Below are positions 1 through 64,000 of a stretch of DNA of 64,000 bases, piece after piece (positions within the stretch are counted from its first letter, which is position 1; each line of letters starts with the position of its first letter). The notes beneath the pieces are model-generated. The model saw only the letters and a program-made list of their open reading frames with translations. It searched no databases and was not told the origin of the DNA. Both the position numbers and the translations under genes were made by a program. Origin of the DNA: Dictyostelium discoideum (taxonomy: Eukaryota); the NCBI GenBank assembly GCA_000004695.1, contig CM000151.3, positions 4,416,001 through 4,480,000 of the forward strand, in the 5' to 3' direction.

Positions 1-2
1 TT

Positions 3-227
3 AATCCACGTGGTAGAATATCTTCACTATATTATGCTTTATCAAAAACTCTTTCTAAAAATGATGATGATGTTTTATTTTTATTTAATAAACAATATAA
101 TAGGAATGATTTATTACAAGAAGCAACTGAATCTTTAAAGAAAGGAACTGATCCAGATTATATTAACTCTATTAAAGCTAAATCAAATTATTATCTTAAT
201 TTAATAAAGAAATTATTTACAGATTAA
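3..227 (+). CDS. 3' end of a protein-coding gene (partial; last 74 codons plus TAA at 225-227); product unknown
   Basis: Frame 3 is open from the window edge to TAA at 225-227. It translates to NPRGRISSLYYALSKTLSKNDDDVLFLFNKQYNRNDLLQEATESLKKGTDPDYINSIKAKSNYYLNLIKKLFTD, which has balanced, coding-like composition. An A-rich tract follows, as expected for a 3' UTR. The fragment is not in the ORF track because it has no start codon in the window. Confidence 0.4.
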   Translation, partial: NPRGRISSLYYALSKTLSKNDDDVLFLFNKQYNRNDLLQEATESLKKGTDPDYINSIKAKSNYYLNLIKKLFTD

Positions 228-300
228 AAAAAAGAAAAACAATAAAAATAAATTAATAAATAAAATAAAATAAATAAAATACCAAACTGGTAGGTTTTAA

Positions 301-337
<37 letters not shown>

Positions 338-443
338 TTGAATTTAATATTTTAAAATTATATCTTTATTAATCGTTCAAAAAATATATTTAAAACTTAA
401 ATTGTTTTTTTTTTTTTTTTTTTTTTTTAAGGTTTGTGAGTGA

Positions 444-1091
444 TTACCAACCAGTGATTTCACCACAGTCTTGAACATTTTCTTCAGTAGCTTGGTTATG
501 TTTACCTCTACCAGCACCACCTCTGTATTGTTCAGTTTCTTTAACATTTGAGGATTTGTATGTAACACCATCATTAACTGGAGCGGTAGTTCTGCCTGAA
601 CCTGTACCAGTATCACCGGTAACACCACAACCTGAACCTGAACCTGAACCTGAACCACTTGATGAATGACGACCTAAATTTTTATTATTATTGTTTTCTT
701 TTGGTTGTTCTTTGGTTGTATCTTTTTTACCACCTTCTTGAGCACGATTTTTGTGATGTGGGCAATAACCACCGCTACCACTACCGCTTCCACTTGAAAC
801 TGGACCTTGTGTAAACATTGCTGGATCTTTTGAACCATCTTCATCATCATGTCCATAGCATGGATTTGCGCCAGTATTACCTGTACCACCACTAGCAATA
901 GTTGGTCCTTGTGTGAATAATGCTGGATCTGCTGAATCAACTTTTACACTCTAAAAAAAAAATTTTAATATTATTATTAATTATTTATTTAATTATTTAT
1001 TTTATTTTTTTATTTTTTATTTATTTATTTATTAACTTACTAATGAAAGGGTTACTAAAAAGCAAAGAATTAAAATTAATTTTAATAACAT
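444..1091 (-). CDS. Small secreted Gly/Ser-rich protein, 2 exons: 1091..1041 (signal peptide MLLKLILILCFLVTLSL) and 950..444
   Basis: ATG at 1091-1089 begins a 17-codon hydrophobic exon that ends at a GTAAGT donor (minus-strand 1040-1035). An AT-rich intron ends with tttttttttAG at 960-951. Exon 2 continues in frame through the track ORF 444..818. The protein carries a duplicated motif DPA[LM]FTQGP followed by (GS)n tracts, and ends at TAA 446-444. Confidence 0.5.
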
Positions 1092-2461
1092 TTTATATAT
1101 TTAATTTATTTATTTATTTTATATATTTTATTTATTTTTTTTTTTTTTTGTTTTGGAAATGAATGTTTTAATTTGAAATTGAAAAAAACAAAAAAATTTG
1201 GATCTAATTTATAGTTTTATAATTTTACAATGGATAATTTTAATTTTATAATTTTATTGAAATTGAAAAATATAATGATATTTATTACAGTTGAGAACAA
1301 TAATTCCTTTATTCGAGAAAAAAAACAAAAAAAAAAAAAAATAAAATTAGAAAATTAAAATTTAATTATTTTTAAATTTCTAAAAAAAAAAAAGATTTTT
1401 TTAAAATATCCAGATACGCTTCATCATTAATTTTAAAAAAGCCATCACAATCTACTTTTTTTTTTTTTTTTTTTTAAAAATTAATATCAACCAAAAAATA
1501 AAAAAAAACTTCACAGGTATTCTTTTTTTTTATTTTTATTCTAATTTATTTTTTTTTATTTTTTTTTTATTCTTTTTAAAATTTTTCTTTTAATATCATA
1601 AAAAATATCCCACGTCACCAAAAAAGATTCTCAATTTCGAAAATCCTAAATAAAAAAATAAAAAAATAAAAATATTGGCAGAATAAAAAAAAAACAAACT
1701 AATTTTAATTTTTTATTGTTTTTTATTGTTTTTTATCCAAGATTTAATATAATTTTAAAATTGAAAGGTTAAGTTAAAATTTCAAAGTTATAATATTATT
1801 TTTTATTTTTTTTTTATTTTTTTTTTATTTTTTCGACAATCACCATAAAGAAAATCCAGCATTAAAATATCATTTAAAATAAAATGTAATTTAAATAGTA
1901 TTTTAATATCATTTAAATACATTTAAAATCAAATGTCATTATAATGGCAAAAAATATTTAAATTACATTACCATTAAAATGAAAATTTAAATATTCTTGC
2001 AAAATGAATTTTAACTTTAATTTTAGTGGTATTAAAATGTGATATTTTCTTTGTTGTGTTCAGAAATTTAAAAAATTGGGATTCAAAAAAAAAATAAAAA
2101 AAAAAATAAAAAAAAAAAAAATAAATAAATAAAATAATAATAAAAAAAAAAAAATAATAATAATAGTAATTAATTTAAAGATATGTTAATCAAACACCAA
2201 AAAAAATAATTATAATTAAGTCATAAAATGTTTTTTTTTTTTTTTTTTTGAATTTTATTTGAATTGCTGGTTATGGTGGTTTCAAAGATTTTTTCATATT
2301 TTTCAAAAAAATAATTGGGTAACCCACTCCCATTAAAAATTTCATCAAAAAAAACAAGCCATTTTAAAATTTTATTTTTTTTTGAATTTTTTTAATTATT
2401 TTTTTTGAAAAATGGGATTTTATTGGGTTTTTAATTTTTTTTATTTTTTTTTTTCAAGGGG

Positions 2462-2468
2462 TATAAAA
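2462..2468 (+). promoter_or_regulatory. TATA box (GGGGTATAAAATG) 81 bp upstream of the actin ATG
   Basis: A TATAAAA element sits inside an 80-bp block that is conserved almost exactly upstream of both actin copies (compare 39383-39389), at the same distance from the ATG. Confidence 0.5.
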
Positions 2469-2530
2469 TGAAAAATTAAATCATTTTTTTTTTTTTTCTA
2501 TAGTTTTAATAAACAAATATTTAAATATAA

Positions 2531-3673
<1,143 letters not shown>

Positions 3674-4250
3674 ACAATTAAAACTAGTGATGAAAGTGCT
3701 TCTCACACAAACAAATATATTTAAATGTATAATAATAATAAAATATAATTATTTTTAATGGTTGTTGATCTTTATCCGACTATCAAAAAAAAAAAAATAT
3801 ATATATATATCTACACAATCTTTTTGTTTATTTTAGTGTTTTTTTTTTTTTTTAATTAGAGTTTTATTTTATTGTATTAGTTTTTAATAATTGATATTTT
3901 TGAAAATGAGTTATGAATAATTGGTGTATAATTTCTGGAAATTGATAAAGTCTTTATCGAATGAGGTAATATTCGACCTAAAATACCAAGTGGTTGGTTA
4001 AAATCATTTCCAAAGATAAGGTTTTCAATTTCATCACCAAGTACACCAGGTAGTAATATTTGGTTGAAATCAGTACCAAATTTTAATTGTTTTAATAATT
4101 TAGGAAGGGATCTTAATTGTTGATTAAATTTTGCACCAAATGTAAGACTTGTTATTGAATCTGGTAAAGAGAAATCAATTATTGGTTGGTTGAACCAAGT
4201 TCCAAATGAAAGTGTTTGATGTTGTTAGATAAATGATTTTTTTGAATTTG

Positions 4251-5029
4251 TTAATTGAATTTTTCACTAAATGCTAGAGATGTAACACTTTTTGGAATTG
4301 AAGAGTTTAATAAACACATGTCGAAATCATTACCAAGTTTTAATGTTTTTACATTGGGTGGAATTGTTTCATTGTCTAATTTTTGATTAAAATAAAATCC
4401 AAATTCTAAATTTGTTACATTTGGGGGAATTATATTAAATAATGGTTGATTAATTTGATCACCCAATTTTAAAAATTCAACACTGTTGGGAATATCTCCT
4501 GGTTTTAAAATTTGGTTAAATTCATTTCCAAATTCCAATATTTTCAAAGAGGAAGGGAGTGAACCAGTTATTGGATTATTATATCCATGATTTAATGATA
4601 CACTTTCAACTGATTCTGGTATTACTCCTTTTTCCAATATATGATTGAAATCATATTCTGTAATATTTAATGTCTTACTATTATTTGGAATCACACCATG
4701 TGCAAGAGGTTGTTTTGAATTATAAATTAAAGTCCCTACTGAATGTGGAATATTACCAGGTTTTAACAGAGTATTTTCATTTTCAATATCAACCAACTCT
4801 AAACAAATAATATATTCTCTTTCTTTATATTCTAATAACTGTTCTCTTGTTAGTTTGACATATTTATTTTGTAGGTGATTTAATATTTCATTTCTTATAA
4901 CCATACATTGGAATATTTTCTTATAGAATAAATCATCACTTTTGGCAACATTCTTTTTTTCCTTACACTGAATTTGTAAAACTAATTGTAAACCAATATC
5001 ATTGTTCTCAATATTATCAATATTATCAA

Positions 5030-5107
<78 letters not shown>

Positions 5108-5447
5108 TATTATTAATATTTTTAAAATTATTATAGTTGTTAATATTATTATTATTAATAGTTATACAATGGTTGTTTTGATGTTGGGAATTATTTTTTA
5201 TATTTTTATTATAGTTATTATTGTTGATTATTGGTTGGTTTTTATTATTAATATTCCGATAATTAATATCACTATTATTATTTATAAAATTATTAATATT
5301 ATCATTGTTAATATTTATTTTCTGTTGAAATTCATTACTTTTTTTATTATCTTTATAATTAGGGTAAGTTTTATTGGTTTTTTCAGTGAAAAAATCTTTA
5401 ATAGTAATAAAAATAAACAAAAAATATAACAATAAAAGATAATCCAA
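4251..5447 (-). CDS. FNIP-repeat-containing protein (main ORF; frame-disrupted at both ends, possible pseudogene)
   Basis: The C-terminal half of the ORF has about 10 tandem FNIP-type repeats (L.FG..FNQ.L..G.IP.SV..L). An internal poly-Asn tract is encoded by (AAT)n at 5041-5110. The ORF-track M at 5447 is actually TTG, and the nearest upstream ATG (5469) is in another frame. Further FNIP repeats continue downstream of the stop in another frame (3877..4224). Confidence 0.55.
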
Positions 5448-5554
5448 TATTTATCAAATAATCTTCCATTTTCAATTCTCTTGGTGACAGTGCAAAAATA
5501 TGTATACACTGTTTATTATTATTATTGTTTTTTTTTAACCACTTGTATAAATAA

Positions 5555-5596
<42 letters not shown>

Positions 5597-5672
5597 TTTC
5601 TTTGGGAGTAAAAAAATAAATTAAATAAATAAATTATATTAAGTAAAAAAAAAAAAAAAAGATAGAATTTAT

Positions 5673-6739
5673 TTAAAAAAATAATTTTTTTAATTTTGAA
5701 AGTAATCCATTATTTTGACTTTGATTTTCATTAGTTTCATTTAATTTTGAAAGTATTCTTAATTCTTGTTTTGATAAAGATTTTCCATTTAATAATGTTA
5801 TTGAAAAATCGTTATTACCATTATTATCTATAGATAATAAGTTGAATAAAAATCTGTAGAATAAAGTTTGATTTGGATTTAAATCTATAGCTTTTAATAT
5901 TAAATCTTTTTGAGATATATTTTTATTATTACCTAAAGTGATTAGTTCATTTGGTTTCATTATAATTGCAAGATTATAATAAGTTGAATCATAATTTGGT
6001 TCTAATTCTAATAATTTAATATATAAATCCTTTTTATTTACATTTTTACCACCAACTAAAATTGATTCATCAGGTTTTAAAGATACTGCTAAATTATAAT
6101 ATGCTTCAACATTATTATTATCCAATTCAATAGCTTTACAATATAATTGTTTTTTATTTAATTTTCTACCATCTAATAAAGTTATTATAATTTCACCTTG
6201 TTGTTGTTGTTGTTCTGATTTTTGTTGTTGTTGTTTTGATAATAATAAATTTGCTAAATTATTAAATGAATAAGAAGTACTCTTTAAATTTGGATTAACA
6301 TCAATTGATTTTAAATATAGTTCAATATCAGTCATTGTTTTACCATTTAATAAAGTTATAGAATTCTCAACTGATGTATCTAATTGTTCAGCTAAATTAA
6401 AATAAGAATTTGAAGTATTTGGTTGAAGATCAATCGATTTCAAATATAATTGTCTTCTATTCATTTTTGTACCATCCGATAGAGTAACCACTTCATTTGA
6501 ACTATTTAATTGATTTGCTAAATTATGATATGGTTTTGAAAATTTTGGATCAATTTCAATCGATTTCAAATATAATTGTTTTCTTGTCATAATTGTACCA
6601 TCTAATAATTTAATTGATTTCTCATTATTCAACAAATTACCTAAATTATTATACGCTATTGAATGATTTGGATTTAAATCAATTGATCTTAAATATAAAT
6701 CTTTTTTATTTAATTTTTCACCATTTAATAATTCAATTA

Positions 6740-6820
<81 letters not shown>

Positions 6821-7142
6821 CAATTAAATAAGCTAAATTATGATAAGAGTTTGAATTTGGTTCCATATCAATTGATTTTAATAATAATTTCTTTTTATTA
6901 AATTTTTCACCATTTTTTAATTCAACAACTTCGTTATCATCTAAACAAATTGATAAATTAAAATAGGTATTATGATCAACATTTAAATTTTCATTAATCT
7001 CTTTTAAATGTAAAGTTTTATTCTTTGCACTGTTATTATTTAAAATTTGATGAATTTTATTAACTTGTTGTGTATGATTTGTAAAAAAACATTTTTGTTG
7101 TTTAATTAAAAGTTTATTAATATTTTTAGTTATTTTAAACAT
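5673..7142 (-). CDS. TPR-like repeat protein (489 aa) with an embedded 28-residue poly-Asn tract
   Basis: The real ATG is at 7142-7140 (the track M at 7268 is TTG and lies in a poly-F artefact). About 10 repeats of the form YxNLAxxL...LYLKSIDLNPN (TPR-like A..Y.NL...L..A.....P) alternate with ITLLNGKxLxKKxL linkers. The poly-Asn tract is encoded by (ATT)n on the plus strand at 6740-6830. Stop codon is at 5675-5673. Confidence 0.65.
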
Positions 7143-7151
7143 TTTTTGATG

Positions 7152-7185
<34 letters not shown>

Positions 7186-7292
7186 AAAAAAAAAAGAAAA
7201 TGATTAAAAAATAAAAAAAAAAACAAAAAAGGATTAAATTCATTTTTGACCAAAAAATAAAAAAACAAAATTTTATTTTTGTCACTAATGTT

Positions 7293-10200
7293 TTATTTAT
7301 ATCCATTACGGTTGTTCTTTTTATGACTATTACTACTATTATTATTATTATCAGAAAATGAACCTGGAACATATGAAAAACCACCAACTACTTGAATTTC
7401 TAAATCATCAGTTGAAGAATGAAATTGAGAGGTTGATTGATCACCAAAAAAATCATCACCAAAACCATATTTATCTACATTATTGTTTCTATTATTATTA
7501 TTATTATTTTTATTATGATTATTTACATTCTTATTACCATTGTTATTATTTTTATTATTGTTTTTATTTTTATTATTATTTTTATTATAATTATTATTAT
7601 TATGATTATTATTATTGTTGTTATTACCTGGTTTTGGTTTATTTTGTTGTGATTGTGAAAATGAGTGATAGGGTTGTGGTTGTTGTAATAACTCCTGTTC
7701 TAATTGTTGATCATGTTGTAAACTTAATTGTTGTAATTGTTGTTTGAAAAACTCTGGTTGTTGTTGGTAAAACTCTGGTGGTTTATAATGATTTGGTTGT
7801 TGTTGTTGTTGTTTTTGTTGTTGTTGTGGTTGTCGTTGTTGTTGTTGTTGATATAATTGTTGTTGGTGTTGTTGTTGTTGATAATAATTATTATTTGTTG
7901 GTTTTGATTGAATAGTTTGATATGGTTTGAATTCACAAAGATCTGAACATTTTTTTAAACATTTTAGACCTTTATCATTTAATTTTGAACAAGGTTCACA
8001 ACATCTATCAAAAGGATTTAATACTCTATAACAAGGAGTTTTAACAGAATGACCACAACGTGGATGAGTTTTATCGATATCAACCTCACAACGACAAATT
8101 TTACAACATTCCAATTGACAAAGATGACCACAATCCAATTGTTTTAAACAAGGTTTGTTACAATTGAAATTATGATTAGTTTGAAGTGGATGACATTTCT
8201 TTGAGCAAGTATGACCACAATCCAATAAAAAGGCACAAGGCTTACTACAACCACCATCTTTTGCATATTGAATGAAATCTTTTTCATCACGAATATGAGT
8301 GATACCTTTTCTATGATTTTCACAAACCAATGGTAAAGTTTTACCGACTTGATTATTTTCTTCAAGTTTTGGAAACATATTTTTCCAAATTCCAGCATCC
8401 TCTCTTGATCTTTCAAGTAATTCTCTATTACCAAAAATGAATAAACCTTCTCTCGCTCTTGAAAGCATAACATTGATACGATTTGTTAATGAAAGGAAAC
8501 CTGCGACATTTCTTTCATTATTTCTAACCGAAGAAATGATGATAATATCATTCTCTTCACCTTGATATTGATCTACAGTTCTAACTAAAATACGTTGTAG
8601 TGGGTGAGTTTGACCTTGAGGTGGGACATTTGAAGAATGTTTCATTTTTTCATTGATAGCATCATTTATCTCCAAGAGTTGACCAGCGTATGGAGCTAAA
8701 ATTGTAATTCTCTCTGGTTCATAATTTTGATCCAATAGATAATTTGCAAAGCTTGTGATTAACCTAGCCTCAAAAGCATTGGATTTACTATTGATATGTG
8801 GTTCTTGAGCACGGCTTTCCCTATTAGAATGATCAAAGAAATAGACATTATAAAGAACACCACGAACAATTGATCTATAACCATCGGCTGAATTAATTCT
8901 CTCTTTTTCAACAACACTACTATGATTTTGTAAATTTGGGTAAACTGGTACAACAAATTGTGAAATACTTGGTACCATTCTACGTTGAGTTGCCAATGTT
9001 GAACATCTACCTTTATTCTCTACAATACGTTCAAAGATTGAAATATTTAAATTGAATTTAGTTAACAAAGTATGATCAGTACAAATTGGTTTCAATTGTT
9101 TATGATCACCAATTAAAATACAATGTTGAATACTTGATGGTAAACAAGCAGTGATTTGACCCTCCAATGTCAATGCACATTCTTCAATAATCAAAACTTT
9201 AATCTTTAATGATTCAAACAATTGTTTCATTCTTGAAGCACCAGTGATAGTGGCAGAGATAACTTCAGCACCTTGCAAGAGTTCTCTTTGATCATCAGAG
9301 ACTGCTTTTTTAATATTTTGAGTTTGAATATGAAATTCTTCAAAAAGTTTCTCAATTAACTCTAAACATTTTTCAACTTTAATTTTACACCAATATCTAT
9401 AGAGTTTAATTTTTTCTTTTTCTCCAAGTGAGTTAATTTTCTTTATATTCTTTTTTCTTTCACCTCTCATTGGTACATCATTATATTCTAAAAATTTCAA
9501 ACAATTACCAATTTCATTGAAATATTTCTTTGGTTGATTTCTTTTATTCTTTGAGAAGGAGAAATCACCTTTACTTTCAAATGTTTTCATCTCTTTTTTT
9601 CTTTCCAATAGTTGATTTCTAAGAATATCCTTATCGATTTTATAATTGTTTTCATTATCGATATCAATTGAATCATTGATAAATATATCATCCTCTGATT
9701 GTTCTAATTCTTGATCCTCTGAAAATTTAATTACCCTTTTCTCTGGTCTTTTAAGTTTATAATTTGATTGATGAGATAATGCATTCTCGAAATGATTCTC
9801 TTCTTTCAATTCCTTTTTAATATTTTCAATTTCACCTCTAATTGGATTAATCCAAAGTTGGTATTGTTTCTCATGTTCAAATGCTGATTCATAATCTTCT
9901 TCATCATTGGTAACTAATTGTAAATCTTCAAATCCAAATGGTTCAACTAATCTTTTTAATGAATCTCTAAGTTGCATTGTGATTTCAGAGATCTTTCTAT
10001 AGCCTTCATGAGAAAGTCCACCATATTTAATTTTGGCTTTCATTGTGTAATCTTTTAATGCTGGATCTTTTGATCTTGTACCAACTCTAATAATATTCTT
10101 TGTAATTGGTAATAGACCACTTGTAAACTGATCCAAGGCATGATTGGTATGACTAAGCACTAGAATCGGACTAGCCTCTGATCTACCGAAATCCTCTTTC

Positions 10201-11899
10201 ATTTTGTTATGTATTATATGAAACAACTTTTTACCTATAAAAGACTTACCAGTACCTGGTGGACCTTGAATTAAACTTAACGATGAACCAAGTGTTTGTT
10301 CAAGCGCTACCATTTGTGAAGGATCTAATTGACCCAATTGAGTTGGAAAACCATCTTTTATTATATCAACTTGAGATGGATCATCACCTTTGTTTGAAAG
10401 TTCAATTTCATCATTGAATATCTTTTTAAAATCAAACACTGGATTATCCTTAATATATTGTGGTGGTGTCTCAGTCTCCTTTCTATTACAATAAACCAAT
10501 GTATCCTTGAATGGTAAATTATCCTCATCAATTCTTTGCAATGATAATAAAATATTTTCATAGGATATAAAAAAGGATGGTGATTCAATCATAACATAAA
10601 TATTATCAAAAAATTCCTTATTAAATTTTAAACCATTACTATTTGAATTGCCCAAATTTATATCGTTTACACTTGGCTGTTGATATGGTGATAAACCAAC
10701 CTTTTTATGACCACCTTTTTCTTCTCTCTCTGAAACAATCATAAAATGTACCGTTTGAAAATTATCACAACTTAATGCTACTAATGATCCATTTAATAAT
10801 TTTGGAAATGTTTCCCAATCAATATTATGATGATAATCAAATGTAAATTCATAACCAATTTTAAATCCTGATGTTGTTAAACCTTTTTAAAAAAAAAAAA
10901 AATTAATTATTTAATAATTTTTATTATTATATTTATATATATATTTACCTCTAACTCTAACATTTGTATATAAATTTGGACCAATTTCACCTTTATTAAA
11001 AGATTGTAAAGCAGTACGAAATGGATTAATAATATCTTCTCTAATTAAACGAAAATGAGTTTCTAAATATTCATATGGTGAACTATAACGACCTTTTTTA
11101 ATTTTATTTAATTTGTTTTCATCTAATCTTCTTTTTAATTCACCTGGTTCTGGTACGATTGATAATTTTTTATAACATTTTGGTGTATTTGATTCATCGA
11201 ATAGTTTCTTATATCTATCGAAAAATTGATTAATATAATTGATTTTTTTTTTTTGTTTTTCTTTTTCTTTTTCATTTTCTTCATCTTCTTGAACATGTTG
11301 ATTTTGATTATTATTGGTTGGTTTCTTTTTCTTTATAATATCATTAATATTATAGTTATTATAATTACTAATTAAACTTGTGAATGAGTTTTTTAAGGTA
11401 TCAACCAACTTAAATGTATATTCTACTGAATCAATATCGAATAAATCTGAAATCTTTTCAAATATTTTAACGGCCCTTTCAAACAATTGAATTGGATGAT
11501 CATATTTTGATTTAAAGTAATTCTGAAGATTTGAATTATGGGAAACTAATGCTGATTTCATAATTTTACCATAGAATTCCATTTGTAATGGGTGATCTAA
11601 TTTCTCCAATACTGACTTGTGTGAAAAGATCTCTATAATCCACTCAATGATTTGATTGGTTAAATTGGTCTTTGAAAAAATCATTGAAAATGATGTTTTG
11701 TTTTGTTCAATTCTTTCAATTAAAATTTTACTATTCTTTTTACTTGATTTTAATTCATCATATACACTCTTTAACCCAATAAAACCATCCATCATTCCTG
11801 GATCAAAATCATTTTTATAATTATTTTGGTAACTTGTTTCAGTATCTTCTTCAAAAGTATTGTTATTTCTATCCTTATTATTTCTATCTTTATTATTTC

Positions 11900-11939
<40 letters not shown>

Positions 11940-12420
11940 GTTATTGTTAATTGCTGGTTTATATACAAAACCACCCAAACTACTCATTTCATTATCATCG
12001 GAATTATTATTTGATTTTTTTTGTTGTTGTATTGATTTTATTGGTTTTTGTTGAAATATATATTGGTGTGATTGCTCTTTTAATTGAGAAAGGAGTTGAT
12101 TAAAATTTTTTTTATTTACACAACTAAATTTTAATTCTTCTATTAATAATTTTCTGCCATCAACCTTTTATTATTATTATTATTATTTTTTCAAAAGGAT
12201 ACCATAAACAAAAAAAAGAAAAAATAAAAAGTAAGTAGTGTGAATTTGATTTTGAATTGTTTTTTTTTTTTTTTATTTTATTTTATTTTTTTTTAAAATG
12301 AGGAATTACCTTTAAATCTCTAAATGTTGGAATCAATTCTGAATATCCAATTGCGTCTAACCAACTAGATACTTGTTCATTTTTCCAATCTGGTGCAGGT
12401 ATATTTTTATAATTATTCAT
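7293..12420 (-). CDS. ZNFX1-like protein: N-terminal SAM domain, Upf1-like SF1 helicase core, NFX1-type zinc fingers and a Q/N-rich tail. 3 exons: 12420..12310, 12164..10949, 10882..7293 (about 1637 aa)
   Basis: Exon 1 starts at ATG 12420 and encodes MNNYKNIPAPDWKNEQVSSWLDAIGYSELIPTFRDLK; it ends at GTAATT (donor at 12309). Intron 1 is 145 nt and ends in ...aataaaAG. Exon 2 is in frame and continues the SAM domain (VDGRKLLIEELKF...) into the track ORF 10911..11987. Its donor is AGAG|GTAAAT at 10948, and the 64-nt intron 2 ends in tttttttttttttaaaaAG at 10884/10883. Exon 3 is in frame with the track ORF 7293..10742. Helicase motifs present are GPPGTGKSF (Walker A), LIIEECAL, ILIGDHKQLKP, VDQYQGEENDIIIIS and NRINVMLSRAREGLFIFGN. 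The Cys-rich block CSKPCAFLLDCGHTCSKKCHP...CGHLCQLECCKICRC matches NFX1-type fingers. Confidence 0.75.
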
Positions 12421-12764
12421 AAAAAAAAATTCTGAATAAAACAAATAAACCTTAATATTTTTTATTAAGTTTTATTTGTCAATTAAAAAATGAATTTTTG
12501 AAAAAAAAAAATAAAAAATAAAAAAAAACAATTGCAAAAATAAAAAAAGTAAAAAAAAAAAAAATAAAATTAAAAATAAAAAAAATAAAATTTCTTTTTA
12601 TTGGAAAAACGGGAAGATGTTTTAGGATTATCAAGATGGAACTTGTTGAAAATAATTTTTAAAGGATTACAATAAGATATTGATAAAAACATTCCAATAT
12701 GATTTTTAATTTTTAATTTTTTTTTTAATCAATTAATTTTATTTATTTTTAATGTAATAATTCA

Positions 12765-12811
<47 letters not shown>

Positions 12812-13084
12812 TGAAAAATTTTATTTTCAAGATTCAATTATTATTTTTTGTAATTATTTTTAGAAGAAATAGCAATATATTTTATATAGAAAATAAATTT
12901 AAATAATAGGTTTTAAACTAAATATGAGTTTTATATTATTTAAAAAATCTTTTATCCATTTTTAGTACTTTTTTTTTTTTTTTTTTTTTAAATTTTTTGA
13001 AATTTCAAAAAAATAAAAATAGATGCATATGAATAATTAATAAATCTAATTTTTTATTTTTAAAATCATAGTTAATTAATTTTA

Positions 13085-13744
13085 TTAAATTTTTTCTATT
13101 ATTTTTTTTTTATTTAAAATTGGTGATAATTCAGGATTTGAAGTATCTTCAGTGTTTGGAATATTATCAAATGAGTCTTCTTTTGGTTGATTACGAGAAG
13201 GTATACGATCATGAATTAAATGATTGAAAAAACCCAATATTTCATCTGCCAAAGAATCAGAGATACCTTCTGATGATGGTTCACGTACATGAATAACTAT
13301 ACCACCATCAGAAGCGCCACCAGTATTAACATCATTTGAGGAGAATGCAGGTGAAGAATTTTGTCTTTGTTTATCTTTTTCCTCTTTTTCTTTTCTTTCC
13401 TTCTCCTCCTTTTCTTTTCTTTCCTTCTCCTCCTTTTCTTTTCTTTCCTTCTCCTCCTTTTCTTGTTTCTCTTTTTCTTCTCTCTCTTGTTTCTCTTTTT
13501 GTTCTCTTGCTTCTCTTTCTTGTTTCTCTTTTTGATCTCTTGCATCTCTTTCAGCTTGATCTTTTTTAAATTTCTCCAATTCTTGTTCAAATTCTAAACG
13601 ACGTTGATGATCAATCTCTTGTTGACGTTTTAATTCCTCTTGTTGAAGTTTCAATTCTTCTTGTTGACGAGTTAATTGTTCTTGTAACCATTGTTGGTTT
13701 TGTTGAATTTGTAATTCCTCTTGTTGACGAGTTTCTTTTGGATT

Positions 13745-13776
<32 letters not shown>

Positions 13777-14625
13777 CTTGTAATTCTTGTAATCTTGCTT
13801 GTTCTTCTTGTAATTGCTGTAATGTTGGATGTTGTCTTGATGTTTGTTCTGGTGTTTGTGTTACAAATTCTTCATTATTTTGTTGTTGTTCTTGTTGTTG
13901 TCTTTGATGTTGGTGATGATGCTGTTGTTGTTGTCTTTGATTATCTTGTGGCGAACGATTACCACCTGCGCCTAGTGATAATGAAATTAAAAGTTTTTGC
14001 ATTTTTTCAGAATTTAAACCTAATGAATCAAATAATAAATCTTCCAAGGTTGTTGTTGTTGAACTCAACCCAATATTATCATTTGAAGTTGATTGAGTAC
14101 CTTTTATTTGTTTATTACTCACTTTAATATTGCTATCATTATTATTGTCACTATTTTTTTGTTGTTCTTTTTGTTGTTGTTTAAATTCTTCTAATAACTC
14201 TTGATTTTCAATTTGTTGATATCTAATAGCCTGTTCTTTTTCAATTTTATTAGCATCTTCAATTATTTTCTCTATTTTATCTAAATAACTATTTATTGGT
14301 GTTTCTAATATAAACTTTTTAAATGTATTGTACAATGATTCAATATCTTTATTAAATTCATCTCTTTCTTTTTCAACTAATTCTCTTTTTGAATTAAATT
14401 CTTGATCATTATTTTTTTTAAAATAGTTATCCTTTTGGGAAAAAAAAAAAAAAAAAAAAAAACAGATCGAGAAAAAGAAAAAAGGTGGTGTTAATACCAA
14501 AGAAATTTTTTTTTTTTTTAAAAAAAAGGGTGAAAATCGAAATCGAATTTTAGATTTAGACATACACAATATCCTATTGAAAATAATAATGAAAATATGA
14601 TTATTAGTGATAATAATATCTTCAT
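13085..14625 (-). CDS. Coiled-coil E/K/Q-rich protein with a predicted signal peptide. 2 exons: 14625..14566 and 14431..13085 (about 467 aa)
   Basis: ATG at 14625 follows a poly-A leader. The 20-codon exon (MKILLSLIIIFSLLFSIGYC) ends at a GTATGT donor (14565). The 134-nt AT-rich intron ends in ttttttttcccaaaAG (14433/14432). Exon 2 is in frame with the track ORF 13085..14569 from DNYFKKNNDQEF onward; the track start MCMSKSKIRF... is translated poly-T. The protein has heptad-like Q/E/K/R-rich coiled-coil sequence and EKEEKERK x3 repeats encoded by a 24-bp tandem repeat. Confidence 0.5.
13381..13470. repeat. 24-bp tandem repeat (TTCCTTCTCCTCCTTTTCTTTTCT x3 plus partials), coding
   Basis: Three near-identical 24-bp units run from 13396 to 13467, with partial flanking copies. 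On the minus strand they encode the EKEEKERK repeat of the coiled-coil protein. Confidence 0.8.
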
Positions 14626-14788
14626 TTTTTTTTTTTTTTTTTTTTTTATATTAAAATAATTTAAAAGTTAAGTGTAGATATAATTTATTGTTAAATAAAT
14701 ATTAAATGATTTTTTTTAAACTATTTATATATTTTTTTTATTTTCCTTCCTTTTTTTTTTTTTCCTTTTTTTTTTTTAATAAAATAAT

Positions 14789-14819
<31 letters not shown>

Positions 14820-16063
14820 TTTGTAGAATGTTTGTGTGTAAGTGTACGTGAACGAATTAGTGTGTATGTATGTGTGTGTGTGTGTTTTTTTAAATCTACA
14901 AATTATTTTTTTTATTTTTTTTTTTTTTTCATACACTTTAAACAAAAAAAAAAAAATATCATTAAATATTAGATATTTATTGAATATTTTATAGGTTAAC
15001 CCAAGGAATGTTTTAATTAAAAAATGGTGAATCAATAAATCCACAAAGTCTCAAAATAGAATCTAAAAACTTTAATAGTTAAATGTGGTGTTGATCAATA
15101 TTCATAATAAGAAACTTTTTTATGTAATTTGTTTGAATAAATAATATTAAAAAAATAAACCAATAGTAAGAGTAAAAATACCAATATTATTACAAAAACT
15201 TAATTTTTCAAACAATATTATTTAATTCTTATAAAAAAAATAAACTAAACAAATAAAAATAAAAATAAAATAAAAAAAAAAAATTTTACCTCTGGTTTAA
15301 TTACTTCCTGGTAAAAGTTTTATTTATTTAAACTATTATCAATAATTAATAAAAAATAAAAAAAATAAATTGAACACTTCATTATTTGTCAATAAAAAAA
15401 AAAGATATTATTTTTATTTTTATTTTTTTTATTTTTTTTTTTTTTTATGTAATTTAATAATATACATTTAATAAATGATAACAATTATGTCACAATAATT
15501 ATAAATTGAGTCAAAAAAAATTTTGAAGTTCTTGGTAAATGATTCATGATTATGTCACAAAAACGGTGAGAAAAAAAAAAAAAAAAAAATAATCTTTGGA
15601 TGATTTCCCAAGTTGTGTGGAGATAATAAACCGGATCATTTATAAATAATTACATTACAATCATAACCATATGGTTTCATTGAGTTCCTTTTTAAGATTG
15701 GAATGATTGTTTCAAAAAAAAAAATAAGTTACAATTCCCATTTTTTTTTTAATTTTAATTTTTTGGAATTAAATTATCGCGTCATGCTTCGCAATTTTTT
15801 TTCAAAAAAAAAATCAGAATGATATTTATTATTTAAAACAATAACTTAGAACCTACAAAAAACAATATTAAATTTAAAAATAGAATTTTGGGAAGCTTAA
15901 AAAAAAACAAAATAATAAATAAATAATTAAAAATAAATATCCTAGTAATTACGTAATTTTTTTTTTTTTTTCTAAAATTTTAAAAGTTTTTTTTAATTTT
16001 TTTTTTTTTTTTGTTTATAAACACTCATAAAAAACTCATCATTTGATTAAAACAAAAAATAAA

Positions 16064-16094
<31 letters not shown>

Positions 16095-16127
16095 TAAAAA
16101 TAAAAATTTTAAAAAAAATATATTAAA

Positions 16128-18435
16128 ATGGAATTACAAACTATTCCAAATAATATTAGCCTTGCTAATGGAGATAGTAAAGGTGTTCAACTAACATTTA
16201 AAAATATTGTTTATAAGGTTGATAATAAAAAGTATAAAAAATTAGTTAAAAAACAAGAAAAAGCTAAAAAAAAGAATGACACTGAAAGTTCCACTGGTGA
16301 TATGAATACTGGTGTATCAACAACAATCGAAAAAGAATTAACAATTTTAAATAATGTTAGTGGTGTTATTGAAAAAGGTGAATTAGGTATGTAAATAATT
16401 TTTTTTATCTTCAAAAATTATATTGGTTGTTTTTATCATTTTTTTTTTTTATCTCTGTCCTTTTTTTTTTCTAAACATTTTTTTTTATTTTTTTTTATTT
16501 TCATTTTTAGTTGCATTGATGGGACCATCAGGTTCAGGTAAATCAACTTTATTGGATATTTTAGCACAACGTAAATCAACTGGTAAAATAACTGGTCAAT
16601 TATTAGTTAATGGTAAAGAAATTGGTGAAGCTTACAAAAAGGTAATTTTCAATTTTTTTTTTTTTTTTATTATTTTTTTTTTTTTTGTCTGCTTTAATTA
16701 TTAATTGTTGAATAAAAAAATTTTATTTTTTAATTTAGTATTGTAGTTATGTTACACAAGAAGATGTTTTATTACAAACTTCAACTGTATTTGAAACATT
16801 AAAATTTTATGCTGATTTAAAACTTCCAGGTGTTTCTGAAATTGAAAAAATTAAAAGAGTTGAACAAATTATTGAAGATATTGGTTTAACAAAGAGAACT
16901 CATTCAAAGATTGGTGGTGTTTTACCAGGTGGTATTTTAATGAAAGGTTTATCAGGTGGTGAAAAACGTAGAGTATGTAATTAGTTATTATTTAAATAAA
17001 ATTTAAAAGTTTTAAATTATTAATAATATATATATATTTTTAAAAATATTAAAAGGTTAGTATTGGTTGTGGTTTAGTTACAAATCCAAGTTTAATATTT
17101 TTAGATGAACCAACAAGTGGTTTAGATTCAGTTGCAGCATTACAAATTATGAAAACATTATTAAATTTAACATTAAAAGGTGTTACAGTAATTTGTAGTA
17201 TCCATCAACCACGTCCTGAAATTTTTGCATTATTTAATAAAGTAATGGTAATTATTAAAGGTAAAATGATTTATAGTGGTAGTAATATTTTGGAATATTT
17301 TGAATCATTAGGTTATCCATGTCCAAATAATACAAATCCAGCAGATTTTTGTTTAGATTCAGCAGTTGAAATTGGTGAAGGTGAACGTTATACTGAAATT
17401 TGTAATCAATGGCAAAAGATTTGGGAGAATGAATTATTGAATGAGATTGAATATCCACCAGTGAATGTAGAGAAACCAAAAACTGCATCATGGGGATACC
17501 AATATTGGATTCTATTAGGTAGAACATGGAAAGATTTCCTACGTAACCAAGGTAATTTCGTAGCAAGAGTTGGTACCGCAGTGGTTACTGGTTTATTATT
17601 TGGTGTTTGTTTTGCAGGTTTAAAAGAGACTGAAGCTGATGTTCAAAAGATTTTAGGTACAATTTTCTTTTTAATTACTGGTTTAAATTTAACACCTTTC
17701 GCAGTGATTTCATTATTCCTTTCTGGTAGAACTCTTTTCAACGCCGAGAGAGCTTCTAAAATTTACCATTCTTTCCCATACTATATGGCGATGGTAACTG
17801 TGGAAACTTTAATTGTATTTTTGGTCGCATTGATTAATGCAGCAATTTGTTATTTATTCGCTCATTTACGTTGGACTGCTGGTCACTTTTTCTTTGCAAT
17901 TATGGTTTATTTCTTTGTTCATTTACTCTCTGATTTTATGATTTCAACAATTGCTAATTTAACTGGTACTAGTGATATGACTTTTGCTTATGGAAGTATG
18001 TATTGAATTTAATCATCTCTAAAAATAATATTTAAATTTTATTTACCTTTGGTACTAACTTTTTATTAAATTTTAAAAATAGGTGGGCTTTCTGTAATTT
18101 ATATGTTATTTGCAGGTTTTTACGTGCCAACAAATGAATTACCAAAATCATTTGGTTGGTTACATTGGGTTAATCCACTTTTTTATTCATTTGTTTCTCT
18201 TGTTGTAAATCAATTTGAAGATTTACCTTTAGAATGTACAAGACCAAATATCCCGGTTGGAAATTCTACTATTCAAATACCATGTCAATTTAGTAATGGA
18301 AATCAAGTTATTGAATATTATGGTATAGATGATTGGACAAGAGGTAGTTCATTTGGTGTTGTTGTTGCATGGACTGTTTTCTTTTTCTGGACTTCATACC
18401 TTGCATTACACTTTTTAAACAAAGAAAAGAGATAA
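16128..18435 (+). CDS. abcG: ABCG-family half transporter (NBD then TMD), paralogue A. 5 exons: 16128..16386, 16511..16641, 16739..16972, 17056..17995, 18083..18435 (about 638 aa)
   Basis: Walker [20 protein letters not shown] signature LSGGEKRRV and Walker [12 protein letters not shown] are present. A 6-helix TMD with the ABCG-type loop follows. Donors are GTATGT, GTAATT, GTATGT and GTATGT; acceptors follow T-rich tracts (tttttAG, aatttAG, aaaAG, aaaatAG). Each exon is in frame with the corresponding track ORFs (16128..16394, 16423..16704, 17149..18006, 18103..18435). Confidence 0.85.
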
Positions 18436-18459
18436 AAAAAAAATTAATTAAAATATTAA

Positions 18460-18516
<57 letters not shown>

Positions 18517-19027
18517 CCATCAACATCAGTATAAAAAATTAATAATAATTATTTTCAAAGTGGCCATCTTGACTTTCACTAATAACAAAATATTTTTTGT
18601 GAAAAGGTTGTGGTTTAAGGGTATTTTTGTCGATAAGTAACCAAATCGATTAATTTTTTTTTAAAAAAAAAAAAAAAAAAAAAAATAAAATTTTCATTTT
18701 CTCAAAAAAATTTTTTTTTCTTAGAAATCTAATCTTAAAAAAAAAAAAATTAATTTTGGGGATAAATGATCAATTTTACAAAAAAAAAAAAAAAAAAAAA
18801 CAACAGATTGTGTGTGATTAGTTTTATTATAATTTTAATATTAAAATAATGGGGATAAAATTTTATATATATGAAAATTTAAAAAAGTGCACTATTTTAT
18901 TTATAATTCCCCACATCAGTATATTTTCTAAATAAGCTTGATCGGTTTACAAAAAACCATGTTCAATCTAAATATATATTTTTTTTTTTTTTTTTTTTAA
19001 ATAAATAAAAAATTCTTAAATTTTAAG

Positions 19028-19076
<49 letters not shown>

Positions 19077-19256
19077 AAAAATATAAAAATAGAATAAAAT
19101 CTTTTTTAATCACTAATTAATATTTTTATTTTAAAAAAATATAAAAATATATTTTTTATATTAATTTTAAATAATATATAAAATAATTAAATTTTTGAAT
19201 TAAAAAAAAAAAAAAAATTTGAAATTAAGAATTTGTTTAATTAATAGATTGAAAAA

Positions 19257-21528
19257 ATGGAGTTGGAAACAATAGAATATAATAAAAGTTTTAATATTTG
19301 CGAAAATGGAGATAGTAAAGGTGTTCAACTTACATTTAAAAATATATCTTATAAGGTAGAAAATAAAAATTATAATAAAAATAAAAAAGAAAAAAATAAA
19401 AATAAAATTGATCCAGAATTTGTTAACCTAGATAATAAAACAGAGAATTCAAATGAAAAAGAAATTACTATTCTATATAATGTTGGTGGTGTTATTGAAA
19501 AAGGAGAATTAGGTAAGTAAATAATTAATTGATTTTTTTTTCTTTTGAAAATGATTTTTATATCTATCCTTTTTTTTTTTTTTTTTTTTTTTTTTATTTT
19601 TATAAACTTTTTTTTTTTTTTTCTAAACTTTTTTTTTTATTTTTTTTTTTTTATTTTTATTTTTAGTTGCATTGATGGGACCATCAGGTTCAGGTAAATC
19701 AACTTTATTGGATATTTTAGCACAACGTAAATCAACTGGTAAAATAACTGGTCAATTATTAGTTAATGGTAAAGAAATTGGTGAAGCTTACAAAAAGGTG
19801 ATTTTTTTTTTTTTTTTTTTCGTCTATTTAAAATTAATTACTAATTGTCGATTAAAAATTTTTATTTTTTAATTTAGTATTGTAGTTATGTTACACAAGA
19901 AGATGTTTTATTACAAACTTACACTGTATTTGAAACATTAAAATTTTATGCTGATTTAAAACTTCCAGGTGTTTCTGAAATTGAAAAAATTAAAAGAGTT
20001 GAAAAAGTAATTGAGGATGTAGGTTTAACATTGAAAAGAGATTCAAGGGTTGGTGGGGTTTTGGCAGGAGGAGTTGCTGTTACTGGTTTATCAGGTGGTG
20101 AAAAACGTAGAGTATGTATTAAACAAATAGTTAATCATTATAAATCATAATTAACAATTTTTTTTATTTTTTTTTAATTAATTTTTTTTAAAAGGTTAGT
20201 ATTGGTTGTGGTTTAATTACAAATCCAAGTTTAATATTTTTAGATGAACCAACAAGTGGTTTAGATTCAGTTGCAGCATTACAAATTATGAAAACATTAT
20301 TAAATTTAACATTAAAAGGTGTTACAGTAATTTGTAGTATCCATCAACCACGTCCTGAAATTTTTCAATTAATTAATAAAGTAATGGTAATTATTAAAGG
20401 TAAAATGATATATAGTGGTAGTAATATTTTGGAATATTTTGAATCATTAGGTTACCCATGTCCAAATAATACAAATCCAGCAGATTTTTGTTTAGATTCA
20501 GCAGTTGAAATTGGTGAAGGTGAACGTTATACTGAAATTTGTAATCAATGGGAAAATAAATGGGAGAATCAACTAACTAATGAAATTGAATATCCATCTT
20601 TGAATGTTGATATTCCAAAAACAACTTCATGGGTATACCAATATTGGATTCTCCTAAATAGAGAATGGAGAGGATTTATTAGAAATAAAGGAAATGCATT
20701 ATCAAGAGTAATCACAGGTATGTACATTTATATTAATTTTTATTTTAATAAAATCCAATAATAAAATTATTAATATTAAATTGAAATATAGCAATTGTTA
20801 TTGGAGCACTTTTTGGATCGTGTTTTGCAGGTCTTAAAGAATCAGATGCAGATGTTCAAAAAATTATGGGTACACTTTTCTTTTTAACCACTGGTTTAAT
20901 GTTATCACCATTTTCAATGATTACTCTTTTCCTTTCAGGTAGACAATTGTTCAATTCAGAGAGAGCTTCAAAAATATATCATTCTTTTCCTTATTTTTTA
21001 TCAATGATTACTGTTGAACTAACGATTGAATTCTTTGTAACATTGGTAGAAGTAACAGTTTGTTATATGTTGGCTCGTTTGAGGATGGATGCCGGTAGAT
21101 TTTTCTTTGCTGTTTTAGTATACAGTTTTATTCACTCACTTTCAACCTTTTTTATTAGTTCATTAGCTAATTTGACTGGTACAAGTGATTTAACATTCTC
21201 ATATGCTTCTTCATTAAGTGTTGTTTTCATGCTATTTGCAGGTTTTTATGTTCCTACAAATGAATTACCAAGAGCATTTGGATGGCTTCATTGGGTCAAC
21301 CCAGCATTTTATGGTTATTCTTCAGTTGTAATAAATCAATTTGAAGATTTACAATTAAAGTGTACAGATGAACCATGCAAGTTTACCAATGGAAATCAAG
21401 TTATTGAATATTATGGAATTGAAGATTGGACAAGAGGTGGATCATTTGGAGTTTTGGTAGCTTGGGCAACATTTTTTTATTCATTAAGTTATTTTGCATT
21501 GCACTTTTTACACAGAGAAAAAAGATGA
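19257..21528 (+). CDS. abcG: ABCG-family half transporter, paralogue B (tandem duplicate of A). 5 exons: 19257..19512, 19667..19797, 19878..20111, 20195..20717, 20792..21528 (about 626 aa)
   Basis: The motifs and the first three intron positions match paralogue A, and exons 2 and 3 are the same length (131 and 234 nt). The fourth intron (GTATGT at 20718 to atatAG at 20791) is at a different position from A. Across the site where A has its fourth intron, B reads straight through ([20 protein letters not shown]). Confidence 0.85.
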
Positions 21529-21705
21529 AATATAAAGAAAGAGATAAAAATTTAAAATTAAAAAAAAATAAAGAAATAAAAAAAAAAATTATTTATAAAT
21601 ATGTTTTATTGGGTTTGTTTTTTTTTTTTTTTTTATACAATTGTTATTATTTTTTTGTTTACTAAAAAATTTTTGTTATTATTATTATTATTTTTTTATA
21701 CACTT

Positions 21706-22808
21706 TTATCTACTTTTATTTAAATCAGCACGAGTTATAAGTCTATTCATTGGAGAATTTGGGTCAACTTGATTTCTATTTGAAGAGTTTAGTTCTGGAT
21801 GTGATTGAATTCTTTGCATTGAAGAATTTAAATCAGCTCTACTATGATTTCTAATCATTGAAGATTGAATTTCACCGTGTGGACTTCTTTGTTGAACTGT
21901 TGAATTAAATTCAACACGTGGTGAACCAACTCTTAAATGTTGTGGATTTATATCAGCATGGGAGATAATTCTTTGATTTGGAATATTATTTAATCTATGT
22001 TGTGGAACTGTTCTTAATGTTGATGGATTAACTTCAACATGAGATGTTAAAACTCTTGGAATTGGATGATTAAAATCTGGATGTGAATACATTCTTGGCA
22101 TTGAACTATTTGAATCTGGAACGTGTCCGGCGAATCTTTGCATTGTAGAATATAAATCTGGATGAGAACTAATTCTATTCATTGAGTTTAATTCTTGAGT
22201 TGAAGCAATTTTCTTAATTGAAGAGATGATTGAATTCTTTCTTTGATTATAACCTTCATCATCAACAAATTCAGAATTTGATTCTAAATTTAAATCTTTA
22301 CTATCAGCATCTGAATCAATTGATTCATCATCATCATCGTCATCATATGGATGGTGACCATTACTAAGATTACGACGGTGATGTGTACCACCACTACCAT
22401 CTTTGGTTTCATTATTATTATTATCGTGATGGTGATGATGATGTGGTTTCTTTTCATCATATCTTGATTTCTTTTCTTCCATATAGTTCTTGTAATCTTG
22501 ACTGAATGGGAGTGGAATATCCTTGAAATGACTATAGGTATCAGCACATTGAACATGTTCACTTTCAACACGGAAGAAAATGAATTGAGCAGCCCATGCA
22601 ATTTCAGACAATGAAAACCAGAATAAAAACAATGGATGATCTAATTTATATGATGTACCTTGTCTAATTGAAAAAACAATTAACCATACAAATCTAAAGA
22701 ATGTATCAAATGACATTGCAACATAATAAACCCATTTTCTTTTAAATACCATTTTTTCTCTTAATGGCCATTGTTTATTAGTTTTATAATTTAAAAATAA
22801 ACCTATTT

Positions 22809-22852
<44 letters not shown>

Positions 22853-24733
22853 TATTAATATAAATTAATTATTAAAAAAAAAAAATAATAAAATTAAAAA
22901 ACTTACCCCAATCAACAGTAAAATCAGCATAAAGTTTATAAACTGTACCAACGACATTGATGATAAACCATAAGATTTTAATCCAACTCCATTCCTTATT
23001 ACCATAATTATTTGCAACCCATAAAAGAATATTAGTAACAATTGAAAATGTAGATCTAATAGCACTAGTTATATGTGGGAAGAATTGACCAGTTTCCCAG
23101 AAACGACGTACACATTGCATAACACGCCAGTAGAATGGTAAAACACTTAAAATTGGGAAGATTACAGCTTTATGTTTAAAACAAACACCAGATGGAGAAT
23201 AAAGTGGATCATTAAATTTAAACATACAGACTATTTGTTGCATATTGAATAAAAATTCACCCAAACATAATAATTGTACAGACATAAAGAAATCTGGGAA
23301 TCTAACTGGAACGAATGGGGCTTGAACAACTTTAGACATTTTATGTAAAACCCAAAATCTAGTACGATGAGCCAATACTTTAAATGGTAGAATTAAAAAG
23401 AAAATTGAACCCAAGATAAATAACAATGGAATTAAAAGTAAGTAACGAGAAGTTTCTGGACTACCAGTTTTATTTGAAATTGAATCAACATAAACATTGA
23501 AAACCACTAGCCACATTGTTACAAAAATCATACCATACATTAAATATCTTGATGAAGATCTTTTAATATCAGGTTTTAGTTCAAAAATAAATACATAATT
23601 AATACCAGCTTTCTCCCATAGTTTAGTCATCAAAGCAAATAAAGTACCGAGAATAATTGGTAAAGAGGAAATACGGAATAGCAACCAAGCCATTGGAGAA
23701 TTTTTGGGAGAATCAGCAACATCTGGGAAATAATAATAAAATTTGAAAATTACTTGAGCAATTAAAATAGCACTTGCACCAATTAAGAAACCAATAATAT
23801 AATTTTGAAATTGATTAACTTGTTTATTGGTTCTAATTTGATTATTTGCCAATTTAATATCATTACCAGTGAAATAACGAGCGTAAATTTGTTTAATTCT
23901 TCTTGATAACTCTCTAACTGGACTATTGGTAGAGGTTAATCTTGTATTTTCTAAATATTTTCTACACTCTTTGGCAATTCTTGGATTTATTTTTTCATAT
24001 TTATCCAATATCTTATAGAAACCATCCAAATTCAAATTTTTATAAGATTCTAATGATTCCAAATAATGGTAGTTATCATGGAAACCTTGTTTAACATAAT
24101 CAATATTTCTTATGGTTCTTAGTTGTTCATTATCTGATAAAAATGGAATCATACCAACCAGATCGACACATTTGAATTTAGTCTTTCTATAACGGTCAAC
24201 AAAGAATATATCCACTTTATTTACTTGATCAATGAAACCGTCTTGAAAAGTTTCTTGTGGAACGAATACAGTAGCACCTGTAATATTATTACTTGCAACC
24301 ATTTCAATTTGAGATGAAATACCACCACCATCCAATTGAAATTCGTCACCTTCAATCTCACTACTACTACCGAGACCTTTGTTTTTTGGTGAACGTGATA
24401 CCATTCTACTTAATCTATTATTTGTATTTTTGGCTATTTTTTTCAATCTTTTAACACCTTTATTAATTCCTTTTTTAACTTTAACTCTACTACCAGCTGT
24501 TGCTGTTATATTTATAATCTCACCATTATCATCAATAACCAATTCATCCATTTCAATCTCATCATCATCACCACCATCTTCATCACCAACAACACCATTA
24601 CCATTTTCATTTTCATCATCTTCATCTTCACCAGAACTTTCTTGTGGAGCCATTTGATTTGGTATTGAAATATTATTTGAATTTGTTTGTTCACCATCTT
24701 TTAATGTATTATTATTATTATTATTATTATTTA

Positions 24734-24797
<64 letters not shown>

Positions 24798-24971
24798 TTT
24801 ATTTATATTATTTTGTTCTTCTGGGGATAATGGTAAATCAATTATTGCACTATTTAATATTTCAGCATTTATATATTCATTGTCTATTAAATTTTTTAAA
24901 TATTCATAATCTATATATTTATCTCTCCAATGACTAACTTTATTATCTTTTAAATAATCTCTAAATTTCAT
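21706..24971 (-). CDS. SPX-EXS domain membrane protein (XPR1/PHO1-like phosphate exporter family). 2 exons: 24971..22907 and 22802..21706 (about 1053 aa)
   Basis: The N-terminus MKFRDYLKDNKVSHWRDKYIDYEYLKNLI is a canonical SPX start. A poly-Asn/acidic insert and then about 8 TM helices follow. The EXS region spans the intron (…FTVDWG | LFLNYKTNKQWPLREKMVFKRKWVYYVAMSFDTFFRFVWL). Donor is G|GTAAGT at 22906 and acceptor aaaaaatAG at 22804/22803, giving a 104-nt intron. The track ORFs 22872..24971 and 21706..22752 are joined in frame. Confidence 0.85.
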
Positions 24972-26898
24972 TTTATTATTTTATAAATTTTCCAAGATTT
25001 TTATTTTTATATTTATATTTTAATTTTTTTTTTTTTTTTAAAAAATAATTTATAATTATTATTATTTTTTTTTTATTATTATTATTATTTTAAATATTAT
25101 TAAACAACTAAATTAATTGAGTTTTAAAATATTATTTATTTATTTAATTATTTACTTTTTATTTTTTTTATTTATTTATTTTTTTTTTTTTTTTATTATT
25201 TAAATTAAAAAAAAAAAAATTATTTATTTATTTATTTAATATTTTTTATTTTTTTTTTTTTTTTTTTATTTTATTATTTTTTTTTTTTTTAATAACCAAA
25301 AAAAAAATTTTTTTGACGTAATACAATAAAAATTGGAATACAATCAAATCAATTATTGTGTGTGGATTTCTTTATAAAAGTGATTAATTAAAAAAACAAA
25401 AAAAAAATTGATTAAATTTAAAGTGACAAAGGAATCAGTGAAAAAAAAACAAAAAAAAAAACAAAAAATAATAAAAAAAAAAATAAAAATAAAAAAAAAT
25501 TGAATTAAACAGAGTTGACATTCACATTTTTTCTTTAACTGGTATTTTTGCTGGAATGTATGATAAAAATAAACTCAAAAATTTTTTTTTTTTTTGTGCG
25601 GAAAAAAAACTCTCATAAAAATTTAAACATAAAGTTTGACAATCAACAAATCTCTGGGCATGTTTAAAAAAAAATAAAAAAAAAAAAAAAAAAATAAAAA
25701 AATTAAACAAAAAAATTAAAATATAAAACAAAAAAGTATTTTTTTTTTTTTTTTTTTTTTTATTTGTTTATAGCACCTTATACACAGGTTAAAAAAATGT
25801 GATAATATTTTTAATAACCCCTTTTTGATAGTATTTTATTTTTTATTTATTTTTTTTTTAATTTTTTTTAATTTTTTTTTTTTTTTAGATTTGTTGGTGT
25901 GTATTTTTATAATAATTTAAAATAAAAGGGTTTATTTTTTATTTTGTTTGGGTTTTTTTTTTAATAATTATTATTATAATAGATTTGTTTAACTTATCCT
26001 GTGTGTGATCGTTTTTTCTCTGTGTTTTTTTTTTTTTTTGACTGGGCATTTCTTTGTTTTTTTTCATTTTTTTTTTTTCATTTTTTTCATTTTTTTTTAT
26101 TTTTTTTTATTTTTTTTTACTTTTTTATTTTTTTTCTGTTTAGATTTCTGTTTTTTTTCCAACGGTCACTTAATAAATTAATTAATTTGATGACGATGAT
26201 GATTTTTGCTTTTTTCGTAAAAAGATCTTGATTTTATAAAAAAAATAAAAATTCTTTAATTTATTTTTATTTTTTTTTTTTTTTTTTTTTTTTTTTATTT
26301 TATGTGGTAAATTTTTTTTTTTTTTTAATCATTTTTTTTTTTTTTTCAATCATTTTCTTTATTTAATTTTTTTTTTTTTTTTTTTTTTTTAATCATTTTT
26401 TTAGTCTTGGTTGGTAATTTTAAAACTCAACTATTGTCATTTTGTTTTTTTTAACTCAAATTAATTTTCATCTTGAGTTTTATTTTTCAGCCATTCTCAA
26501 ATTATTAGAGTGAATTGATTTGAACATTACTGCTCAAAATAATTTGCATTCAAGAGTCTGAATAGGATTTAAACTCGATGCCCCTCATCAGAATTTTTAG
26601 TTGATTACTATTTATTATTAATAAAAAAAAAAAAAAAAAAAAAAGAAAAAAAAAATTATAATTTTTAATATTTATGTGTTTGTGTTTTTTATTTTTAATA
26701 AAGGTTTTTATTAATTTAGTATATTTAAAAATATAATATGTAATTGAAAGTTATAAGGAAGTGGAAAAATAATTTTCTTTTTTTTTTTTTTCTTTTAAAA
26801 AAGTTATATAATACAAAAAAGTTTATTTTTCTGTTTTTTTTTTTATTTTAATTTTTTTAAATACTAAATATTAAATAATTACTATTAATATTTTTTTA

Positions 26899-32685
<5,787 letters not shown>

Positions 32686-33267
32686 TCTTTATAGATAAAA
32701 AAATATTATTATTATTATTTTTATTATTTTGTTTCTTAATATTATATAATCTCTCTTTCTATATCTGTATCTCTCTCTATCTCTGTATTATCTATTACGT
32801 TTAACCTATATGTGACAAAATTATGTTAGGAATTGAAAAAAAAAAAAAAAAAAAAAAATTTATTATTAGTGAATATACCTTAGAAATAAAGGAAAGTAAA
32901 TTTGTTTTTATTATTATTTCTTCAATTAATTTGATAATGTGTGTGTGTGTTTTTTTTTTTTTAAAAAAAATAAAAAAAAACTCCTTTCTTTTTTTTCTTT
33001 TTTTTTTTTTTTGTTGTTTTTGCTTTTTTTTTTTTTATTTTAAACTTACAAAAAAACACTTGGGTGTATGTTTTTTTTTTTTTTTTTCCTCACTCAAAAA
33101 TCTAATTAGGTTAGGTTTGAACAACAAAAAAGAAATTATTATATATTTATTTTTATGTAAATTTATAAAAAAAATTCGTAACGATGACCTTGTGTGTTTG
33201 GGAGAGAATTATAAAAAAAAAATTTTGAAAAAAAAAATAAAAAAAAAAAAAAAAAAACAAAATTTTG

Positions 33268-33299
<32 letters not shown>

Positions 33300-33563
33300 A
33301 ATAAATAAAAAAAAAAATAGAGAAAATAAAATTGATCTGTAAAAATTTTAAAAATAAAAAAATTAATTATTGAAACATCTTAGATTTATAATTTTTATAC
33401 TATTTTTTTATTATAAATAATAATTTAACTTATTTTTACATTTTTTTTTTATTTTTTTTTTTCCAGTCCCACTAAATTTATTATTATTATTAATATATAA
33501 TATTTTAATTATTTGATCGATTATTTTTTTTTTTTTAATTTTATTTTATTTTTTTTAAATTTT

Positions 33564-33974
33564 CTATTCAGGTCTGGAAATAAAACTTAAAACAACACAA
33601 ATAGTTGCAGTGATTTCAACAAATAATGAAATGATAACTAAAATCCAACCAGTTCCAGGTCCGAATTTTACAATCAAACCACCAACACTAACAGTTCCTC
33701 TCCATTTTGAATCACAAGTTTTCACACAATAAATGAATTTTGTACCATTATCTTCATCCTTTTCAAATGCTTTAGTTGTACCAGCCATAACACAAACTGA
33801 AATAAATGTACAAATCAACATACCAATTACCATAAATCTTGCGATTGTCCATATCTTTTCATTTCTTAAAATTCCAATTTGATTTAAAATTGTAATTATA
33901 ATTATAAAAAATCCAATCATGAATGCAAATGCTGAAAATGCTAATCCAGTATTAAATATATTACGAGTACTATA

Positions 33975-34014
<40 letters not shown>

Positions 34015-34295
34015 TTAGTGAATAAATTATTTTTAATTATTATTTTTAATTATTTTCCATACTTTTTTAAATCAAAATCGCCCCAATCCATATTATCTGA
34101 AGTACTTGACGTTGTTAATGTTTCTATTGTTGAAACTATTTTAGGTGAATACATTGAAATGTCATATGTTATACCATTTACGGTATCTGCATAATTAATG
34201 TAATACCATCTGGTTGCCATACCTGCAACCAATAGACATATCGATATAAATACCAATACTAATGTTGCTATTTTTAATTTTCCAATTTCTGCCAT
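33564..34295 (-). CDS. Small 4-TM membrane protein, paralogue X. 2 exons: 34295..34063 and 33969..33564 (about 212 aa)
   Basis: ATG is at 34295 (MAEIGKLKIATLVLVFISICLLVAGMATRWYY...). The donor is AA|GTATGG at 34062 and the 93-nt intron ends tattatAG at 33971/33970. Exon 2 is in frame and gives ...TRNIFNTGLAFSAFAFMIGFFIIII... IARFMVIGMLICTFISVCVMAG ... CVKTCDSKW ... KFGPGTGWILVIISLFVEITATICVVLSF. There are four hydrophobic helices, and the second loop carries a CxxxC motif. Confidence 0.55.
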
Positions 34296-34297
34296 TC

Positions 34298-34331
<34 letters not shown>

Positions 34332-34591
34332 TTTTTTTTCTTTCAATAAAAAAATTATATAAATAATAATAATATAGAAATAATAATAATAATAATAATA
34401 ACTAAATTTTAAATTGTATTTTAAATTTGGAATTGAAATGGAAAAAAATAAAAAAATAAAAAAAAAACAAAAAAAAAATAAAAATAAAAAAAAAAAAAAA
34501 AAAAATAAAAATAAAAATATCATCCTCATATTTTAAAATAACTGATTTTCAAATAAAATTTTCTATCAACGCGATAAATTGGTTTATTTTT

Positions 34592-34625
<34 letters not shown>

Positions 34626-34726
34626 TTCCAAATTCTTTTTTTCTTTTTTTCTTTTTTATTTGAATTTTAATGGTCATATGACACAATGTTGTAAATATAA
34701 AAGTACATTTCTTGGTTTAAAAATTT

Positions 34727-34757
<31 letters not shown>

Positions 34758-34800
34758 CACCCAACACAAAAAAAAAAAAAAGAAAAAAAAAAATTTTATT

Positions 34801-34995
34801 TTAAATTCTCGGTATAAATGTAAATAAAAATACACAGGGTAATAAAAAAAGCTCTGATAGTAATGAACAACATGCGATAATGAAAGCTGGGCCAGGTCCA
34901 AATCCAGTTACACTATTATCGGTTTTTATTTCGCCACTCCATTTTTCATCACAACTATTATTACAATAATAAAATGAATTTGTAGAATTATTATT

Positions 34996-35026
<31 letters not shown>

Positions 35027-35578
35027 AAATTTTCTAAATCATTTTTAAAAGCTTTAGTAATTCCAGATAAAATTGAAGCTGATATTATTGTAAAAATAAA
35101 CATTAAAATAACAGCAATTCTACTAAATACAGGCATTCTTTTATTTCCATACATATGTTTTCTAAATTTAAAAAAATATGCAATTAATGATAAAATACCC
35201 AAAACAAATGCAATTATTGAAAATGCTAAACATGAATTAATTATTTTATGTGTACTTGATATTTATAAATAATTTAAAAATTAGTGTTAAAATTATTATT
35301 TATTATTATTTATTATTATTATTATTAATTTTTCAAAATTATTACCTTTTTAAATTAAAATCATTCCAATTTTTAGTGGTTTTAATATCATTATATGAAC
35401 TTGTTTGAACAATTTTTGTTGAATAAAATGTAAAATCTTCACTAATATCATACTTTATATTATAATAATTTACATAGTACCAGTTTGTAAAAAAGGTTGG
35501 AATAAGTGCACAACATGAGATGCAAATTAATATAAAACTTATAATATTACCCCAATTTTTGGGGCCGTAATACGTCAT
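34801..35578 (-). CDS. Small 4-TM membrane protein, paralogue Y (tandem duplicate of X). 2 exons: 35578..35346 and 35254..34801 (about 228 aa)
   Basis: ATG is at 35578 (MTYYGPKNWGNIISFILICISCCALIPTFFTNWYYVNYY...). Exon 1 is exactly 233 nt, as in X, and ends AG|GTAAT at 35345. The 91-nt intron ends atatcaAG at 35256/35255. Exon 2 (THKIINSCLAFSIIAFVLGIL ... CNNSCDEKW ... GFGPGPAFIIACCSLLSELFLLPCVFLF) is collinear with X, including the intron phase. Confidence 0.55.
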
Positions 35579-35890
35579 TTAAAATTATTTTATTTAAAAA
35601 GAAAAAAAAATTAATTTGCCAAAAAGGGTTTAAAAAAAAAAAAAAAAAAAATTGAAATCGAGAAAATTAAAAATAAAAAAAAAAAAAAGAAAAAAAATAG
35701 AAAATCCCAAACTTTAATTTTCTAGATAAAATGAAAATTAAAAATAATAATAAAAAAAAAACATTGTTTTTTTTGTGATTTTTAATTATTATTATTTTGA
35801 AATTTGCATTGGCAATTATTTTTTATTTTTATTTATTTATTTTTTTTTATATATACATTAATTTTAATTTTTAATTTTTTAATTTCCTGG

Positions 35891-35944
<54 letters not shown>

Positions 35945-35946
35945 CC

Positions 35947-36200
35947 TTAATTGATAAATCCTTTTTTATTTTGCTTTTCAAATGGATTATCAAAACTTAT
36001 ATTATTTTCCAAAAGAGGTGAAATTGGCAGAGGTGTAATTGATATTAATTGTGGCGATGAATTTATACTACTATTATTACTACCATCAAATGATAGTTGA
36101 GGTGATGATGATGTTGATGTCGATGTTGATATATTTGGTGAATTATTATTATTATTACTATTATTTGTATTATTATCGATACTAATGATATTGTTATTAT

Positions 36201-36247
<47 letters not shown>

Positions 36248-36527
36248 GGTAATAAAGTTATTTCATTTGAAGTGCTTGTTGGTACTACAGCAGTTGGGCC
36301 GACTGGAATAGTAATTGAACCAACAATTGTTGGGAATTCTTTTGTTATGAAATCTCTTAATTGACCCTCAACTAATGTTGAAACAAATTTAGCAGCAGCT
36401 GGAAAATCATCAAAACTTGTAACTATATTAACCTTTTTTAATGGATCTTCTGTAAAAAATGCTTCGATTTTACCACCACCATTATTATTATTACTATTAT
36501 TACTATTATTACTATTATTATTATTAT

Positions 36528-36558
<31 letters not shown>

Positions 36559-36572
36559 TGCTGATCCTGCAA

Positions 36573-36617
<45 letters not shown>

Positions 36618-37161
36618 CATTATTTAAAATTGAAACTGACAAAACACCATCAAATTCAATATCTCTAATAGTTATACTTAATGGCACAATATGTGGATTT
36701 GCAGCTGACCCAAATTTAAGCCTTTTAATTAATTCTCTTTCTTGTTTAGATGATGTAATTGTTGTTGCCATATATATTGGATTTGCCTATATTGTTAAAA
36801 TTGAAAAAATAAAAAATAAATATAAAAAAAAAAAAAAAATACGAATTTTAGAATCTTCAATTGAATGAAGGGAATGAAAATAAAAATAAAAATAAAAACA
36901 TACTTGAACCATTGTTCTTAATTCTAATAAACCATTGCCATTATATTTTATTTTAAAAACGAATTTTAAACGATTGATTGATGGATCGACTTCTAATAAT
37001 TGAATATTTGGTGCAATATCACCTAAATGAATATTATGAACTAATAGTTTATCTGTAATGTTTGGAATTGGTGGTCCACTATTTAATGTTGTATTTAGTG
37101 ATGTTTTCAATGTTTCGTAAAACTTTTCATCAAAACCTCCCCAACTTAATTTAAATGACAT
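35947..37161 (-). CDS. mdm12: Mdm12-like SMP-domain protein (ERMES-complex subunit family). 2 exons: 37161..36904 and 36786..35947 (about 365 aa)
   Basis: The N-terminus MSFKLSWGGFDEKFYETLKTSLNTTLNSGPPIPNITDKLLVHNIHLGDIAPNIQLLEV follows the Mdm12 pattern MSF.lnW...F......LN........P..I..L.V....LG...P.I.L.E. Donor is CAA|GTATGT at 36903 and the 117-nt intron ends aacaatatAG at 36788/36787. Exon 2 is in frame (ANPIYMATTITSSKQERELIKRLKFG...) and carries low-complexity inserts: poly-Asn, and poly-Thr encoded by (TGT)n on the plus strand. Confidence 0.55.
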
Positions 37162-37166
37162 TTTCG

Positions 37167-37203
<37 letters not shown>

Positions 37204-37272
37204 TGATACAAGTTGTATTATTAATATTATTATTATTATATTATTATTAATGTTATTGAGTGCAAAATAGTG

Positions 37273-37311
37273 AATGGTGGCGATGGATGGTGGCGATGGA
37301 TGGTGGTGATT
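37273..37311. promoter_or_regulatory. GC-rich 13-bp tandem repeat (ATGGTGGCGATGG x2 plus a degenerate third copy) in the shared mdm12/grx5 upstream region
   Basis: This is the only GC-rich element in the roughly 640-bp AT-rich interval between the divergent ATGs at 37161 (minus) and 37801 (plus). Confidence 0.4.
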
Positions 37312-37800
37312 GAAATAATTTAATCTAAAATTTTTGTTGTGTTTTTGAATAAAAAAAAAAAAAATAAAAAAAAAAAAAATAAAATTTTTTTTTATTTTTT
37401 TTTTATTTTTTTTTTATTTTTTTTATTTTGGCGCAAGATAACAGGATAAACCTTTTTAAAAACTTTGAAGATTGACCTGCTAAAGTTTTTTTTTTTTTTT
37501 TTTTTCTATCAATTTATTTTATTATGTATTAAATTTTATTTTGTTTTTGTTTATTTTATTTTTTATTTTCATTTTTTATTTTTATTTTTTTTTTTTTTTA
37601 TTTTTTAAATTTTATTTATATCCAAAAAAAAAAAAATACAAATTAAACAGCAAATCATTTGTTTTGGAAAAAAAAAAAAAAACGATATTTTTTTTGAATT
37701 TTTTTCATTTTATTTTTTTTTTTTTTATTTTTTCATTTTATTTTATTTTTTTTTTTTAATTAATTAAATTTCGATTTCACACCCAATACATACACATAAA

Positions 37801-38676
<876 letters not shown>

Positions 38677-38939
38677 AATTATAAATAAAATAAAAAAAAA
38701 ATAAAAATAAAAATAAAAAAAAATAATAATTATATTATCACTCTTGACACCAAGATATAATAAAGTTTTAAATCTCAACAGTTATTAAAATTATTTGTCA
38801 AAACTTAAAAACATGGAATTTATAATTATTTAGTTACTCAAATTTTTTTTATTTTAAATCCAATTCAATTGTTATTTTGTTTTTTTTTTAATTAATAATG
38901 AAATTTCATAATTAATTAATCCATGAAATTTCATTATTG

Positions 38940-38993
<54 letters not shown>

Positions 38994-39382
38994 ATTTTTT
39001 ATTTTATTATTAAAATAAAAGTTACCAAAAAAAAAAAGTTAATAAAAAACATTAAAAAATAAAAAGGTATCTTAAAATAATTATTTGGTTTTTTTTTTTT
39101 TTTTCCATAATAGTCAGTTGGAAACCTTTTGTTTAATTTTATTTATTTTGTTTTATTTTTTTTATTTGAAATGTTTTTAAGAACCAATCAAAAAAAAAAT
39201 TGATTAGATATTTTTTTTTTTTTATATTTTTTTTTTTTTCACAATTTTCATAAAAATAATTGGGTTACCCATATTTCATATTAATTTCAATTAAAATTAG
39301 CCATTCTAAAAAATTTTATTTTTTTTGAATTTTTTTAATTATTTTTTTTTAAAAATGGGATTTTTTTTTTTTTTTTTAGGGG

Positions 39383-39389
39383 TATAAAA
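39383..39389 (+). promoter_or_regulatory. TATA box of actin copy 2 (GGGGTATAAAATG), 81 bp upstream of the ATG
   Basis: Identical to the element at 2462-2468, within the duplicated promoter block. Confidence 0.5.
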
Positions 39390-39451
39390 TGAAAAATTAA
39401 ATCATTTTTTTTTTTTTTCTATAGTTTTAATAAACAAATATTTAAATATAA

Positions 39452-40594
<1,143 letters not shown>

Positions 40595-41215
40595 ACAATT
40601 AAAACTAGTGATGAAAGTGCTTCTCACAAATATTTATGTAAAATATATAATAAAATACATTTAATATTTTTAGGTTTTGTTTAGTTGTTGATCTTTATCC
40701 GACTATTTAAAATCTAAATAATAATTTGTAAAAAAAAAAAAAAGAAAAAAACATTTTTGTTTATATTTATATTATATTTTTTTTAAGTGTTTTTTAAATT
40801 GGACAATGTTCTTGGAAAATATTTAAAATCAATATTAAATGATTTGTTTTAATTTTTAAATGAAATTACCAAAAAAGAAAGAACCCCTTTGTCAACTTTT
40901 CCATTTTTTCTTTTTTTTTTTTTTTTTCAATTTTTAACCTATAAATAATACATTAAGAATGTATTGAACATGTTTAAAGTTTACAAAGGATTTTCTTTTA
41001 TTAATTTTACTTTTTAACAAATTTATAAATATAAAAAAAACTTGGAAGTTGATAAAGGGATTTCTTTGTAGATTTGCTAAAAGGTAATATTATTTCAAAG
41101 ATTTTTTAAATGTTTTTAATGTCAATATAATATGTTTTTAATTTTTATATAATTAGTTTTATTTTATTTATTTTATTTATGTTTTTAATATTTTATTTTT
41201 TTTTATTTTATTTTT

Positions 41216-59690
<18,475 letters not shown>

Positions 59691-60279
59691 ATTTGTTTAA
59701 AATATATGAAAAAAAAAAAAAAAAATAACTACTTTTTTTTTTTTTTTTTTAATTTCTTTTTTTAAAAAAACAATATAATATATTTAAATAAAAAAAAAAA
59801 AAATAAAAAATATAAAAAAAATAAAAAAAAAAGTTTTATTTATAAATAAACATGTAAATACTAGTATTTTTTTTTCAATTGACTTTTTTTTTTTTTTTTT
59901 TTAATTTTTATTTTCAAAAAAAGATTTTTTTTTTTTATTTTTTTTTTTTTTATTTTTTTTTTTATTTTCAAAACAGGTTAGAAGGTGCCGTGCTTCTACT
60001 AAAAAAAAAAAAAAAAATAAAAAAAAAATTAAAATAAAATAAAAAAAAATAAAAATTTAAACAGAAAATTTTTTTGAAAGATTTTTAAATTACTTATATT
60101 TGATTCCTATTTTTTATTTTTCATTCTTTTTTTTTATTTTATATTAATTTTATTATAAAATTAAAAATTTCCCCATTAATTCTATTTTTTATTTTGGATT
60201 TCGCAATCAAGAAATATTTTTTTTTTTAGATTTTTTTTTTTTTTTTTTTGATTTTGATTTGTGGCCCAATCAACCGTGT

Positions 60280-60316
<37 letters not shown>

Positions 60317-60399
60317 TTTAATTTTTTATTTTTTTATTTTTAAAATTTTCTATTTTCTATTTTTATATATTTTAAATAAAAAAAAAATATATTTTAAAA

Positions 60400-62843
60400 A
60401 TGAAATCATATTATTATTTATTATTTGTATTTTTGATAATTTCCAATATTTTAAAGGTAACAAAATCTGATTTTTTATCATTTATTGGCCCTATTGATAT
60501 TGAAGATAATTCCTTTTTCGATCAATCTGTTTGGTCACCACAAAAAATTCCAACATTTTCAGATTCACTTTTAATTGGAAATGGAGCCACTTGTTGGATT
60601 ACACCATATGATAGTATTGCTTTATCCAATTCTTTAAAAATAACCAATGATTCAGTATTAGCATTAACTGGAGATTATGGAATTGATGAAAAATTTGAAT
60701 TATTTGGTGGAAATTTAATAATGGCCTTAAGATCTAATCTCCTTGCAGGTACAATCACTGCTGAAAATAGTACAATTTTAATTCAAAACTTTTTTACACA
60801 TATCAACGATTTTGATTATGATGCAATTGTAAAAGATACAAATATAACAATTTCCAGTTTTGCTACTTTATTAGTTCGTAAGTTAACCAATTCATTTAAA
60901 AAAAAATAAATAAAAATAAAAAAATATTAATTTATTTTCCGAAAAAAAAAAAAGATCATAATTCAACATTTTCATTAGATAATTCAAGTTTAACAGTTAT
61001 TAATAATGGTTATGTTGGAATTGGCGAAAATACTAAATTTTATTTAACATATCCATTAATTATGAATGATGTTAGTTTAATGGAATGTATTGGTGGTGTA
61101 ATTTGGATTAATAAATTTGATTGTTTTTTAGAATCTGAAATGAAAATTTTTGATTCAAATATTACATTTTTTGATACTGTTAATTTTTATGATTATTCAA
61201 AAGTATCATTTATTGATACCAGAGTGTTAGTACTTGGTAATATTAATTCGTATGGTAATGTAACGACAATAGTGTATGGTGGTAGTTTACTTTTAAATGG
61301 TGATTATAAGTTAAGAGATAGTTCAAGATTTTTAGTAAATGGTAAAGATACAATGGTATTTGTTAGAGGTGAATTCTCAAATATAGATGATTCAATTTTT
61401 TATTTAAATCAAAGTCAATTCCTGGTGTATGGACATGCATCATTCTCAAGTCAAAGCTACTTTGATAGTGGTTTATTCGTTGTTAATAATATTGCTATTT
61501 GGAATGGATGGGTGTTGGGTAATTATACAAATTTCGTAGTGAATGGTTCATTGGTAATTAACACATCCTATGCATCTATGGTTGAAAGTCATATTGTATC
61601 AATTGGTGATATTACAGTCAACGGTATTCTAACAACTACCAATACACGTCTTTATGTGGATCAAGGTAATTTCATTGTTAGTGATAATGCAATTCTTCAA
61701 TTAATTGGCTCAGAAGCTAGAATTAATTCAGGTCAATTAAAAATCCATCCATTGGCATATATTGATATTGTGAATTCAAGTTTCACATTGATTACAGGTA
61801 ACGTTGATACATTGGGTAACGTTTATTTAGATAGTAGTTCAGATTTAAGTAATCAAAATGGTACTTATAATCTTTATTCTGGAATTTACTATACAAATGA
61901 TACAACTGTTAAAAGTAACAATGTTACAGTTTTAAATGATGGTGTTTTCAATGTGGCTAATAATTCCGTTCAAATCAATGTTGCATTTACAAATAGTGGT
62001 AATAATTCAAATATTGCTCAATTAAATATCAATAATAATACATTATTCATTTATGATTTTAAAAATGAAAATGGTGGTGAAATAACATTAAATGGTGGTA
62101 CTTTTTCAAGTGACAATTCAATTCAATTAAATGGTGGTTCAATTAAAGGAAGTGGTTCATTCAATACTTCAATCAATCAATCAAATGGTCAATTTGGTTC
62201 AAAATCAACTGTTAATAATTTTAATATTACTGGTGATTTCATTCAATCAAATAATTCAAATAATAATACAAAAATTATCATTGTAATTGATTCATTAGAT
62301 TCTTTCTCAACTTTAAATATTGGTAATTTAGCTGATATTAATGGTATAATTGAAATTAGAATTAATCAAGATATTTTAAAAAATTTAAATAATAATAATA
62401 ATAATAATAATAATCTTGAATCAAATTTATCATCTCAAAGTGGTAGTAGTAGTGATGGTATAAAGTCAGCATCATTTAATTTAATTAGTTATAATAGTAA
62501 GACATCAAATAGTTTTAATAATATTCAATTTAAAAGTTATGATCCAAAGAGTGGTAGTGAAAGTGATATTGATAAGAATTCTTGTATTCAACCAAAATCA
62601 AAAAGTGGTTCTTCCTCTTTCTCTGTATTATTAGAACAAAATGAAGACTGTGCTAATGGAGGTGATGGTGGTGGTGGCAAAAGTAAAATATCAGGTGGTG
62701 CAATTGCAGGTATTGTAATCGGTTGTGCAGTTTTAGCAATTATTATCATATCTACAGTACACTATCGTGAAAGATTAAGATTGTTTAAAATAAACACTTC
62801 AAGAAAAATTCGTAGTATGTCTGTAAAATTAACAAAAAAATAA
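60400..62843 (+). CDS. Type I membrane glycoprotein with a large N-glycosylation-rich ectodomain. 2 exons: 60400..60877 and 60955..62843 (about 788 aa)
   Basis: A signal peptide (MKSYYYLLFVFLIISNILKVTKS) follows the ATG. Exon 1 ends GTTC|GTAAGT at 60878, and the 77-nt intron ends aaaaaaAG at 60953/60954. Exon 2 is in frame with the track ORF 61062..62843. There are more than 40 N-x-S/T sequons, beta-strand-rich Asn/Gly/Thr repeats, a single TM helix (ISGGAIAGIVIGCAVLAIIIISTV) and a short basic tail (HYRERLRLFKINTSRKIRSMSVKLTKK). Confidence 0.6.
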
Positions 62844-63271
62844 ATTTTTTCTGTATTCCAAATCAATATCATTCATTTTTATTATTATTATTTTTTTTTT
62901 TTTTTGAATTATTTAATATTTATTTGTAATAACCTTCGCTATATGGGTATTTTAATTTTTGTTTTAAAGACCTAGATAATTTTGAACACTAAAATTTAAT
63001 AAATAAAAAAAAAAAATAACAAAAGAATTTTTTTAATTTCTTTTTTTTTTTTTTTTTTTTTTTTTTTCTTATTTTTTTTTTTCTTTTTTTTTTTTTTTTA
63101 ATTCTCTAATAAATTTTAGTGTTTGAAATTATCTAAACAATTTTAAAAAAAAAAATACAAAATAAAAAAAAAAGAAAAATTGAAGGAAAAATTTAAATTG
63201 AATCATGACCAAGGAACCTTGGTTATTATAATAATAACAAAATAATTAAAATATCTAAAAAATAATTTTTT

Positions 63272-63322
<51 letters not shown>

Positions 63323-63333
63323 TGCATGGTCAA

Positions 63334-63700
63334 ATAACGTTATTATTTTTTTTTTTTGAGTGTGAGATATTTAATTTTTATTTCTTAAAATTTAAATTAA
63401 TTTTTTTTGTAACGTTGTACGTGGTAAAAATAGAAAAAAATAAAAAAAATAAAAAAAGAAAAGAAAATAATTTAAAAAAATTAAAATTCATCAAAAGAAC
63501 AAAAAAAAAAAACGTTATTCATGGGATTTTAACAATTACCACCCCCTTTTAAATATTTATTATTGAAAATTCAATAATAATGTAAAACGTTACGTAATTT
63601 TAATGGATTTTTTTTTTTTTTTTTTTTTCACATTAAAATAATCCTATAAATAGTTAATTTTTTTTTTTTTATTCAATATTAAATTAAAAACGTTACTAAT
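63334..63700 (+). promoter_or_regulatory. Cluster of five AACGTTA (ACGT-core) motifs upstream of the gene starting at 63756
   Basis: The motif occurs at about 63337 (as the 12-bp palindrome AATAACGTTATT), 63411 (GTAACGTTGTACGTGG), 63511 (AAAACGTTATTC), 63587 (AAAACGTTACGTAA) and 63689 (AAAACGTTACTAAT). Spacing alternates around 75 and 100 bp, in an otherwise roughly 95% A+T region. Confidence 0.3.
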
Positions 63701-63755
63701 AAAAACAAATAAATATTATATCAAATAAATTAATAATAATAAAAAATTTTAAAAA

Positions 63756-64000
63756 ATGGAACAACAACAAAATCAAACAGAATCAGTTAATAATAATTCA
63801 ACAAAAGTTTGTGAAACATTTCTCCAAAACTTACCAACTGATGTAAAAGAAAGAAAGCAATACATTTGCCAAGTTAAGAAAGCTCTCAAAGAAGAAAAAA
63901 GAAAATTAAAACAAACTAAATATGAAAAGTATGGGAAACAATGCAAACGTGATAAACACGACAAACATGACAAACATGACAAACATGACAAACATGACAA
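63756..64000 (+). CDS. 5' part of a gene running off the window edge; the N-terminus MEQQQNQTESVNNNSTKVCETFLQNLPTDVKERKQYICQVKKALKEEKRKLKQTKYEKYGKQCKRDKH is followed by a (DKH)n repeat
   Basis: ATG is at 63756, after a poly-A leader. The frame is open to the window end. The last 45 nt are a tandem 9-bp unit GACAAACAT (at least 5 copies), encoding DKH repeats. Confidence 0.4.
   Translation, partial: MEQQQNQTESVNNNSTKVCETFLQNLPTDVKERKQYICQVKKALKEEKRKLKQTKYEKYGKQCKRDKHDKHDKHDKHDKHD

Follow-up and report, generated by a model that had tools for sequence, protein, structure and literature searches.

The minus strand of the 64-kb window (the whole stretch of DNA analysed) carries, between positions 12420 and 7293, what is by its sequence one protein-coding gene, in a Dictyostelium-type genome and with three exons, encoding a 1,638-residue ZNFX1-family SF1 RNA helicase. 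Both open reading frames listed in an earlier note (7293..10742 and 10911..11987) lie on this strand, and joining 12420..12310, 12164..10949 and 10882..7293 gives a 4,917-nt coding sequence with a lone terminal stop. This open spliced frame bears out the single-protein, three-exon model of that note, which had put the product at about 1,637 residues. The features are as follows.

12310..12420, minus strand: exon 1, 111 nt, with its ATG at 12420; encodes residues 1-37 and with them the SAM domain's first half
12165..12309, minus strand: intron 1, 145 nt, GTAATT...AAAAG (GT..AG), phase 0; divides the SAM domain
10949..12164, minus strand: exon 2, 1,216 nt; residues 38-443, the final codon being split
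10883..10948, minus strand: intron 2, 66 nt, GTAAAT...AAAAAG (GT..AG), phase 1
7293..10882, minus strand: exon 3, 3,590 nt with the stop codon (7293..7295) counted; residues 443-1638
12075..12399, minus strand: SAM domain, residues ~8-67, with intron 1 inside and a shortened second half
11781..12074, minus strand: low-complexity linker rich in Asn and Lys, residues 68-165; 29% Asn, pLDDT <50 in the model
11241..11780, minus strand: ARM-like all-helical domain, residues ~166-345, with a folded core at ~159-307
10692..10973, minus strand: ZNFX1 domain (Pfam PF25396; 56.2 bits, cut-off 27), residues 435-506, with intron 2 inside
9081..10331, minus strand: helicase lobe 1 with a large 1C insertion (AAA_11), residues 627-1043; 93.1 bits
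10242..10265, minus strand: Walker A, GPPGTGKS, residues 649-656
9174..9191, minus strand: deviant Walker B, IIEECA, residues 1007-1012
9093..9110, minus strand: motif III, GDHKQL, in helicase lobe 1
8424..9047, minus strand: helicase lobe 2 (AAA_12), residues 1055-1262, with QRRM, VDQYQGEE and LSRAREG; 133.7 bits
7935..8249, minus strand: short NFX1-type zinc-finger stalk, residues 1321-1425, ~105 residues
7296..7898, minus strand: Q/N-rich C-terminal tail, residues 1438-1638; 21% Gln and 25% Asn

The limits proposed earlier for intron 1 (12309..12165) are confirmed. For intron 2 the proposed start at 10948 holds, but an end at 10885 breaks the frame and brings in 62 stops; the correct end is 10883, 2 nt away, which is the sole acceptor that keeps the frame. 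The exons have a GC content of 21-29%, the flanks of 10-14%, intron 1 of 13.8% and intron 2 of 3%. By a log-odds score of codon usage trained on the helicase core, the proposed frame alone is positive in exon 1 (+13.1), in the stretch of exon 2 upstream of the ATG at 11987 (+21.0) and in the stretch of exon 3 upstream of the ATG at 10742 (+20.4). The ATG at 12420 has a stop in frame 18 codons before it, reading through intron 1 meets a stop after 8 codons, and from 12167 to the ATG at 11987 the frame is open and holds no start codon. Alignments with ZNFX1 continue across the junction of exons 2 and 3, and intron 2 has a counterpart in the genes of Heterostelium album and Cavenderia fasciculata, which carry a phase-1 intron at the homologous position.

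The helicase motifs quoted in the earlier note (GPPGTGKS, DQYQGEE and LSRAREG) were all located, the latter two at residues 1212-1219 (as VDQYQGEE) and 1249-1255, and together with the AAA_11 and AAA_12 matches they confirm an SF1 core with motifs I-VI. The AAA_11 match takes 417 residues to cover a 257-position profile, which points to a large 1C insertion; residues ~725-887 are unaligned or variable, as they are in ZNFX1. In ZNFX1 the Walker B motif reads EEAA in place of DExx, and its second Glu is the catalytic one (bioRxiv 10.1101/2025.10.14.682297). Both Glu residues are conserved here and the third position is changed from Ala to Cys (EECA), where eight of eight aligned relatives have EEAA. 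Every ATPase and helicase motif is intact, including this unusual Glu-Glu Walker B of the ZNFX1 family.

With the predicted protein as query, the PDB entry for ZNFX1 (9q9z_A) is matched at E=5e-127 over residues 269-725 and 887-1393, and UPF1 at 1.5e-31. A bird ZNFX1 aligns collinearly over residues 166-1425, and homology thus extends outside the helicase core. These results and the PF25396 match support the earlier assignment to the ZNFX1 family, the helicase motifs aligning far better to ZNFX1 than to UPF1.

A generic Upf1-like helicase of the NMD or Smubp2/Aquarius type, standing apart from ZNFX1, was considered and rejected on the same three grounds (PF25396, the two E values and the collinear bird alignment), and we give it next to no credence. 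The core does match UPF1, SMUBP2 and Aquarius (E=1e-31 to 1e-20) and shares the RecA lobes and motifs I-VI with UPF1 and other SF1B Upf1-like helicases, but the match to ZNFX1 is ~96 orders of magnitude better and reaches well beyond the core. Pfam finds the ZNFX1 domain and no UPF1 zinc-binding (CH) domain in the protein, which also differs from UPF1 in its much larger 1C insertion and in having EE where the UPF1 Walker B has DE.

Upstream of the core, the low-complexity linker described earlier is present and leads into the ARM-like domain, for which the AlphaFold model has a pLDDT of 84-96. The top Foldseek match of this region in the PDB is the human ZNFX1 ARM domain (9eve_A; E=0.013, probability 1.00, target-normalised TM 0.56), and no PDB entry is matched at E <= 0.001; support for a ZNFX1-type N-terminal ARM domain is moderate, not strong. 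The ZNFX1 domain that follows probably corresponds, by its position, to the helicase 1B barrel, the 1B insertion of ZNFX1 having been described previously (bioRxiv 10.1101/2025.10.14.682297).

Downstream of the core, residues 1311-1440 hold 21 Cys and 6 His, and the stalk aligns Cys-for-Cys with the fingers that come first in the human and bird ZNFX1 proteins. The NFX1 finger pattern is matched twice, once strictly and once in a relaxed form. The NFX1-type fingers claimed earlier are present to the extent of ~3 that align with ZNFX1, but the Pfam zf-NF-X1 search of the protein gives no match; nor do the precomputed domain lists of vertebrate ZNFX1 include PF01422. The tail is Q/N-rich as the earlier note had it (46% Gln plus Asn) and occupies the end where canonical ZNFX1 has its distal fingers, Miz-like domain and RZ finger. 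Tails of this kind are common among Dictyostelium proteins, and this one may be without function. A domain scan of the protein finds no ZnF_RZ, for which P0007, P0008 and the Cavenderia protein P0011 score 68-75 bits. When the C-termini of P0008 and P0011 serve as tblastn queries, the 64-kb window yields no match below 7902, beyond the proximal fingers, and no RZ-bearing gene elsewhere. The missing E3 module (Miz-like plus RZ) had been overlooked in the earlier note. Because both domains are absent, we infer that the protein has no intrinsic E3 ligase activity and, unlike vertebrate ZNFX1, could not ubiquitylate by itself.

At the other end, a SAM domain had been proposed within residues 1-70. 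The isolated N-terminus scores above the Pfam cut-offs for both SAM_1 (27.5 bits against 23) and SAM_2 (27.2-28.6 bits against 20.5), and a full-length scan is borderline (SAM_2, 21.0 against 20.5; SAM_1, 22.2, just under 23). The best PDB matches are the SAM domains of SARM1 (E=8.6e-6) and liprin, and a profile that includes two dictyostelid homologues matches full-length SAM structures at E=6.6e-9. Exon 1 alone scores 22.0 bits with SAM_2 and 21.6 with SAM_1, the latter rising to 27.5 once exon 2 is joined; splicing out intron 1 restores FRDLK/VDGRKLL (slash at the junction), which aligns to SARM1 FREQQVDGDLLL, so that the alignment crosses the junction. In exon 2, modelled by itself, two helices (pLDDT 60-77) occupy the place expected for the C-terminal half. 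Because the Pfam matches cover only the first half of the profiles (residues 11-44, profile positions 2-36) and 6 residues of the second half are deleted here by comparison with dictyostelid homologues, the SAM fold may be incomplete.

The half-matched profile and the absence of intron 1 from the Heterostelium and Cavenderia genes (a comparison of intron positions in these two species) would be expected if the SAM exon lay outside the main product, with the true start at the ATG at 11987 (Met97) or 10742 and the SAM-like frame being a chance match or relic. We regard this as improbable. The 59 codons upstream of 11987, open and startless, with coding-type usage in that frame only, continue the SAM motif of exon 1 and raise its score when joined to it; the Cavenderia SAM (P0011 236-260) finds exon 1 by tblastn (12390..12316, 48% identity); and homologues likewise have a SAM domain that precedes the ARM domain. 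Starting at 10742 would in addition cost the protein its conserved ARM domain and some of its ZNFX1 domain, across an intron conserved in position.

Annotated proteins of H. album (EFA77791.1) and C. fasciculata (EGG25206.1) combine SAM, ZNFX1 and RZ domains, and in H. album a second SAM-ZNFX1-RZ gene adjoins the first in tandem. SAM is absent from 153 of 155 close relatives in the domain scan and from the vertebrate ZNFX1 domain lists, in agreement with the earlier statement that it lies outside the canonical animal architecture. The idea of a lineage-specific SAM variant also stands, but the fusion is not unique to this gene. Because the proteins of two other dictyostelids carry SAM, the fusion appears to be a Dictyostelia-level feature as far as sampled, and would predate the divergence of these dictyostelids.

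In a neighbour-joining tree the protein groups with the dictyostelid clade, its branch being long and placed outside the other sequences of dictyostelids. Because of this branch and of deviations at otherwise invariant positions (EECA for EEAA), the protein may have drifted in function. Were it a decaying duplicate, a paralogue that has been truncated, evolves fast, is nearing a pseudogene and has no helicase function of its own, this would account for the branch and these substitutions as well as for the shortened SAM and the loss of the distal fingers, Miz-like domain and RZ finger. We consider this very improbable in view of an unbroken spliced ORF of 4.9 kb in DNA of 22-29% GC, where stops are frequent, and of the retention of every catalytic motif, of coding-typical codon usage and of zinc ligands that align with those of ZNFX1.

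The explanation we favour, and judge reasonably probable, is a SAM-tagged, E3-less ZNFX1-family RNA helicase that self-assembles through its SAM domain, ARM domain and tail. Human ZNFX1 dimerizes through its ARM domain, forms polymers through weak zinc-finger-stalk contacts and has a plug helix, and the C. elegans protein is RZ-less (bioRxiv 10.1101/2025.10.14.682297). By analogy with the human enzyme, the protein would be an RNA-stimulated 5'-3' translocase. The proposal of assembly follows from setting these human dimers and polymers beside the architecture found here, in which a putative SAM self-association module lies N-terminal to the ARM domain and the truncated stalk leads into a prion-like tail: SAM-SAM, ARM-ARM and tail contacts would concentrate RNA-bound helicase units into higher-order assemblies or granules. 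The protein would then hold or remodel RNA, or recruit partners, in the manner of two family members without RZ, C. elegans ZNFX-1 and S. pombe Hrr1, which function in RdRP-dependent small-RNA amplification (PMC9276528). A dsRNA-sensing or antiviral role would be an extrapolation.

A vertebrate-like alternative, in which the protein senses RNA as part of innate immunity and sets off ubiquitin signalling, its E3 activity supplied in trans by an RZ paralogue or a SAM-recruited ligase, seems to us unlikely, if the strongest of the competing readings. It draws on the RZ fingers of the SAM-ZNFX1 proteins of other dictyostelids (once two genes in tandem), on the idea that a common SAM domain could mediate hetero-oligomers, on the immune adaptor SARM1 being among the best SAM matches and on mammalian ZNFX1 being an immune factor (bioRxiv 10.1101/2025.10.14.682297). 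Against it count the lack of a Miz-like or RZ domain in the protein and of any RZ-bearing gene within the window, and a literature search found nothing that ties ZNFX1 to Dictyostelium.

Returning to the self-assembling, E3-less helicase, a more speculative extension, to which we assign a low probability, is that in Dictyostelia SAM was fused to ZNFX1 as a polymerization switch: RNA binding would free the helicase and drive assembly of filaments or rings like those of SARM1 and SHANK, target RNA would be trapped in granules, and co-polymerization with RZ-bearing paralogues could occur. If so, the assembly would amount to an amoebozoan RNA-surveillance or immune 'signalosome', and co-polymerizing RZ-bearing SAM-ZNFX1 paralogues might bring ubiquitin ligase activity in trans.

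Among known systems, the NFX1 transcription-factor family shares only its finger type with the protein. Members of that family also carry RING/PHD and R3H domains; Pfam matches none of zf-NF-X1, RING and R3H in the window protein. The best sequence matches of the N-terminus are oligomerizing SAM domains (SARM1 SAM1, SHANK3, Scm/Ph and liprin-beta), whose signature W..V..WL..IG...F....VDG..LL is present; unlike these, the second half here is ~6 residues shorter, as measured against dictyostelid homologues, and self-association is only predicted. We know of no SAM domain reported for C. elegans ZNFX-1 or S. pombe Hrr1, which are by description RZ-less ZNFX1-family helicases, E3-less like the protein described here. 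Proteins named Hrr1-like by JGI match it in the helicase core only. Granules or RdRP complexes are the setting in which both ZNFX-1 and Hrr1 act on RNA (bioRxiv 10.1101/2025.10.14.682297; PMC9276528).

Human and vertebrate ZNFX1 (PDB 9q9z, full length; 9eve, ARM) have the same order of ARM-like domain, ZNFX1 domain, SF1 helicase with large 1C insertion and EE Walker B, and proximal fingers, and the bird orthologue is 27% identical over ~1,330 aligned positions. Relative to the vertebrate proteins, the window protein adds an N-terminal SAM domain and a Q/N-rich tail, has its stalk cut to ~105 residues with no Miz-like or RZ domain, and is less acidic where it aligns with the 'plug', a conserved acidic segment of 1C. 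Its counterparts EFA77791.1 and EGG25206.1, annotated as NF-X1-type zinc finger-containing proteins, likewise have SAM ahead of the ARM domain, ZNFX1 domain and helicase, share the position of the phase-1 intron, fall in the same tree group and are 37-40% identical to it in the best segment; they keep a long finger stalk, an RZ finger and a full-length SAM, whereas the window protein has no E3 end, and its SAM is shortened and divided by an additional intron. The gene is thus best regarded as a lineage-specific variant of the known ZNFX1 family, not as a new kind of system.

The ORFs on the minus strand include the two pieces named by the earlier note, 7293..10742 (1,149 aa) and 10911..11987 (358 aa), as well as a small one over 12283..12444. 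The gene is resolved into the following features.

Exon/intron structure of the SAM-ZNFX1 helicase gene
12420..12310, minus strand: exon 1, 111 nt, with the ATG at 12420
12309..12165, minus strand: intron 1, 145 nt, GTAATT...AAAAG
12164..10949, minus strand: exon 2, 1,216 nt
10948..10883, minus strand: intron 2, 66 nt, GTAAAT...AAAAAG
10882..7293, minus strand: exon 3, 3,590 nt, stop included

When joined, the three exons give a coding sequence of 4,917 nt with a single terminal stop, encoding 1,638 aa. The three-exon model proposed earlier therefore stands except at the end of intron 2, where the acceptor had been placed at 10885; that position is two bases off, shifts the frame and introduces 62 stops. 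The boundaries find support in both base composition and codon usage: the GC content is 21-29% in the exons, 13.8% in intron 1, 3.0% in intron 2 and 10-14% in the flanks. Log-odds scoring of codons, with the helicase core as training set, gives positive values only in the proposed frame: +13.1 in exon 1, +21.0 in the 59 exon 2 codons that precede the ATG at 11987 and +20.4 in the 46 exon 3 codons that precede the ATG at 10742. In both introns the score is negative in every frame. The latter two stretches contain no ATG, GTG or TTG and can thus be translated only via splicing to an upstream exon. Cryptic in-frame introns were considered and rejected, as the only exon stretches below 10% GC are AAT-repeat poly-Asn runs.

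The two introns differ in the nature of their support. Among annotated relatives, Heterostelium album (GL290991.1) and Cavenderia fasciculata (GL883006.1) are the closest two; their proteins were mapped exactly onto the DNA of each locus, and both genes carry a phase-1 intron at the site homologous to intron 2 (slashes mark the junctions).

Junctions at the intron 2 site
Window protein: VRVR/GLTTSGF
H. album: VVFK/NLSCTRS
C. fasciculata: ASFK/SLSCTYS

The shared position and phase indicate that intron 2 is inherited, and alignments of the window protein to ZNFX1 cross the junction unbroken; intron 2 is thereby well supported. The SAM domain of both relatives lies in a single exon, so intron 1 is not common to them, and its support is internal. 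Read-through of intron 1 reaches a stop after 8 codons. With exon 1 joined to exon 2, the SAM_1 match scores 27.5 bits, up from 21.6. The junction restores FRDLK/VDGRKLL, which aligns to SARM1 FREQQVDGDLLL, and the Cavenderia SAM domain matches exon 1 at 12390..12316 with 48% identity (tblastn). Intron 1 is the less secure of the two.

A search of all PDB sequences with the window protein yielded human ZNFX1 as the best match (9q9z_A, E=5e-127, covering residues 269-725 and 887-1393), with UPF1 next at 1.5e-31. Bird ZNFX1 gives a single collinear BLAST alignment of residues 166-1425 to 152-1393, and the assignment to the ZNFX1 family is thereby upheld.

Pfam matches of the full-length window protein
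Residues 11-44: SAM_1, 22.2 bits
Residues 12-43: SAM_2, 21.0 bits
Residues 435-506: ZNFX1 domain (PF25396), 56.2 bits
Residues 627-1043: AAA_11, 93.1 bits
Residues 1055-1262: AAA_12, 133.7 bits

An exhaustive HMMER search with exon 3 as query returned 2,207 proteins at E<=1e-30, among which the named near relatives are animal ZNFX1 and dictyostelid 'NF-X1-type zinc finger-containing proteins'. Homologues retrieved with the C-terminal half of the helicase were 825 aa or shorter and mostly unnamed, from environmental or read-archive assemblies, and are uninformative on N-terminal domains. The catalytic motifs are all intact. The Walker B sequence, IIEECA, is of the deviant Glu-Glu type defined for human ZNFX1 (bioRxiv 10.1101/2025.10.14.682297) and reads EEAA in all eight aligned relatives. 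A structure prediction for exon 2, based on an alignment of 35 relatives, places an all-helical domain at residues ~159-307 (pLDDT 84-96), whose best fold match among 350,542 PDB chains is the crystal structure of the human ZNFX1 ARM domain (9eve_A; prob 1.00, target-normalised TM 0.56, E=0.013). The E-value is weak, yet the target of this modelled match is the expected one. The 1C segment that aligns to the conserved acidic 'plug' helix deviates, and the alignment there falls in a variable region.

The SAM domain proposed in the earlier note is borne out, as the isolated N-terminus clears both Pfam cut-offs (SAM_1, 23 bits; SAM_2, 20.5 bits). In the PDB it comes closest to liprin-beta (E=5.3e-07) and SARM1 SAM1 (E=8.6e-6). 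A profile built from three sequences, the window SAM domain and its two dictyostelid homologues, matches full-length SAM structures, including SARM1 (6.6e-9), SHANK3, SAMHD1, Scm, Ph, CNK and DGK-delta. The Pfam alignment ends at profile position 36. Compared with its homologues, the window copy is missing six residues after the VDG..LL segment and before the last helix, and the model of exon 2 predicts two helices in this part of the domain (pLDDT 60-77).

The combination of SAM, ZNFX1 domain, helicase and RZ finger recurs in H. album (EFA77791.1, 1,647 aa) and C. fasciculata (EGG25206.1, 1,864 aa), while among 155 close relatives the three-sequence profile detects no SAM domain in the remaining 153. 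None appears in the domain lists of vertebrate ZNFX1, in agreement with the earlier view that this domain is foreign to the canonical animal architecture. The suggestion of an amoebozoan-specific variant holds insofar as the fusion is lineage-specific, but it is not unique, since public databases already contain it in dictyostelid proteins from other species that were annotated automatically. The gene thus represents a known family, ZNFX1, in an architecture specific to its lineage. Literature searches returned nothing relevant linking ZNFX1 to SAM domains, Dictyostelium or amoebae, or NF-X1 to discoideum. The fetched H. album locus (GL290991.1) carries two SAM-ZNFX1-RZ genes in head-to-tail tandem, at 1-2579 and 3001-8362. 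Only the C-terminal 858 aa of the upstream copy fall inside the locus, and over this part the two are 64% identical. This arrangement points to duplication of the family there after the SAM fusion arose.

In a neighbour-joining tree of 911 conserved columns, the window protein sits on a long branch, sister to a clade of Heterostelium, Cavenderia, Synstelium and Acytostelium proteins with two unnamed dictyostelid-like sequences. Among the sequences sampled, best-segment identity of the window protein to the dictyostelid clade is 36-43%, against 41-54% among clade members; the window protein may be a fast-evolving orthologue or an old paralogue. A Logan contig (SRR24091727; 4,561 nt, AT-rich at 30% GC) encodes an RZ-bearing ZNFX1 relative that also falls with this clade. 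It is uninformative on SAM because its 5′ end is missing, and a candidate intron at the intron 2 site was rejected in favour of a frameshift.

The Cys-rich residues 1321-1425 align to the first ZNFX1 fingers; the NFX1 finger pattern is matched there twice, once strictly and once in relaxed form. The NFX1-type fingers described earlier are supported to this extent, but the Pfam zf-NF-X1 profile finds no match in this region even at E up to 10; that model is also missing from the precomputed domain lists of vertebrate ZNFX1. In canonical ZNFX1, the proximal fingers are followed by further fingers, a Miz-like domain and an RZ finger that constitute a bi-catalytic E3 ubiquitin ligase (bioRxiv 10.1101/2025.10.14.682297). 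The RZ finger is retained in the dictyostelid relatives (68-75 bits) and has no Pfam match in the window protein. No RZ or Miz remnant was found downstream or in other frames, and by tblastn the relatives' C-termini match nothing in the window beyond 7902. Judged by these searches, the E3 module is gone from the window copy, as is half of the zinc-finger stalk that forms polymers, an absence that the earlier note overlooked. The C-terminal tail comprises 201 residues, 46% of them Gln or Asn. Within it, an island free of low complexity (7296-7430, minus strand; residues ~1594-1638), VDKYGFGDDFFGDQSTSQFHSSTDDLEIQVVGGFSYVPGSF, has an acidic, aromatic make-up and may act as a short linear interaction motif.

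The surrounding window is extremely AT-rich, with poly-Asn and poly-Gln tracts, and its genes include actin, FNIP-repeat, ABC-G, SPX-EXS, FG-nucleoporin and VPS13-type members. Base composition and gene content are both in keeping with a social amoeba of Dictyostelium type.

Other features of the window
2543-3673, plus strand, and 39464-40594, plus strand: actin ORFs, 376 aa each, ~37 kb apart, both 506.2 bits in Pfam
4251-5447, minus strand: FNIP-repeat gene, next after the TPR_17-type gene
5673-7268, minus strand: immediate downstream neighbour of the helicase gene, with TPR_17-type repeats and a long poly-Asn run
13085-14569, minus strand: upstream neighbour of the helicase gene, an ORF rich in Glu, Lys and Gln that has repeats of the EKERKEKEEK type and matches no Pfam model
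26899-31082: long ORFs overlapping on both strands, those on the minus strand encoding FG-nucleoporin repeats
42478-59085, minus strand: single ORF of 5,535 aa, followed by 41216-42376, minus strand, an ORF with a VPS13 C-terminal domain

The last two ORFs presumably form one giant gene for a VPS13-family lipid-transfer protein. The plus-strand ORFs in 26899-31082 match no Pfam model and probably arise as by-products of repetitive sequence. No functional tie between the helicase gene and the downstream TPR_17-type and FNIP-repeat genes is evident.

The window protein is thus an intact ZNFX1-type helicase set between a SAM domain and a prion-like tail, without the E3 module. By analogy with human ZNFX1, an RNA-stimulated 5′-3′ translocase that is ARM-dimerised and prone to polymerisation (bioRxiv 10.1101/2025.10.14.682297), it may likewise translocate 5′-3′ upon RNA stimulation, dimerise through its ARM domain and tend to polymerise. 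The SAM domain has several self-associating SAM domains among its closest matches; it would provide a dedicated oligomerisation interface and, with help from the ARM domain and the tail, could gather the RNA-bound helicase into higher-order assemblies. As a gene annotation, the locus is ordinary; its value lies in what it could teach about self-assembly versus ubiquitylation in ZNFX1 function, as social amoebae offer natural ZNFX1 variants, one type of which has gained a bona fide oligomerisation domain. If SAM drives assembly, this would support higher-order clustering, rather than ubiquitylation, as the ancestral core of ZNFX1 function, and would provide a genetically tractable test organism with RdRPs, Argonautes and active retrotransposons.

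Given the missing E3 module, the output would more likely be RNA retention or remodelling, or partner recruitment, than ubiquitin signalling. A live rival is an immune-type role in which an RZ-bearing SAM paralogue supplies E3 activity in trans. Retention, remodelling or recruitment would place the protein nearer to C. elegans ZNFX-1, itself RZ-less (bioRxiv 10.1101/2025.10.14.682297), and S. pombe Hrr1, which act in RdRP-dependent small-RNA amplification (PMC9276528), than to vertebrate ZNFX1 with its ubiquitin signalling.

Follow-up and report, generated by a model that had tools for sequence, protein, structure and literature searches.

How do two adjacent duplicate genes come to share three introns and each carry a fourth that the other lacks? 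Paralogues with discordant introns are a familiar pattern, and, since few gains are both dated and unambiguous, little is understood of how new spliceosomal introns originate. A 64,000-nt stretch of Dictyostelium discoideum DNA (the window, in whose coordinates all positions are given here) raises this question at a locus where the initial annotation had described tandem paralogues of ABCG half-transporters, with gene coordinates and splice junctions that were reproduced by our spliced models:

16128-18435, + strand: abcG12 (gene A), five exons, 638 aa, ATPase domain before membrane domain
16128-16386, 16511-16641, 16739-16972, 17056-17995, 18083-18435, + strand: abcG12 exons, 259/131/234/940/353 nt
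19257-21528, + strand: abcG8 (gene B), five exons, 626 aa
19257-19512, 19667-19797, 19878-20111, 20195-20717, 20792-21528, + strand: abcG8 exons, 256/131/234/523/737 nt

The genes are arranged head-to-tail, abcG12 first, with a spacer of 821 nt, and their spliced translations are identical, residue for residue, to the D. discoideum AX4 proteins Q8T685 / XP_644137.1 (abcG12) and Q86HQ2 / XP_644138.1 / AAL91493.1 (abcG8), so all eight introns are already present in the AX4 reference gene models. All eight have GT..AG borders and a G+C content of 0.06-0.15, compared with 0.21-0.32 in the exons, and retention of any one of them would bring an in-frame stop within 2-24 codons. The introns of the group-4 genes (D. 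discoideum complex plus D. purpureum) are likewise all AT-rich, and all but one would, if retained, lead to an in-frame stop within ~50 codons, the exception being intron 2 of one D. purpureum gene, whose retention shifts the frame.

Together with the exact reference match, the domain order of the proteins bore out the earlier identification, as both have the reverse arrangement, i.e., an ATPase N-terminal to an ABC-2-type membrane domain (Pfam ABC_tran 74-229 and ABC2_membrane 356-566 in abcG12; 75-228 and 355-565 in abcG8). The best-known relatives with this order and the same ATPase motifs are human ABCG2, ABCG1 and ABCG5/ABCG8 and fungal Pdr5/Cdr1, and matches in the PDB were to Cdr1/Pdr5, ABCG2, plant ABCG25/16, ABCG5/8 and ABCG1 (E = 1e-50 to 1e-86), from which both proteins are predicted to be ABCG (White/WBC-type) half-transporters. 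A simple hydropathy scan gave five peaks for abcG12 and six for abcG8, with helix 5 of abcG12 falling just below the threshold. The ATPase motifs (Walker A, ABC signature, Walker B and H-loop; [23 protein letters not shown] and SIHQP) are canonical in the two proteins alike, which is not so in ABCG5/G8, and there is accordingly no hint that they form an obligate, asymmetric heterodimer; we know of no substrate or dimer partner for either. As in solved ABCG-type transporters, the last extracellular loop lies between two conserved cysteines:

18241-18288, + strand: abcG12 last extracellular loop, [16 protein letters not shown], with an NST sequon at 18262-18270
21367-21381, + strand: abcG8 counterpart of this loop, DEPCK

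A 16-residue insertion had been proposed for this loop; the segments are indeed 16 and 5 residues long, but the net indel is 11, and comparison with outgroups resolves it into part insertion in abcG12 and part deletion in abcG8.

The first three introns have identical alignment positions and phases (1, 0, 0) in the two genes, and exons 2 and 3 measure 131 and 234 nt in each, just as first described:

16387-16510, + strand: abcG12 intron 1, phase 1; abcG8 partner 19513-19666
16642-16738, + strand: abcG12 intron 2, phase 0; abcG8 partner 19798-19877
16973-17055, + strand: abcG12 intron 3, phase 0; abcG8 partner 20112-20194

Their wider distribution was read from a map comparing the gene structures of 20 genes, namely abcG12, abcG8 and 18 relatives, in which 12 genes lie outside the D. 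discoideum complex (four from D. purpureum, two from Polysphondylium violaceum, one each from Heterostelium, Cavenderia, Tieghemostelium and Acytostelium, and two more distant D. purpureum paralogues). Intron 2 is the sole widely shared position in the family, occupied in 14 of the 20 genes, including those of P. violaceum and the more distant D. purpureum paralogues. The intron 3 position is found in the D. discoideum complex only, and intron 1 is offset by 9 nt, with phase unchanged, between that complex and D. purpureum, which may reflect a short relocation.

The half of each gene that contains these shared introns has a history unlike that of the other half, and alignment of the paralogues marked out three segments in it:

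16503-16864 (19659-20003 in abcG8), + strand: conversion tract 1, comprising the end of intron 1, the whole of exon 2, the 3' end of intron 2 and exon 3 up to its nt 126
16865-16972 (20004-20111 in abcG8), + strand: unconverted island (exon 3b), just before the LSGGEKRR signature motif
17049-17412 (20188-20551 in abcG8), + strand: conversion tract 2, from the Walker B motif to the end of the ATPase domain

Tract 1 holds identical runs of 141, 61 and 81 nt, and tract 2 has only 6 differences over its 364 nt; overall, runs of identity between the paralogues extend to 149 nt and take in intron ends. Between the paralogues, identity reaches 100% in exon 2 and 98.2% in exon 3a, compared with 92.7-96.2% between abcG12 orthologues, and their dS is 0.025 over the converted tracts versus 1.04 in the membrane half (0.22-0.30 between orthologues). 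That paralogues exceed orthologues in identity, at synonymous and non-coding sites as well, and do so with sharp borders, is what interlocus gene conversion between tandem paralogues produces, and D. firmibasis independently displays a like pattern. Judged by these comparisons, the ATPase-coding halves are kept near-identical by gene conversion and the membrane halves, which hold both private introns, are not converted. Conversion is limited to the ATPase half, and even there it skips exon 3b, where 29 differences fall within the 81 nt at 16865-16945, and where identity between paralogues is 76.6-79.8% in all four species and that between abcG12 orthologues is 96-99%. The skipping of this 108-nt segment in all four species suggests that selection keeps it copy-specific.

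It is in the membrane halves that the two genes part company. The fourth introns, and the uninterrupted sites that correspond to them by codon alignment, are as follows:

17996-18082, + strand: abcG12 intron 4, 87 nt, phase 1, within Ser codon 522 (A^GT), in predicted transmembrane helix 5
20718-20791, + strand: abcG8 intron 4, 74 nt, phase 1, within Ala codon 382 (G^CA)
17578^17579, + strand: abcG12 site homologous to abcG8 intron 4, uninterrupted (ACC G^CA GTG)
21208^21209, + strand: abcG8 site homologous to abcG12 intron 4, uninterrupted (GCT T^CT TCA)

The coordinates and junctions of both introns agree with those given initially, abcG12 being interrupted between AYGS and [11 protein letters not shown] and abcG8 between SRVIT and AIVIGALFG, at the start of transmembrane helix 1 as predicted by the hydropathy scan, and the codon alignment also sustains the claim that each gene lacks an intron at the other's site. 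Both have the hallmarks of spliceosomal GT-AG introns, i.e., the borders, a drop in G+C and a disrupted frame if retained: that of abcG12 (GTATGT..ATAG, G+C 0.15) includes a TACTAAC branch-like motif and would bring a stop 3 codons in, and that of abcG8 (GTATGT..ATATAG, G+C 0.09) would cause a 74-nt frameshift. With the introns removed, the genes align collinearly with their intron-less homologues, and among orthologues the intron positions are kept as the intron sequences drift.

Were one of these introns left unspliced, one gene would be truncated or a pseudogene, abcG12 ending at 18006 or abcG8 at 20761, where the six-frame open reading frames do end. This we regard as very improbable. The exons downstream align to all homologues without gaps, the membrane half, including the exon after each private intron, has a dN/dS of 0.05-0.10 between orthologues, indicative of strong purifying selection, the intron positions are retained in three to four species while length and sequence drift, and the reference annotation splices both. 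An exact match to either spliced junction was not found in metagenome contigs, and it is from the evolutionary pattern and the annotation that we infer splicing of both. Chance is not an issue for the placement of the introns, since the protein alignment is collinear and gap-free over both junctions and the downstream exons are under purifying selection.

The initial annotation had offered post-duplication intron loss and gain, or sliding, as the explanation, and had put the two sites about 370 codons apart; they are in fact 140 codons (420 nt) apart, with abcG8 intron 4 lying after codon 381, upstream of the position homologous to that of abcG12 after codon 521. Sliding, in which one ancestral fourth intron moved to different places in each copy, is not credible at that distance, since the intervening coding sequence is conserved and collinear in both genes, and nothing was found in its favor for intron 4. 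An origin after the duplication is supported, and here the relatives, including D. purpureum as had been recommended for polarizing the change, point to gains, with neither site occupied in that species. All four abcG8 orthologues have an intron at the abcG8 site (58 nt in D. citrinum, 66 in D. dimigraforme and 69 in D. firmibasis, position unchanged), and the 16 other genes have none there, a pattern for which one gain suffices and a loss-only history needs at least three events. Three of four abcG12 orthologues have an intron at the abcG12 site (95 nt in D. citrinum and 175 nt in D. dimigraforme, position unchanged) and D. firmibasis abcG12 does not; all 12 genes from outside the D. discoideum complex lack it as well. 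Two separate gains after the duplication are the most parsimonious reading of these distributions, and are favored over loss.

The phylogenetic frame for this reading came from a neighbour-joining tree of the membrane domain, in which the abcG8 and abcG12 clades each had 100% bootstrap and the D. purpureum clade 99%, and the branching order among the three was weak (56%); the D. purpureum genes lack synteny with the abcG12-abcG8 locus. The placement of D. firmibasis as outgroup of the other three species is drawn from these two genes, with bootstraps of 75% and 43% and the dS values.

A loss-only history, with both sites occupied before the duplication or in the group-4 ancestor and reciprocal losses by cDNA recombination, has precedent in that such recombination is the dominant reported mode of intron change in Dictyostelium. 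Genome-wide in D. discoideum, 40 putative gains were accepted against 441 losses, about 11 to 1 in favor of losses, which are biased to 3' introns (PMC4683709); gains therefore occur in D. discoideum but are uncommon. We nevertheless consider loss alone quite unlikely here, as all 12 genes from outside the complex are empty at both sites. In addition, the 20 genes have 16 distinct annotated intron positions (at least 2 probably annotation errors), one of them widely shared, so that loss alone would require an ancestor with ~14 introns, in a lineage whose spliced genes have 1.5-1.9 on average (PMC3188802).

The serine codon at the abcG12 site bears on the same question. An extra intron of D. 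firmibasis abcG8 falls in the codon equivalent to codon 522, at a 1-nt offset (AG^C compared with A^GT), so the codon is occupied in both paralogue lineages, a point in favor of losses and a sign that the site could have been occupied before the paralogues diverged. Among the 18 genes with serine at this position, 13 have TCN, all without an intron there, and five have AGY: the three intron-bearing abcG12 genes, D. firmibasis abcG8, and D. firmibasis abcG12, which has AGT and no intron, AGT being what precise removal would leave. Precise loss would be expected to leave AGY in the intron-less abcG8 genes too, but these have TCN like all outgroups (TCT at 21208^21209 in D. discoideum).

A single older intron, present in both paralogues or passed between them, could account for this one site given a 1-nt shift and reciprocal losses, abcG12 losing it in D. 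firmibasis and abcG8 in the lineage of D. discoideum, D. citrinum and D. dimigraforme. Two introns in one serine codon, 1 nt apart, and the confinement of AGY to the intron-bearing genes and D. firmibasis abcG12 speak for it, and by our estimate a chance pair within 1 nt would be expected ~0.1 times (15 sites in ~1,900 nt). It is unlikely all the same, as abcG8 would have to revert from AGY to TCN in addition to the slide and the two losses, the flanking membrane-domain sequence of D. firmibasis has no conversion (70.7% identity), and no resemblance could be detected between the two introns, although introns of orthologues cannot be aligned either. We also raise, tentatively, the possibility that this codon in transmembrane helix 5 is a recurrent site of intron insertion; the codon pattern fits either two independent insertions after the codon switch made a splice-site-like context, or transposition of the intron between paralogue transcripts (reverse splicing and cDNA recombination) with precise loss from D. 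firmibasis abcG12. Offsets of perhaps a sliding type are seen in two other comparisons, 1 nt between abcG12 and D. firmibasis abcG8, and 9 nt at intron 1 relative to D. purpureum.

The source of the two fourth introns was also sought, with a transposon-derived or multicopy ('introner') origin in view. Searches of the 64-kb window and 12 loci yielded no source sequence for either fourth intron, that of abcG12 having only low-complexity matches of 11-17 nt among the matches listed, and the junctions have no direct repeats longer than 2 nt. Nearly all of the gains reported by Ma et al. 2015 (PMC4683709) similarly lack a source sequence. Those gains were defined by absence from D. purpureum and three more distant outgroups, and the same criterion, presence in D. 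discoideum and absence from D. purpureum, Heterostelium (P. pallidum) and Cavenderia (D. fasciculatum), was applied here. The difference is that the D. citrinum, D. dimigraforme and D. firmibasis genomes allow events to be dated inside the D. discoideum complex. Neither gene was matched in the supplements of that study by gene name or guessed identifiers.

The history that we propose, and consider probable as a whole, begins with abcG12 and abcG8 arising as head-to-tail tandem duplicates, whose ATPase-coding halves, with introns 1-3, would have been repeatedly homogenised by conversion, keeping their exons and introns in register, and whose membrane halves, unconverted, would have diverged. 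abcG8 would have gained an ordinary GT-AG spliceosomal intron at codon 382 before the split of D. firmibasis and D. discoideum, and abcG12 one in Ser codon 522; the latter would date from the common ancestor of D. discoideum, D. citrinum and D. dimigraforme, or from an earlier time, D. firmibasis then having lost it precisely. Splicing of both would now be required for the full six-helix membrane domain.

Both genes and all their introns were already annotated, and none of the findings here alters current understanding; what is new is the conversion mosaic of the two halves and the D. firmibasis abcG8 intron 1 nt away in the same serine codon. The comparative reading, of private gains and a mosaic, was not found in the literature searched. 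Both private introns of the locus can be assigned to short branches inside the D. discoideum species complex, and the locus may also record a loss and a near-coincident second insertion; if the serine codon is a recurrent site then, by either route, this would be a rare locus with a datable gain, a near-coincident regain and a loss in closely related species. All of this lies in a model organism amenable to direct tests of splicing and gene replacement. The mosaic itself, with homogenised ATPase halves and copy-specific membrane halves plus one short ATPase segment, amounts to a small experiment by nature that asks which ABC transporter parts have to evolve together.

The two tandem genes were identified by exact-sequence look-up as ABC transporter G family member 12 (gene A, abcG12; Q8T685, XP_644137.1) and member 8 (gene B, abcG8; Q86HQ2, XP_644138.1, AAL91493.1), and this match to database proteins means that the models of the initial annotation, both fourth introns included, are those of the reference annotation. 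Both products are ABCG half-transporters, with the ATPase domain N-terminal to the membrane domain (ABC_tran at residues ~74-229 and ABC2_membrane at ~356-566 in both proteins) and with the Walker A, signature, Walker B and H-loop motifs all intact; the nearest solved structures are Cdr1/Pdr5, ABCG2, ABCG25, ABCG5/8 and ABCG1. The genes lie head-to-tail in a window that is strongly AT-rich (G+C 0.17-0.39 per 2 kb), and the spliced models built from the sequence are as follows:

16128-16386, 16511-16641, 16739-16972, 17056-17995 and 18083-18435, plus strand: exons of abcG12, 638 aa
19257-19512, 19667-19797, 19878-20111, 20195-20717 and 20792-21528, plus strand: exons of abcG8, 626 aa

The 821-nt gap between them (18436-19256) is near-pure A/T with A runs of up to ~65 nt, and in its comparison with the region upstream of abcG12 only low-complexity matches stood out.

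As had been proposed, introns 1-3 occupy the same alignment positions in the two genes and have the same phases (1, 0 and 0), and exons 2 and 3 measure 131 and 234 nt in both. The fourth introns are private. That of abcG12 (17996-18082, 87 nt, phase 1) lies within Ser codon 522 and, by a hydropathy scan, in predicted transmembrane helix 5; that of abcG8 (20718-20791, 74 nt, phase 1) lies within Ala codon 382, at the start of helix 1. Each gene is indeed unbroken at the site of the other's intron (17578/17579 in abcG12, 21208/21209 in abcG8), and the distance between the two sites is 140 codons (420 nt) and not the "about 370 codons" first estimated. All eight introns are GT..AG and have a G+C of 0.06-0.15 vs 0.21-0.32 for the exons, and retention of any one of them would produce an in-frame stop within 2-24 codons.

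The indirect evidence that both fourth introns are spliced out is strong. The exons 3' of each align without gaps to every homologue and have a dN/dS of 0.05-0.10 between orthologues. In addition, the position of each intron is constant among the orthologues that carry it while its length is not (87, 95 and 175 nt for abcG12; 74, 58, 66 and 69 nt for abcG8), and apart from a TACTAA-type branch motif and the splice sites the orthologous intron sequences have diverged past alignment. The exact junctions left by splicing of the two introns had no matches in JGI metagenome contigs, which is uninformative, since D. discoideum cDNA is unlikely to be present there.

The question of how the two introns arose led to the genomic loci of 18 relatives, gathered by protein search, cluster look-up and contig look-ups, which with the window pair gave a map of 20 genes. 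The sample included the tandem pairs of D. citrinum, D. dimigraforme and D. firmibasis (with D. discoideum, the D. discoideum complex), whose flanking genes match the window where captured; four D. purpureum genes, two of them in tandem, plus a more distant D. purpureum pair; a Polysphondylium violaceum pair; and single genes of Heterostelium album, Cavenderia fasciculata, Tieghemostelium lacteum and Acytostelium subglobosum. At none of the three D. purpureum loci were flanking genes in common with the window found, so the orthology of these genes is based on sequence alone. Annotated proteins were mapped back on their own DNA with an exact spliced mapper, and intron positions were projected onto a single alignment.

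On the minus strand, the pair is preceded by a coiled-coil gene and a helicase gene and followed by an SPX-EXS gene, which keeps its position in D. citrinum and D. dimigraforme and was not found in the captured portion of the D. firmibasis flank:

21706-24971, minus strand: SPX-EXS domain gene directly downstream of abcG8, two exons, intron at ~22753-22871

Also on this strand, at 26899-29349, is a long Ser/Thr-rich ORF with many TGLFGS-type repeats that resembles an FG-repeat nucleoporin; the long antisense ORFs over it are probably artefacts of composition.

The map contained 16 distinct intron positions, at least two of which are probable annotation errors, and just one, the position of the window genes' intron 2, was widely shared (by 14 of the 20 genes). 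An intron at the abcG8 intron-4 site was confined to the abcG8 orthologues of the D. discoideum complex, all four of which have it. The abcG12 site was occupied in abcG12 of D. discoideum, D. citrinum and D. dimigraforme, and was read straight through in D. firmibasis abcG12 (GCT TAT GGA AGT GGT); none of the 12 genes from outside the complex had an intron there. Intron 3 (16973-17055 in abcG12, 20112-20194 in abcG8; phase 0, between EKRR and VSIGCG) was also specific to the complex; in the D. purpureum genes a third intron is either lacking or found at one of two different positions, and these differences point to a high intron turnover of the family within the group-4 species, to which the complex and D. 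purpureum belong. The D. dimigraforme introns, fixed in position, are labile in length: its abcG12 intron 4 (L012 3765-3939) reaches 175 nt through a long (AAT)n run, and its abcG8 intron 2 (L012 5492-5873) measures 382 nt. Probable annotation errors affect two public models, the D. purpureum 153305 model (L010 2903-2993), in which the H-loop (SIHQP) is skipped, and the Cavenderia fasciculata model (L006 5861-6313), which has a 453-nt terminal intron in place of the conserved C-terminus.

Based on this distribution, independent gains are the most likely cause of the private fourth introns. In a bootstrapped neighbour-joining tree of the unconverted membrane domain, made with our own code, the abcG8 and abcG12 clades were each recovered at 100% and a D. 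purpureum-only clade at 99%, with a weak branching order among the three (56%). Under any of the three arrangements, a single gain on the abcG8 stem suffices for the abcG8 intron, vs at least three events if only losses are allowed. For the abcG12 intron there are two options: either it was gained in the ancestor of D. discoideum, D. citrinum and D. dimigraforme, or it was gained earlier and then precisely lost from D. firmibasis. That both sites were ancestral and were then differentially lost is unlikely, as a loss-only history of the whole family needs an ancestor with ~14 introns, against a mean of 1.5-1.9 per spliced gene in these genomes (PMC3188802). Genome-wide, 441 losses vs 40 accepted putative gains have been reported for D. 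discoideum, almost all of the gains without a source sequence (PMC4683709), indicating that intron gains in this organism are real but uncommon. A blastn-short search for a source of the private introns in the window and all fetched loci returned for abcG12 intron 4, among the matches listed, only AT-rich stretches of 11-17 nt. Sliding between the two sites is not tenable, with 420 nt of conserved, collinear exon in between. Thus, of the histories first suggested for the locus, intron change after the duplication holds, most likely in the form of gain, and sliding does not.

Alignment of the two genes at the nucleotide level revealed a mosaic, in which two near-identical tracts are separated by a short island:

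abcG12 16503-16864 and abcG8 19659-20003, plus strand: conversion tract 1, near-identical
abcG12 16865-16972 and abcG8 20004-20111, plus strand: exon 3b, the 108-nt island between the tracts, coding for the segment just N-terminal of the LSGGEKRR signature
abcG12 17049-17412 and abcG8 20188-20551, plus strand: conversion tract 2, near-identical

The tracts contain identical runs of 141, 61, 81, 149, 44 and 96 nt, the 3' ends of introns 1 and 2 included, and identity falls to ~70-78% in exon 1, exon 3b, intron 3 and everything from abcG12 position 17413 on. Paralogue dS is 0.025 in the converted parts vs 1.04 in the membrane half, and dS between D. discoideum and sister-species orthologues is 0.22-0.30; over the converted parts, each D. 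discoideum copy is thus more similar to its paralogue than to its own orthologues. Such a pattern indicates recent gene conversion between the ATPase-coding halves, which would have kept introns 1-3 in register; the private introns, both located in the half that conversion does not reach, would have stayed private for that reason. D. firmibasis has undergone its own recent conversion (paralogue identity 100% in exon 2 and 99.1% in exon 3a, the first 126 nt of exon 3, with identical intron-2 ends), and its pattern is independent of that of D. discoideum. Exon 3b has a paralogue identity of 77-80% in all four species vs 96-99% among abcG12 orthologues, suggesting selection against its conversion, which may preserve the match between the segment and the membrane domain of the same copy.

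D. firmibasis abcG8 has a fifth intron (L002 12776-12841, 66 nt, G+C 0.14, with an immediate stop if retained) that splits the Ser codon also split by abcG12 intron 4, but 1 nt further downstream (AG|C vs A|GT). With 15 credible sites over ~1,900 nt, we estimated that ~0.1 intron pairs within 1 nt would be expected by chance, so the coincidence by itself is only suggestive. The class of the serine codon adds weight to it. TCN is used in 13 of the 14 intron-less genes with serine at this position (among them the four D. purpureum genes, Cavenderia, Tieghemostelium, the two of P. violaceum, Acytostelium, and abcG8 of D. discoideum, D. citrinum and D. dimigraforme), and AGY is limited to the four genes that have an intron there plus D. 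firmibasis abcG12 (L002 9747-9857), which is without the intron and has kept an AGT codon. One of three readings is that there were two insertions, each after a switch of serine codon had made a splice-site-like context, with the D. firmibasis AGT being the pre-insertion state. Alternatively, that AGT may have been left when an intron gained on the abcG12 stem was precisely lost, the intron of D. firmibasis abcG8 being a separate gain, or a single older intron, common to or passed between the paralogues, may have undergone a 1-nt shift and reciprocal loss. Comparison of the two introns for homology is powerless here, as even clearly orthologous introns cannot be aligned.

A displacement of small size affects intron 1. 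Relative to its place in all four D. purpureum genes (..AAAAAG|gt..ag|GTGAACTAT), the intron of the D. discoideum complex (..GGTGAATTAG|gt) is shifted by exactly 9 nt in the 3' direction, with no change of phase. The 9-nt sequence GTGAAYTAK is 5' of the intron in one lineage and 3' of it in the other, and the shift is a candidate for short-range intron relocation:

16378-16386 and 19504-19512 of the window: intron 1 shift sites in abcG12 and abcG8
L001 10287-10379 and 13396-13474, L003 4215-4319, and L004 4209-4280: the corresponding sites in the four D. purpureum genes

Another near-coincident pair, at alignment columns 369 (phase 1) and 370 (phase 0), was rejected, as the H-loop is missing from the D. 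purpureum 153305 model, in which the annotation is probably wrong.

The proteins also differ in the last extracellular loop, which is flanked by two conserved cysteines:

18241-18288, plus strand: last extracellular loop of abcG12
21367-21381, plus strand: last extracellular loop of abcG8

The difference had been described as a 16-residue insertion; with 16 vs 5 residues it is a net 11. The abcG12 loop is the longest, its insertion bearing an NST sequon (18262-18270), and in the D. purpureum genes a loop of intermediate length bears an N-x-S/T sequon. In the alignment, abcG8 has had the loop segment deleted, and the sequon was lost with it.

Both genes and their introns are already annotated, and the structural facts are known. 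Neither abcG12 nor abcG8 was found in the supplements of PMC4683709 by gene name or guessed identifier, and neither is mentioned by Miranda et al. 2013. What is added here is the conversion mosaic, the D. firmibasis intron in the serine codon of abcG12 intron 4, and a dating of the two gains, most likely independent, to within the D. discoideum complex, and the locus stands as a further example of known phenomena.

What the first reader, a model, noticed from the sequence alone, without database searches (positions are those of the whole stretch)
37162..37800. Divergently transcribed mitochondrial-function pair (Mdm12-like and Grx5) sharing about 640 bp that contains a GC-rich tandem repeat
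The ATGs at 37161 (minus, Mdm12-like ERMES subunit) and 37801 (plus, monothiol glutaredoxin) face away from each other. The interval is almost pure A/T, except for ATGGTGGCGATGG x2.5 at 37273-37311. A compact bidirectional promoter would allow co-regulation of an ER-mitochondria tether component and a mitochondrial Fe-S assembly factor. The GC-rich direct repeat is the obvious candidate cis element.
Basis: partly seen in the sequence, partly recalled or inferred. Interest (0 to 1): 0.5.

Follow-up and report, generated by a model that had tools for sequence, protein, structure and literature searches.

The report
Ordinary spacer between mdm34 and grx5
This is a typical AT-rich Dictyostelium spacer between two back-to-back genes (the ERMES subunit Mdm34, not Mdm12, and mitochondrial glutaredoxin Grx5), and its GC-rich "repeat" is a recent expansion of one short motif found only in the AX4-type D. 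discoideum genomes, so it is unlikely to be a shared control element.

Summary
The two ATGs (37161 minus, 37801 plus) face away from each other. The spacer is 639 bp and 14.4% GC, and ATGGTGGCGATGG is tandemly repeated 2.8 times at 37274-37310.

The interpretation mostly fails:
- **Gene identity.** The minus-strand gene is D. discoideum Mdm34/Mmm2 (DDB_G0274475, 365 aa), an ERMES SMP-domain subunit. Mdm12 is a separate 202-aa gene. Grx5 is confirmed, identical to Q555C8.
- **Spacer.** Its length and composition are average for this genome.
- **Adjacency.** The pairing exists only in group-4 Dictyostelium. Four other dictyostelid genera lack it. In D. firmibasis about 1.5 kb of extra sequence separates an mdm34-proximal conserved half from a grx5-proximal one.
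- **Repeat.** It is a young expansion. Close relatives carry 1, about 1.5 or about 1.8 units of a founder 13-mer, ATGGTGGTGATTG. D. purpureum has none.
- **Better-conserved blocks.** TTGGCGCAAGATAA, for example, is better conserved than the repeat.
- **Expression.** Published differential-expression lists never place the two genes together. In suspension starvation mdm34 is listed as up and grx5 as down.
- **Known elements.** The repeat does not match the GBF G-box rule and falls below G-quadruplex thresholds. No Rfam or tRNA hit was found.

Verdict: ordinary, low interest.

The parts
35947..37161 (-). mdm34 (Mmm2; DDB_G0274475). Exon 1 is 37161-36904, the intron is 36903-36787 (GTATGT...ATAG), and exon 2 is 36786-35947. 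The product is 365 aa: an SMP domain followed by a low-complexity tail.
   Evidence: Gene model. Its 1215-bp span and 365-aa product match the gene called in L007. Orthologues P0002 and P0006 are XP_003283400.1 and XP_004366511.1, which PMC4744386 lists as Mdm34/Mmm2; the same paper gives D. discoideum Mdm34 as XP_644144, 365 aa. Precomputed Pfam hit is PF26545 Mdm34_N. The SMP fold is supported by Foldseek hits to Mdm12, E 2.6e-8, TM 0.60.
37162..37800 (.). Intergenic spacer between the divergent genes: 639 bp, 14.4% GC.
   Evidence: Published genome-wide figures are about 700 bp for mean intergenic length and 13% GC for random intergenic DNA (PMC5295588).
37274..37299 (+). Two extra tandem units, ATGGTGGCGATGG x2. 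This is the lineage-specific expansion.
   Evidence: TRF. Both units are present only in the window and L007. L008 and L009 carry a single divergent unit (ATAGTGGCGATGG or ATAGTGGCGGTGG). L001 carries only a partial extra unit (ATGGTG), and L010, L011, L012, L013 and L002 have no extra unit with this sequence.
37300..37345 (+). Founder unit ATGGTGGTGATTG (37300-37312) plus the adjoining conserved block AAATAATTTAATCTAAAATTTTTGTTGTGTTTT. It lies 139-184 bp upstream of the mdm34 ATG.
   Evidence: Conserved in all genomes of the D. discoideum complex. It is recognisable in D. firmibasis as GGTTTGGTGATTGTAATAATCTAAAA, and the 9-mer TGGTGATTG sits at a similar distance from the ATG there (143 vs 159).
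37348..37429 (.). Central A-run (37348-37384) followed directly by T-runs (37385-37429). Each reads as an oligo-T tract on the sense strand of the gene it faces.
   Evidence: TRF rows and the sequence. Its role as a divide between two promoter halves is inference.
37428..37441 (+). TTGGCGCAAGATAA, the best-conserved GC-containing block of the spacer.
   Evidence: GGCGCAAGATAA is invariant in 8 genomes. TTGGCGCAA is at 267 bp from the mdm34 ATG in AX4 and 266 bp in D. firmibasis. It is unique in the window.
37644..37716 (+). grx5-proximal conserved blocks: TAAACAGCAAATCATTTGTTTTGG, and ACGATATTTTTTTTGAATTTTTTTCATTTTATTTT.
   Evidence: Alignment. These blocks stay on the grx5 side of the extra sequence in D. 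firmibasis.
37758..37800 (+). Conserved block directly upstream of the grx5 ATG: AATTAATTAAATTTCGATTTCACACCCAATACATACACATAAA. It probably holds the grx5 start site and 5' UTR.
   Evidence: Alignment. It contains the only match in the AX4 spacer to the GBF heptamer rule (ACACCCA, minus-strand TGGGTGT). The assignment as start site or UTR is inference.
37801..38676 (+). grx5 (DDB_G0274657; Q555C8). Exons are 37801-37803, 38002-38294 and 38541-38676. The product is 143 aa with a CGFS active site.
   Evidence: Pfam Glutaredoxin, E 5.5e-18; 100% identity to P0007; XP_644145.1, 'Monothiol glutaredoxin-5, mitochondrial'. The published gene span chr2:4453801-4454676 is 876 bp, the same as here.

Best explanation
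The interval is an ordinary Dictyostelium discoideum intergenic spacer between two divergently oriented genes, mdm34 and grx5. Each gene has its own promoter-proximal conserved sequence. The GC-rich tandem repeat is a young expansion, probably by replication slippage or unequal exchange, of a single 13-bp motif (ATGGTGGTGATTG). It lies about 115-150 bp upstream of the mdm34 start codon, either in the proximal promoter or in the 5' UTR of mdm34. The extra copies are most likely neutral. If the founder motif does anything, it acts on mdm34 only, since it is 489 bp from the grx5 ATG. Shown here: the gene identities, the copy-number series across relatives, the split of the spacer into two conserved halves, the lack of conserved adjacency outside group 4, and the discordant expression classes. 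Inferred: the slippage mechanism, neutrality, and the position of the repeat relative to the mdm34 transcription start.
For: **Copy number varies among close relatives.** There is 1 unit in L010, about 1.5 in L001, about 1.8 in L008 and L009, about 1.7 divergent units in D. citrinum, and 2.8 only in the window and L007. The flanks are 88-93% identical across the complex and 80% in D. citrinum. D. purpureum shares no GC-containing 8-mer with the AX4 spacer.

**The spacer splits into two halves.** In D. firmibasis the spacer is 2046 bp. Positions 1-245 match window 37171-37399, and positions 1877-1914 match window 37645-37682.

**Adjacency is not ancient.** mdm34 has other neighbours in P. violaceum, A. 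subglobosum, T. lacteum and C. fasciculata, and tblastn finds no Grx5 within 6 kb of it there.

**The spacer is typical.** Its length and GC content equal the published genome-wide averages.

**Expression differs.** In PMC4403905 Additional file 7, mdm34 appears in filter_DOWN (late) and suspension_UP, while grx5 appears only in suspension_DOWN. grx5 mRNA falls with logFC -2.3, -2.0 and -1.3 at 4, 5 and 6 h (PMC6830349 Table S7).

**No known element fits.** There are no Rfam or tRNA hits, no GBF heptamer in the repeat, and the G4Hunter maximum is 1.0.
Against: The founder unit and the block next to it are conserved out to D. firmibasis at a similar distance from the mdm34 ATG, so the core may be functional, and multiplying a site could change its strength. 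Neutrality was not tested. No transcription-start data could be obtained, so 'promoter versus 5' UTR' is open. The expression evidence comes from thresholded gene lists, not correlation coefficients. Adjacency is retained across all group-4 species examined, which is compatible with weak constraint as well as with general synteny.
Confidence: 0.75

Rival explanations
1. One reading: the 639-bp spacer is a compact shared bidirectional promoter. The GC-rich direct repeat is the common cis element that co-regulates an ER-mitochondria tether subunit and a mitochondrial Fe-S assembly factor.
For: The genes are divergent with a short spacer. The pairing is kept in all group-4 genomes examined. There is a Dictyostelium precedent: pairs of G-rich sites between divergent sigN genes were proposed to serve both neighbours (PMC2257962).
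Against: The tandem copies are specific to the AX4-type genomes, and the element is absent in D. purpureum although the pairing is kept there. The repeat is 113 bp from the mdm34 ATG but 490 bp from the grx5 ATG. D. firmibasis has about 1.5 kb between the two conserved halves. The genes are unlinked in four other genera. They never share a differential-expression list and go in opposite directions in suspension. [quoted passage not shown]
Confidence: 0.06
2. The G/T-rich motif is a real transcription-factor site, or a 5' UTR element, for mdm34 alone. Its multiplication in AX4-type D. discoideum has changed mdm34 expression.
For: The founder unit and adjoining block are conserved, and the distance to the mdm34 ATG is similar in D. 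firmibasis. The element stays on the mdm34 side of the extra sequence in D. firmibasis. The repeat is the only segment of the spacer above 45% GC.
Against: D. purpureum has no equivalent. The repeat in AX4 does not match the published GBF response element (T/G)G(T/G)G(T/G)G(T/G). The extra units carry a GC substitution (GGCGATGG) relative to the conserved founder, so they may not be equivalent sites. Conservation among species that are 80-93% identical in the spacer is weak evidence.
Confidence: 0.15
3. The G-rich repeat forms a non-B DNA structure (a two-tetrad G-quadruplex, with an i-motif on the mdm34 sense strand) that affects transcription or replication in an otherwise AT-rich region.
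For: There are nine GG runs within 37 bp. It is the highest G4Hunter value in this spacer, and the value rises with copy number across relatives, from 0.64 to 1.0.
Against: The maximum G4Hunter score is 1.0, below the usual 1.2-1.5 thresholds (thresholds from my own knowledge). Only GG runs are present, with no GGG. ViennaRNA with G-quadruplex energies predicts an ordinary weak hairpin and no quadruplex.
Confidence: 0.03
4. The GC-containing islands mark an unannotated small RNA gene or a short ORF. The repeat reads ATG GTG GCG ATG GAT GGT GGC GAT GGA TGG TGG TGA, which is 11 codons.
For: The islands are flanked by T-runs, and an 11-codon ORF can be read in the repeat.
Against: No Rfam family matches at E up to 10 and there are no tRNAs. 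The mini-ORF is created by the expansion itself and is absent from relatives.
Confidence: 0.01

Closest known systems
Short tandem duplication or minisatellite that varies in copy number in AT-rich Dictyostelium intergenic DNA
   Same: Head-to-tail copies of a 13-bp unit. Copy number changes stepwise among very close relatives. The flanks are well conserved. The surrounding DNA is full of simple repeats.
   Different: The unit is unusually G-rich for this genome, and its founder copy is itself conserved, which most neutral simple repeats are not.
Paired G-rich GBF-type sites between divergent sigN genes of D. discoideum (PMC2257962)
   Same: G-rich repeated elements lie in the spacer of head-to-head genes, and were proposed to serve both neighbours.
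   Different: The repeat here does not satisfy the GBF heptamer rule in AX4. It lies close to only one gene, is not conserved as a repeat, and the two genes are not co-regulated in the available lists.
Bidirectional promoters of functionally linked head-to-head gene pairs in other eukaryotes
   Same: Divergent orientation, a spacer under 1 kb, and both products are linked to mitochondria.
   Different: The linkage is not conserved outside one taxon group. The spacer tolerates about 1.5 kb of extra sequence. No shared conserved element was found, and no co-expression is seen.
ERMES subunit Mdm34/Mmm2 and mitochondrial monothiol glutaredoxin Grx5
   Same: The flanking genes are the annotated D. 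discoideum orthologues.
   Different: Nothing new.

Membership tests
Shared bidirectional promoter of a co-regulated gene pair | Head-to-head orientation with a short spacer (under about 1 kb) | tested here: met
   The ATGs are at 37161 (minus) and 37801 (plus), 639 bp apart. This is also the average spacer length of the genome, so the feature does not discriminate.
Shared bidirectional promoter of a co-regulated gene pair | Correlated expression of the two genes | tested here: not met
   In the PMC4403905 lists, mdm34 is in filter_DOWN (late) and suspension_UP, while grx5 is only in suspension_DOWN. grx5 mRNA falls about 4-fold by 4 h. These are thresholded lists only, so the test is coarse.
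Shared bidirectional promoter of a co-regulated gene pair | Evolutionary retention of the pairing and of a compact spacer | tested here: not met
   The pairing is kept in group 4 only. It is absent in four other genera. The spacer is 2046 bp in D. firmibasis.
Shared bidirectional promoter of a co-regulated gene pair | A conserved cis element that acts in both directions | not testable with these tools
   This needs a reporter assay. The sequence shows two separate conserved halves rather than one central shared block.
ERMES subunit Mdm12 | SMP (TULIP) lipid-transfer fold | tested here: met
   AlphaFold model with pLDDT 66.7. The top 18 Foldseek PDB hits are Mdm12, E 2.6e-8 to 2e-6, TM about 0.55-0.60, followed by TMEM24, Mmm1 and E-Syt2 SMP domains. 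The local Pfam MMM1 model is sub-threshold, 15.5 bits against a cutoff of 21.9.
ERMES subunit Mdm12 | Orthology to Mdm12 rather than to another SMP paralogue | tested here: not met
   D. discoideum Mdm12 is a different gene (XP_642257, 202 aa). The orthologues of the window protein are the entries listed as Mdm34/Mmm2. The profile hit to PDB Mdm12 covers only the first 61 residues, and no Mdm34 chain was among the sequence or fold hits in the PDB libraries.
ERMES subunit Mdm34/Mmm2 | Match to the Mdm34 N-terminal family, and published orthologue assignment | tested here: met
   Precomputed PF26545 Mdm34_N is recorded for all six orthologues. P0002 is XP_003283400.1 and P0006 is XP_004366511.1, both listed as Mdm34/Mmm2, and D. 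discoideum Mdm34 is given as 365 aa in two exons, as in the window. mdm34 is DDB_G0274475.
Mitochondrial monothiol glutaredoxin (Grx5) | Single glutaredoxin domain with a CGFS active site | tested here: met
   Pfam Glutaredoxin, E 5.5e-18, residues 51-114. PECGFSN is present in the translation.
Mitochondrial monothiol glutaredoxin (Grx5) | Identity with the annotated Grx5, and a mitochondrial presequence | tested here: met
   100% identical to XP_644145.1 / Q555C8, 'Monothiol glutaredoxin-5, mitochondrial'. The basic, serine-rich N-terminus ([27 protein letters not shown]) looks like a presequence, but targeting was not tested.
GBF (G-box binding factor) response element | Match to (T/G)G(T/G)G(T/G)G(T/G), usually in pairs | tested here: not met
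   The rule is quoted in PMC2257962. There is no match inside the AX4 repeat on either strand. The only match in the spacer is ACACCCA at 37779-37785 near grx5. L008 and L009 do have a match in their single-copy version.
G-quadruplex-forming sequence | G4Hunter score of at least about 1.2, or four runs of three or more G | tested here: not met
   The maximum over 25 nt is 1.0, only GG runs are present, and the ViennaRNA minimum-energy structure has no quadruplex.
Slippage-type tandem duplication (micro- or minisatellite) | Head-to-tail copies whose number differs among close relatives while the flanks stay conserved | tested here: met
   TRF. The series runs 1, about 1.5, about 1.8 and 2.8 units, with flanks 88-93% identical.
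Known non-coding RNA gene | Match to an Rfam covariance model or a tRNA model | tested here: not met
   There are no Rfam matches at E up to 10 in 36700-38200 and no tRNA in the window.

The most novel reading that the evidence does not exclude
The conserved founder motif (ATGGTGGTGATTG plus its adjoining block), perhaps together with TTGGCGCAAGATAA, could be the binding site of a so-far-undescribed Dictyostelium factor that controls nuclear genes for mitochondrial proteins. Its triplication in AX4-type D. discoideum would then have retuned mdm34, and possibly grx5. My evidence makes this unlikely but cannot exclude it, because the rest of the genome could not be scanned and no transcription-start or quantitative expression data were available.
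Probability: 0.05. Interest if true: 0.4.

Novelty: already known. Interest (0 to 1): 0.1.

Why it matters
It matters little. Both genes are already annotated in D. discoideum, and the spacer is typical of the genome. Two results are practical. First, the correct label for the minus-strand gene is Mdm34/Mmm2, not Mdm12. Second, GC-rich tandem repeats in Dictyostelium spacers should be checked against sibling genomes before being proposed as regulatory elements. Here the comparison shows that the repeat is a recent expansion, and that other short blocks (TTGGCGCAAGATAA and the grx5-proximal blocks) are better candidates for footprinting.

Tried and rejected
- **Rfam scan** (E up to 10) of 36700-38200 and a **tRNA scan** of the whole window found nothing.
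- **Local Pfam scan** of the full and trimmed Mdm protein gave only a sub-threshold MMM1 hit, or none. The local library did not return the newer Mdm34_N or Mdm12 families, so I relied on precomputed hits and the literature.
- **phmmer of the full protein against PDB** returned only low-complexity matches.
I used the identical database entry P0007 instead.
- **The afdb50 fold library** was unavailable, so the PDB could not separate Mdm12 from Mdm34.
- **The exact 365-aa AX4 Mdm34 sequence** is not in the protein collection.
- **Quantitative expression tables** were not usable. Parikh 2010, Katoh-Kurasawa 2021 and the mitochondrial compendium have no supplements held. The multi-omics paper holds neither gene. 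The count tables of PMC4403905 are cut before these genes.
- **A scan for GC islands in deep-AT context** was not informative, because the coding flank of mdm34 raised the background.
- **GBF G-box and G-quadruplex readings** were tested and not met.
- **An E2F or GATA reading of TTGGCGCAAGATAA** rests on memory of consensus sequences only. The rblA paper gave no motif to test against.
- **The 9-mer GGTGGCGAT inside the extra D. firmibasis sequence** lies in a small ORF and was judged a chance match.

Full report
**What is in the sequence.** The window is extremely AT-rich (24% GC overall). It carries genes with Dictyostelium-style introns and simple repeats.

On the plus strand, an ATG at 37801 is followed immediately by a GT intron (37804-38001). 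Exon 2 is 38002-38294, a second intron is largely made up of an (ATT)n array, and exon 3 is 38541-38676. The 143-aa product has a Pfam Glutaredoxin domain (E 5.5e-18) and the CGFS motif. It is 100% identical to XP_644145.1 / Q555C8, 'Monothiol glutaredoxin-5, mitochondrial' of D. discoideum AX4. A published table places this gene (DDB_G0274657) at chr2:4453801-4454676, an 876-bp span equal to 37801-38676. The window is therefore AX4 chromosome 2, starting near 4,416,001.

On the minus strand, an ATG at 37161 opens a two-exon gene (37161-36904 and 36786-35947) of 365 aa.

**The observation.** Tandem Repeats Finder gives 37274-37310, period 13, 2.8 copies, 95% matches. The third unit is a variant, ATGGTGGTGATTG (37300-37312). 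The spacer is 639 bp and 14.4% GC, while the repeat is 57% GC. GGTGGCGATGG with up to one mismatch occurs 4 times in 64 kb against 0.04 expected. The two exact copies are the repeat, and the two near matches lie inside long ORFs. One caveat is that the spacer has other GC-containing islands.

**Identity of the minus-strand gene.** The fold is nevertheless SMP. A profile of six dictyostelid orthologues hits only Mdm12 chains in the PDB, over the first 61 residues (E 3.5e-5). An AlphaFold model (pLDDT 66.7) matches Mdm12 crystal structures (E 2.6e-8, TM 0.60), then the TMEM24, Mmm1 and E-Syt2 SMP domains.

No Mdm34 chain was among the PDB sequence or fold hits, so these tests cannot tell the two paralogues apart. 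Three other lines do:
- The precomputed Pfam family for all orthologues is PF26545 Mdm34_N.
- The D. purpureum and C. fasciculata orthologues are XP_003283400.1 and XP_004366511.1, which PMC4744386 lists as Mdm34/Mmm2.
- That paper gives D. discoideum Mdm34 as XP_644144, 365 aa with two exons, and Mdm12 as a different protein of 202 aa.

XP_644144 is the accession directly before Grx5's XP_644145. PMC6025073 names mdm34 as DDB_G0274475. The gene is therefore Mdm34/Mmm2, an ERMES subunit but not Mdm12.

**Is the spacer special?** No. The mean intergenic length in D. discoideum is about 700 bp, and random intergenic DNA is 13% GC (PMC5295588). Those authors also tested bidirectional promoter activity between lncRNAs and their diverging neighbours. 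[quoted passage not shown]

**Comparative evidence on the pairing.** I fetched the locus from 13 assemblies.
- grx5 and mdm34 are divergent neighbours in another D. discoideum assembly (L007), two D. discoideum-like genomes (L008, L009), two D. cf. discoideum (L001, L010), D. citrinum (L011, L012), D. firmibasis (L013) and D. purpureum (L002).
- They are not neighbours in P. violaceum, A. subglobosum, T. lacteum or C. fasciculata, and tblastn finds no Grx5 within 6 kb of mdm34 there.
- In D. firmibasis the spacer is 2046 bp. Its first 245 bp match window 37171-37399, and positions 1877-1914 match window 37645-37682, with about 1.5 kb of unrelated sequence between.

The spacer therefore consists of an mdm34-proximal half and a grx5-proximal half that can be pulled apart.

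**Comparative evidence on the repeat.** In alignments of the spacer the flanks are 93% (L008, L009), 91% (L001), 88% (L010) and 80% (D. citrinum) identical to the window. The repeat region reads as follows:

| Genome | Sequence | Units |
|---|---|---|
| L010 | ATGGTGGTGATTG | 1 |
| L001 | ATGGTG\|ATGGTGGTGATTG | about 1.5 |
| L009 | ATAGTGGCGATGG\|GTGGTGATTG | about 1.8 |
| D. citrinum | ATGGTAGTG\|ATGGTGGTTG | about 1.7 |
| D. firmibasis | GGTTTGGTGATTG | divergent single copy |
| Window and L007 | ATGGTGGCGATGG\|ATGGTGGCGATGG\|ATGGTGGTGATTG | 2.8 |

D. purpureum shares no GC-containing 8-mer with the AX4 spacer at all. Only the founder and the block that follows it (AAATAATTTAATCTAAAA...) are conserved.

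A better-conserved GC block is TTGGCGCAAGATAA (37428-37441). It is invariant across eight genomes, and it lies 267 bp from the mdm34 ATG in AX4 against 266 bp in D. firmibasis. Further conserved blocks lie near grx5 (37644-37667, 37681-37716, 37758-37800).

**Expression.** Full count tables were not available. In the differential-expression lists of PMC4403905 (Additional file 7, sheet boundaries), mdm34 appears once in filter_DOWN, in a late column (14-20 h), and once in suspension_UP (about 6-10 h). grx5 appears twice, both times in suspension_DOWN. PMC6830349 Table S7 gives grx5 mRNA logFC of -2.31, -1.98 and -1.28 at 4, 5 and 6 h, together with a drop in the protein. Many other mitochondrial genes fall alongside it. 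mdm34 is not in that table, but the table covers only proteins detected by proteomics. The two genes never share a list and move in opposite directions in suspension. This is coarse evidence, but it argues against tight co-regulation.

**Known element types.**
- *GBF.* The response element quoted in PMC2257962, (T/G)G(T/G)G(T/G)G(T/G), has no match in the AX4 repeat. The only match in the spacer is ACACCCA next to grx5.
- *G-quadruplex.* G4Hunter peaks at 1.0, and folding with G-quadruplex energies gives no quadruplex.
- *RNA genes.* There is no Rfam or tRNA hit.
- *Motif elsewhere.* Near matches to the founder 13-mer elsewhere in the window exceed the shuffle expectation (24 against 1.9). They look like GGT/GAT codon repeats rather than a promoter motif, but only two positions were checked against long ORFs.

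**Most likely mechanism.** The spacer holds two ordinary, separate promoters. On the mdm34 sense strand a long oligo-T tract (window 37348-37384) precedes the C-rich repeat. By the classical Dictyostelium promoter layout (TATA, then oligo-T, then the start site; from my own knowledge), this would put the repeat in the mdm34 5' UTR. This step is inference. The extra copies arose by slippage or unequal exchange and are probably neutral. I put this explanation at about 0.75. The mdm34-specific functional variant is at about 0.15 and the shared-promoter model at about 0.06.

**Novelty and score.** Both genes and their positions are already annotated, and the repeat is an ordinary young tandem duplication. 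Interest is 0.1.

Noticed in passing
window 37428-37441: TTGGCGCAAGATAA is the best-conserved GC-containing block of the spacer. It is invariant in eight genomes and sits 267 vs 266 bp from the mdm34 ATG in AX4 vs D. firmibasis. In AX4 it reads TTTTGGCGC, which resembles an E2F site, followed by an AGATAA (GATA) core. Both resemblances are from memory and were not tested.
   Followed up: partly
window 37464-37476 vs L001 about 5711-5723: The 13-bp segment TTTGAAGATTGAC appears as its reverse complement (GTCAATCTTCAAA) in one D. cf. discoideum genome, a micro-inversion within otherwise collinear sequence.
   Followed up: no
L013 1955-4000 (D. firmibasis spacer): About 1.5 kb of extra sequence lies between the mdm34-proximal and grx5-proximal halves. 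It contains an uncalled 76-aa acidic ORF on the minus strand (MNHNNDCKDGENGYTADDCENGDDDKEDNDQFQFTERYTDDLNDFVKISPPYCEIKEEEE...) and otherwise gives only low-complexity matches.
   Followed up: partly
window 37804-38001 and 38295-38540: grx5 has an intron directly after the ATG codon, containing (TAAA)10 and (TAA)20. Its second intron is largely made up of a 199-bp (ATT)64 array. Intron lengths differ among the sibling genomes (gene spans of 690-1002 bp).
   Followed up: no
window 35947-36786 (mdm34 exon 2): The poly-N, poly-S and poly-T tracts of Mdm34 vary in length among close relatives (products of 331-414 aa), while the SMP core is nearly identical.
   Followed up: no
window 39464-40594: An intronless 376-aa actin gene lies downstream of grx5. 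The grx5-actin order is kept in the D. discoideum complex, D. citrinum and D. firmibasis. In D. purpureum an uncharacterised 495-aa gene lies between grx5 and two actin genes.
   Followed up: no
window 34050-35578, minus strand: Two adjacent small genes encode paralogous membrane proteins that share the motif WYY(I/V)NY...YDIS...S(P/T)KIV. They are called as genes of about 215-230 aa in the related assemblies, with no Pfam family.
   Followed up: no
window 42478-59085, minus strand: A single 5535-aa ORF forms part of a gene whose product is called at about 6000 aa in the related assemblies, with no Pfam hit on record.
   Followed up: no
literature (PMC7554988, Table 1): The table lists domain positions 147-235 and 7-105 (TRX_PICOT) for DDB_G0274657 / XP_644145. 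These cannot fit this 143-aa single-domain protein. The row seems to mix Grx5 with a PICOT-type glutaredoxin.
   Followed up: no
PMC6830349 Table S7: grx5 falls in early starvation together with many nuclear genes for mitochondrial proteins (mrpl15, tsfm, gfm1, pitrm1, idhA, mcfF, lyrm4, lyrm7, PISD). A common starvation response of mitochondrial genes exists, but mdm34 is not listed with them.
   Followed up: partly
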